DNA of 64,000 nucleotides, taken from positions 7,626,001 to 7,690,000 of the forward strand of contig OZ059894.1 in assembly GCA_964057225.1 (NCBI GenBank), in the 5' to 3' direction. The notes under the pieces are model-generated. The model searched no databases, was not told where the DNA came from, and worked only from the letters and a program-made list of their open reading frames with translations. Positions within the stretch are counted from its first letter, which is position 1; each line of letters begins with the position of its first letter. Below, in pieces: positions 1 through 64,000 of the stretch. This stretch comes from Auanema rhodensis. Lineage: Eukaryota; Animalia; Nematoda. The position numbers and the translations under genes were made by a program.

Positions 1-8
1 TAACTAAC

Positions 9-114
9 CTGAGCAATAGGGTTATCAAAAGTTCTTTCTTTATCATCTTCATCTAATGCTTTATATAATTCGCAACTTCGTCCATGTCTTCGCGATAAAG
101 GGGCTACCATAGAA
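9..114 (-). CDS. exon of an unidentified gene continuing off the left edge (SMVAPLSRRHGRSCELYKALDEDDKERTFDNPIAQ)
   Basis: TTTTCAG acceptor at 115-121, CAG|GTTAGT donor at 8, open frame with protein-like composition, phase 2 entry. Confidence 0.75.
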
Positions 115-920
115 CTGAAAAAAAAAGATTTTTGATTAAATTCAACAAAAATGTTGCTTTTGATGCAGAGTATTCTATTTCTTTTCCGTTTTAATAAATC
201 ATCTACTTCCAGAGGAACTGTTATATGTGAGTATTTCTCTTCCTTCGTTTTCAAATCCTTATATTTATTCTTTTTTTTTATGAATATATAGTTTGCTTTT
301 TTTTTAATAAAATTTAATATATTTATAAAATTTTAAACAAATTTCTGATTAAAATTCATCATTTTCATTATCTTTTATAAATTTATTCTGAATATAATAT
401 TCAATTTCAATAAAATATGTTCATAAGCTGAATATTTTGATTAGATTTGATAAAATCGTGTATATAATCATTATAAATAGCTAAACGTTTTATGTTTTTC
501 AATAAAAAGTAATAAAACACAAATAATTTTGAAATTTTAATAAGTATCTGTATCTATATTTGTGGGGAAAGAAGATTGATCTATGGCAGAACTTTGAATT
601 AAAATTTGAAACGAAGATTTGACCAGATATTTACAATTGAAAGTTTATATTTTCATTAAATATATAATTAAATTCTGATAATGTATAGAATATAATACAT
701 TCATAATCTTATGTACTCTCAATATTCTATAGTTTATACATATAAACATGTATGTATATATTATATATAATATATATAATTGTAATAATTAATAATAACT
801 ATATAAATTTAATTATTAAAAGAAAGTTTGAACACAGATGATATATCTTATATAAAAATTAGTTTAATTTCACTTAATTATATGTAATAATTTAAGTTTA
901 AAGTTATTGTTCCTGCTTAC

Positions 921-994
921 CGACATCTCTGAGAATGTAGAATACTGTCAGAGTATTTGTGATACATGACATAACGTGGATATGGCAAAGACAT
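921..994 (-). CDS. candidate alternative first exon of the left gene (MSLPYPRYVMYHKYSDSILHSQRC)
   Basis: ATG at 994, CG|GTAAGC donor, phase 2 matches exon 9-114. Confidence 0.5.
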
Positions 995-2634
995 TTTCGT
1001 ATCAGAGCATAACTTAAGAATTAAGATATTGGATTAAATGAAGAAAATGACATATATTCCGGAGTTATCAACCAATATACTAAGAAATACAGTTTTAAAA
1101 CTACATAAACATTGATTAGAGCATAGGTTAAAGGTGAAACAAGCTGGACGTTTTCATATTTGAAGCATGGAAAATTGCCAAAAGTCATTGTCTTGAATTT
1201 TTTGCATATGAACAAAAACAATTTTTTTGAGCGAAAATCAAATAATCAGATGGAAGATATGACTATTTTGAACAGGTTGAAGAGCACATTTGCCTGCAAT
1301 TCAAATGAGATGTTTTCATGTAACGGCAAATCGTCCAGACAAATCGTCAAAAAAAAAGAATTTAGTTGATATTGTTGTAGACAAACTGGAAAACAGATAT
1401 ACATGTATGTATGTAGGTACATACATATCTTGGCCAGTAAAGTTTGGATTGTAAAAAACACATAATTTAAAGAAGCAAAACGAATTATTTAACAGAAAAT
1501 AACATAAAATTAGAAATAAAAAGTGAGAACCAGAAAAAGGAAGTTAAAAACAGTCCATGAAAGCATTTGTTATAAGGTAAACTAGTTAAGTATGGAAATG
1601 AACTCAACAAGCAACACGTTGTGCAGGAAATAAGAGAAGATAATCCTGTAGGTGCTAACCTATAGAGTTGTAAGTTAATGCTAAGATTCGATATATCAAA
1701 AAATGGGTAAAAAGAAGAAAGAGAACAAGAGTATTTGAGAAAAAAGATGGAGAAGTGGTAAGAAGAGGATTGAAAAAACTGAAAATGGGTGGAGAACATG
1801 GTTAACATTGAAGTAATAAAGATCAGAAAAGTTGTTTATACATACAAAACTTAAAAAAGATCAAGTAAAGAACTTGAATAACTTTCTAGACTAAAGGAGG
1901 AAATGAGTATATCTTTCTTGAGAAAAAAAATTATAATTTTAATAACTGAAGATATGAGATGTTCTCTACGTTTCATAAGCTGACCTGGATATACATATAT
2001 AGATATATAATGAAAAATATTGAGAAGAATTATTAAAACTGAATAGAGAAGAGATGAAAATAGCCATGCCTCTTGACGTTTGGCTATGATTACGTAGAAG
2101 GAGAAGATTCAAACCTTTCTTTCAGGATCACTTTAGAGCTTTTTCAAAGAAAATGCTTGCTCTATTTGGCATTGGCATTGATGATCCAAAACGAAAAAGC
2201 AAAGAGCAAAGTCAAATGAAAATGAAAATTTAGCTTAAAGATGATGAAGATGAAATAGAAAATGGAAAAATGAAGTAAATGTCTCAAAATATCAGATAAG
2301 AACGAGAAGATTTCAATTCATTTCATGATATTTTTCTCAAAATTCAAGACTTTCAATTATAAAATGTAATGAAATATTTTATTATGTAGTGTTGAATTTG
2401 ATGAAAATAGTATGAAACCTGTTAAACTAATTCCATGCATAAAATAAGTTTCATATATTATAAGTATATTGAATAATTGAGAATAAACTTAATGTATAAT
2501 TAAATAATAGTAAGGGTGGTCGAAAACTAGAATACAAATAACTGTAGAGAATAATATGTTTAACTAATATATTTTTCTAAAATATTTAATTTTTAATGAA
2601 TTTTTTCGTTAAAATAAATAAATATGAATAAATT

Positions 2635-2637
<3 letters not shown>

Positions 2638-2665
<28 letters not shown>
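2638..2665. repeat. (AT)n microsatellite
   Basis: ATAT run. Confidence 0.9.
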
Positions 2666-2668
<3 letters not shown>

Positions 2669-4797
2669 TTATTTATAATATGTATGATATAGATAGATTA
2701 GTATAGTATTTTTGTTTCTCTCAGAAACTGATGCAAAGGAAAGAAAGTATGTTTTGGTAAGATATAGCATAGTACTTTGCTGAACCTGTCGAGCATGTTT
2801 AGCATAAGTTTAGTGACTTTGCACGAGTATTTGACAAAAAATTTTTATAATTAATTGGGCTGCAACTAAAATTAAAAACAACCTCAGTTGCCGAACTATA
2901 AGTATGTACGTATAAGCACACATATGGACTCATAAATGAAAAATTTCACAAACATTTCAGAAGAAAAGACAAATTCTTTTATAAATGACAGAAAAATATG
3001 TAAAACAACAAGCGAAATAGTAATCACGATGAAAGTTGAACTGAAAGTCATCATAGGGCAAACATAGTGAACAAGAAAATTGTCCAAACAATAGTTATGA
3101 AAAACATTTCTGATAGTTTCAGCATCAAGCATTTTTCAAGCATCAAGCTGTCAAAACATTTGATATTTAAGATTTGAAGAAGATTCAAAGAATAACATTT
3201 GTTTATATATATTTATACATATTGCCTTTATGTATAATATTGTGTTAATCAAGCTAACTATACTTGAAAATCAGCTTATTTTACTTGTTAAATATATGCT
3301 CACATATGTATGTTATGACAAAAAAAAGAAAATGACAAAAACTAAAATGAAATGGGGATCAAAAAGTAAAAAAAAATATGAAAAAATGGAAAGTTAAAGA
3401 GAGAGAGTGAGCGAAAAAAAGAGAGAGGGGAGGAGAGAAAGAGAGAGAAAGAGAGAGAAAAAGAAAAAGAGAGAAAGAGAGAGAGAGAGACATTTAAACA
3501 TGTTACGTGACTAAAATGTGATATATTCATTTAAATACAAGTGACATTGATATCTATATGTATATCATATATGTATATACATATAGGACTTGCTTTGAAA
3601 ATAAACATATTTTTTTAATTTTTCTCCAACATTTTTCAAAAAGAATGGATGACTAGGAGAAGAATACATTGAATATTTAACTAATTAACTATAAAGCAAT
3701 GTTCGTGTATTGAAAATTGAATAAGTAGATTCAATGTGACCATTTCTTCAAATTGACTACTCAGTGTAGAATGGATTTAGTTAAGAAAGAGGTTTGGTTG
3801 CTTTGAAATGTTCAATAGTCAGAATAGCAGGTTGAGCTGCAAACCTAAGCTAAATAATGATCAAAGGATTCTGAAGCATCTCAAGGAAAACAGAACAATC
3901 TTACTTAGTATTTGAAACATTTAAAAAGATAATATACAAATATTATGATTAATATTAAAATTTACAGTGGAAGAGAAAATTGGTAGAAATGAAAAAAAAA
4001 TTGAGGTATTGAGAAAATTTGGTTTTGTCATCCTAGCATCATTCAAAATTCAGAATTTAGAGAAAGATGAAAAGAATCAACATTCAATAGAGTTATATAG
4101 CTTACCAAGTTGTTCTTGTTGTTAAATTTTGAAAATGAACTCCAAAAACAAATAACATTTATGCAATAATTGAAAATAAAAATAAAAGTTTTCAATTCAT
4201 ACACTATCCACATAACAGACAATGGTTCATGTACCATAATGCTATTGCTGTCACAAGCTTACTTCTCAAGAAAATATGAAGCATTTATCTCATAATATTT
4301 GTTTTCTAAAATTCACAGTTTGTATATTTTATCTTTGATTTCCTCAGATCAATATTCCATTGATGTTATTATTCATATTCAGTCAATGTATTTAATGAAA
4401 GCAAAATCTATTTTCATATTTACAGCTTCTAATGCATTTGATTATCAATAAGCTTATCGAAACAGGATAATTGAGTAAAAAGTTCACTATGTTTGGTGAC
4501 TCATTCAGCTTTCTCAGATATTTTTGTTTCAAAGTTAATATGATGAATGTAACTTGATATGTATGTTTGTTGTTCATATTCAGAATATCTCAGTATTCAA
4601 CACGAGCAAAACTCACTTTATGGATGGAGTGGCAGCGGAGACTGTATGACCTTTCACTAGAACTCGTATTCCAGCTTCATTGGACATGTTTGCTGGACAA
4701 CTTCTGCAAAAACATCTTAAAAGCAAACCATTTCTCTGTTTTTGAATATTTTCAGAAACTACAACTACGTTGATAAATGGATGTAATTGAAACCTAC

Positions 4798-4837
4798 CCT
4801 GAGGGCAAAGTAGACAATGAACTTGAGAGATTGCTAC
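4798..4837 (-). CDS. 40-nt internal exon of the left gene (SNLSSSLSTLPS)
   Basis: TTTACAG acceptor, GG|GTAGGT donor; phase 1 in and phase 2 out links the upstream phase-1 exons to exon 9-114. Confidence 0.6.
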
Positions 4838-5503
4838 CTGTAAACACATAATATAGAGCACGAAAAAAAATCTTTTTCTTTTACTTTTTAAGAAACAAAA
4901 TTTTTTTTTGAGTTATTGAAAACTATATACATACATATATTCACAGCTACCTATATATATAATATATAATATATACATATAGCTAGTTCAATTTGAATCT
5001 TTTCAACTTGAAAATAATGTCTGACCATTATCAAATAAATATATTTTATGATGATTATTTTAATAATTGTCATTTTATTAGACATAAGCTATAATTTGAA
5101 ATTAAATTTTATTCTCATTTTATATGTGCTTTTCCGCAAAAAAAAACTTTTTTTTTTCATAAAAAATGTTCATATTTTGTAAAAAAAATAAAAAATGCTG
5201 CACTATTTTTAAGACATAGTTAGCATATTGAACCCCAATATGCTAATATTTTAAATGATGGAAGCGTGCTTTCAAAAGAATATATTTTTTTATTATTTTC
5301 AAACAAATCAAATATATGGAGCGGTTGCATTCACTCTAGCGACATCTGATACAAGTCTCAACGATATGGGCTTTCACATATTATTTTTATTTCATCTTTT
5401 GATCTTATTCTCATTTCAGATTGATCACATGCATAGAAATATACACTGAATATTGTTCTTATGACACGCAAAAACGGACTTCCAGTGGAATAATAGCGTT
5501 TAC

Positions 5504-5609
5504 TTGAGCGCTGGAGTTTACCACGACGTCGACGACCTTCGTTTGAAAAAGATCGAATACCGAAAGACGGCTTGGGGATGGCACTGTTAGGAAGATCGAG
5601 TGACGCCAT
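5504..5609 (-). CDS. candidate alternative first exon of the left gene (MASLDLPNSAIPKPSFGIRSFSNEGRRRRGKLQRS)
   Basis: GC-rich island, TTTTCAAG immediately before the ATG; three possible donors (exon ending at 5522, 5504 or 5447) are all phase 1, matching exon 4798-4837; true donor unresolved. Confidence 0.55.
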
Positions 5610-6317
5610 CTTGAAAAATTGTATTTAAAATGAAAGAGAGAAGAGCAAACGCATAAACATTACGAAAAGTTCAAAATGACGACAAACTGAATAAGATATT
5701 GGCAAGTTCTTAAGGATTATGATGAATTAATTGATTAATATGCGTTAATACCAAATAAAATGCTGTATTTCATATATTTCTTAACACATATTCTTTTCAA
5801 AATAATTATACATAAGCAGTTTTATTTTAAAAAATAAGTGTTGTTCTTTCAAACAAATGAATGGCTTATATGTAAAAGAACAGAAATATTGAAATCATGA
5901 GGTGCATGATGTATTGAAGGCAAATGCGGTAGTATAAACTATTTTGACTAGGACAGAATGGAATAAAGTATGAATAAAGAATTTTAAAAAAATAGAAAAG
6001 GATTGAGAAAATACAACAAATTTCAATTGGTAATTGACTATAGATCACTATATATGTGAAAATTGAGAAGATTATAAAAGTTATAATTAGAATAATATGT
6101 AAGCACATAATATCACACACAAAACTTTCACATATATGGTCAATATATGATATTAAAAGTGTGTTTCTTCGAGTTTTTTTTCTCTTTAAGTACTCGTTAT
6201 ATAAATTATATATTATATGCTATTTATATGTTATAGAGTTATCAAATATAATTATGAACTTTTCATATTTATCTGCCATCATGAAAAAGAGATTTGTCCT
6301 CTTGGAGACATGCTCAC

Positions 6318-6364
6318 CACTTGATCAAGCTGTGAGAGTATCCCAAGATGGAGTAATGTGTCAT
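6318..6364 (-). CDS. candidate alternative first exon of the left gene (MTHYSILGYSHSLIK)
   Basis: TTCTTCAG acceptor ending at 6410, ATG at 6364, TG|GTGAGC donor, phase 2 matches exon 9-114. Confidence 0.35.
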
Positions 6365-7737
6365 TTTGGGGTAGCCAATGAAGATTTTGTGCTTATAAGA
6401 TGACGTCTTCTGAAGAAATCTAAGGGGCGTTGGAAAAGGAAAGAAGAGGAAGAGAGAGAGACAGATAAAGACAGAGAAAAGGATGGATAAAGAGAAATAG
6501 AAAGAATAAGAGAACATGACTGCTTATAGATAGAACAAAGATTTGGAAATCAGATATTTTGCACATTTTAAAATTTAGAAACAAGGAGATAGATGAGATA
6601 GTTAGTACAAAGAAAGAAAAAGATTTCAAATAAAATTGACATTAATACATAGACAAGCTTTGATTTCTTGCTATGTGATGTAGAGAAACAGAAGGAAGCT
6701 AGGAAAAGGTGATGTGTGTCAGTGCGTTTCAGAAGCTTTAGGTGACGTTGAAGAATTACCAAAGGTAATACGTATCTATAAAGATGAAACAGAAGGATAT
6801 ATTACATATCGGATACAATAAATATAAAAAGTTCGCAATGGATTTGAAAGATATATCTCCTATGTAACTAAAGATAAACGGTAAATACACACATATCTAT
6901 TTATGTATAGTAAGTAAACGAATGATAAATGCTTAGATATTGAGAAATATTCAAATTTTCTCAAGCAAGGAGGGAAATAGTACAAAATTTTTGTTCATTG
7001 TACGAACATTTCTCTATATAAAAATGATTTTAGTAATTAAGCAAATGGTGGAATTGCAAAACAATTCAAATGCAAAGCAAAAGAAGCAAAAACCTTTGTG
7101 AAGGATATTATATATATATGTATATATATATATAAATTTGTTTGAAAATATTTTATATAATAAATAAGAATATATTTTTATTTTTATAATTTAAAATGAA
7201 TATAAGATTCGAGAATTCTTAAATGCTATACAAACCTCTGAATGTGATTGGATATGGATGAGAGATAGAAAAAAGAGGTGGTGCTGGTGATGTAGAACAT
7301 GAAAACGTATTTTCGAGGATATTCATGATGCTTTGAACGTTAAATAGGTAAAAAGAACATTGAAATATTCATTTTATATTCTTTTATTTGATTATATAAA
7401 ATATAAATCCACACATATCTATGTATATAATGAATAAATACAAATTGATAATCGCTGTCTGGTTCGCTAATACTACAATTGAATGACAACGATTTTTTTC
7501 TTCTTTTTTTTTTATCATCCTCAATATTATCAATTCAGAAAAAAATTAATAAAAAATACGAGTGAAAAGTTTTTTTTGGGAAAAACAGGTAAAAATAGTA
7601 TCACTATGAATACTTAAAATACAAGAATTTAGGCTCGCGAAAAGCGTTGACAACAACTATATACAGAAATAAAGATATATAGTAGATTGTAAGAAAAAGA
7701 GAGACAGGGAGAGAGTGAAAGAGAAGGAGAAAGTGAA

Positions 7738-7792
7738 AGAGAGAAAGAGAGAGAAAGAGAGAGAGATAGAGAGAGAGGGAGAGAGGGAGAGA

Positions 7793-7836
<44 letters not shown>

Positions 7837-7838
7837 GA
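7738..7838. repeat. imperfect (GA)n microsatellite
   Basis: GAGA run with occasional AA/GG interruptions. Confidence 0.93.
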
Positions 7839-10562
7839 ACTATATTCTTCAAATATTGTAACTATTGAATTCTAATAAAGCTGGCGATTTTTACTTCAAT
7901 GTTTGAATGAGTCAAAAAGAAAAAAAGGCAATTACATAACAATAATTGGAATGGTCAAATATTATTTATAGACATGTATAAAGATTAATACAAATGGAGA
8001 TGTAGAGAATAATTGAAATCATAAACTAATTGATATTTAATCTGAAATATAAAAGAAAATGAAAAGAATTTTCTGATAATAAAGGTAAATTTATCTAACA
8101 TTTCAATACATGATGTTAGAGTTTGATCTTTTCATAAAAGATGTACAATTAAAATTTTTAAAACAAGATTAATAATAGGCTTATAAAGAGTAAAAATGAA
8201 GTAAAAGGTAAGGTAAATGAGAAAGAGAAAAGGAAAGAAAACATTTTGAACTAAGAACTGAATCAAAAGAAAAATTATTGAAAAGAACATTTACGTGGTT
8301 AAGTTGGTTTTGCAGGATTATGAACATAAGTAAAGCTTAAAATAGTTATAGAAAGGAGCCAAAGTGCTTAAAGAAGACGGAAAAGAATATAATTATGTAA
8401 GAACGTGTTATAAAAAGCATATGATAACAAAGAATATTTCTCCTTTTTTAAAAGACGGAAAAGGTGGAAAATAGCGTCGCTCCTGCTTCCCTACACCCAA
8501 TGGTTGTTGCGGTCCACTAGCTTGTTAGTTAGTGTCTGAGAGGATAAATAAGCAAAAAAAAAGTTTTTTCAGTCCCAATTTTTGATATTTGCATGCACGT
8601 CATGTCGAATAAAGAATATTTTGATATCGAAAGCTACAGAGATAGGGGTGGAGCAAAAGATTGAATGATTGAAATCGTTGATATAGATGAGGGGGAAGAG
8701 AGGGATAAAAGAGACGGAAAAGCTAAAAGAGAAAATGAGAAAAAGAAGAGACTAGATAGTTCAAAAAATGTTTTCTGTTTTATTCTTTCATTTTATAAAG
8801 ATTAATTATACCTGAAATCATGAAAATGTTTCAAGTTTATATGGATTATCCTATTCGGATGTTATGGATAAAATTATTTTAAATATTTATGTTTATAGTT
8901 AAACAAGTAGAATTATAATAAAGAAAATCATATATTTTATATCGGAAATACAGTTTTTTTTGAAAATAGCATATGTACTCGAATACTGCATTCATTAGAA
9001 ATGAGATGAGCTGAACCATAACACAAGAAATAGAAGAAGCTAAACGTTTCTTTCTCTTCAAATGGGCCTTGAAATTATTATTTTCATATTGGATGACGAA
9101 AAGAAGCTCAGAAATGTGTTGCAATAGTGGAGACAGTAGTAGCTGTATATGAGATGAGAAATATGTATAAGATTCTCTTTTAATATAAAATTCTTTATTT
9201 TAATTAAGAAATTAAGTAAAAAAAAAGAAAAAATATAAATAGAATTATAAAAATAAATATACTATAATAGATAAAGGAAATGATGAAAAGTAGAATATCT
9301 AATATTAATATTCCTTAAGTATATTAGAATATGAACATAGTTGATTTTGAAGATCACATTGAAAACCATATTACTGAAAAGTTTCAGATATGAAGCTAGA
9401 TTATGAACATGGATTTAATGATTAGAAGAATAAAAACTTGAAAATAGACCAATTTTTATAGAAACAAGTGTAAACATTTAGAAAAAAAAATGTTTGTATA
9501 AGTTTTATTTTAATTTTATATAATATATATAATATTTATTATATATTATATATTTAATGGTGCTCTAGTATGAACGTCTCATCTAATAATAGAAATTGAG
9601 ACAAACCGGATATTATGATAATCAAAATAGATCAAATTTTGTGGCAAATACTTATATACCTTTTCGTATGAAATCAAATATCGAAGCTATTCGTGCATCT
9701 GATTCAATATGAAATTATTTTAAAATTAAATATCTACCAAACATAAGTTTCTGAATATACCAAATTATTTAATAAACATAATTTTCTTTAGTTTATGAAT
9801 AATTTAGTAGAGTTTTTCCTTTGTTTAGCTTAACTAAATATCAATTCAATTAATAACTAATCAAACTTCTTTTTTCTTAATTACAAAAATATCAATTTTT
9901 CAATATATAGTATGATATACTATAAAATATTTCATAAACTATATGAATACATATATGATGAAGTGCTTACTATAGCTTTTGTATAACAGGCGGAAGTAAA
10001 TAAAATTAAAATTAAATAATATAAAAACATTGAAGAAGTGAAAACAATTTTTCAAGTAGATTCAATTTTTGCAACATTCAACCTAAAATCTAGAAAAAAA
10101 CCCAATTTTGATAAAACATGGAGGAAGAGACTGAGAAGGGGGAAAAGTAAAAAGGAACCAAATGCTGTCTATGAGATATGAATAGACCAATATAGAAGAA
10201 CATTCATATATGCATGTTGAAATTTTTTTTCTCATATTCTTGAACTAAAACACAAAACTTTAATTATATTATAATATTATTTATGCATATAGAAGGAAAT
10301 AGTATTCGAGAATAGACATGCAATTTGTAAATGATGTCCTGAATGCAACCCACTTGATGGAACAATATTCATTGAAATGAACTTTGAATTTGCATTGACT
10401 TATAGTCTAATTTTCACGTTTTCACGTGTACTTGTGCATGGCATTACGTATTGGAGCAAAACATTATATTCAAATTCTTATGTATAGTAAACAATTATAT
10501 TAAAAAATTATAATGATTCTTACTCAATATACATATTAAGAATAATAATCATCATCACGTAC

Positions 10563-10697
10563 CTATATTATGACAGTACTCATGAGGATGAAGCCGATAA
10601 CTCGACGATGACGTATCTTGAGAAAATAACGGTTGGTCATCATCAACGTGGCAATATGAGGAAGCCCGAACCCTCATATCATTCAGTTTTCGAAAAT
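10563..10697 (-). CDS. candidate exon of the left gene (FRKLNDMRVRASSYCHVDDDQPLFSQDTSSSSYRLHPHEYCHNI)
   Basis: TTTCAG acceptor, AG|GTACGT donor, 135 nt open, phase 1 at both ends, joins exon 4798-4837 in frame. Confidence 0.6.
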
Positions 10698-13600
10698 CTG
10701 AAATGATTTCAGAGTACGAAATGTAATAACATTATAATCAAAAGACAAAAAAAAAGTCTTTAAGACATACAGATGCGAAAGACAAAAAAAATTTTATGGA
10801 TTAATGGATTAAAGAAAAATACGATGGAAACATTGACTGTTAACTATATGTATGTATATGTATATACATATGTATTTACACATCCACATGTTAGTATAAT
10901 ATAAAGTATTTATAAAAATTTCATATAATATGCATATGTATTTTTATATTTTTATTATAATTTTTTCATGTTTTCATTAGTTGTTAAATGTTTCTTTCTT
11001 GAAACAAAATAAGGTCAGAATAATTAATTCATTATTTACGTTTTGAGACCAAATATCCTTTATTTTTGTTTATTTTAAATTAAATATAATAATATATAGG
11101 ATTAACGAATAGATTATTTTGAGTAAAATGAAATTAAGTGAAAAGCTAGACAAGCTAATTAAAAAAATCACTACATGTTTAGATGATCAGCAAGTCAAAA
11201 AAATCATTCAAATCATCGTTTTCGAATAACTAATTTTCTTTGGCTTAATTTGAAAATTGTCTCAGATTAACTAGAAAGTGGTACTAGAAATGCATGCATA
11301 GAAGTAGCTTACATGTGTACATGTGTGTATGTATGTATCTATTTATTTTCTTTTTTTTTTCTTATTTCAATTAAAAAAAAGACAATCCTTTTCTAACTAT
11401 AATATTATAATAGAAAGTATGTATCAATTTACATAAAATAATAAATAATGTATTATATGGTGTTGATAACTAAGAGAAAAAAAAGATTTTTCCTTGTCAA
11501 CGTAATCTATAAAGATTTATAAAGTATTTGATTCAATTCTAGACATTCTGCTCCTTTCTATAAAGAATATTTGAGGGTTAAAACAGATAAATTATTAAAT
11601 AAAGAACAGGTGAAATGTATGAGTTGAAAATTAGTAAAATGATATCATTTAAGAAAAGTAGTGAGTCTGTTATATCATATGGAATCATTTTCTTTTAGTA
11701 ATTTATGTATAATGAAAATCTTTATTTTTGTTATCAGACCAGATAATTGAATGGTAGCTTTAATCTTTGAATATGATATAACAGCTAATTTTAAATTCAA
11801 ATAAGATGGATAGAGCTTTCAACTATAATTTTTATTTTTGTTTAATAAACTTAATAAAACGTTTAAAAATTATAAGATTGTTTTTAGAGAAATTTAGAAT
11901 TTATTCTAGTAATCTAGATACATACATACATCATGTATAATACAAGTACATGTGTATATCATATTTTCATGTTTTAAATTTGAAGAATTCGTCAAAAATT
12001 ATCATTTAAATCACGTAATAATCAAACAAAACGTTAAATTTAAAAAAGAAAAAAACGTAATAAGATAGAAAAAACATTTTTAGATTTGTAAAATAACGTA
12101 AGCATCTTATATGAACAACTAGAAGGTAAAATAGGAGAACAACAGTGGTAATTGCATTCATTCTTGGAGAAGCAGACGAATTGGAGTGGAATTCAAGTGA
12201 AGCACATTGTGAGACGAAGGACATTTTGAAATGAAGTTATGATATGGAGAAAAAGATTTTCGAAAGACTAAAATTGTTGAAAAACGTCTGTGAGTTGGAG
12301 AAGATGCAGAAAAGAAATTAGAGAAGAAATGGGACAGAGTGATGTGATACTATATTCTGGAAGTTAAGATAATTGGAAAAAAAGAAAAACAGGAAGATAG
12401 CTGATATACGCACATATATATAATCGAAATAACAGCCAATATTGAAGGGATGAAGGTTAACCCATACAAAGGGAAAATGGTATATACTGAGGGTTAAGAG
12501 AGTGGAAAGAGTGTTGTAGGAGGTGAGTACGGGAGTGAGAGAGAAAGCATGAAAACAGCAAACTGACTGCAGAGATGAAAAAGAAAATGAGAATGTAAGA
12601 GATAACAAGAGAGTGATTGGAGAAGATTACAAGATAAAGAGAGTATGAGAGCAAGAATGAGAAGAGGGCTGAGGAAAGACAATTGGATTGGCAATAAAGA
12701 GCTGATGACACATGCTCTCACGCAGAATCAGAAGAAGGACATTCGTCTGTTACTGCAAAAGCTAGCCATCTCTTAGCTTTCTGGGTGACCAATTTGTCTT
12801 CTGATGATTCAAAACCTCATCTGCGTCTAGTCTATAAGCTTGAAGCATGTGGAAAAGACAAAAGGGCTATGAAGTATAGATAGGCCAGGAAGATCGTGAG
12901 AGAAAACAAGAGAAAGAGAGATTGAAATATCTAAGACAGGATAAAGAAAAAAAAAGAAAAAAGCAAAGGATATTGGAAAAGAGAGGAAGGAAAAGAGAGA
13001 AAGATTGGGAGAGAAAAAGAGAGAGAGATTGAAAAAAGAAATACGGCTAGATTGGAAGGGATGGGTTGTGCGGGTTGTTGAAATCGAAAATAGGATGTTC
13101 CTCAACATGGCCATGATAGCCTCCGAATCAGCCAGATCAACTTGATTACATAAAAGGTCATTGTTAGTGATGTGTTCAAGAAAAAAATGCGAAAAGTCGA
13201 ATATGCTCGTTATAAGAAACATGAGTGATGTAACGAGAGCATAAAGGAAGTTAGAACTAGTTAACTCATGCAATAAGGCAAATTGCAACATAACCAAACG
13301 ACCTTATGTTTGTCAACTTTCTTGATTTACTCTGTTTTTGATTCAGATCGCAAAAAAACTGATTGAGCAATATGACATTCTAGCAGATGAACTCGTGCCT
13401 CTTTCTAAATGACATCAAAGACAAAGCTTGTCGACATTCGAGTCACATTGATCGTAAAGCATCAATCATGTCTCATTGGCGATCAATGAGCCTACTCATT
13501 CATGTGTGTCTGTGGCTGATGATCTCACAGGAACTGAAAAAACCACAGTTTTTGCATTTTATGGCCGGCTCAATGCCTTGAAAGTCTATTATAAGTAATA

Positions 13601-16600
13601 ATCTATAAGAGTTGAAATAAATTGTTGTTTTCTAACTGTTTGGCTTTCTATGCGCAATAACCTTGCGGCTCATCTTTTTTCCCTCCCTCCTCATTTATTT
13701 CTCTCTAATAGTACTTTTTTCCGGGTAACATAAAAAGAAAGAGATCAGTTGGAGCCATCCCTCCTCCCTTCGTAAATGCCTGTCACGATTTTCAGGAAGA
13801 CATTCTCGGATTACATGAAAACCTCCATCAGCAGACAGCCCTACTAGCCTTTATTGGAATTGCCTCATGACGATAACTGGTATGTGTACACATAAATATA
13901 TTTCAGATAGTTTATTTGAGTTTTAAGCCTTCAACTTCATTTTTTTCAAACCGTAAAATGGTGAAACTAAGCTGTTAATCCATAATATATATGTATTTAT
14001 GGAAGGTTATCATTTAAAAAAACCTGTACATGTATTTACATAGTATTAGTTTCATTTTTTAACTCAAAAAATATGATGTTTCCTAGAGAGAGTGGATTTC
14101 CTCAGAAAGTATTTTGTAGCAGATAAGAAAAGCGATATTATGCAATAAATAAAATAGAATGGGCCCCGCTTATTATAGACGCTCGAATGAGAAACTGACC
14201 AAAAAAAATTAGTTTATATTCCTTCCGGTTTTTGCGCATTTAACTGAGTTACAACTTCGAGATGAGACAGAAATGATTATTCAGAATAGATAGAATAGAA
14301 AAAAACACTTTTTTTGAAGATAATGACTTTAAAAAGGTTAAAAATAAGACAAATAGCTCAAACAACTTGAGAGGCAAACGATATCAAATCACTGAGATTA
14401 CTTCAAGTTAATTGAAAGTGGATGTCGCCAGAATAGCAGGAAATGATTGAGAACGTATGGATGAAATTGGAGGAGAATAGGAAAATTGTGATTACCCAAC
14501 AATTTATATTATTTCGTTGGAAAAAAACTTAAAAATTTGCACTTTCAAAGATAAATAAGAATTTTGTTCGTTAAGTATTGTAGTCAATAACCAAAATATC
14601 TATGTATATCTTCAGTCGGCACTAGAAAGTACAAAGCCATTCTCTGCTTTCTTTTATTCTTTTCAAGAATAGAGAAGATAGTTGAGTTGAGAAATGATGA
14701 ACAGATGACTCTATCATGCAAGTCTGACAAGAAAGTTTTGAAAATCTCGAAAACGTGAAGCATTCAAGGTCATGTCGTTTGAGCGCAAAATGAGGTTAAA
14801 CAAGCAAGACTCATGTAGTGATAAACAGTCACGCAAGAGTTTTGTCTCAAGAGTATCCAAGACCGACATCATCTACCAATGATTATAACTCAAACATTTA
14901 AAAATTGACTGAGAAATCGGATAACGTCTGAAGTACATTTGGATTAAAAATTTTTGTGAATTACAAAAAATAGGATATTGAATATAAAATGTGGAAAATG
15001 TCAAAAACAAAAAGTTTTAAAATTGTAGAGTATTTCTCGAATATCTGGCATAGCCAGACTGAAGCTATAAGACAATGTGAAGACAGAAAACATAAAGACA
15101 AGATGACGATTTTATGTCTTTCTCGAATATGTTCTCAACAGAATTACAGAAAAAAAAAGAAAAAATAACAAATGGAGACAAGGCTTCTATAAAGTTTTTA
15201 AGCTCTTATAAAGAAGGTTTTAAGTCAAGCGTCTTGATGACAAGTGCAACGTTTCAGCTGGTCGCAATTTGAATGTTCTGAAGAAACTAATTTAATTAAT
15301 CCAGTTCGAATGAATACGAAGAACTCCTTGAGGTTGGACATCTTTTGCATCATCGTACCTAACTGGATAAGCTACAGAATAGGAAAATGAAAGAGGGATC
15401 AGAGAAATAAATTAGATAAAGGAAATGATCAAAAACGGAATGAAGGCTTCAGAAAAAAGCAAGGTGTGAAGACAAAGGTTGAGAGAAATGTAAGCAAAAT
15501 AAAATAAAAAAGAAGAAAAGATAAGAATATGAGCTGGATGAGTAAGAGAAAAAAGGAGAAAGAATTGAGAGATAAGAGGAAAAGAAAAAGATGAAGCAAA
15601 GGAATATACGAATAAAAAAAGAACAAAATACAACCGCATTCTGAAGCGAAAAAATAAATAAATAAAACTGAGATTTGCCACGTGAGTTTTCACGTGTCGA
15701 CGAACATTGGCAGAAATTCATTTTGCGGTTTAGGCAGTCAGTTAGACGAGAAGGTTAATGCCTGTTGTAAACAGCTTTCAGACGGCAAAGAAGAAAAAGA
15801 AAAACGGAATGGCCTACATATACGATTATCTAGTTACTATATGTCTATATGACCCTGTCTGACAACTGTTTGCTATGAGGTGAATAAATCTTACTAATTA
15901 TCCCATTCTCACTACATAAAGGGTGAATCTTAGCACCCTTAACACCAGTAAATCCTACAACTTTAAAGTTCAATGAATTGGTTTCCACAAATGGAAAAAT
16001 ATTGAGTGTAATAAAATTTATGTCATTGATCAAAAAAGTGTAATTGAACAAAGAAAATGACTGGAAATAGCAAAAACTTTTAATTTACAGCGAACAACAT
16101 TGTTCATATGTTCCTCCAATATGTTTAATCAAGTTAGAATTAAAATCTGATCTGAAACAGCTGTTTTCTATCATCATTTCTAAATGAAAGATATAAATAC
16201 GTCTGTCTGAATTAATTTTATTTTATCATTTTTCTCATTTTTTTTGTGTTCAGTGCTTTGTTCGTTGATAGAACTTTGAAACAAAATATATTTTAAGACA
16301 TGTTATTGATGAAATGTACCTCACTCTGATTGCATCTCAATTTTCTCAGACATATAATTGAAAAACTCTTGAGCCGTTCACATACAACTTTGTTGAGTTG
16401 TACTCCATTGTATTATCTGATCTGAATACTTCTGGCCTAGCTTGTATTTCGATTAATAAAAACTTTTCAATCATTATATTAGCGTATTGAATAAACATTA
16501 AGCTATATTATAGCAACATAGATTTACATCCTAGCCAAGCTTTTGTAAGTCAGGCGGAAATTACTAGAATTTCCTTACCAACCTAGCGCAACATTCTAAT

Positions 16601-17704
16601 AATTGACCGGAAAATATCAAAAAGCAATTATACGGAATTTATGCTTTAATCATATATGAGGACAATTTCCTATTTTTCTTTTGACTCTAGAAAATGGAAA
16701 ACTAAATTAAATAAGGAAAAGAGCGTTTTTAACGATTTTGTTGCGAAATAATTAGAGTTATGCCCGTGAACAGGTACATCTGCTACTAGCTCAGTGACTA
16801 TAGATGAAGCATTATAGGGTTGAAGTCCGTTTTTTTTCGACAAAATATTGACAATTAGTGTGGCAGAAAACTTGAAGTATGTTCAAGACATTCCGCTTTC
16901 GAAAATTGTTGGGAAGTACATCATGGCGATCATATTATAAACAAGAACATAAGCTAAAGAGTTAATGGAAAAGATTTCTATTTATTCTATATTTGAAGTC
17001 AGAATTTTAAATATTTGATGAAGGGGACGAGAACAATGATGCAATTAATTTCCGAATAGGTTGTTGCAGATATTTTATAGTTCTCTTTGAAACACTTAAA
17101 ACGATATACGTTTAAGTAGTGGAATGTAGCTCAAAACTGAAACTTTTGTTTAATCAATAGCTGGAAGAGAATTTTTTTGTCAGCTTTAAAAAAGGTTTTT
17201 GAGTGAAAGGTTAAAAGAAACAGATGATATTATTTTCTTTAGGAGAAGTTAAATAACCTCAAAATAAGGAAGTATGATTATCTGTTTGAAACAGAGACAT
17301 AAGATAAGAAGATGTATGAAATAGATGAAGAAGCAAATAGAAAGAAAAGAAAAAGAGTGAAAGAGAACAGAGATAGTTGGTTACATACATATGCATGTAC
17401 TAATTCAGATAATATTAGAATATATTAAGATTATTTTAAATCTCGAAAGATAATTACCTAATCATTGCACTAATGCAGGAACTATTTCAACTCTTTTCTC
17501 TCTAACGTATTTTGATTTACAATTAATGTTATTTAAAATAAAATGATATAATATTTCAAATGTTATAAGAAAAAAGATCATCAAACAAGAAAATAATATA
17601 CTGACACTCTCGATTAAATTATATATGTTTAGGTATATATGTATAATATATTATGTTTGAGGTTAGCTAAAGATGAAATATTGAAAAACAATTTGAATAA
17701 GTAC

Positions 17705-17819
17705 TATTTGTAGCAATTGAACGATTTTTTTCATCAATATCTGCAACATTTTCGTTATTTTGATAGTTGGAACCAACTTCTTTACTGAAGTAATGTGTAG
17801 ATTCCCGTGAGAGTTGAAA
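17705..17819 (-). CDS. possible distal exon of the left gene (FQLSRESTHYFSKEVGSNYQNNENVADIDEKNRSIATN)
   Basis: TTTTTCAG acceptor, weak A|GTACTT donor, phase 1 fits exon 10563-10697; a second frame is also open, so the reading is ambiguous. Confidence 0.3.
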
Positions 17820-18838
17820 CTGAAAAAGGAAAAGCCATCTTCTTGTGAAGGTTCAAATGGTTACAATCTATTCATGGTTCTTACTAAAATGCACCATTAT
17901 GAGTTAGGGCGGAGACGAAGTATGAACATTGATGATGAAGATTTGTGCTTTGAGTAATGCTAAATAGGAAGACATATTGTGAATATTTGGTGTTTCAGAC
18001 AATATACTAATGAAAAAATATTTTGATCTCATTTAAATAAGTTGCAAATGTAAAATGTTGTTCTAATTGGTTAGAGAATAGGGGAGGAAACACACTTTGT
18101 ACAGTTTATTGGTAGAATCAAGGTTTTTTCAACGACCAATCGTCACCATGCATATCTTCTGAAAACGAATATTTTCATTTTCTAACTCCCACAGGGTGCT
18201 GGTTTTCAATTTCCATCCATTTGTAGTAGATAACAAGATATTTTACTGCCTTTACAAGACGATTTTTTAAGAGAATACATAAAATATAAATAGTTAAAAT
18301 ATTAAATAATTTGAAAACGTAGTTCTAACAAATACGAAAAACAGTTTATGCCTTTTCAAGTATTTCTTCTTTTCTCGTACTTATGTTTAAACTAATAGCC
18401 AAACACAACATGACTTAGCCAATTAAACTTTCAAAGACTTTTCATGATAAATACCTATTTCATGTAGTTCTTTGTCAGCATTTCAACTTTCTTTTAAGCA
18501 TTAAACTTTTCTTTTCTTGTACTTCTGGCCCCCCTTCTATAAACATGAATCCTATTTCTGATGATGACAGAAAATCAAAATATTTATGTCGAATATGTAC
18601 ATATTTCATCAAACAGATTGAAATATTTTTGTTTTGTGTATATGTATTTCATTTAACTTTAATAATATTTGTTGAAATATTAATAAAAAAATTAGGAATT
18701 GAAGAGAAATAATGTTTATAACAATTATATACATAGAATAAATGTATATACAACATACATAGATATATTAAATGTTCAAATTATCTATATGTATCTATTT
18801 TCTTTGAAAAATAATGTACAGTTCATAGACTTCTGAAT

Positions 18839-18844
18839 TTTATT
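18839..18844 (-). terminator. candidate polyadenylation signal (AATAAA) for saeg-1
   Basis: TTTATT on the + strand about 890 nt downstream of the stop; weak evidence in AT-rich DNA. Confidence 0.25.
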
Positions 18845-19729
18845 TTTTTTTCGAAAAAAGGAAAAATAGTAGTGTATGATTCTTATAGAATTTTTTTCAC
18901 ATATATACAACACATAACAAATAGTGTATAAATAAGTAACAACCGGTGGCTCTGAGATGAAACCTAAACATGTAATCCGAGAAAAATGCTGGAAATGCAT
19001 TTGATGGGTTTTGTATGAGGTTTTGAGAATTAGGGTTACAATATTTTTTAAATTAATGATTGATCACAGGAAAGATAGACCATATACAAAGACATAGGGT
19101 GAAATTAAGTTGAAATGAAATATTCGAAAAGAAAAAGGACGATATAGGTATAAGAGGATTAACCTTTGATTTTTCTCGGAAACTATATATGATGATACGT
19201 TAAAGCTTCTTGTTGAAGAAACTCATTTAACTAGATATTGAGGTTTTATATACAGAATGATGTGAGGAGGATACAGAAATACAGTGAAATGAGTATATTG
19301 AAAGCAAAAAAACATAGAACTATAGATTAAGGGATAGAAATTTGTTGGAAATATTCTACGATATTCATATATGTTATGATATGACTAGTGTGCGAAATCT
19401 GATTGGCATCGGAATAGAAAAGTCTTTCTAGGTTTTTCTGCGTTTACTTTTAGAACTCTAAGAAAATCTGTTACTGAACTGAGAATTAAGAATTGAGAAC
19501 AAAATTGATGGCACCTTAGGCATAGGTCAAGCTAATGGCAGAATATGGTGAACAAACTATTTGTATAACAATTCTGATAATATCTCTTCTAATCTATATA
19601 CTGTATCACATTTGGTTTGGTTATTTGAATGTGTACGGGACAGAATACCGTACTCTTCCACAACGTTACGGTAGGCACAGGGGTCGCATTACGGTAACAT
19701 GCCACTGACATTCGCGCCCAATTTCCAGA

Positions 19730-19840
19730 TTACGGTATGACAGTATTGAGGTGTGTTGGTTGCAGTAAAGGATGCTGTGCTCGAGGATGCACAATATTAC
19801 CCAATGCTTGAGGATTCAATACTGATTGAAATGACTGAAA
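19730..19840 (-). CDS. saeg-1: saeg-1 terminal exon (FQSFQSVLNPQ...HLNTVIP*)
   Basis: AAACAG acceptor (or TTTCAG 6 nt further in), TAA at 19730-19732. Confidence 0.85.
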   Translation of the reverse strand, partial: FQSFQSVLNPQALGNIVHPRAQHPLLQPTHLNTVIP

Positions 19841-22800
19841 CTGTTTAAAATTAGTTTAAAATAGTATTCACTTAAGTGTGTTACCTGAGAAATTCCTACA
19901 GCACCATTTGGAGAATGTGACATATGAGTCAGACTTAAAGTATTCGGAAGAACAATATTCAAGCCAGTTTGAAATAATCCCTGCAATTTAATTCATGAAT
20001 TGCTGTTAATTACATTATTATAATACCTGATTTGATTGGGGAACAACACTTTGGTGTGGTTGTTGTTGCTGCTGTTGCTGCTGTTGATGTTGCTGTTGCT
20101 GATGATGAATCTGAGCTTCTTGTTGCGCTTTAGCTTCAGCTTCCGCTCTAGCTTTCATAGCATGTGATTTCATATGTGCATTCAAAGACTAAAACAAACA
20201 AATAAATAATTATATTTAGAAACTAGTAATACCTTGACTTTCTCAAAGCATTTATCACATAGTCGACAATGGAAGAATCCATCAGCACTAGGTTGAGCGC
20301 CTTTTTTGGGTGGAGCTGCATTACCATGCACTTTCATAGGAGCATTCTGAGAACATATCACGTTTAGTTATAAGTAAATTGAAGATAATAGTATTTACAA
20401 TATGATAATTTCTATTGAATTGTGAGTTGTCTTTTGCTGAAGTTTGTCCATTTAAATGGTTATGATTTGACGTTGTTGGTAAAGTCGTATGATCTTGCGC
20501 AGGGGACGTTCCCATGAATGACTGGCTGCAAAAGAAACGAATAATATGAGCAATAATGATTCAAAGAAAAATAAAATGAAAATGTTTTAAAACTTACAAA
20601 CTGGGCGGTCTACTATCAATAAAATCTTGAAGTGCTTGGTATGGAGCTGCAGTGGTATCATGATGACGTGAGCCGTCATGTATATCGGGTTTCTCATCCA
20701 GTGAGCATTTTTTCATTGGAATAGCATCTTCAACCTACAATATTCGTAACAGTTAGAAAACAGAAATTTATCAATTTAGCTTGCCTGATTCAGATTCAGC
20801 TCAAGAAGTTGTCGTTTTCGTCGCAGATTTCGAAGCTTTCGATAATCATCTGGACAACATTTTTTCCACATATAATAAAATTCCACACATTCTGTATTTG
20901 ATTTGCTTCCAACCTATAAGACGATGAAAAATTAGTAAAAATTACAAAAATTTTCAATAATACCTCTTGGGATACTTGAATAAAATCTTTTTCTGTTTTG
21001 TAAATAGCATCTTGGAATGTAGCTATCTCTTCTGGACTCCAGTATGTAGAATCAGGATAAGATGATGCAAGAATTATAGGATAATGTTGCCAATCCAGGG
21101 TGTCACATCGTAATAAATCAACGGTTGCAGCTTCAATGTTACCACTGTTTTCCATTAATAGATGTAATGCTAATTCTAAGTTGCTACCGGGTGACGGCAC
21201 TGCTTGACTACACGATAGCAATTCGAAGCCTTGAACTGAAAAAATGAAAATGAGAAAAATGTTTAATTATTGAAGTTCAATCAATAGAAGTAAGTAAAAC
21301 AAACTTTGTTCGGGATCTAGTCCTTCCAATATAGATGGAGCAAACATTAGTTGATCCTTATCAGGCAATTGTTCTAGCTCGGCTTTACTAATCTCTCGTT
21401 CTCGCCATTTATACACTTTTGCTTGATAATTGGATCCTATATTGATATGTCTGAAAATGAATATTCATTTGGAAATTCAGAAAAAAATTCTCTTACGCAT
21501 TAGCATCTGTGAATCGAGGACAGTTCTCTTCCATTTCTTCTTCTAATTCATATACAACTGAAATCGTTGATTCTTTCCTCGAACATGAACCAGATGATTT
21601 TCCATAATAATCTTCTGATCGATGAGACGAGGTAGATGCTACTGACTCTTTCCGTAAAGCTTCTAATTCATCGGCAAAATTGGCGTGATTGATTTGAGTA
21701 GCCATATAGAAGAAGCCGTTCTTTCTTGTTGGATGCTGTTGCTGTGAAATCGGTGTTGACATCGTTTCATGACATGATGGCAGCACAACAGAATCCGATG
21801 GAGAAACGGTTGTTGAGCTGCTAACGTCTTCTACTTTAAGACCAGGTGAGTCACTCATTTCTACATCATCACTAGGATTGTACAGACCAGCAGAATCAGA
21901 ATCACTGCCTCCTGAGCACGCCGATGTTGATGTTGTCTGCAAAAATAATAAAATCATAAGAAAGGTAGAAGAAGAGTTTAGTGATTTTTTATTTATTTTC
22001 ATCTTTATATGAGAGGAGAAGAAAATATGTTTTATTATTCATATTACTGCATTCTTCTGCTTTTTCTCTTAAATCGTAATGTTTCTCCGATACAATTTAT
22101 TTCTAAAACTTCACGCAATCAATAACATGAAGACCTGTGTATGTGTATGTGTGTAGAGAAATTTGTCAATTTTGTCATCGAAATTACGTCATTGAAAATA
22201 TTATATTTAAACGTATGTCTTTCTTTTGTTTAAACTATACTTACATACTACGTGAATTTGGAATTTTTAATTTTTTAAATATTTTTTGAGAATAGAGTTT
22301 GATTTGGTAATTACCTGATTTTGAGCCAGGCTTTTGGCTATTTGCCAGAATAAGCCAGAGCCGTTCCTCATTGGGCTAAGTATAGGTGGAGGTGTATATT
22401 GAGTTGTTTCACCAAATCTTGGAGCTCTCAGATGGCTGAAATGATGAAATGAATAAGATAATAGTTTTAGAAAGCTGCTATTATTACTACTAATACCACA
22501 ATATAGACTTTATAAAAAGTTTTGAGATGTGTTATAATAAAAAGCTTAAAACAGAACAATTTGATTATATTTAAGCCAAAATACGTAAAATCGGATTGAA
22601 ATTAGAATGTCAAGAAAGGAGATGATGTATATCAGATTATCAAACTGAAAACAAAAGATCTTAGACAAGCTGTAGAAGCAATTGGTCTGATGAAGGAAAT
22701 ATGAAAAAATAATACTTTTTATCAGATTTATAAACATTAAAGAGAAAGAATCAAATATTTTCTAAAAATAATCATCGGTAATCGAATAAGATAGAGAGAA

Positions 22801-25800
22801 TAAGTTGATATTGAGAGAATATTTTGATTGCATATTTGAAGGAATCATTGAATGATTACATAATAGTATGAAGATTGCAAGGCTATTTCAATAAGTTTGC
22901 TACTAGAAGAGTGCTGAATGATGTCAATTTACCAGCATTTTCAAAGGCTTCTCCGGGATAAGATGGGAAAAAACCTAGCTGCTAAGGATTATTGGATATA
23001 AAATATTATTATTAGAATAGATGAAATGTTAAAAATGGCCAGTAGGCTGGTTGAACAAAAAGCTGCAGGTATGAAGAGAAGACTTAAATAGCATAAGTTG
23101 CGCGAGAAATGTATAATAAACGGAAAAAGATTTTCATCAAATTTGGCGGAAAAGAAGAGCATATAGACCAGCAGGGGCCAGATAATCGTGCAATGAAAAG
23201 AGCAAATCTATAGAAAAACGGATTAGCATCACCTACTATGGCTGATTGAAATATGAGGTACAGTTCAAAGAAAACTTTTCTTTTTTTATAAAGGTAATGA
23301 AAATAGATTTGTTTCCGTTTTGTTGTTGTAAATATAGCACTGAGTGAACGGATTGAATCACAGAGATTAGAAACACAAACATAGTTTTGGAAGGTTGCAA
23401 ACAGTTACAAATAGTTGAGAAAAATTCTGAAGAGCAGAGAATAATGAAATATTTAGTAACAGAATGTCATAAAGAATTAATGATATAGAAATTTAGTAGA
23501 ATTGTAAGAATATGAAGTGGGTAATCAGATAGGAGAAGCTCAAAATATTTTCTAAACGGTATCTTTAAAAAAAATAATATTTAAGTTGAACAAGGGAGAT
23601 ATAATGAGAAGAATAAGAATCACCTTCGCATTCTAACATACATAGATGTGTGTATCAATACCTAGGCATTACACTCAGGATAAGAAGGCTTTATAACCAT
23701 GCTTTTTAATGCTTCTAGCATGACTATTTGGTTAAGACGATATTCCTAAAGACTATGGATGCTTTAGAAAGGACATCTAGAGGACATTTGTCATGCGATG
23801 AACCGGTTTTTCACTGGACATATCTGTTCAGTGGCAAAATTTTGGTGTTACAATGAGAGCAATAATTTGAATTAAAAAGACTAAAATAAAAAGAAACAGA
23901 AAATAAGAATATGTAAAAAGATCTTAACAGCTGAAAGAATAGACAGTAAATAGGAATTTGAAGAATAGTTCAATGAAAAACTTATTTTCAGCTCATTCAT
24001 GTAGGAAACTGATAAAGAGCTTGCTGCTGCAGACTTGCAGCAGGTTGTTTGCTAACTCAATGATAAGAAAAACATTTTATATGAGGCAGAAAAAAAAGCA
24101 AAGAAGAAAACGAAAGAAAGGAAATAAGAATAACTAAAATGAGAGAAACAACTTAATTTTTATTTGAATGGTCTTGATCAAAGCGATAGACTGGATGAAT
24201 TATCTCAAGTACTTTTCTCCGTCGATGAAACAAAATAACACAATAACTCAAACCATATAGTAAAACAATAAAGATGAAATAATTCTTCAGACGAACGAGA
24301 AATGAAAATTAGTTGGTTAGTGCTGGCGAAATAGATGACTCACAGCAGTTCACAGTTATGGATACCGCAAGTTTAGATTTTATACGAACAAATACTGCAG
24401 TAAGGCAAAGCATGGCAGAGTATTTTAAACTTGGAAATGTTTTTGAAACTATTACAACATTGAAATTTTTTTTTAGCGAAATATATATAATTTTTTTTTC
24501 CAAAAAGCAGCTGTTGCAAAAGTTCAAATGTTCTGAATGTTGGAAATGAAAACTAAAACAACGATTGGTAACGAATGATTGCGAGACGATTATAGAGTTT
24601 GCATGCATGCGGACATGGCTTCGCTGCTTTAACCGTCGGACAATGTGTTGAAAGAGAGGAAGGGAGGACGAGTGAGGAGGGGTGCAGAATATGTCTGGTT
24701 GCTCTGAGAATGCTCTCGCTGAAGTGTTCATCATAGCAAACTCACATACACCCATACAACATAGCGACCTCTGGACAACAGCCTATTTTGGATTCAGGCT
24801 GTGTTCGCATGCACGATAGAGACATGTGATCCAGTGGCAGCCCTCAAAAAAAAGGAAATAGCTTTAAAAGGACAGTCAAAATAGCATTCGAGTTGTGGGG
24901 GGTTAGTTTAGCTATTTTGATGATGATGACCGAAGACGAAAAAAGACGGATGAGATATCAATGAATAGAGAAACGGAATATGCTGATATTGGTGGAAGAA
25001 CATGACGATTGTGCTGAAGATCAGAATGGATTTTTTGTTTCGAACACTTCGATGCAACCTCTTTGGTGCCTGTTGGCTGTTTGCTTCATCATGTCTAGAT
25101 GTCTGTGTGTAACAGTTTCGGAGACGCGATGATGCCCAGAGAGGGAGAGCGATCAACAGAGAATGACAGAAAACGAGGTAGATAGAAGAGAGGCAAGAGT
25201 GTGATAGCAAAAACCGTTGTTGGTCAGACAGGCTGAAGATCTACTGCCTGACTCAAATCGCTTTCCCAATATGAAAGCAGACGAAACGGAAGATTCTGTT
25301 TGAGTAGCGACTCGTCCGGTTTGTGTTCCGAATGTTTCACTCGTGATTTCAGGATTCGGGAATAACAGCAATTAGCCAGGAGCAGCTGTTTGAAATTAAC
25401 AAAAATAGAAATAGTGAGAGAATATTGAGTAAAATAATATTATAATACATAGTATTAAAACAAAATTTGAAGTTGCTGTTTACAGAAAATACAAAGAATG
25501 ATTTGTGCCTATTTCAAAACGATTGCAGAATTAAGAATAGAGATTAGCATTCAAACCTGTAGGCTCGAAAAGTGTTATGCGATCGAAAGAGAAAACAAGA
25601 AGGTACACAGAACAGTGCAACGTGTCAAGAGTTTCTTCGGAACTATAAATGCTTTAATATGTGTTCTTTCTGCACTGCTGAGGGTCCCATACATAGAAGT
25701 CCATGCCTGCAGCTGAGACAGATATTGATAAACAGAGATAAAAATATAGAAAAAAGGGAATAAAAGGAGGGAGAAACGAAATTTGTAGGCAGACAGATAG

Positions 25801-28800
25801 ATAGAGAATGATATGCAACCGTTTACAGCGCTTAGCAAAGTCAAAATGACTGCATGCTCTTCAATGACGTAACCTATATGCGTAAGGGTACACGTGAATA
25901 ATGGTGTAAACAAGAGCTAGATATGAATGCTCTTTGAGAAGGGCGATAGAGAATATCAAAAAAATAGAGATAAGAAAGGAGGAATACCTCTTGGAAGCCA
26001 TCAAAGAAGCTTTTCTCGTTGTAATGTTCGGATGGGCTCGCTGATAAGAAGACTGTGGCGACGTCGACGTCGTCGTCGAAACTGTTGCACTGCTTGCTGG
26101 ATTACTTAAACACAACGACGAGTTGTAAGTTGTCGGCCGGTCATGTATCAGAGAAGTTTTCCTCACAACGTCAACCTGAAACAGTAGAATACAGTGAGTT
26201 TGATGTTTTAATATGAATCTTTTTGACTTTTCTCAAACTATCAATGATTTTTCTGCTTTACAGCTCAGGGACTATGAAAGATGGGTTGTCTAATTTATAT
26301 TGAAATTGAAAGCTGATTGAGAGAGAAAGAGAGACTTTGTCAAAGAAACTGAAAACAGGATGTCGCTGGTAAGTTTAATAAAGAAGAAAAGTTAGATTGA
26401 GGTGGATATTTCTTTTCTTATTGATGGAAGGCTTCAACCTTCCAGATAAGTGACTACAATTTTCTTCTTTTTTAAATTGTTGTTTTGATATTAAATAACA
26501 TTATTTAAAAAATAAGTTAAGAAGTATGATAATCTTTGAATTTTTCTTTTATTTTTCTATTTTTCAAATTTAATTTCATGTTGTTTAACAACGGGTGTGT
26601 GTGTGCATCCTACATACATACATGCATACTTCAGTCTCTCCCTTCTCTATCTATCCTCCAACACTTAAAATTATATTCTGTTTATGGGTAGTAATGAAAC
26701 AATAGGAAAAACCATTAATGAAGTTAAAAGCTTATCATCAATATCTATTCCAGAGAATATTATAAAAACTGAATAATATCAAGATGAACTACATCAAAAG
26801 AGGAAACGATATGATAATGACCTTTTAACTGTTTTATGAATGAAACAAGAGTTTGAAAATTTGAAAGTTTTCTTTTTCATTTTTTTATGTTCAAAACAAC
26901 AGGTAACATATAGCTTTTATATGCTTTTTTTTGACAAAACATTGTATATAGTATATATAGATATAAACTATATATATATATATGATAAATTTCTATATTT
27001 ATTATTATTCTCATAAAAGTTTTGTAGTTTATATATGTTTATGAGCTTAAAGTTCGCATAATTAACTGCTTGATTCAAAAAGGAAAAAACTTTTTTCTAT
27101 ATTTTTCCAAATATGTTGTTTGAATACTGGTAAAAGTAATGAACTTAGAGCTTATATCTGTATGACAACCAGGAAGTAATGTATGGAACATTAGAGAAAA
27201 GCCTTTAGAAGCCGAAAGGTCATAGTATATCTGATATAAACTCGAGAAATTAATTCGCTAATTATTAATACTGATAAGGTACATATCTACTTATGGTTAC
27301 AGATTTTATGACAGAAAACAAACCAGGAGCAATGAACTAAAATGACTTTGCATAGTTTGCTCGATCAAGAATCTCTTTAACCCGGAAGAGCATTGAGGGC
27401 AGTTCAGACCGACGTGGGCTTGCAAGAACGGTTTCTCTAGATCTTATCGTTGAAAATAGCCTATGGCAGATGAAGAGCCTGCAGGCTCTTAGACACAGTG
27501 CCTCAAGGCTTTTCTTTCATCTAGTTCCAAAATAGGCTTTCTCCAACCTCTTTGCACTCCGTTCATACTAGGCAGAAAGAGCAAAACTACTGAGACACAT
27601 AGCTTCCAGTGTCGGGTTTTTCTCTGAGCGTCTCGTTTTCAGAGGAAGGCTGTTCAGTTTTGCAACGTGGATGTTTGAAACTGACGGCAAAAAAAGTAAA
27701 AAAAGAAATGAAATAGCTGAGAGAGGGAGGTATAGATAAAATATATACGTGTTAGTGCAAGAGAGCAAAAAAGAAAAACAAAGAGCGAATTGAGAAAAGG
27801 AAAAGAAGAATGAATGAGAGCACGAGAGAGGGAAAGCAGAAGTGTAGAGAAAGAGTAAGGATAAAAGAAATAGAGAAAAAGAGACAAAACGATGAAAAAA
27901 AGGGGAAAGGGGAACCAACGGTGTTCGTTGTCGATCAATAGAAACAATACACAAATAGAGAAGTGCATCAATAGTGTGGTAAGTTAACATACTATGTACT
28001 GAACTAAAAGAGAAGAAGAAAAAAGGAAGTTTTCATAAATATAATTTAAAATTAATTAATTATTATTTAAAAAAGGCAAACAATGTTAGTGCAGTTAAGG
28101 GCAAACAGCAACTTGACGTCGAGCGGCGAAGCTATACATGGTTGAACGTTGTGAACATTCTAATGATTTAGCTGTGAATCTTTAAAACTACTAGAGAATG
28201 TGAGATTAACGCTGAATACATAATGGGAAAAAAATTCATTTCAATTAATTTTGAATTTTCAAACTATATACATATGCTATACATACGTATGTGTATAATA
28301 TATAATATAGTTATTAAATTAAATTGAAATTATATAGAGAAAATCAGTATTGTACATTGAAAATAATTAAAAACACTGATTATTATGTTGATATATAAGG
28401 TTATTTAAAAGAAAAAATTAAGAAGGACATGATAAAGAAAGGTAAGAAACATTAGTTTTCGTGCATATTTGGAAAATTTTGTTGAGAATAAAGCGAACAT
28501 TTGACAAATGTCATGCGATGGAACCTGTTTGTTTCATTTTCCAAACAGATTGTCATAGATTTTAAAATTGTTTCGAAAAAATAGAAAAAGATTATGTCAT
28601 TTATACATATAATGTATCAAAATGTATGCATATATATATATACATATATATATATGTACATAAAGTATATTGTTAAAGAAATTAAAAGAATTTTGTTCAA
28701 ACAATATTTCAGAAAAGAAAAAAAAAAGAATTGAAAACTAGTGGATTGAAGCTTAAAACATGAAGACGTGAGAAGTAACAGAAGTAATAATGCTCTTCCT

Positions 28801-31800
28801 TTTACTCTTTGCCTTTTCCTTTTTTTTTGGATCAATTGAATGGACCAATGGACAAACGATAAAAAAAAGAAATTACATTGAACATATTCAAATAATGTTT
28901 CAAAGAATATTATTAACGGAAGGAGAGCAACAAAATTGAGAAAAAATCATTGAATTTCATATGGTTTTTCTCAACTTTTTCTTATTTGAAAGAAGTTTCA
29001 GCATTAATTGAAAGCTTACCTCCATCGGCGAACTGGGTGGATCCATCTTAATCATATGTCTCGTAGTCATTGGAGGTGACAACATCCTGCAAGATTTGAT
29101 AATAAAAAGACAATTTGATTAAAAAGAAAACTGTTTTATGTTATTTATATTTAAAAAAAACACGCTGAGAACATTTGAATGAAAAATATAAATTTCTTAT
29201 AATTGCAGAACAATAAACTAATTTTATATCTAAATATTTCACATTAGCTCTGTTAGAAGGCTTATATAGACGGCTATGAGAAATTAATAATTGAAAACTT
29301 TGAAACAGCTAATCAACTATCTTTGAAAAAAAGTTTCCTAGTCAGACATTGAAGGGTCATTACTTTCCCTCGGAATTAAATATGAATGAAAAGACCTATT
29401 CATCATTGATATATGTGGCTTCAAGCAACAAAACTTCATCAAATTGAATGATGTCAAGTTTTAAAAAATGATTAAAATAATTTTTGAGAAGCATGATATT
29501 AATATGTGATAGCATAACATCACATATAGCGTGATTTTTAATCAAAATTATTATTAAAATTGAAACTTGAGTAATATGATTAGTATGATTGAGTTTTAAA
29601 ACAGAGATTCGAGATCAAAGAAACAAAAAACTGCTCTCCTGACTTCACGAGTGTGTCGACTTAAAACCTTTCAATGTTATTAGGATAGGAAAGAGACAAT
29701 AATGAAATAGAGGGAAACGTATGCGAGAGAAAATTCGCGGTAAACGAGCAGACATAGGGCGAGCAAAAATGTGTTTTTGCTCTGAACTATAATCGAAGTG
29801 GTATGTTTGAACCTTAGAAAATGAAAAAAAAAGAGAAAATAGGAGCGAGCAAGACATAGAAGTAGATGAAATAGAAGAAGAAAGAGAAGAAGATTTGAAG
29901 AAAAAAGAAATCGAACCAATTAGAGCAGCGCATACATAATTATATTTAATATAATATGTTCATATAACAAGGAATAAATTCGAAACCAACTTTTCTCTCG
30001 TTAATACAAATATTCTAATCTTCAAAATTTCATTTTAAAACGTTCTCTTTGACATATAAGAGACGTTTTAAGAATAATTTATTGAATTGAGCTTCATCAA
30101 TATCAGTTTATTAGAGATGCAAAAGATAAGAAATATTTTTTAATTATCTTTTCACTATGAATATTCGGAAGATATTCTATTATTTTCTCCTAATCTATCC
30201 GAATTGTACTTCCACATACAACTTGATCAGATTTATGGTTTCTCATTGATATTTTAAGAGAAAAACAAAAAGAGCAATGAAGGTGTTTAGTTGCTAAAAA
30301 ATGTTTTTTTTTTAACTAAAAATTACTAAACAATAGAAAATTAATCATTTTATAAAGATTTTCTATCTCGTTTCAGTAAGATATCAATAGGTATCATAGA
30401 AATATTGAATTTTATCACAGAAACCAGTTCCGTTGGGATTACCTAAATAAGTGTCGAGAGTTTTAGATAAAACTAACATCGTTTAACCCATGGATACTTT
30501 AAATGCAGAAAAAAATATAACGGAAAATGATTTGTCCCTGTTTTTGGAAGAACATTGCGAAAAATGTAAAAATGATGAGCTAATGGAAGGGGACATACAA
30601 AAGTTCACATTGAAAATGAGCCAATCATTTGGGACTGGAAGATTAGCGCCGAATTTAGGTGGAGGATTGAAAGAAGACCATGAAGACGAATTATTTTTTC
30701 TTTCTTTATATATAAAAAGAGAGAAAAAGAGCTTTACTTGAGCTAAATGAGAAATGGAATGAAACGATACTGAATAAGTGAGAAATTGGTGACCATTCGA
30801 AGAACTACAAAGTCAGTTTCTACGTTCCTAAACTGTCTTTCTTTTTGGAAATTTAAAATCATGTATCTCTCTCATTCTCTCACTTTGTATTCTCTGAGAA
30901 GTGTTTCGGTCATTGTTTCTCATTCTAATGGAACTACTATACACAGACACATATTTCCGCAAAAATAAAATTCAGAAAAAAAAGAAAATCAGCTTGTACT
31001 ATGATGATGATGATGATGATGATTATGTCCTGCAGACCGAAATTTATGGATTGCAAAGACAAAAATCATCATAATGAACACAGTTGAAGAACCTGTTTTT
31101 GAAAATTAAGTTTCATTTTCTGGCTAACGGAGGATTTTTCTTTTCTTAAATACATTCTATCAGAGTTGATAAGAATAGTGTTCAAACATAGTTCCATCGC
31201 ATTTCAATTGCAACGAATCAGTCAATCGAAATATAAAGAGTTGAGAGAGAAAGGTCCTTGTCAATCTTCTCAGTCATATCAGGGCTGATAGGGCAGTTAG
31301 CGAACGATGACGATGAAGAAGACCACGATCACTACAACAACCTATCGATGATGCAGTCACATAACATCAATGTTGTTAACATGATCATTTATCTGTGTTA
31401 GCCGATAGAACCCAATTCAGAAGATAGTTTTGGTAATTTAAATTTCAAACTAGCTCATGAACATAGATATAACATCATACTATTATGAATTTATTACTAT
31501 ATTTTCTATACGAAATATAAAAACTTTCATCACAAAATTAAATTAAAAACTAAGATTTTTGCAAAAAAAAAATGTTTCGTTTAGGTATATTGTGAATAAA
31601 TAAAAATTTTCTAGTTAGCATTTATCAAATTTATAGAAAGTCGAAAATATTGACGATTGATGAAGAGAACAGCTTACAGAACATCTTCTTTATCAAAAAA
31701 AAAGCAAAAAGTTCGATTTAAACAATAAAATTGAAAAAGGGCAATCGCTTGACTTGCAGTAGGAAGAGAAAACTTTTTTCGTCACCTTGTCGGCGGTCAC

Positions 31801-34800
31801 AACCGTAGGTTACCTCTGCACAATGACATTGGGGGTAGCCCTTTCTTTTCAACCAGCCATCAAAGAGCGAAAAGAAAAAAATGTGGAAAAGATACAACTA
31901 AATGTATCAATATTAACCAGTGTCAGCTGTTAGGATTTTTTGTGTATTGCTCAGCAACATTGAACATCAACGAATGAAGTGCGAAAAATATGTATGCTGG
32001 CATGAGTATCAAGCAAGAATGATGTTGAGTTAGAGGTTCATATAACACATACAATTCAGAGCTTACTAGCAAAAAGTTCAAAGAATGTGCTCAAAAATAA
32101 GTGAGAACTAGAATGATGAAATATAATGAGCTTTAAGAATGGTTTGATCATGATCATGTTGATGCATGCTGTGTTGATAAACTCTAACTGAGAAGATGAC
32201 AGTAAAATACGAGACTGTTCTATTTGAGTTTGATCGTGAAAACCAGTTAAAAATGATCAGAAAACATATCATTAAATGTTTATAATCATATAATAGGTAT
32301 ACAGAATAATAATAATAAAAATAATAATAATAATAATATAATAATAATAAATGTTACTATATACTATATATCTCATAGCATTCAAGCATAACAGCTTTGA
32401 ACGAGAATATGAAATCAAACATTCATAATAAATCTCGTTAAAGCAATTATAAAAACTTTATGATATAAGTTCTTAAATGAATTTGTAACACCTGTTCAAT
32501 TATAAAAAATAATTTGTTCAATGAACCGATGCAACAGCAATGCTAATCATTGCTTTACACGTGGCACACTTGATATGCGTGAAAAATGCCATTTTCATGC
32601 GGTTGTGCAAAGTGAGCGGTTGAAGCAGAATATTTTTTAAAAAACGGGGAAAAAAAATTTTTTTTTTTTGCTGAACTTCTTGAATATAAAAATACATTCC
32701 AGGAGTATTTTTTTCCTTTTTAATTATTTTTTTTGCAAAAGATATGCGGATAACGTTATTGGAATAACAGAACTAGATAGATATACAGGTCAAACAAACT
32801 GACAAGAATGCTTTCAATAGCTTCGTCATATTCGTTTTCAGCAAATGAATCCCGTTTCTTACTTTTGCATATAATTGATTTGAACCATTTATGAGAATAG
32901 TGATAACACGATGGAAGTGCAATCAGCATTGGATTTTGATCAATTTTCAATCAGAATTTTAGATCTCTTTGATATCTAGTTCGTAAATTTAGAGATATCG
33001 ACAATGTACATCTACAAGAGAGAATAGGTTCTCTCCTTTCTACTTTTCGCCTCTTACATGTTGTCAAGGACAATGCTTCAAAACGGACATCATTGAAGAA
33101 AACTTGCCAGCATGCTACATTAGAAAAGTCGTATATGACATATATCGATAGTGAGTTCCGCCGGAACTTACTATTTTTCATCTTCTTTTCAATAATTGTC
33201 AATAATATTCATTAAATAAAGCAAACGTTTTCATGTAATTTCTATCGAAAATCATTATAAAACTAATTTTGCTGACAGGAAAATCAAGAAAAACGGCCAT
33301 TTAATATCATTTTATAACATAGAATGTGCCTGATTTAATATTATATGAAATATACTAACTAATCTTCATCTGATAAGAAGAAGTTTGGCATATAAACAAG
33401 ATGACGATTATAATATTGAATAGAATTTGTATATACGGCATATGCCAACCAAATCATAATTTAAAACAAACAAACTTTTCGTTAAATAGTTGGAAACGTT
33501 TTACTAAATTGCATAATTTTTCTGTTCCAATATTAAAACGAGAGATAATATCGCAACTAGTAGTATGACATCACATAACATTTACCAAAAAAAAAAAAGA
33601 ATTTTTTTGATATTAATGAATGAATTTTGAAAATTGTCCAGATAGGGGAATAATGATGGTCCGCAAAACAGGTTGAATATTTTGATGACCGTTTGATTGC
33701 CAATGTTAGTGTTAATATGGTTGAACAACTCATATGGCACATGGAATGAAGAGTAAAAAAAAGAAAAAAAGAAAGAAGAGAAAAGATAGTAAAACAGGAA
33801 GAAAATTACATGTAAAGTTAGATAGATAGATAGAAGAATAGATACGTAGAGTGAGAGAGAATTGGAGAAAGAGGAGAGACAGAAAGATATGCAGAGATAA
33901 CAAAAGAGATAGATAGAGTTAACTCAAAAGTGAAAAATAGAGAGTTGTCGGGATTTTTTAACTAAAATACAGACAGGGGGTAAGTTGGAAAGAGAATTTT
34001 CGACTGTTGTTTCTGCTATTTGAACAGAGAACAACACAAAAATGTCCTTTTCCCCGTGCTCTCGTCGTTATTCGTCTTTTCATCTCTTCCGTACTCTCTC
34101 AATTGTCCAATCTGTTTCATCTCCTCTCATTTTGATTGTCTCGTCTTTTTTTCAACAAAATAAGTTTGTTTATATGGGAGAGAGGGTGGGCAAAGTAGTT
34201 GGATCACGTGTTCACGTGATTGAATTAGTTTATATAAGAATGTATTGCCATATAAGACGACTAAAAGAAGCGTAACAACAGTTAGAGAAGGTTTCAGATT
34301 GAATTGCTAGACGTCGACGAGGAAACGACTTACAAGACCAATAACCTTATCCCTCTCTTCGTGCTCTATTTCTCTGTTTTTCATTTCTCTCCATTTCAGA
34401 CACATATTTCCGAAGACCAACGAGCAAGATCAGCATATGGATTCCAGCATAGATATGAAGACAAGGAAAAAACAGAAGATGATATGAAAATATAACGGAT
34501 AAATGTTTTTTTATATGAAAAAGATAATAAATGATTGGAAATAGCTACAAAATATGCTAAGATAATGATCACACCATCTGATATACACGTGGTTTCGTGG
34601 GAATTTTTTCGGACTTTAAGGTATGGGTGGGAGTTTTAACTAAACTAAATGGAAGCTGCATTCATGAATAAGATTATAAGCATGTTTGACGGAAAAATAG
34701 AAAAAGCAAAGGATTGAAGAAAGTGTGATGTTGAAGCTGCTGCAAGCGAGCAGCCTAACGCTAGGTCGTCGCCGGAAACTGATAGAGAGGGTGAAAGAGA

Positions 34801-37800
34801 AAAAAAGAGAATTAGAGAACAACTGAGTAATGGAGAAACAGAGACGTTAAGAAGCTGAGTTGAAGATTGAGCACGAAAAAGAGAGAGAAACAGAAAATGA
34901 GAAGAGACATTCAAGAGAGTGATGGAGTTGGTTGGCAGGCTTCTTGCCAGCAGTCATGTCTCCGTCTTCGGTCGATAAGAAATAACGCAGAGGTTGAGCA
35001 GAGAGGCTAAAAGCAAGAGTGCGAAAAGAATTGACACAGGATAGAAGGGCGATGAAAGAAATCTTGCGAAAGAAAAGTGTTTGATGAAACAAGAGTATAG
35101 AGAAAGCGAAGTTGAGGAGACAAGTGACGATAAGGTGAGTTTATGAGGTTAGAAAGAGCAAAAAACATGCACTTTTGCAAAATCACATCATATAGCATAG
35201 ACATGTGCAGAAATAGAGAAACTATCGTAAAGGCGGAAGATGCAAGAAGAATGATATCAAACACGGCTGAAAACATAGAGGAAGAAGGAGAGTGGGAGAG
35301 AATAAGAAAGAAGAGAAGCTAGATATGCAGAAAGAATGCTAAGAGATTAGATGTGTTGCAGAAAAAAAACCACAAAATTAACATTTCGCATCATTGATGG
35401 AAAACTATGATCACCAAGTGAATTTCGATAATCCTCTGGCTTTCCATCTGTATGAAACTAAACATTGAAAGCATTCTACATGCCATAAAAGAAAAAAATG
35501 TATCAATTTTTTTTGTAAATTAGAATGAAGAAAAAAAATTTGGAAATGAATGAATCTTGACTGAAACTTGACTTGAATTCTGTGGTTCAGGATTCAGACA
35601 TGGAGTTCATGTGAATTTCCCATAAGAAGATTCAACATTGAAAAATCAAAATGTGAGAATGTACTGCTTGTAGATTCTGATCTAAGAAAAGTGGCAAAAT
35701 GGATGGTGAAACACGAAGCAGGAAAAACTAGAGAATATGCGGTAAACTAACAAAAATGCATATGTCTCATTTCTTACTATAGCTGCCGTTTTTAAGGATT
35801 AAATATAGAAGTAAATGACAATTTGAGTGTGTCGTAATGTGTTTTTTCAAGGCTGAAAGGTTTCAATGATTAACAGAAATAGGTTGTTGGTTCATAAAAT
35901 AACAAATACAAAATGTAATTAAAGCATCAACTTCTTAAGATAAACGACAAAGTCGGACGTAAAACATATCCATCTCGAATTTATGATTTTTTTGAGCTTT
36001 TTTCTTCAATTCAAAATTGAAAAGTACAAATTATAAAGAATAAAATACATTTATATGTAAACAATTTTCTTCTCTTGAGGAAAAAAAATCAAATTTGTCT
36101 GTATCACATCATCAACATGTGATTATTAATCTCTGGTAAGAGAAGCATGCGACTTCAAATATTTCAAAGTTTGGGATCTGCTGACAGAGCACATGTACAG
36201 ACATCATAACAAAGACATTAGCTATGTCAAGTTGTTTCAGAATCTGCCTTTTTCACATCTCAAACAACCGAATAGAGAATTAGAAACATTCAAAAAATTG
36301 CATAGCAATCATGGATAACAGCGCTCATGTTTAGATTTTTTTGTTTTTTTTTTGGTTGAAAGAAACTTACGGCTCGGCTAGTGAAGTTTTCCTCCGTTCC
36401 AAAGATGGTGATGGGATTGGATGATGATTTGGATAAGCTACTGGTGGTGTTTGAGGCTCAGGCATCGACAATTTTCGATGAGAATTCTGTTGAGAAAAAA
36501 AAACAAATAAAAAAAAACCTTTTATTTTTAATGAGTAATTAAGGCTTTTACTTAGTTATTCTATTCAATTAATTAGTCTTATTGACAAATTATTTTAAAG
36601 ACGAAAACCATTTATAAATGAAGAATTGAATTGAAATGAGATGAACAAAAACAGATTGTTTCTGACTACAAAAAAAATTGGTGCTCAAGCTAATTTTAAA
36701 ATTTCAAATAAATTTTATTTTAGTTGTAGAAAGAACATACCAAATTATTTGCTGGCATCCACGGTACTGGCTCTTGAACTGTTTGAAGTGGTGGCGATTT
36801 GAATTCAGTTTTGAATTCAGTTTTGAAGTCAGTTTTGAATTCCGGCTTGAACTCTGGTTTGAATTCCGGTTTGAACTCGGGTTTAAACTCTGGTACTTCG
36901 GATATAGATGCCTGCTGCTGAAATGAAAAATTATAAAATGTATCTGCTTAAGATGACGTTGAGTTTTGATTAATTTGGACAGCTCCGTACAATTAGAAAA
37001 CAATGAAGTTACGTGAAGAAAATGTATTGAGCAGCCTCATTCAATTTCAAACGTTTGAATTTCAATCATAATTAAAATTTTAAGTTAGATTCATATACTA
37101 CATATGTACATTTGTATATTCATAAGAGAAACAAGGCATAGCTAATTGAATGTTTTTTTAAAAATTTAAGACATGAAATATTTAAAAATGTGTGAATGAA
37201 ATTTGAAAAATGAATCAAAACAAATGTTTTCAAGGTTTCTGAGAGAGAAAGAAAAAAATAGTGGAAAAGAGAAAAAGAAAAAGAGGGTTGACAATCATAA
37301 TGCACATGTGCTCTGTGTATTACTTCTGTTACATGCACAGAGACATACATATATGTATGTACATGCATACATCACACATACATACAAACATTCATTTTCG
37401 ATTTTCTCAGATAAATTAAACCATTTAGCTTATAATTTGGCAAATATGCTCTATTCGGTTTGTCTTTGTGAATAAAGTTTTATTTGAAAATATTGAACTA
37501 ATTATCGGTTGCTTTAAGTAGAATTGAAATATTCAATCACACGTTAACTATATAAGAAATAATGTTTTGAGTCCTATAGAGAGTGAAATAGATGATGACT
37601 CTATCAGATTGATAATTGTTATCTGATTCAAAACCAGACCCATGAAAATAGTGAAAAATCATTGACAAATCGAATAAAAAAAATTATAAAACCAAAAGGA
37701 TTTTGATAATTGCCATGAGAAAATTCGATTAAAATTAATCTGATATGCCAAATTTTTATTATTTTTCGTTCAAAAATGAAAAGCATTCGATCATGTTTTT

Positions 37801-40800
37801 CACATTTTAAAGCATAGACATAAGCAGTGCGGTTGTTGTCACACACAAGTTATGAATTGACAATTTGAAAAACTTTTTTTTTTTGAATTTACTCCAAAAA
37901 AAAAATTTATTTTTAAAAATTTAAAAAAGAAAGACAAATTACCTGTCGAGATCGTTGTTCATATGGATTGGAATAATTATAAAAATTTTCATGAACACTA
38001 ACTTTCCGACGATCAAACTAAAATAATAATATTATTAGTATTGTTTATATATACCTTCGTAATGTGAAAATGAAAGAGATAAATAAAAATATGGATTATA
38101 TAGGATGCAACTCACCTTATACGGAAATGACGTTCGGGAAGTATTAGAAAAAGTAGTATTATTATTGTTATTGCTTGAATTATCATTATTATTCGTTGTA
38201 GAATTATTATTATTATTATTATATTGTTGCCAGTAATGATCATTTTGGTATGCAGGTTGTTGCTGCTGCTGCTGCTGTTGTTGTTGTTGTTGTTGATTTA
38301 TTTGATTATGAAAACTATCTTGAGGATAGTAAGTCTGTGGTTGTGGCTGCCTTTGTGGTTGCGGTGGTGTTTGTTGTTGTTGAGGTGGTTGTTGCTGTTG
38401 TTGCTGATGTTGCTGTTCAAGCGGTTGCTGTGCTCGCTGCTGAGTTCGTTGAGGCTGATGATTAGAAAAAGGCTTAGCAAACATGGAGAAGTTCTAAAAC
38501 GAGTATATTAGGATACACATAATTCATCTTAAACAACAAAAAAAAAGTTAATTTACACGATAATAACTTTCTTCTTCTTCAAAACATGAAAAGCATAGTT
38601 AAAAGGTAGGTGGGATGAAACAAAACATATAAAATCTTACGGTATTCATAGGAGAATCTAGACGAGGTGGAGAAAACTGTCTCTTAGGCTCGTAAATTGG
38701 AGGTTGAACGGAATTGTTCTAAAAATAATATTATACAAATTAAATTAATATATAAATATATAAAGACAAATAAATTGAATATAAATTTTCCAGAGTAACG
38801 TGAAAACTAAGCAGACCTCATAGAAAGAGTTGCACTGCCGTTCATTCGTTGGAGCATATCCAAAGCTCTGATATCCCGAGCCCGAATTCTGAAAAAAGAA
38901 GTATTTTGTGCCAAGTAAAACCACCTCAATGCAAAAAAACAAGAACAGAAAACAAATTATCATAATATTAATTTTATTTTACCTTCTGTCCTGTATAGTA
39001 GGTTGGATAACATTGAAAAGAAATCGACCGCCGGGGTGAATCGGCGACTGTATCATAGGTACCCGCCACGATTCCTATAAAAGAAAGTATCAGTTAATTA
39101 AAATAAAGAAAGAAAAAAAGATATTAAGAGGCTTCAAATACGAAAAAAAAATTATATGGGAGAATATAGTAGAAAGGAGGTGAATATACATATATAATAC
39201 AGGTAAGACAAATCATATGAAAATGACATGAATAAAGAAATATAAAATGATAGAATTTAAATAAAAAGAAATTTTTTTTCTACTAATGGTATCGTGAAAA
39301 AAAAATAAAGCTGAAAGCTGTGATGAATGAGCTTGAGTTCAGCATACGAATGCTAGAAAAAAAGAATGAATATTCAATTTGCCAATGAAAGAAACAATTG
39401 CAAAACAAAATAAAATGAGTTGGCAAACACTGATTGCCAGAAATGGAATGAAAACATTTTAAAAATCATAGAATATTAGTGATTAGGCTTCAATCACAAT
39501 TCATATTCCTCATAACTACACCATCAAATCGTCCGCCCATTAGACCGTGTTAGACGTTTCTCCCTAGATTTCTTTGGCCCCTTCACATTCATTGTTGTCG
39601 AATATAGAGAACAGTATGGTAGTTTGTCGACAAATGGAGAAATGACCGTATATATGAATTGAATTCAAAAGAATGAAAATGAAATTTGTCATAGAAGTTA
39701 GCTGATGAGAAAAGGCTATGAGACGGTTACGTTAATTGAAAAAATGCTTGTCAAGCCGACTGGGGAACAAAGAAGAAAAGAAAATGGAATTGTCATATGC
39801 ATGATATGATGGCATGAGAATCATAATCACAAGGAGTAGAAAAGGAAAAAGCAACATTCCGTTTGAAAGCAAGTAAATAAGAAAAAAAAATCTTGAAACA
39901 AGCAAATACAATTAGACAAACACGACCAAGGTGCACACAATCTTAAGATGAACGATTTCATACTACACATACAGAAGCGACGGATCTAAGACATAACAGG
40001 ATAAAATGAATTTGCTTGTCTAACACACAATATAACAATTTAAATGAATTAGAGATTTTTTTTATTTTCAATTTAATTGAAGTAAAATTATTGCAGAGCT
40101 CACGCGTAATTGTCCCTAATTCGCACTTGCGAACTTCGTTAACAATGGGAAAAAATTTAAAAAAAAAATAGTAAATACCATTACTTAACATAAACATAAT
40201 AAATGTTTAAAAAAAAGAAGACTAATGGTTGCGTACGGGGTTTAGGCATGGCGATGAGCAAATATGTCAAGTGTTGCTTCTCACCGAGAAAACAGAGTTT
40301 GTGAATGTTAAAAGATGATTTTATCACTAATGCTTCTACTAACTGTCACTACACCTTAGTACGCTTCTAATACAATGGTGCTGTTTTTACAGGCCGACAG
40401 CAGCAACACCCGCAACAGTAACGACAAGAACGATGGTTCAGATGTTGATGACATATAAGTGACCAAAGATAGAAAATGAAATTTCAGAATCAATGAAGAT
40501 TATTAGAAAAGAAGTGGAATATATTCTAATTATAATCAATAACAGCAAAATAGAAATGTTGTTTGAATTATGAAGCTTTATGACTCTGTCCTTCTAGTCT
40601 GAGTTGAATGGAAAAAAATGGAGCCCGAAAGAATGAACAAAACTCTCTTCTGATTCTATCATCATTCAAATAAACTCTTTTTCTCTGTCAATCTCTTTGT
40701 CTACATTATTTTTTGCCTTGCTCCTTATCATATAGTGGCGTATGCGTATAGATGGAGACATTTTCAATGATAATTTTAAAAGAGAATTTGTAAGAAGAGA

Positions 40801-41518
40801 GAGAAAATAAAACATAAGAAAAAGATAGGGAGAAAGAAAAGAAACGAAAGAGAGAATTATGAGAAAGAAATGGATTGAGAGATAAAGGATAGCGAGATAA
40901 AGAACAAGATGGATGCCTTAATTTGGTCATCTGTAATGCAAAATGAAACATTATTTTAAAGAATTGTCAATAAATGTTGAATGTTAAGAGGATTAATAAG
41001 TGAGACAGGTGAAATATTACCAATATTCCAAATTCTATGAAGTTTAATAACATAAAAAGTTGTAAATAAGGGGAATGAAACATTTTCATATACGATAACA
41101 TACTGATGAATCAAAATACAAATCATTTTTTGATTTCTTGAGCTACTGTAATGTAAAAAATTGTCTCTTTGAACTCAGTAAAAGATAACAAAAACAGTTT
41201 AAACGAATTTAGAGACTTGGGTGTTATCGATAAAAAGATAAAAAATTTTCTCTTGGCCAAGAACAAGAAAAGTAAAAAAGAGTGAAGGGGAGAGTGAGAG
41301 AAAAAGAACTGAAATGAAAACGACTTTTCGTTTGGCAGACAGATAGGTAAAAAGAAAAAGATAGCACAAATGAACTAAAGAGAAAGAGAAAGAGAGAACC
41401 AAATACCTCCGACAGAAAACTTTTTTTGTCTCCCAAATTTCTTCAGCTTTTTACTCTGGCAGATCAGGTTTTCGACAGTTTTCGGGAGCCAAAATTTGAA
41501 AATAGGCAGCTTATTCAT
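19730..41518 (-). CDS. saeg-1: ELM2-SANT / C2H2 zinc-finger transcriptional co-repressor, SAEG-1 (TRERF1/MIDEAS/ZNF541 family); 21 coding exons, about 1069 aa
   Basis: Hand-spliced exons in transcript order: 41407-41518, 38983-39074, 38817-38888, 38641-38718, 38116-38493, 37943-38017, 36741-36917, 36371-36486, 29020-29086, 25988-26175, 22315-22435, 21497-21936, 21305-21450, 20964-21235, 20785-20913, 20598-20734, 20399-20525, 20233-20346, 20027-20188, 19885-19980, 19730-19840. Total 3210 nt, all junctions phase-compatible, no internal stop. Motifs: YTPPPILSPMRNGSGLF, HINIGSNYQA (ELM2 start), WSPEEIATFQDAIYKTEKDF...CVEFYYMWKK (SANT), CRLCDKCFEKVKSLNAHMKSH (C2H2). Family recognised from memory of these motifs, not from a search; the first exon is the least certain. 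Confidence 0.88.
19885..19980 (-). CDS. saeg-1: saeg-1 exon 20
   Basis: TTGCAG acceptor, CAG|GTAACA donor, 96 nt, phase 0. Confidence 0.85.
20027..20188 (-). CDS. saeg-1: saeg-1 exon 19, C2H2 second half (SLNAHMKSH) plus polyQ
   Basis: TTTTAG acceptor, CAG|GTATTA donor, 162 nt. Confidence 0.92.
20233..20346 (-). CDS. saeg-1: saeg-1 exon 18, C2H2 finger first half (ADGFFHCRLCDKCFEKVK)
   Basis: TCTCAG acceptor, AAG|GTATTA donor, 114 nt. Confidence 0.92.
20399..20525 (-). CDS. saeg-1: saeg-1 exon 17
   Basis: TTTGCAG acceptor, ATT|GTAAAT donor, phase 2 to 0. Confidence 0.82.
20598..20734 (-). CDS. saeg-1: saeg-1 exon 16
   Basis: TTGTAG acceptor, TT|GTAAGT donor, open frame, phase 0 to 2. Confidence 0.87.
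20785..20913 (-). CDS. saeg-1: saeg-1 exon 15, SANT C-part (VGSKSNTECVEFYYMWKK...RRKRQLLELNLNQ)
   Basis: TATAG acceptor; ends at a non-canonical CAG|GCAAGC donor. Confidence 0.9.
20964..21235 (-). CDS. saeg-1: saeg-1 exon 14, ELM2 C-part and SANT N-part
   Basis: NLELALHLLMENSGNIEAA...WSPEEIATFQDAIYKTEKDFIQVSQE; TTTTCAG acceptor, GAG|GTATTA donor. Confidence 0.95.
21305..21450 (-). CDS. saeg-1: saeg-1 exon 13, ELM2 domain N-part (HINIGSNYQAKV...)
   Basis: TTTTCAG acceptor, A|GTTTGT donor; I-x-I-G-x-x-Y-Q-A is the ELM2 signature. Confidence 0.92.
21497..21936 (-). CDS. saeg-1: saeg-1 exon 12, Ser-rich/acidic linker
   Basis: TTGCAG acceptor, GC|GTAAGA donor, 440 nt, same frame as ORF 21493..22002. 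Confidence 0.9.
22315..22435 (-). CDS. saeg-1: saeg-1 exon 11 with the family motif HLRAPR...YTPPPILSPMRNGSGLF
   Basis: TTTCAG acceptor, CAG|GTAATT donor; the motif matches the TRERF1/MIDEAS YTPPPxLSPxRxGSGL block. Confidence 0.92.
24746..24825 (-). CDS. candidate internal alternative first exon of saeg-1 (MSLSCMRTQPESKIGCCPEVAMLYGC)
   Basis: ATG at 24825, strong AT|GTGAGT donor, phase 2 matching exon 22315-22435; lies in a GC-richer island. Confidence 0.35.
25988..26175 (-). CDS. saeg-1: saeg-1 exon 10 (VDVVRKTSL...RKASLMASK)
   Basis: TTTCAG acceptor, AG|GTATTC donor, phase 0 to 2. Confidence 0.85.
29020..29086 (-). CDS. saeg-1: saeg-1 exon 9 (MLSPPMTTRHMIKMDPPSSPME)
   Basis: TTGCAG acceptor, GAG|GTAAGC donor, phase 2 to 0; bridges exons 8 and 10 exactly. 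Confidence 0.82.
31001..31023. repeat. (ATG)n trinucleotide repeat
   Basis: atgatgatgatgatgatgatgat in intron 8. Confidence 0.85.
32305..32350. repeat. imperfect (AAT)n repeat
   Basis: aataat runs in intron 8. Confidence 0.8.
34203..34220. promoter_or_regulatory. tandem palindromic E-boxes ATCACGTG-TT-CACGTGAT
   Basis: two perfect CACGTG 2 bp apart in intron 8; function inferred. Confidence 0.4.
36371..36486 (-). CDS. saeg-1: saeg-1 exon 8 (NSHRKLSMPEPQTPPVAYPNHHPIPSPSLERRKTSLAE)
   Basis: CAACAG acceptor after a T-run, CC|GTAAGT donor, phase 0 to 2. Confidence 0.85.
36741..36917 (-). CDS. saeg-1: saeg-1 exon 7 with the (PEFK)5 TDFK (TEFK)2 repeat
   Basis: TTTCAG acceptor, TTG|GTATGT donor, 177 nt, phase 0; the coding frame differs from both ORFs the track lists here. 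Confidence 0.82.
36798..36893 (-). repeat. coding 12-bp tandem repeat, 8 units
   Basis: CCAGAGTTTAAA CCCGAGTTCAAA CCGGAATTCAAA CCAGAGTTCAAG CCGGAATTCAAA ACTGACTTCAAA ACTGAATTCAAA ACTGAATTCAAA. Confidence 0.95.
37943..38017 (-). CDS. saeg-1: saeg-1 exon 6 (FDRRKVSVHENFYNYSNPYEQRSRQ)
   Basis: TTTTAG acceptor, CAG|GTAATT donor, 75 nt, phase 0. Confidence 0.82.
38116..38493 (-). CDS. saeg-1: saeg-1 exon 5, polyQ / polyN low-complexity region
   Basis: TTTTAG acceptor, AAG|GTGAGT donor, 378 nt, same frame as ORF 38035..38484. Confidence 0.85.
38641..38718 (-). CDS. saeg-1: saeg-1 exon 4 (NNSVQPPIYEPKRQFSPPRLDSPMNT)
   Basis: TTTTTAG acceptor, ACC|GTAAGA donor, 78 nt, phase 0. Confidence 0.82.
38817..38888 (-). 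CDS. saeg-1: saeg-1 exon 3 (NSGSGYQSFGYAPTNERQCNSFYE)
   Basis: TTTTCAG acceptor, GAG|GTCTGC donor, 72 nt, phase 0. Confidence 0.8.
38983..39074 (-). CDS. saeg-1: saeg-1 exon 2 (IVAGTYDTVADSPRRSISFQCYPTYYTGQK)
   Basis: TATAG acceptor, AAG|GTAAAA donor, open frame, phase 1 to 0. Confidence 0.8.
41407..41518 (-). CDS. saeg-1: saeg-1 candidate first coding exon (MNKLPIFKFWLPKTVENLICQSKKLKKFGRQKKFSVG)
   Basis: Acceptor TTTCACAG ends at 41548, with an in-frame stop upstream of the ATG at 41518. Donor G|GTATTT is phase 1 and matches the next exon, which has no ATG of its own. Confidence 0.55.
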
Positions 41519-44500
41519 AATTGGATAGCCAGAGCAATATTCTCAAACTGTGAAAAATAAAAAAAGTATAAATACAAAAACCCAAAATTTCAAAAAATAT
41601 CAATTTTTCTGTAGTTTTTATTCTCAGTTATCATCTGGTCTCGAAAACAAAGAATTGATGCAAAAGGCAATAAGAAAGTGAAAAGAATAACAACCTAAAT
41701 GAAAGTTGTTGAAGATTTGTAAAGATAAAAAAGGTTAGAAGACCTTTAAAACACGAATAAAATGTTGGACTGAAAGAAAAAAATATTTGTTGCATTATGA
41801 AAAACACGATGTAATGATGTAAGAGATATATTATATTGTGAAGTTATAGTTAAGAATTGGAAATGAACAAGAGGAAGTTCAGAGAGTTTTCAGTAGTTTT
41901 AGTTTCTTTGTTCGGCAGCGATGAAGGGATCGACGTACTCAGATTTTCAAAAACGTAGACAAATAAAGTATCAGATAGCCATAGAATATTAAGAATTCTT
42001 CTTCTGTTTAAGAATTGAAAATAGAAGAAGTAGACGGAAAATTGAGAAGAAAATTATAAAAAAGGAGAGAGAAAGAAAAAAAAATGTAGTTAGTTACATA
42101 TGTATATTATATATTATATATCCATACATGAGGCAAAAATTATTTCTATAATTCATTGAATATTATATGAAAATGGCAATAGAAGTAAAATATCGACTCA
42201 AAAAAATTAAACAAATTTCAAAGAAATCGGTAAAAGTTATAACTATTATCATCTAATGCACAAAGTATTGTTGATTATAACATGTGAAGTAATAATAGAA
42301 GTATTGAACACGAAGAGAGAGAGAGAGAAAGAGAGAGAAAGAGATACAGCACATGAACAACTGAAAATGAAAAAGGTGGGACTAGGAAGGAGATGGAAGA
42401 AGAAGAAGTAGAAGAAGGGATGGCACTTTGATATACTTGTTGATAATTTTATAACAAGATGAAGTAGTAGGCAAAGAAATAGAAATCGACGACTGAGATG
42501 AAAACGAAATCGACCAGAAATGAGAAGGAAAACAGAATGAAAACATACACAAAAACATGAAACGACTGATGTTTAAAGGTAGCATAAAGCATTAACATAT
42601 GGAAATAAGATGAATAGCGGTAGCAAAGTAGCGAAGAACAACCGTTCATTATGTTTCTAAAAATAAAAATGATTTCAGTTGTTCACATGAATGCGTACGA
42701 AAGCTTATGTAATATTGATAAGATGACGATGATGACAGAAGAACTAACAATGATTACGATCACATAATGTATGAAATCTGTCTTTGATTATTGAATTTTA
42801 TTTTAGATATCGATAATTCTCTTTCTAATTTGCACTTTATAGGTAGTATCGATAGGCTTCTATCAAAAGGAAATATTATAGTGGCTAGAGAACCTGATAA
42901 ACTTGTATATTCAAGTTGTCTGGCAGATTATAGTGATAACTTCAAAGGATTGTAGAATTACGAATACGAGAATAAGAATACAAAATAGTTAGAAGGCTTT
43001 TCGAATACAAGGATCAGAAGCATGTTTTCAGTTCATTTGGATTAGAGAAAATCGCAATAATGAGAGTATATTTGAAGGGAAAGACAGATTCGAAGTAAAA
43101 AAATATAAGAGAATTTGAAGAAAAAATTCAAATTCAAATCGTATGTCTTGATAGTATCGTTGGCGGATGAAGTTGACGAGAAATTTTTCAGAGAACCACA
43201 GCATTAGAGATATGTTATTAGAGATGGCCTCACTAGCAATCAAAACCGGTATTATGATTATGATGAAAGCGATCAGAAATAGAAAAAAATTAAAATATAA
43301 AAGAAAAAAAGCTTTGTTTAAGAGAGAGAGAGAGAGACAGTTTAATAGAGTTGACATAACATAATGACTCCGCAAGTAATTTAACAACCTTATTATGATC
43401 TGCTATATAGTGACTAAATGAAATACTTGTGAACATCACGTGAAATACAGTCACTGATGCTCTTCAGTGAAAGCAGTTCAAGATGTTTTTAAAATTTTTT
43501 TATTATTTTACTTATCGTGGTTGATACAATCATCACTTTTGATTATTAGTATCTCTCCATGTCCGTCCAAAAACCTTCAGCTGCTTTCTTTCTCTTCTAC
43601 CCTCTCATGTTCATTTCAATCATCAGACAGAGCAATACTTCGTAGAGAGAATACAAAATAAAATAAATAAAAGGTCAAATAAATTACGTAAAACACTTGA
43701 CGAACACTAGAATGGCATCTGGTATAAGCAGTGAAAAATTGGATAAAGATTGTAAAATTATTGACATTCTTGAAGTATAAAGAGAAATATGTATGATGAG
43801 AATGATCAGAAAAAAAAACTTAGTGGAAATACTATCAAATAAGGTGAACATGATGAAGATGAAGATGATAGTATTATGAAGAACATATCAATGATAGATA
43901 AATTCATATACGATGACCTGTTTATCTCAAGTTATTTCTTTTTTTTTTGAAAAACATCGATGTGTAAGTAGGAAGAGTGTCGTAAGAAGATGATAATAAT
44001 AGTTACAACATCCATATTTAGCTTATAGATAATAATGAATTTTAATAATAAGAGTAGATAAACCTTATTGTGATGTTAAGTGTGATTTTCTCAGAAACAC
44101 ACAGAAAAATCAAAGAAAAGAAAAGACAATCAAAAGTCTTATCTGAAGTCAGTCAAAAGGACATTACTATTAAGTGTGACCAGTAGAGAAATTTAATGAA
44201 ATAATCGAAGTAAACAGCCTAAAACTGCCACTACTAGCAATCTTTATTTGAAAAATTGAGAATGAATCGGGTTAAAGAAGAAACACAACAGGACAAAAAT
44301 ACATGAGAAAGAGAGAGAGAGATAAAAGACAGGATGAGAGAGGAAGAGAGTAAATGTGATAGAGCAGCAAAGTTAAAATTTGAAAAGATAGTAAGAACGC
44401 TGAAAGAAATTCGATAAAACGAAGATATAAGCAACTTTTATTATTTTGAGCATCAAAGGATAAAAAGTTTTTTAATATTGGTCAGAGTAACTCAAGAAAA

Positions 44501-45790
44501 TAAAAAAATTTTCTTGAAAATAAATTCGAAATTGGTCTGAAAAAAAAAAGAAAAACAAGACTAGAAACAACTCAAGAAGTATTTGTGAAAACACAGTACT
44601 CTGCCGTTGTCTATTAACCGTTTTCTTTAAAAAGAACTTTTTCTTACTATGTATTACTACTTAGGGATGATTTGGAGAAGCCACATACACAAACACAGGC
44701 ACACAATACATACACATTGTCTTTATATATCCATTTTCTTCGTTATAAAGAAGATAACAGTTGGGAAATTCAGAACAGAAAATTAAAAATGATGTTTTTG
44801 GTTTCACAGCTTACAGCAATATGACAAATTTATAAACAGAGTCTCAGATCTATTCCTATCATATTCAGCCATCATACAAGCTATTTGAGCAGAAAAACAG
44901 TTTTATAAAAAAAAGCTGAAATAATTTGTAAGTTTTCATCAAAAATGAGCTGAAGAAAAAAGAAAATTAAGTATAAAACTGGCAAATCTGAAAACAAAAT
45001 TCAGCAATTGTTCAATCATATGCATGACTGGTGTGAAAAAGAAGTTGAAGACAAAAATTAAGTGAAAAATAAATATTTTTTGGCAATCAAATTGGTACAG
45101 AAACTGTGTGAATGTGAGCTTATACGATATTGCTGGATAATATCGATGCTTATCTGCAGGATTTCACATTTTTCATTTGTTGAGAAGTTCGATACAACGA
45201 GTCATAGTTTTACGTTAGATAAACGTAAAAAGGGACAAGATGAGAAAGATAGAAATGACATGGAACGAAGGTGACATCTTTAATTAGAAAAATAATATAA
45301 TTAAAAGAAAAAAAGAAATAGAGAGAAAGAAGACGAAAAAAAAAAGAATTAGAACATAGATTATAGATGATGATCTTAACAACATTAAAAGAAATGATAA
45401 AGAAAATGGAATAAAATGCATATAATGAAACAATAAAACATGGAGAATAGTATGGGTAACAAATAATTTTCAAGAGCACTACAAATGATTGTGAGGGAAG
45501 AAGTTTGAAAGTGTTGCCTTGCAATATGAAAAGAAAAGAGCTTATGAGAGAGTCTGATAGAAAAAGAAGGCACAAACGAAAAGTGAGAATAAGAAAAAGA
45601 TGAAAAGAGGAATATAAAGAATAGCAGAAAGAGAGAGAGAGAGAGAAAGGAAGGAGGGAAATGATATACTAGAATGCAGTATCGTAATGAAGATTGGCCA
45701 TCAAATTTTTTTTCAATTAAGTGCAAAGCACAATAAATTTTTTGTGTGTTTATGCATGTGTTTTTGTTTTTTTTTTGCAAAAACAGCAAC

Positions 45791-45794
<4 letters not shown>

Positions 45795-45887
<93 letters not shown>
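45795..45887. repeat. (AT)n microsatellite, about 46 units
   Basis: uninterrupted ATAT run. Confidence 0.97.
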
Positions 45888-45888
<1 letters not shown>

Positions 45889-48800
45889 CTACAATAAATA
45901 TATAGAAATATGTTTCAAATCGTGACGATGGCAACAGATAATGAACATAGATTCACACAAAATATGCTTCTGATACTCTAAACAACTGCTTGTTTTTCTT
46001 GATGATATTCGTAGTACTCGAGCGGGGGGTAATGGCAAAGAATATGAAGAAAAAGTTTGAAAAAGCCAAACGAAATTGTAATTTGATTACATCATCACCA
46101 GGGAAAAATGTGTTCATGGAAGCTTCATAACGGTTTTTGGGAAAGCATCTAAACAATCAAAAATGGCACAGGGAGCTTCTAAAAATTCATAAGAATTTGG
46201 GTAGACTCCAAAGAGACAGGGAACACACACACACACATACACAAATACACACACAAACCCCTCACCACGTGTCAAAATAGCAAAGTTTTCAACAGTTTTC
46301 AATATTTCATGCGGAAAAAAAAGAGTAAACGAACTATTCGGAGAGAAAGAGATTGTGAGTGAAAAAAAAAGAAAAGGGTGGGTTAGTTCATTTTTTTTCT
46401 TTGAACAGATGGTTTTGCCTTTTGAGAAGATGCTTGCCTGTTTGCCGAAACCATTCAACATCAGCCCCAGCCATTTTTCTCGGCTGTTTAGCTTTCTTGA
46501 GATTTTACTTTGACAACATTCAGAAATTAGACGAGATGCTGAAAATTTTCTGAAATGATGCAGAATGCAGAAAGCCCTCTGTCAACAAACAAAATTTTCA
46601 ATTATGTAAATCTCACTACTACTCGCAGTTTATTCTATATATTCAATAAGAAGTAGTTGAACAGAAGCAAATTTAAAAATGAAAGCAAATGTCATACATT
46701 TGAGAAGAAAATAATGAGAAGATTGAATAAAAAAAAGAAAGAAGGAATAAAAGGAGATCTAGATTCAGTCAGAGCAAGAGATCAAGCAAGAGGATGTCGG
46801 AAAAGATAGAACAAGGAAGAGACCAAATGGTAGTCTGAATGAAGTCGGAAAAGAAGTATGTAAGTTAGAAAATAAGAGAGTAAGATATAGAGAGAAAGAG
46901 AAACGAAGATAGAGAAATAGAGAAAGTTGATGTAGGAGTAAAAAGAAAAGAAAAGAAGTATTCATTGAGTGAACACAGAGAATTTGAACGATGTCAGCGG
47001 AAGTCTGATTCTTATTATGATGATGACGTGAACTTATTAATGCTACTTTTAGTCGAAGAAATATAAAAAAAGATGAAGAAGATGAAGACAAGAGTGAGTT
47101 AGTTGAAGAGAATGTAGAGAAAATGGAAACAAGACACAAGACGACAGACAACATTGCTGCCTAGTATAAAGAGAAATATGCAACAAGTGAAAGAGGGCGA
47201 GAGAGTGAATTTCTCGGAGAGTTCGGCATGCTTTCCGGGTCTAAAAATGTGCCAAAAACGCTGTGAATGTTTGTAATGAGAAAATCGTGATGTTAATAAG
47301 AAGAAATTAGCTGAATATTTAGAGTGATGAGTTACTATTTCCTTAATTTAATTTTGTCTTGAAAGCTATTAGTATAATAAACTTATCTATTTTTTTATGT
47401 GGTGATAAAGTGAAAAAAATAGAAAAAAAGAGCTATGTATGAGAAAGAAAGAAAGAAAAGAAAGAAAGAGTAGGAGTTTAGAAAAACATTAAAGAAAAGC
47501 TTTAAGACTTTTTGTGTTGCTTGAAGAACAGGAAGAATATCCACGCAGATCCATTCTTAACATGGTTTTCTTGAGAAAACATTGAGCATGAATGTAGTAG
47601 TAGAGTGTCAACGCAGAAAAAAAAAGAGAATACAACTAGAAACTACATGTGCGTAGGTCCTTCAGCACAACAACTTTTTTGACTCTTTTAGTTAAGTGAA
47701 GCTACTTTCAGCTTATTTTAAAAAAATTTGTTAACTACTACCACGTCTTTCAGTCAACTAAATCTTTAGTATCTTTCTCCGCTCATCGTTTTTTCCTCTT
47801 ACAGCTGGGAATGTCAGATTGTTCTTCCATAAATGTTAAAGATAATTGTCTCAGATTGCAATGAGCTGAATGAAGATGATAGAAAAAAGATGACCTTTTT
47901 ATGTAGTTCATGATCAATTTCACATCAAACACCCTTTACAGCTGACTAAGCTTGATCCAAATAAATCAAAATCTTTAAGTGAAATGACGAATAACGAAAA
48001 ACCCTTTCAAATCCAGAACAATACCGAGTGAAATTATTGTTTTTGATTGTTTAAGATATGCTTAGACGACAGCAACAGAATATAGAAGAAGTGCATCTGA
48101 ATAACGCATGGTCGCCAGGGACTTATTATTCTGAAAAAGACAAATGAGTCACCAATTCGGCAATTGAATACAGATTTCAAGCTTATTATAAAATGAAAAT
48201 GATGCAGCGAAAACGAAGTTTGTAACAAGTTCAAACAATTCGATGAGGTTTGGAGGTAATCCAATTTCGTAAATACATATTGCAAGTTGGATGATAAATA
48301 ATTTCAAACAAATGAAAAGCTTGTCCGAAGCGTGTGGGCAAGGACAACATCTAACCTAGAAATCCAACCACTCTTTGCGATAATCATGGAAAAATAAAAT
48401 TCGTTTTTAGTCAATTCACGTGGGTCACGTAAAGATAAATGATGATATAAATATTTTAAGATGTTAAAGCTTATGTTATGAATATAAGACAAGTCAGAAA
48501 AATATTTGAATATATAGCATATAAAATGACAAGAATGAATAAGAAAACGGAAAAAAGTCATTGGATAAAATGATAAATAACTCGAAATGTTTCTTTATTT
48601 CTGTCATATATGGATAAGAAAGAAGTGCAAAAATTCGAAAATTTAGCCGTTGTGTTAGCTTGACGACAAAAGACCAAAAAATCGGATAGAAAAGTGACAA
48701 GCAAAAAGAAGAATAAGAAGAAAAGAACGTAGAAGAAGATACCGAAAAAAAACGTAACCAGGTGAGACTTTTCATTGCATATTCTGGAAGAAAACAAAAG

Positions 48801-49377
48801 AGTTGCTAACAAACGCGAAGTCCATAAAAACTACATCAGCAAGCTGTTGATGCTTTAGGCTCACTAAATAATAAGAGATATTTTGGCTACATCTTTACAC
48901 TTTCAAGGGCTAACTTTGTAGTTCTTTTTTTACCCCTTTTTCTCGAAAGTTCAGTTGAAAACAAGGAGTAAGGGAGGAAAGAACGATTGGTTTGCAAATC
49001 AAAAGTGCCCTAGGGCATGATCTACATAGCCGAAACATAAGACATTCAGCAGGGAAAAGAGAAAAATATTAGGAAAAATGTCTCAATATGGTTTGAAACG
49101 AGATGAATGGGTTATGCATCAGATGCTGCTTTGTTAGCTATTTTTGATTGTCAGGTTGATTGAACATGCTTCTACAAGAGAGTATGAGAAAAGGAGGAGA
49201 ATCAGAAGAGCTTGCTAGCTAGAAATTCAGCTAGCATGGCTAACACTTTGTCATATTTCAATAGAATAAAAGGAAAACCGTCTTAAATGATTTTGATCAT
49301 ATCAGTTCAGTTAGATTATTCATTTTCTGCCTTTTTTAAAACGTAATGTGTCATAGCTCAGGATAGATTCAGAGATA

Positions 49378-49385
49378 TGACGTCA
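49378..49385. promoter_or_regulatory. perfect CRE (TGACGTCA)
   Basis: exact motif; further copies at 58469-58476 and 61996-62003; function inferred. Confidence 0.35.
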
Positions 49386-52300
49386 TCTAGCTAGATGACT
49401 AGTTCAAGTTTTGTGCTTGCGTTACTTGTTTCTCATTTCTGGTTGAGGGAACATGGACTGAATGAGAAGCATATTGTTGATGAGAGAATATAGAAGGAGA
49501 TAAAACTGAGTTTGAAGAACAAAAAGTTATTTGGAATAGAAGATTAGAAGGTAACATATAATGAAAAGAAAAAAGGATAGATATATGTATGTCATATTAG
49601 CTATACTATAATGTGTTTAAAAATTTAATAATACTACTTTGAACGAACACGAATGTTAAAGAACAACACCATTAACAAGATAATAACAGCAAATGATTTA
49701 GATTATATCTCTGTATCATTTCGATAAACTTTCAGAGTCAGTTATTAATATCTTTTTTAAATCATTTCTGCAATAAATACAACTTAAACTTGAAGGAAAT
49801 GGGTAATGAATATTGTAAATGAATGTAGACATCGTATTTTTTGCCAAACAACATTCATTTCTTTTGAATAAAATGTCTTAATTGAATAATTATCCAAATG
49901 AGATGCTTCTTTCACACCTTCTTTAAGTTTTATTTTCTTTTTTTCTTCGAGCAAAAAAACCATGCTTTCATTTTGCCATATTTCAGTTACGTTACAAGCT
50001 CATTAATTTTGCAAACAAAAGAAAAACAAAAAAAAAACAAATTTTATTAGTTCTTGCATGTTCATGAGGAATTTTCGAAAAAATAAGAAGCATTTTCTTT
50101 AATGTACCCTGAAACTAAGAGTAGTTCACGCACTATGATGCCATTAGGTTGAACTTTTGCAGGTTTTGGTCTTAAAGATATTGAAAAGGAAAAAATAGAG
50201 AAACTATTTGAAATAAAAAAAAAATAAGAGAATATTTTATTTTATATGACATTGCTATTTTTGATATTTCAATCTAGTTTTATTGTGCAGTTTCCACTCG
50301 ATAAAGATTTTCAACGCAACAAGTTCATCTTCACTCACTCACAGAGGTCGTGAAAAAAGAACTATAAGGACATAAAAACGACAATGTTTGTTGCCATCAA
50401 GGAAAAAATATAATAAGAATGACAAATTGCATAAACTTAATGCATTAGTGAGGTTTGCAAGCCTTGTCTATCAAGCTCATATCTAAGTAAAAAAAATTTC
50501 CATTATTATGGTGCGTTTCAGACAATACTCGACTTGTCAATTTCGAAAAAAATAATTTTTTTTCCGCATCCAGATATGGAAAAAAATATTAATTAACGTT
50601 AAATAACTTTTTTTGTATTCTCTTTTTTTAGAAACAAAAAAATTAACGTGTTGTAGAGGGTGGTTGGCAGGGGGTTAAATTTTTTTGTTTGTCCTTTGGG
50701 AAACGACAAAAAAAACATTTTTCGAAATAATAAAATAATTAAGACGAAATAAAGAAATTAAAACAGCAAACATGGTGTAGCTTTTGAAAAAAACAACTAT
50801 TTATTCAAAACAATATATTTTAAACTAGCTTTAATAGTGAGATTAGGTTCATGTTTGCCAATGTAAACATATTCAATCTATTAAAATATTCTCCTTTTCA
50901 TATAAAATCCCAAAGATATGATGAGAAAAAAAGCAAATGCATACATAATATATCTGAGTAAAATGAGAAGATTTCAGTACAAAAGATGACGATAACGAAT
51001 ACGCGAAGGAGGAGAATGTGACGATGACATGGAAGACGAACGAAGAAGAAAAACTACATGTGGTAGATGCCTTTGACGGAGAATTCACACAATCGTTTAG
51101 AATGTAGAAATATAGCATTAATAGAATAAAGGGAAACAACAAGAAAAATGAGCGGGAGGAGGAGGAGGACAAAAAGATTCCAAAAACTATAAAAATTATG
51201 AATATTCCATTCTGATAAACTGATAAACTATTTTGTCTGAGGTTTTTAGACAATATGAAACCTGAATTCCGGTAGTCAATTGACTCAGTTCGAATTAATG
51301 CAGGGAAACGCTAAGCTTTTGTTTATCAATATGCACAGTTGATTCGTCTCAAAAAAATTGCATAAAACGGCTGATTGTTGCAAGCCCAGCGGATTCAATC
51401 GAAAATATAAAAAGCTCAAAAACATTGAATCTTCTTCTTTCATAGATGTATCACTACTACTATTGTTTGAAAGGCTAATAAAAGGTTAACTAGATATTGA
51501 AATGAGTTGAATCAGATAATATATAGAGATTTCAATATATTTTATACATATCTTTAACTATATCTTTCTATATCTTTCTGGAAATTACTTAGCATACACA
51601 TACATCATTATAGTAGTAAGTATTTGATAAAAAGGCAAAATAGTTCATTGGCATACACATTGTTTATATGTATATATGTTATATGTACATATCTTAATAG
51701 AGAAAGATCATGAGTTAAATTTATCCACTTCGCATGTTTAAAATAGTTAACTCTTGCCTGATATAGATGATAAATGCATATTTAAATATTCATATATACA
51801 TAGATGAGGTTGTAATTTTAGTCTGTTGATGAGAGTTTGCGTTCAATACTCACGGCCTAACTGATTGAATTCCAAAAATTGAGTTTATTTTCTTAGTAAA
51901 AATTGAGCAAAGTACGAAGAAAAAAGAGAAACAAGGTGAGTTTTAAAGTCATATAACCAGGCTCTTTCAGATATTCTTAACTAATCTACAAAGAGATGTG
52001 TTTTTCTATTTCTCATTATCTGAAAAACTTCTCAAAAATTCGTTGTCTTGAAGAGAGCTTGACAATTTCTCTTATGATTTGTTCAAAAATTTTTCACTTT
52101 TTTTGCTCTCAAACTAGTAACAATACCATTTTTTTTTCACTGAATTCTTTAAATCACGTCATAGTTCATTTAAAACCTATGAGTTTTACACTGAAAAATA
52201 AGCTAAAAGGCTATTGAAGACAAAGAATAATATATTTATGTCTAATATGCATAGTATAGACAATACAAAGTATAGGTAATACAATGCTACTCAAGAATTA

Positions 52301-55300
52301 ATTGTTTTTCAAATCATTTCAAACTGATTATTCCTAATGATCTTGTCTTTTATATTTGAATTTTTGCTTATTTTTCAAATTTTTTAGATGAATTTAATTC
52401 ATTTCTTTTTTTTTATTTCATGATCCTTTTCTTGAGCTATTACGGGAAGTAGAAAATACACATCGGATGATGCTTTGACAATGAACCGAAAAAAGCAACT
52501 AAAGGCAAAAAGAAAATGGAAAGGAGAGAAGGTATCCCTGAGAACGCATAACTAAAGAATATGGAACATATAGAGAGAGAGAGGGAGAGAGAGAAAGAGC
52601 ACAAATAAAAAAGAGTAACAGGGAATGAGATACATGTTTTTTTCATCTAATGAAGCTTTGAAAGAAAAACGAAAGAAACGGATAATGCGAGAAAAGCGAA
52701 AAGTAGAAGACAGAGGGAGGAGCTTATAATGAAAACAACCAAAATACTTAACAGGTAAAGCTCATGGTTTATACATTCCCAAATATCATATTGATATTCA
52801 CAAGTAATTTTCTTTTTTCTATCTTGTTTTCAAGGTACCATAGGCCAAAATGAGTAGAAATATTTGATCGGAAACTTTTGTTCTCATTTCACCATTCAAA
52901 TTAGTTTCAAAAATACTTTTTGTTGTATGTAAAATGGAGTGAATAACGGAAAAAAGTAAAGAATTGCGTAGAAAATATCGAATAATGTTTATTGTTTCTA
53001 GATTTGGCAGACTAGAAGAGCATTAAAAAAATGTCAACAAAAAAAATGGTGAGAATAAGAGGAAATGGCGTTCTAATTATGGCAAGCCATACGATGATAT
53101 GAAAGGACGACAGCCATCACTGCGAGACAATGTAGTCAAAACTGAAGCGAAAAAGAAGACGACGACGTCACTTCTACAATCTCCAAAACGTCATTTCAAC
53201 AATCTCCGAATGAAGCTAAGCTCAAAGGCATGCATTATCCTTCCGGTGCTATCAACTACTGCCTGCCAGTTTCTACCGAGAAAAATGTTTTGAAACGACA
53301 GGACGAAGTACATCGTACCAGTATTATAACTAAAATATGCAAACTAAGGGGAAAATATTTGTCTGAAAAGCGGTAAGAGTTAATAGTATGTATGTATATG
53401 TATATATTTATATGTATGTGTATATGTATCATATACATGCTACTCATATACTAGAAATGGAATACGAGGGAAAAAAAAGAAGAGAAGAAGAAAAGAAGAG
53501 GAATAGTTGAGGATAAATATCACTGTTTCGCATCAGATGTAATGAATCGTTATAAGAATGAACATGTTGTCTCCAGAATCGTTCTCTCTGCACAGAAAAA
53601 CAAGAAAAACGAAAAAAGGTGAAATGACCTTTTACAAGAAACATCCACTTATAGAAGAAGTCAACTTCAATTCTCATTTTTTCTAATGATCACTGTTGCC
53701 CAAATAACGGGTTTTCCGTTGCGTTATTTTTGAAAATAAAAGTATCAACAGCTTCATAACACGGGGGGAGTTTGAGAAGATTTGTGAAATACATTCCAAC
53801 AAAGTTCATAAACTTTTTCATACAATGCAATCCTACTGTGAGAGAAAGAGTGTGGGTGGATTGTAGAGAGAGAGAGAGACGATATTCAGGAGCGTGAACA
53901 TGGAACGAATAAGAGATGCGTGAATGTTATCATAGATATATAAAAGAGAGGGAGAAAGATAAAAAAAGAAAAAGATAATAGAGTATTGCGATTGAAAGTG
54001 GTTGTTAATAGCTCAAAGAGTAGAAAAACGATTGAAGTATATTAATACATTTCGATGAGCAGTATATTATATTAATATATGAAGCTAACGTTACTTTCTT
54101 TTGTTAATACTCGTAAAGAGTAAATGAGGAAAAAGGCTCTTGTCAGGGGTTTTGTTGAGATACGAGCAACTTGAAAAGGTGTGAGAAGTTAGTAAAAATG
54201 CAGCAATGAACTACTTAAATCGTTTAAAGGAGCATATTAATTTTTAGAGAAAGTGGTTTCGAATATTTTAGAGGATAAGCTTGAGTTGAGAAAGTTGAGA
54301 GAAATGAATATCAAATTCGAAACGTTAGAAGAGTATCCCAAGTGTAATTATTGTGAAAATGACAATTGTGATCGGAATTTTAAATATTTTGATAAAAAAA
54401 GGGAGAAAATGGAGCTCTAAGAAAACTAAAAAAAGTTGATCGTGCCCTTTTCGTAGCAACTAAAAAAATGTATTTAGTTGTACTTGAACCACGCCATTTG
54501 TAGCTTCTTTTAAAAAAAAAGATTTAGATAAGCGATAGTATTTCTGCAATATATATAGAATGAATAGATTGAAAAAACTTCTTTATTCCTATACGAGAAT
54601 ATCTTTAGTAAAAGGAAAATATGTAAATAAGATTTAATAGCAAAAAAACTTTGGGCTAACGATAATATCAAAACTTCTCGGAAGAAATCGAGTGTTAGTA
54701 GGCATTATTGAATACATAGCGAGGAGCTCTAATAAAAAATTCATGAAGATATGGGTTAAGTTTTTCAGAAGCGGATATGCCTAAAGAGCACAAGGAATAA
54801 AAAGTAAGAAAAAAAGTGAACTACTAGCAGGAGACAATGAGAGAAAAGGGAAATAGAGGGAGAGAAAAATGAGAGAGAAGGGGGGGGGAGGTGGCGGAGG
54901 TGAATATGGTGATCTGAGATAGAAGGACTGGAGAAAGACGTCGACGGAATTAAAATAGTCAATTGCACCTGTTAAAGGTTCAATAGAGGGGCACATAAAG
55001 AATGAGGAAGATTTTAAGTTTTCTGATGAAAAGGAAAAGGTGAAAAGAGGAAGCGGAAGTGTAGAGTCAGAGAATCAACAAGGACGGCTGCGAACCAATT
55101 TGTATAAAGACTGATGAGAAATGAATTATTGAATTTGAAACTTCCAACTAGAGAATGATACAAATGAAGATGTTTCTTTAATCTTTTCTCTATTATAATA
55201 ATGTACATATATCTTCAATTTCTTTTCTTTCACACAAGTAAAAAGAAGAAAAATGAGGTCTGGATGGGAGGGTGAGAAGGGGGGTGTGGAAGAGTGTGGG

Positions 55301-58300
55301 TGTGCTAGTGGATGAAAATGGAAGAAAGGCAATGCGTTTTCAATTAGCTACTTATTCGTCTTAGTTTTCTCGTCTTTCTTTTTTTCCATATTTTTCCATC
55401 TGAACATCTAAATATTCGAGCATGTGGAGGAGAACCAAGACAGGAAATGGAATGATTTGTCTCTAACCACGTATTTTCATTACACAGGAAATATTGCTTT
55501 TATCTTTGAAAACATAAATTGAGATATTTACGGCTAGATAAGTGAATATATGAATCACAATTGTTCGATATCTGTTGAAAAATTTGTATTTTAATTGCAT
55601 CAAATCATGAAATTTTGATATTTCTGTGGTTAATTATAGCTGGAAGTTTGCATAGAAATGAATACATCAAATTTCATATCTGTAATTTATTCAAAAAAAG
55701 CTTTTAAATTATTTTTTTCAGTAAATTGAAACGTAATTTTTTTGTTTTAATTCTAATAACAAGGAAAATAGGCACAAGCTATTGCTGTGCTATAGGATAG
55801 TAATAGAAACGATAGGGAGCCTACTTTTATTTTGACGTAAAAAGGGAAGAAGCGAAGAGAAAATAAAAAGAGAATATGAAAGAGGGAGATAGAGATATAT
55901 ATTGAGAGAGATAGAGAGAGAGAGAAATAGAGAGAGAGAGAAAGAGAGGGAGAGAGAGAATGAGCAATAATACGGAAAGGTAGAGCGTTGGTACATTGAA
56001 ATATCTAATAAACAGTCCTGACAAGTTTACAATGTTAACTATGCGTACAATATATTATTGTAATTTCAATTAAATGTGACAGATTTAGAACAGGCATACA
56101 TTATAATTATGAAAATGCTATACGTATAAAATATTGAAAATAACTAAAATTGTATTGAAAATTGAAGAAAATATTATAATTGCTGATATTATTATTAGTG
56201 GGGAGAGAGGAGTGATGTATGAAAACTCATCACTGGCAAGCTTTTATTTGGTTGTGCCTAGATTTTCAAAAGGTATGGAATATATACTTGATCTAACTAC
56301 GAAATTGAAAAATTATTAACAAAACAGCTGGAAAAAAACAGCCGGGCTTCAATTGCATCTGTTGCTCAAATTCTACTAAATCTATTACATATTCATTCAA
56401 TTTATATTGACAAAATTACTAAAAACAATGTTGAAATAGAATTTTAAATGCAATAATCAGACTAATTTGAGTGTTCATAGGGTGGGTCCAATTTCCTGTA
56501 AGTTTTTGTAGAATAATTATGAGCAGAAGCTATTCTATTATATTTTTTTTTCTTTCTTTTTTTTTAATTAATTTATTTTATAACAAATTAATTAAAATAA
56601 ATAGTTTAATATACAGTCTTTTAAAGAATAATGTTGATTGAATAGAATAGAGAGATTAGAAAACAACAAGAAAGAACTTGTCCACGTCAGTTTCACGTGA
56701 ACAAAGTGCGGATGTATTACAATGCTATTTCTCTTTTTAAAGAAAAAGACAGCGGTTGCATATTTGTTGAATTTCGAAAAAAATTATTTTACATATAATA
56801 TAAGTTAAGATATGCGAAGCAATTATGAAACTGCGGTTATTTCTCGAGAAACAGTGTTCAATGGTTTATGCGAGAAAAAAATGAATAATAAAGCTTTTTT
56901 TTGAAATTTTAATGAAATTAGTTCAGTTTCATTGAAATTCGATCAATAGATTCAAAATCTAATTAAGCTTCTTGCTATTTTCGAAAAGTGAAAAATCAAG
57001 AAGAAAATCAGCTCTTGAATGTTTTACTGAAGTAGACTTTGCAAAAAAAAATATATATATACTATGTATGTATATGAAATAAAGAAAGATGCATTAGATA
57101 TTTGATTAATTTACTTGTGAACGGAGAGACAAAATATATAGAATGCCATCGGTTTAGCTTTGTTTACATGAATTCTGAAATAAATACTAAGAACTAAATA
57201 CAAATTAACGAATGAAACTAAAAATGAATAATTACAAAGCTTGCAGGCACTAATTAATAATTTCATTATCTTTTAACAAAAAAATAGGGAAGGCGTGAAG
57301 AAGTTTTTGCTTTTATATTTCTGCTTCTGTCATCACTCGAAGAAGTTGTTGCAACTTGAGGCTTCCCAATGTTTTAAGTGGCACAGTTGCAAGCATAACA
57401 ATTACTCCGACAAGGAGATACAAGCTTTGAAATGATGGTAGCAAGTATTTGCTCAGAGCATATACATAGATATAGATATCCATTTAGTTTGTGTGTAGTT
57501 TTAATTGCACACACCTAAAGTCATCTCATCTATTTTTACCAATTTTTCTCTCTTCTTCAGGTTACCATCGTCTTCCATGACAATGTTTAAACAAATGCTC
57601 GTATGTATACAATATAGACAGTGTTTCATTCTCGTTGTGCTCCGTATGTGTATGCTGGTCAATGAAAGTTTACAGCCGAAATTTTTTTTTCGAACAATAA
57701 ATGACGAAAAAAATTATTCGACATTCAGTCAAACAAATACATTAAAAGTGAGGCAATTCCTTTTGGATTTAATTTGATAAATTACAAATATCTATGAACA
57801 TCGTATGGTCTTAGCAACAACTCTATATTATGTTGTCTTTTATGAATAAAATACACATACTTTTAGAGGAAAAAGAATATTTTAATCTTCAAAATTTGCT
57901 AGAAAATGAAAAAATAATAATAATAGAATTCACAAATGATAGGATATGATGTCCATCTAAAAGAAAATTATAGAATCAACTGTTTTGTCTACCGAAAGTT
58001 GGGCGATTGTTATGAAAAAGGTAAGAAAACATGATAGAGAATTAGATCAAAGAGCTATTTTTTCATCAAAACTAGTTGAAGGAGAGGAAAGAGAAAAGCC
58101 TTTCAGTTATAAATGTGTAAATATATGTACATGCTATATGATATAATCAATTCATTTGAAAAATAATCTCAGGTTTTATTAAAGAAGTCTAGTATTTACA
58201 CTAGTACAGTTCACCTTCAGTGTATATATGCATGTCAAATGGTTATTATCGGAGCGATTGGGAACTATTTGAAATGAAATAGCCGGAAGTTTCAACCAGA

Positions 58301-61300
58301 TGTTGAATGTTTTACTATTTGAATTAGAAAATTATTTTGTTAAATAGCTCTGAGAAAGACAAAAAAAACCAAAAACTTCAAGAGATGATATAGCTCATAG
58401 TCAGCTGCTTCTTTTCAAAGGTTTATCCACAATACTTTGGCCAAGAATCTTAAGAAAAAATGCGATTGTGACGTCAAAAAGGAGAAAAACGAATGTAGCA
58501 ACAGCCGTCCAGCCTGATTCAACTTGACGTGATAACAGGAATCTATGTATATTCTTTTTGTCGTGCACTCCCTCATTTCGTATCTCTTCTAACTCTCAAT
58601 GAGTTGTCACTTGTACGCTCTGTCTCACTAGATAATCCATAAGGAAGTTATGGCATAGAAACAAATTGTATGAAAACAAATGAAAAAATATTACATTTAA
58701 TCCTATATAAGAGGCGAACTAGACCAGTTATATACAAAATATATAAGGAAGATTTCTCCAACGTTATATTCGAAAATATAGTAAAAACTGAAAATGTTTG
58801 ATGTTTTGCCCAAATGAGTCCAGTGACTTCCAACATATATAAAGCTTTTCGATAAATTAAGATAAAAAAAACAAAATTAAACCAAATGAACAATATCATA
58901 TACACATAGTAATACGCATGTATCAAGATATAGATAAACAGATAAACGAAGCGAAACAAATCAGACTCATTAGTAAAACACCAACAATGGGTATATAGCA
59001 TGATAGAAGGTAGAAAAACATTGTTTTCTATCAAATTAAAAATATAAAAAATTAGAAGCCATTGCTGGTAACAAACTCATTAAAATAAAAGTTGCTATTC
59101 ACCAGCTCTCAAGGACTAGCCTGTTGTTGATGATGTTTCGAATACCCCAGCTTCCATCACATTCAAATAAATAGATGGGTAATACAGAGTGGTAAAAAAT
59201 AACATAAATAACTAAGTAATATATGTATACATGATTAAGCATAAACTTTAAAAAAAAGTTAAAAGAAATGAATTAAAAAAAAAGAAAAAAGTTTCAGCAT
59301 AATAGAACGTTCATAAATTTAAAAGGCTCTCATGCAAGTTACTGTATATTCTTCCAATAAATGAAAAATAAATTTAAATTATTGATCATAGAATACAGAA
59401 GTGGGAAATGAAAAATTGTCGTTGAGATAATAGTGTTTTGAATGTTTTGAACTCAAGAAATTCGTCTCATTTCGTTTGTTTGTTTTGCTTTGAAACACAA
59501 GATATTGAACTGATATGATTGATATCAGTTATGCGCCAGGATAGCCATGAGATTGATCGCTTTAGCCAGTAAAAACTTAAAGTTATATAGAGCAAAGTGC
59601 TAAAAATGGAAATTATTCTGACATTTTTGATATATAAAGCAGTTTTATAATGCTTAAAACATGTATACATATATTATTATATCTCAAGTTGACGACAAAC
59701 TTTTAAATGACTGCGGGACAAAAATCATATTCTTGGTACTTTACAAACAGTTCAAGCCTGCACAATAATTACCTGAGAATAAATTTTGTATGAAAGGAAT
59801 GCTTTCTGAAAATTTCTTTGCAATAATAAGTAGAATAGAAAGATACAAATGGAATTTTCGATGAATATGGCAAAATAGAAATAGCTTTGTGTTTAAAACT
59901 AATTGAGATACACCCATTCTTGACGAATTATTCTATCAGGATCAAAAAATAAATTTATTTTTTTGAATTTTTGTCTGAAGCATAGAGCGAACGAAACATT
60001 CTAACATGCTTACTTTGTATAGCTTTGCGACCATTAAGACGTTCAAAAGTAGGAATATTTAAAAATTGAATGAATATATGCATAATACAATTTCTTTACA
60101 TTTTTTTGTTCATTTTTTCAGCTTAAAAATAAAGAAAAAAAATTTGAAATACAAGAGAGAAAAACAGAAAAACATAACATAGAGTTAGGTGACGACGATA
60201 GAAAGCACAACAGTCAAGAGAATTAGAAACGAAAAAAGAAAATAGAGGGAGGCAAAGACTTGAAAAGTATCGAAAAGAACTAGAATAATGATATATCATA
60301 CATATTTGAGAGATTCATATAGAATAAAAGGTATCAAGAATAAGTTATAATTGGCACATAGTTAAACTAGAAGAAAAACAACATAAAAAACTTATGAAAA
60401 TTGTTTGAAAAATATGGAAGACAATAGAATAATCTTTAAAATTCTCAAAAAAAACTTTTTTTTTTCTTTACAACTGCTGATGAACGAGAAGAAAATATAG
60501 ATTAAGTTCAGTGCAACACTATGAAGAACTTGATTATGCTGCTGCACTTTGAACATCAGTCTTATAAACGTATTTAACTGTTCGTTTATACCTGTTGTCA
60601 TCTCTCTCAGTCTTTTACTCTCATTTTTTCTCTCTATTCCTCACATTTTTCCTCTCTATTTTTTTCACATTTGATTTGCAGTCTTTTCTCTCGTTGTCGG
60701 CACTATTCTCTTCGATTGTGTCATCAGGCCGTTTTTTAGTATTCATCATAATGGTTTATCCTACGATCCCTAATATTCAATAAGATTTTGAATATTGTTT
60801 TTCAAAAGAAAAAAGTAAAAGCTTAAAGACTTATAAATGCTTCTAAATGCTTCAAAAAAACAGAAAAAGGAAGAAAGAAAATATGAGAGTGTGAGAAAAC
60901 AGCATTCTTTTTCAGTTCTTGAAATGAGTATTAGAGGTCATCAAGCGTAAACATACAGTTATTAACAATACCTAATCACAAAACTTATATATATATATAC
61001 ATATATATAGATATATATATATATATATATATTAGTATATATATAGGTGTGTATAGGTGTTTCTTGAAAGTAAATTATGTCAGAATCTGAATCAGATTCA
61101 GTTATATGATTAAAATGATTAAAATCGCTTGAATTATATAACAACCAAGCTTGAATGAGGGTTAGTTCCGGCTTAGACTCCCCTCCCCCCTCACCACCAC
61201 CACAGAACAATCACATGAGCCGACTATTTGGAAAAGATTAGGGATAAAAGCAAATGAGTCATCATCTAAAGATAACTTGTAGCCTTCTTTTCTGTCAAAA

Positions 61301-63856
61301 AATAAAACAAAAGAAACATTAACTGAAAAAGCATATGTTATTGACGAAGATGGTTAGTTGGATCAATAAAATCAGCAATCATTGACAATTGGTGTGCAAG
61401 TGATTGATGAGATACGTGAAAGACTCAGAGGAACATCAAATAAATTTCAAACTTAACAAGAGAAAAATCTAATCTTAGAATAAAACTAAATTAGTAGGTT
61501 TGTTTTTCGTTCTGCTTACATGATTATCTGGAAATGTTAGTAACTTTGATATGATAATCAGTAATGAAAGACAACTAAAAAGAACCATTCCCAGATTGAG
61601 TATATGCTATATATATATTCATAATATTCATAATATTATATATAATTTGATGAAAATAAAGAAAAATTATATAGAAATATAGCAGATTGATGTTACACCT
61701 AAATAATACATTCCGTACTTTACTCTTGAAAATGCATACTATTTTACTGAAATTGATTGAAAAGCTTGATTAAGCTTGAAACAAACAAGACTTATGAGCA
61801 GTCAAAACAGATATTTTAAGAAGATAAGGTATATTTTTTATACAAAGAACATAGTTTAAACAGTAGCAGCTTGTATATTCAAGATTTTTTCATTAGAACT
61901 CAAGCTCATAATATTATATTATTTATTGATAAGCGGGGTTTTCCTTCCATTCAGTTTCATTGGTCTCACAACATAGTTTGTGTTTGCGATTGTCTTGACG
62001 TCAATAAATATATTAAGATATCGAAATGATTAATATGGGATTTGTTTGCAAAATTTTCTGAAAATATACACAGAAAAAGAATCCAGACAAGGTAAATTAC
62101 TGGTTTTTAGTTAAAGTTTTGATTGTCTGGTGCAATGTATTCTCACACTTTACGCCTGACTGCTGATATTGCCTCTAATGGAATAATGTATACAAGAAGC
62201 TATGAAAGGAAATACTTACACATATAAGATCGAGAAGATGAGATCTTATGAGACTTGATGAGTATCAAGCCATACATGCGATACGATCTATCAGCTTACT
62301 AACAGAGCAGTATACGGATATAAGCATGAATCAACGCCACAACTACAGATACAGTGGCAATATTCGTCATTACTGGCAAATATTCAACCAAACAATCTTA
62401 AAAACTTTATTGTCTAATAAATTGTTATTAGTCATACTAATAATAATAATTATATATTTTTATTATATATTTAATATCTAAATATGTGATAAAACATAGT
62501 ATACATATGTACATACATATATGTATATTCTCCACATAAAAAAAACAAAATAAATAATAATAATAATAATAATATATTACACAATGAACCCACTGATCAT
62601 AACGACATGAATTCGAAAAAATGAAGCATTGAACAGACTACCGACCAAGTTTTCTTTAATATATTAGAGCAAACTCAGACAATATTATTTTTATTTAGAC
62701 GGAAAATTAAAACTTATATGAATATATTATAAAATATATGTATATCAATATCAATATCTATTTTTATATTTATTTATATTTATGTATATTTAGTGAGTGG
62801 ATATATATATATAAATATATGTGTGAATGTATATAGAACTAAAGATATATATATATATATATATATTTTTTTTTTTTTAATAGATAAAATTATAACTGCA
62901 AAACTGATGCAAAAACTAATGTCGCTGCTAGCAAAACAGCTCAAGTTGAAAAATCTAATAAAAATTCAAAGACAATTGATGCAAATATACTTCAAAATAA
63001 AAAAAATTATTGCTTCATGATACAACAAACCCAGCCTTTGCTGAATTCCCCCTGATTTTTTTCTTGATATGATTAAGTTGTGAATAGTAAAGCGTAATGG
63101 ATTTTAGCTAGATTAATAATTCTATTCATGATTTAGAAATACATACCTTCACATGGAACTAAATAATAAACAAAAACATACCATCATGATCTTGTGAATA
63201 ATTAGAAAAAATGGAAATAATATATTTTTTCTATCATTTTTATCTTTACTGTAGCTTAAAGCCGCTTTTCTATTTACATTTTTGTTTCCAAAAATACTCA
63301 TTAACGAAGACATCTAGCAAGAGAATATGAATACTAAACCATAAAGAATTATACAAAAATGTTGAGAAAATAACAAAAGTGAATATTCAAACTATTATTA
63401 ATTCTAAGCAGAAAAAAACAATAAATTTGTTTATATGAAAATAGAGTTTACAATATTTGGCTAATTTCAAAGAGATATTTATCCAAATTAGAAAAAATAA
63501 GAAATGAAATAACTAGTTCATCTTTACAATATAGACAAAACAAAACTTTTTTTTCTCAATAATTTTTGCTCATAAATATTAAATATAATATTATTTATTT
63601 TCTACCCTTTTGTTTCAAAATTGATACAAATTCATACAGCAGAACATGATGTATTTTTTCCCGAAAAATGCAAGAACAACATGTTTTTTAATGTTTTTAA
63701 GCAACAAAAATATATATTTAACAACGTTTATAAGATTTATTAAATATATTGCATATAAATAACTATTTCAATAATTAAATATGAAATGAATTTGTTTAAA
63801 AAGTTAAGAAGATCAGAATTAAGAAAATTCTAGGAAAAGCCAATAGGTTAATATTA

Positions 63857-63859
<3 letters not shown>

Positions 63860-63893
<34 letters not shown>
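63860..63893. repeat. (TA)n microsatellite
   Basis: TATA run. Confidence 0.9.
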
Positions 63894-63896
<3 letters not shown>

Positions 63897-64000
63897 GTGT
63901 TAATTAGAAAACTTATCATATGATCATGAACTTTGTTCTTTTTTCTCCCTCCTGAATATTTAAATTGCAGTTAGTGTGCACGAAGTACCAAGAATACGTT

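What the first reader, a model, noticed from the sequence alone, without database searches (positions are those of the whole stretch)
36798..36893. Array of seven consecutive SUMO consensus sites in an HDAC co-repressor scaffold
Seen: exon 7 reads PE-FKPE-FKPE-FKPE-FKPE-FKTD-FKTE-FKTE-FKSP. Among the five PEFK units every nucleotide difference is synonymous (CCA/CCC/CCG, GAG/GAA, TTT/TTC, AAA/AAG), which suggests selection on the peptide rather than recent slippage. Established: hydrophobic-K-x-E/D is the UBC9 SUMOylation consensus, E/D-x-K is the inverted form (all 8 lysines fit it), and SUMO is linked to HDAC-dependent repression. Inference: this is a dedicated multi-SUMO acceptor cassette, on one phase-0 exon that could be skipped cleanly. 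I do not know of it being described for SAEG-1/MIDEAS proteins. The ORF track misses this frame.
Basis: partly seen in the sequence, partly recalled or inferred. Interest (0 to 1): 0.8.

Follow-up and report, generated by a model that had tools for sequence, protein, structure and literature searches.

The report
Tandem FKxE lysine repeat in SAEG-1
A nematode's version of the SAEG-1/MIDEAS histone-deacetylase scaffold carries an expressed, species-lineage-specific exon with eight back-to-back four-residue units that each look like a SUMO attachment site. It is a reasonable but untested candidate for a multi-SUMO acceptor array.

Summary
On the minus strand, 36893-36798 encodes PEFK x5, TDFK, TEFK x2. 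This gives seven abutting F-K-x-[E/D] motifs.

The array lies in a 177-nt phase-0 exon (36917-36741). The frame is fixed by the upstream exon, which has a single open frame.

The gene is the SAEG-1/MIDEAS orthologue (ELM2, SANT, C2H2) of a clade-V nematode.

The SUMO reading is plausible but unproven.
- For: FKPE (Nkx2-5 K51) and FKTE (p53 K386) are validated acceptor motifs. Across all eight units, F, K and the acidic residue never change and only the free x position does (at least 6 synonymous against 2 amino-acid changes). C. elegans SAEG-1 and human MIDEAS both appear in SUMO proteomics lists. A separate psi-K-[ML]-[ED] site in the next exon is conserved across clade V.
- Against: none of about 55 nematode orthologues has the array. 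Similar xEFK repeats are common low-complexity sequence elsewhere. No conjugation data exist.

Verdict: a new lineage-specific variant of a known kind. Odds for SUMO function are about 0.4, and interest is moderate.

The parts
36798..36893 (-). Array of eight 12-nt units, [P/T]-[E/D]-F-K. Lysine codons are at 36884-82, 36872-70, 36860-58, 36848-46, 36836-34, 36824-22, 36812-10 and 36800-798. The first seven lysines lie in F-K-x-[E/D].
36741..36917 (-). Exon carrying the array (177 nt, 59 codons, phase 0 at both ends): QQASISEV, then the array, then SPPLQTVQEPVPWMPANNL. The acceptor lies in a cag|CAG|CAG run.
   Evidence: Spliced contigs give joints 36917/37943 and 36486/36741.
37943..38017 (-). 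Upstream 75-nt exon FDRRKVSVHENFYNYSNPYEQRSRQ, which holds an RKxS motif.
38116..38493 (-). Q/N-rich exon (378 nt). It is open in one frame only, which fixes the reading frame of the exons downstream.
36371..36486 (-). Downstream exon NSHRKLSMPEPQTPPVAYPNHHPIPSPSLERRKTSLAEP, with two RKxS motifs.
   Evidence: The junction to 29086 comes from the contig's loose end.
29020..29086 (-). Next exon MLSPPMTTRHM-IKMD-PPSSPME. It holds a single psi-K-x-D site (29052-29041) that is positionally conserved in clade-V orthologues.
25988..26175 (-). Exon VDVVRKTS...TRKASLMASK, which carries the conserved RKAS motif of SAEG-1 orthologues. Boundaries are inferred from splice signals and orthologue motifs.
21305..21450 (-). 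ELM2-domain exon (HINIGSNYQAKVYKW...).
   Evidence: Pfam PF01448, E 3.8e-4. tblastn of orthologues is.
20964..21235 (-). Exon holding the C-terminal part of ELM2 and the start of SANT. It is 70-73% identical to strongylid and Heterorhabditis SAEG-1 orthologues.
20227..20328 (-). C2H2 zinc-finger exon (FHCRLCDKCFEKVK...).
   Evidence: 79-96% identity to orthologues

Best explanation
The array is a lineage-specific, in-frame tandem amplification of a 12-nt unit inside the disordered N-terminal region of the SAEG-1/MIDEAS scaffold of the MiDAC-type histone deacetylase complex. It is transcribed and spliced into the mRNA.

The amplified unit encodes a minimal SUMO acceptor tetrapeptide, F-K-[P/T]-[E/D]. 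The exon therefore offers seven abutting canonical sites, and four of them also fit the inverted E-x-K-P form.

The most likely function is to serve as a multi-lysine acceptor for UBC-9/SMO-1. It would add to one or more ancestral psi-K-x-E sites in the same disordered region. Several SUMOs attached there would form a multivalent platform that changes which SIM-containing partners or turnover factors the scaffold engages. This may involve cross-talk with the RKxS (PKG-type) motifs that lie about 30 residues away on each side.

Shown here: the sequence, expression, splicing, frame, motif fit, peptide-level constraint, and gene identity.
Inferred: that the lysines are conjugated, that several are used at once, and any effect on the HDAC complex.
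For: - Exon and frame are confirmed by spliced contigs and by frame tracking.
- Both tetrapeptides are validated acceptor motifs in other proteins. FKPE is Nkx2-5 K51 (PMC3171482). FKTE is p53 K386 (bioRxiv 10.64898/2026.09.10.750468). A bare VKPE tag is enough to act as an acceptor, and VRPE is not (PMC2808386).
- In the human SUMO site compendium, FKxE, ExKP and PKxE are enriched motifs, and Pro is enriched at +1 (PMC13213312).
- Across the eight units F, K and the acidic residue are invariant. The only non-conservative change (P to T) falls on the free x position. At least 6 of at least 8 substitutions are synonymous, p about 4e-4 to 8e-3.
- The family is a SUMO target at data-set level. 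C. elegans SAEG-1 (F53H10.2a) is in the HIS10::SMO-1 conjugate list, with 3 spectral counts against none in controls. Human MIDEAS K590 (VKLE) and K206 are 'Gold' sites.
- The same disordered region has a psi-K-[ML]-[ED] site conserved in 11 of 12 clade-V sequences, including this gene's next exon. The elegans group has three such sites.
Against: - No direct evidence of conjugation exists.
- The array is absent from about 55 nematode orthologues, including those with a full N-terminus (Caenorhabditis, Heterorhabditis, Pristionchus, Steinernema, Ascaris, filariae). A short-protein search found no SAEG-1 relative of the exon.
- Phe is a weaker psi residue than Ile, Val or Leu. The p53 FKTE site is only weakly modified without an E3.
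- xEFK-type 12-nt repeats are frequent in metagenome contigs, mostly as short ORFs or simple DNA repeats. The motif fit of a repeat therefore counts as one event, not seven independent ones.
- Lysines 4 residues apart cannot all carry SUMO comfortably. This last point is an inference.
- C. elegans SAEG-1 was not found in the stored part of the Drabikowski 2018 target list. That file was cut when stored.
Confidence: 0.4

Rival explanations
1. The array is a low-complexity repeat with no specific modification role. A 12-nt or 24-nt slippage or unequal-crossover expansion in a fast-evolving disordered linker would be tolerated, or mildly selected, as a charge-balanced proline-containing spacer resembling PEVK-type sequence. 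On this view the SUMO-motif fit is a by-product of the unit's composition.
For: - The array is absent from all orthologues examined.
- The surrounding region is otherwise unalignable, and the neighbouring exon holds poly-Q/N runs.
- TRF scores the 24-nt period best, which suggests block duplication. Two pairs of units are identical in DNA.
Against: - Substitutions are strongly biased towards synonymous ones, and three of the four positions are strictly invariant. A pure spacer should tolerate conservative replacements such as F to L or Y, or K to R.
- The units are diverged at silent sites, so the array is not a very recent slippage product.
Confidence: 0.3
2. The lysines serve another lysine-directed process rather than SUMO. 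Candidates are ubiquitylation (turnover of the scaffold), or acetylation and deacetylation, for example as a built-in pseudo-substrate or decoy for the complex's own HDAC.
For: - Human MIDEAS K590 and K206 are flagged as 'SUMO-Ub overlap' sites, so lysines in this family's disordered regions are used by more than one modifier.
- The protein sits next to a deacetylase active site, by orthology (PMC3088716).
Against: - Neither ubiquitin nor acetylation needs the psi-K-x-E context.
- Neither explains why Phe and the acidic residue are both invariant.
- No data exist for this protein.
Confidence: 0.12
3. The units are a repeated short linear motif bound non-covalently by a partner protein, giving multivalent docking, with Phe and the charged pair as the contact residues.
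For: - Invariant F, K and E/D with a variable fourth position would also fit a binding motif.
- An unrelated nuclear protein from another organism ends in a very similar EFKTEFKPEFKPEFKTEFKSP stretch. It is the tail of a U2AF small-subunit-like protein.
Against: - I could name no known domain that recognises x-E-F-K.
- There is no partner candidate.
- The array is not conserved in orthologues that keep all known partners.
Confidence: 0.1

Closest known systems
Canonical SUMO consensus sites psi-K-x-E in disordered regions (Nkx2-5 K51 FKPE; p53 K386 FKTE; Pc2/CBX4 VKPE)
   Same: The tetrapeptides are identical (FKPE, FKTE). The protein is a nuclear transcription or chromatin regulator. The region is proline-rich and probably disordered. 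The array also fits the ExKP inverted pattern, which is enriched in human SUMO sites.
   Different: Known sites are single or scattered. Here seven sites abut with no spacer, they were produced by tandem duplication, and none has been tested.
C. elegans SAEG-1 / human MIDEAS, TRERF1, ZNF541 (ELM2-SANT-C2H2 scaffolds of the MiDAC HDAC complex)
   Same: The domain order is the same and the sequence is orthologous, 70-73% identical in the ELM2/SANT exon. The conserved N-terminal motifs are shared (RKxS, MLSP-psi-K-M-[DE], RKASLMA, PYTPPPILSPMRNGSGLFW). The family appears in SUMO proteomics lists.
   Different: None of the roughly 55 orthologues retrieved has an FKx[ED] array. They have 0 to 4 scattered psi-K-x-[ED] sites.
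Multi-site SUMOylated transcription regulators read by multi-SIM proteins (e.g. multi-SUMOylated ETV4 bound by RNF4, PMC5445624)
   Same: Several acceptor lysines on one disordered segment could build a multivalent SUMO surface without chains.
   Different: This is an analogy only. No SIM reader or STUbL link is shown here, and the site spacing is far tighter.
Low-complexity charged proline repeats such as titin PEVK segments (from general knowledge)
   Same: The composition is similar (P, E, hydrophobic residue, K), the repeat period is short, and the region is probably extended and disordered.
   Different: The array is far shorter (32 residues), lies in a nuclear scaffold rather than a spring protein, and keeps strict four-residue register with an invariant Phe.

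Membership tests
SAEG-1/MIDEAS family (ELM2-SANT-C2H2 HDAC scaffold) | ELM2 domain | tested here: met
   Pfam PF01448 gives E 3.8e-4 and 21.7 bits, exactly at the cut-off, on the exon alone. The exon aligns to the ELM2 region of orthologues.
SAEG-1/MIDEAS family (ELM2-SANT-C2H2 HDAC scaffold) | SANT/Myb-like domain directly after ELM2 | tested here: met
   Pfam did not score the split exon. The exon is 70-73% identical to orthologues that carry PF00249.
SAEG-1/MIDEAS family (ELM2-SANT-C2H2 HDAC scaffold) | C-terminal C2H2 zinc finger | tested here: met
   tblastn gives 79-96% identity to the orthologues' finger at 20328-20227 and 100% at 20188-20156. The sequence was read.
SAEG-1/MIDEAS family (ELM2-SANT-C2H2 HDAC scaffold) | Orthology to C. 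elegans SAEG-1 rather than other ELM2-SANT proteins | tested here: met
   The best hits of the representative search are all nematode SAEG-1-type proteins, including 'Suppressor of activated egl-4 protein 1'. The N-terminal motifs are shared.
SAEG-1/MIDEAS family (ELM2-SANT-C2H2 HDAC scaffold) | Binds HDAC1/2 and DNTTIP1/SAEG-2 | not testable with these tools
   Known for C. elegans and human proteins (PMC3088716) and inferred here by orthology.
Canonical SUMO acceptor site | Sequence psi-K-x-[E/D] | tested here: met
   7 of 8 lysines are F-K-[P/T]-[E/D]. FKxE is an enriched motif in human SUMO sites.
Canonical SUMO acceptor site | Lysine lies in an exposed or disordered segment of a nuclear protein | tested here: inconclusive
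   The segment is proline-rich and flanked by Q/N-rich sequence. The fold of the exon was uncertain (pLDDT under 50). Nuclear location is inferred from C. elegans SAEG-1.
Canonical SUMO acceptor site | Recognised by UBC9 and conjugated to SUMO | tested here: inconclusive
   The complex prediction gave no verdict. No biochemical data exist. The genome's UBC9 gene is present and intact.
Canonical SUMO acceptor site | Conservation of the site in orthologues | tested here: not met
   The array is absent from all orthologues retrieved. A different single site in the next exon is conserved.
Inverted SUMO consensus [E/D]-x-K-psi | Acidic residue at -2 and a hydrophobic residue or Pro at +1 | tested here: inconclusive
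   All 8 lysines have E/D at -2. Only the first 4 have Pro at +1, and the other 4 have Thr or Ser. The definition and the ExKP enrichment are from PMC13213312.

The most novel reading that the evidence does not exclude
The exon is a genuinely dedicated 'poly-acceptor' module. It would be the densest possible array of a minimal SUMO acceptor tetrapeptide, created by tandem amplification inside an HDAC-complex scaffold and kept by selection. Graded or switch-like multi-SUMOylation, gated by the flanking PKG-type RKxS sites, would then control the MiDAC-like complex in this lineage. On this reading the array is a natural analogue of engineered multi-SUMO tags.
Probability: 0.25. Interest if true: 0.6.

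Novelty: new variant of a known kind. Interest (0 to 1): 0.38.

Why it matters
If the array is SUMOylated, it would show how a regulatory modification site can be multiplied by simple repeat expansion in a chromatin co-repressor. It would also supply a natural minimal multi-SUMO acceptor for biochemistry.

The lead that is more testable right now is a by-product of this work. SAEG-1 orthologues across clade-V nematodes keep a psi-K-[ML]-[ED] site, IKME around K243 in C. elegans, with two more sites in the elegans group. C. elegans SAEG-1 already appears in a SUMO-conjugate list. SUMO control of the MiDAC scaffold can therefore be tested directly in C. elegans.

If the array is only a tolerated repeat, the finding is ordinary.

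Tried and rejected
- **Complex prediction.** I submitted this genome's UBC9 as three exon-encoded chains together with the exon-7 peptide. The score was 0.00 and the tool gave no verdict. This is not evidence for or against binding. A full-length UBC9 chain could not be supplied, because the gene is split into short exons and joined sequences have no reference.
- **Short-protein search with exon 7**. It returned only one weak hit at E 0.25, which is an unrelated gene. The tool's length limits mean that longer relatives were invisible to this search.
- **BLASTP of exons 5-8 against 111 orthologue representatives**. Only low-complexity Q/N matches came back, and nothing for exon 7.
- **Metagenome pattern scan**. 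It gave many unrelated FKx[ED] repeats and no SAEG-1 relative. It is useful only as a base rate.
- **Pfam on exon 7 and on the Q/N-rich exon**. Nothing meaningful was found.
- **Earlier findings of this scan, searched by words**. Nothing was found.
- **Stored part of the C. elegans SUMO target list of Drabikowski 2018**. SAEG-1 was not found, but the file was cut when stored.
- **Readings considered and dropped for lack of any motif fit.** These were a SIM, an NLS, a KFERQ-type motif, SH3/WW/EVH1 ligands, and CK2 or PLK sites.
- **Joined spliced protein.** It was never built or searched. All searches used single exons by reference, or database proteins.

Full report
**1. What is there**

The feature lies on the minus strand. 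Bases 36893-36798 are eight head-to-tail 12-nt units that translate to PEFK x5, TDFK and TEFK x2, followed by SPPLQ. TRF reports period 12, about 8 copies and 83% matches. A 24-nt period scores slightly better, which hints at duplication of double units.

Seven of the eight lysines sit in F-K-x-[E/D]. The last one is FKSP. All eight have E or D two residues upstream.

The pattern FKx[DE]FKx[DE]FK occurs nowhere else in the 181-Mb genome, and the reversed control gives no match. The array is therefore not part of a dispersed repeat family.

**2. Is it expressed, and in this frame?**

Four public runs from one study hold 28% of the words of window 36300-38500, which is about the exonic share. 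The run type is only guessed by the tool, but the contigs are spliced.

When laid on the window, a contig of about 3.5 kb in each run covers 38191-38116, 38017-37943, 36917-36741 and 36486-36370. It shows no mismatches or gaps. The joints are 38017/38116, 36917/37943 and 36486/36741, all GT..AG on the minus strand.

The frame follows from the upstream exons. Exon 38493-38116 is 378 nt and is open in only one frame. The next exons are 75 and 177 nt, so the array exon starts in phase 0 in the PEFK frame. The following exon (NSHRKLS...) also reads on in frame.

The exon is also open in a second frame, but that frame is not the one reached from upstream. The ORF list misses the true frame because it has no start codon.

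Contigs cannot reveal rare isoforms, so skipping of the exon is neither shown nor excluded. Skipping would keep the frame. The acceptor lies in a cag|CAG|CAG run, so it is a possible NAGNAG site.

**3. The gene**

Downstream exons encode an ELM2 domain (Pfam E 3.8e-4), a SANT region and a C2H2 finger.

A search with the 90-residue ELM2/SANT exon against 1.8 billion representatives returned nematode proteins at 60-73% identity. A wider search seeded with one of them returned about 55 named nematode orthologues, including C. elegans 'Suppressor of activated egl-4 protein 1'. tblastn of these onto the window recovers the conserved exons. The closest are strongylids and Heterorhabditis at about 72%, so the species is a clade-V nematode with no close relative in the collections.

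SAEG-1 is the worm scaffold of the SAEG-2/DNTTIP1-HDAC complex downstream of the PKG EGL-4 (PMC3088716).

The spliced protein was not joined or searched as a whole. Every search used single exons by reference, or database proteins.

**4. Conservation**

None of the orthologues has an FKx[ED] array. They hold 0 to 4 scattered psi-K-x-[ED] motifs. Exon 7 finds nothing significant in them.

A search of the 5.8-billion-protein set for short proteins resembling the exon gave one weak, unrelated hit.

By motif order, the array lies between the RRKVS...NFY motif (C. elegans PRKCSLAPNFF) and the HRKLS motif (C. elegans MRKHSAG). That interval has no lysine repeat in Caenorhabditis, Heterorhabditis or Pristionchus. 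The array is therefore a lineage-specific insertion or expansion.

Many strongylid gene models lack the N-terminus. No congener is available. The age and spread of the array within the lineage therefore could not be measured.

**5. Selection**

Their differences are therefore synonymous by construction.

A fair count uses all eight units. Column parsimony requires at least 8 substitutions:
- 7 are at third codon positions and 6 are synonymous.
- 2 change the peptide: P to T and E to D.

If 17-28% of random substitutions are synonymous, at least 6 of 8 has p of about 4e-4 to 8e-3 (binomial worked from its fractions).

F, K and the acidic residue are invariant in 8 of 8 units. The one non-conservative change falls on the position that corresponds to the free x of psi-K-x-E. 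This supports peptide-level constraint and fits a SUMO motif. The numbers are small, however, and the pattern is not specific to SUMO.

**6. Does the motif mean SUMO?**

Arguments for:
- Both tetrapeptides are validated acceptors elsewhere. FKPE is Nkx2-5 K51 (PMC3171482). FKTE is p53 K386, which is only weakly modified without an E3.
- A bare VKPE tag suffices as an acceptor, and VRPE does not (PMC2808386).
- A 2026 compendium of human SUMO sites lists FKxE, ExKP and PKxE among enriched motifs, with Pro enriched at +1 (PMC13213312).
- The family is a SUMO target at data-set level. Human MIDEAS K590 (VKLE) and K206 are 'Gold' sites. C. elegans SAEG-1 (F53H10.2a) is in the list of HIS10::SMO-1 conjugate candidates and among the PIE-1-dependent targets of Kim et al. 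2021. It has 3 spectral counts under a deliberately low cut-off.
- The exon after the next one begins at 29086. It reads MLSPPMTTRHM-IKMD-PPSSPME. The psi-K-[ML]-[ED] site there aligns with the same motif in 10 of 11 clade-V orthologues, and the elegans group adds IKL[DE] and VKSE nearby.

SUMO-type sites are thus an old feature of this disordered region, and this lineage has added an array.

Arguments against:
- The seven sites are one evolutionary event, not seven.
- xEFK-type 12-nt repeats are common in metagenome contigs, mostly as short ORFs or simple repeats.
- Phe is a weak psi residue.
- Neighbouring lysines 4 residues apart would crowd each other. This is an inference.
- Nothing shows conjugation.
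- A complex prediction with this genome's UBC9, given as three exon chains, gave no verdict.

**7. Verdict**

The array is a credible candidate multi-SUMO acceptor, and I put that at about 0.4. The main rival, at about 0.3, is a tolerated or weakly selected low-complexity spacer. Other lysine modifications (0.12) and a docking motif (0.1) follow.

The array is not conserved. It is a new lineage-specific variant of a known kind of site, in a protein family that already has data-set-level SUMO evidence. Interest is moderate. The conserved single site shared with C. elegans is the more tractable lead.

Noticed in passing
window 29041-29052 (-), in exon 29086-29020: A single psi-K-x-D site (IKMD) lies in the context MLSP...IKMD...PMEVD. 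It aligns with [IVM]K[ML][ED] in Caenorhabditis, Heterorhabditis, Ancylostoma, Teladorsagia and Pristionchus SAEG-1. C. auriculariae has NKME instead. C. elegans has IKLD, VKSE and IKME within 37 residues. This is a conserved candidate SUMO site that can be tested in C. elegans.
   Followed up: partly
window 36911-36920 (-): The acceptor of the array exon lies in tttcag|CAG|CAG. These are tandem NAGNAG-type acceptors that could add or drop a Gln. The contigs use the first one, but the joint is ambiguous by 3 nt because the upstream exon also ends in CAG.
   Followed up: no
L128:5001-5231 (Logan contig of SRR27489474); also L129: An unrelated gene from another AT-rich eukaryote ends in ...GGERAEFKTEFKPEFKPEFKTEFKSPERAEY, with silent-site variation between the units. 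Its upstream part reads like the second zinc finger of a U2AF small subunit (CNRGGFCNFMHLK). It is an independent [P/T]EFK array in a nuclear protein tail.
   Followed up: partly
window 37943-38017, 36371-36486, 25988-26175 (-): RKxS/T motifs (RRKVS, HRKLS, RRKTS, VRKTS, TRKAS) flank the array within about 30 residues on each side. This matches the scan's separate note on PKG-type motifs in this gene.
   Followed up: partly
window 38192-38304 (-), inside exon 38493-38116: Long poly-Q and poly-N runs lie in the exon upstream. The transcript contigs break there, so the N-terminal disordered region as a whole is rich in expandable low-complexity sequence.
   Followed up: no
window 20783-20785 (-): The exon ending ...LNLNQ appears to use a GC donor (CAG|gcaagc) rather than GT. 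This is inferred from orthologue alignment only and was not checked with reads.
   Followed up: no
window about 21840-21860 (-), in exon 21936-21497: There is a further psi-K-x-E site (SPGLKVEDV) about 110 residues upstream of ELM2. Strongylid orthologues read SPGLRIVDE at the same place, so the lysine is not conserved.
   Followed up: no
G000:C4:17446414-17447040 (L136:1220-1846): An intact four-exon UBC9 gene is present. Its third exon is most similar to solved UBC9 structures, with E down to 3e-26.
   Followed up: yes
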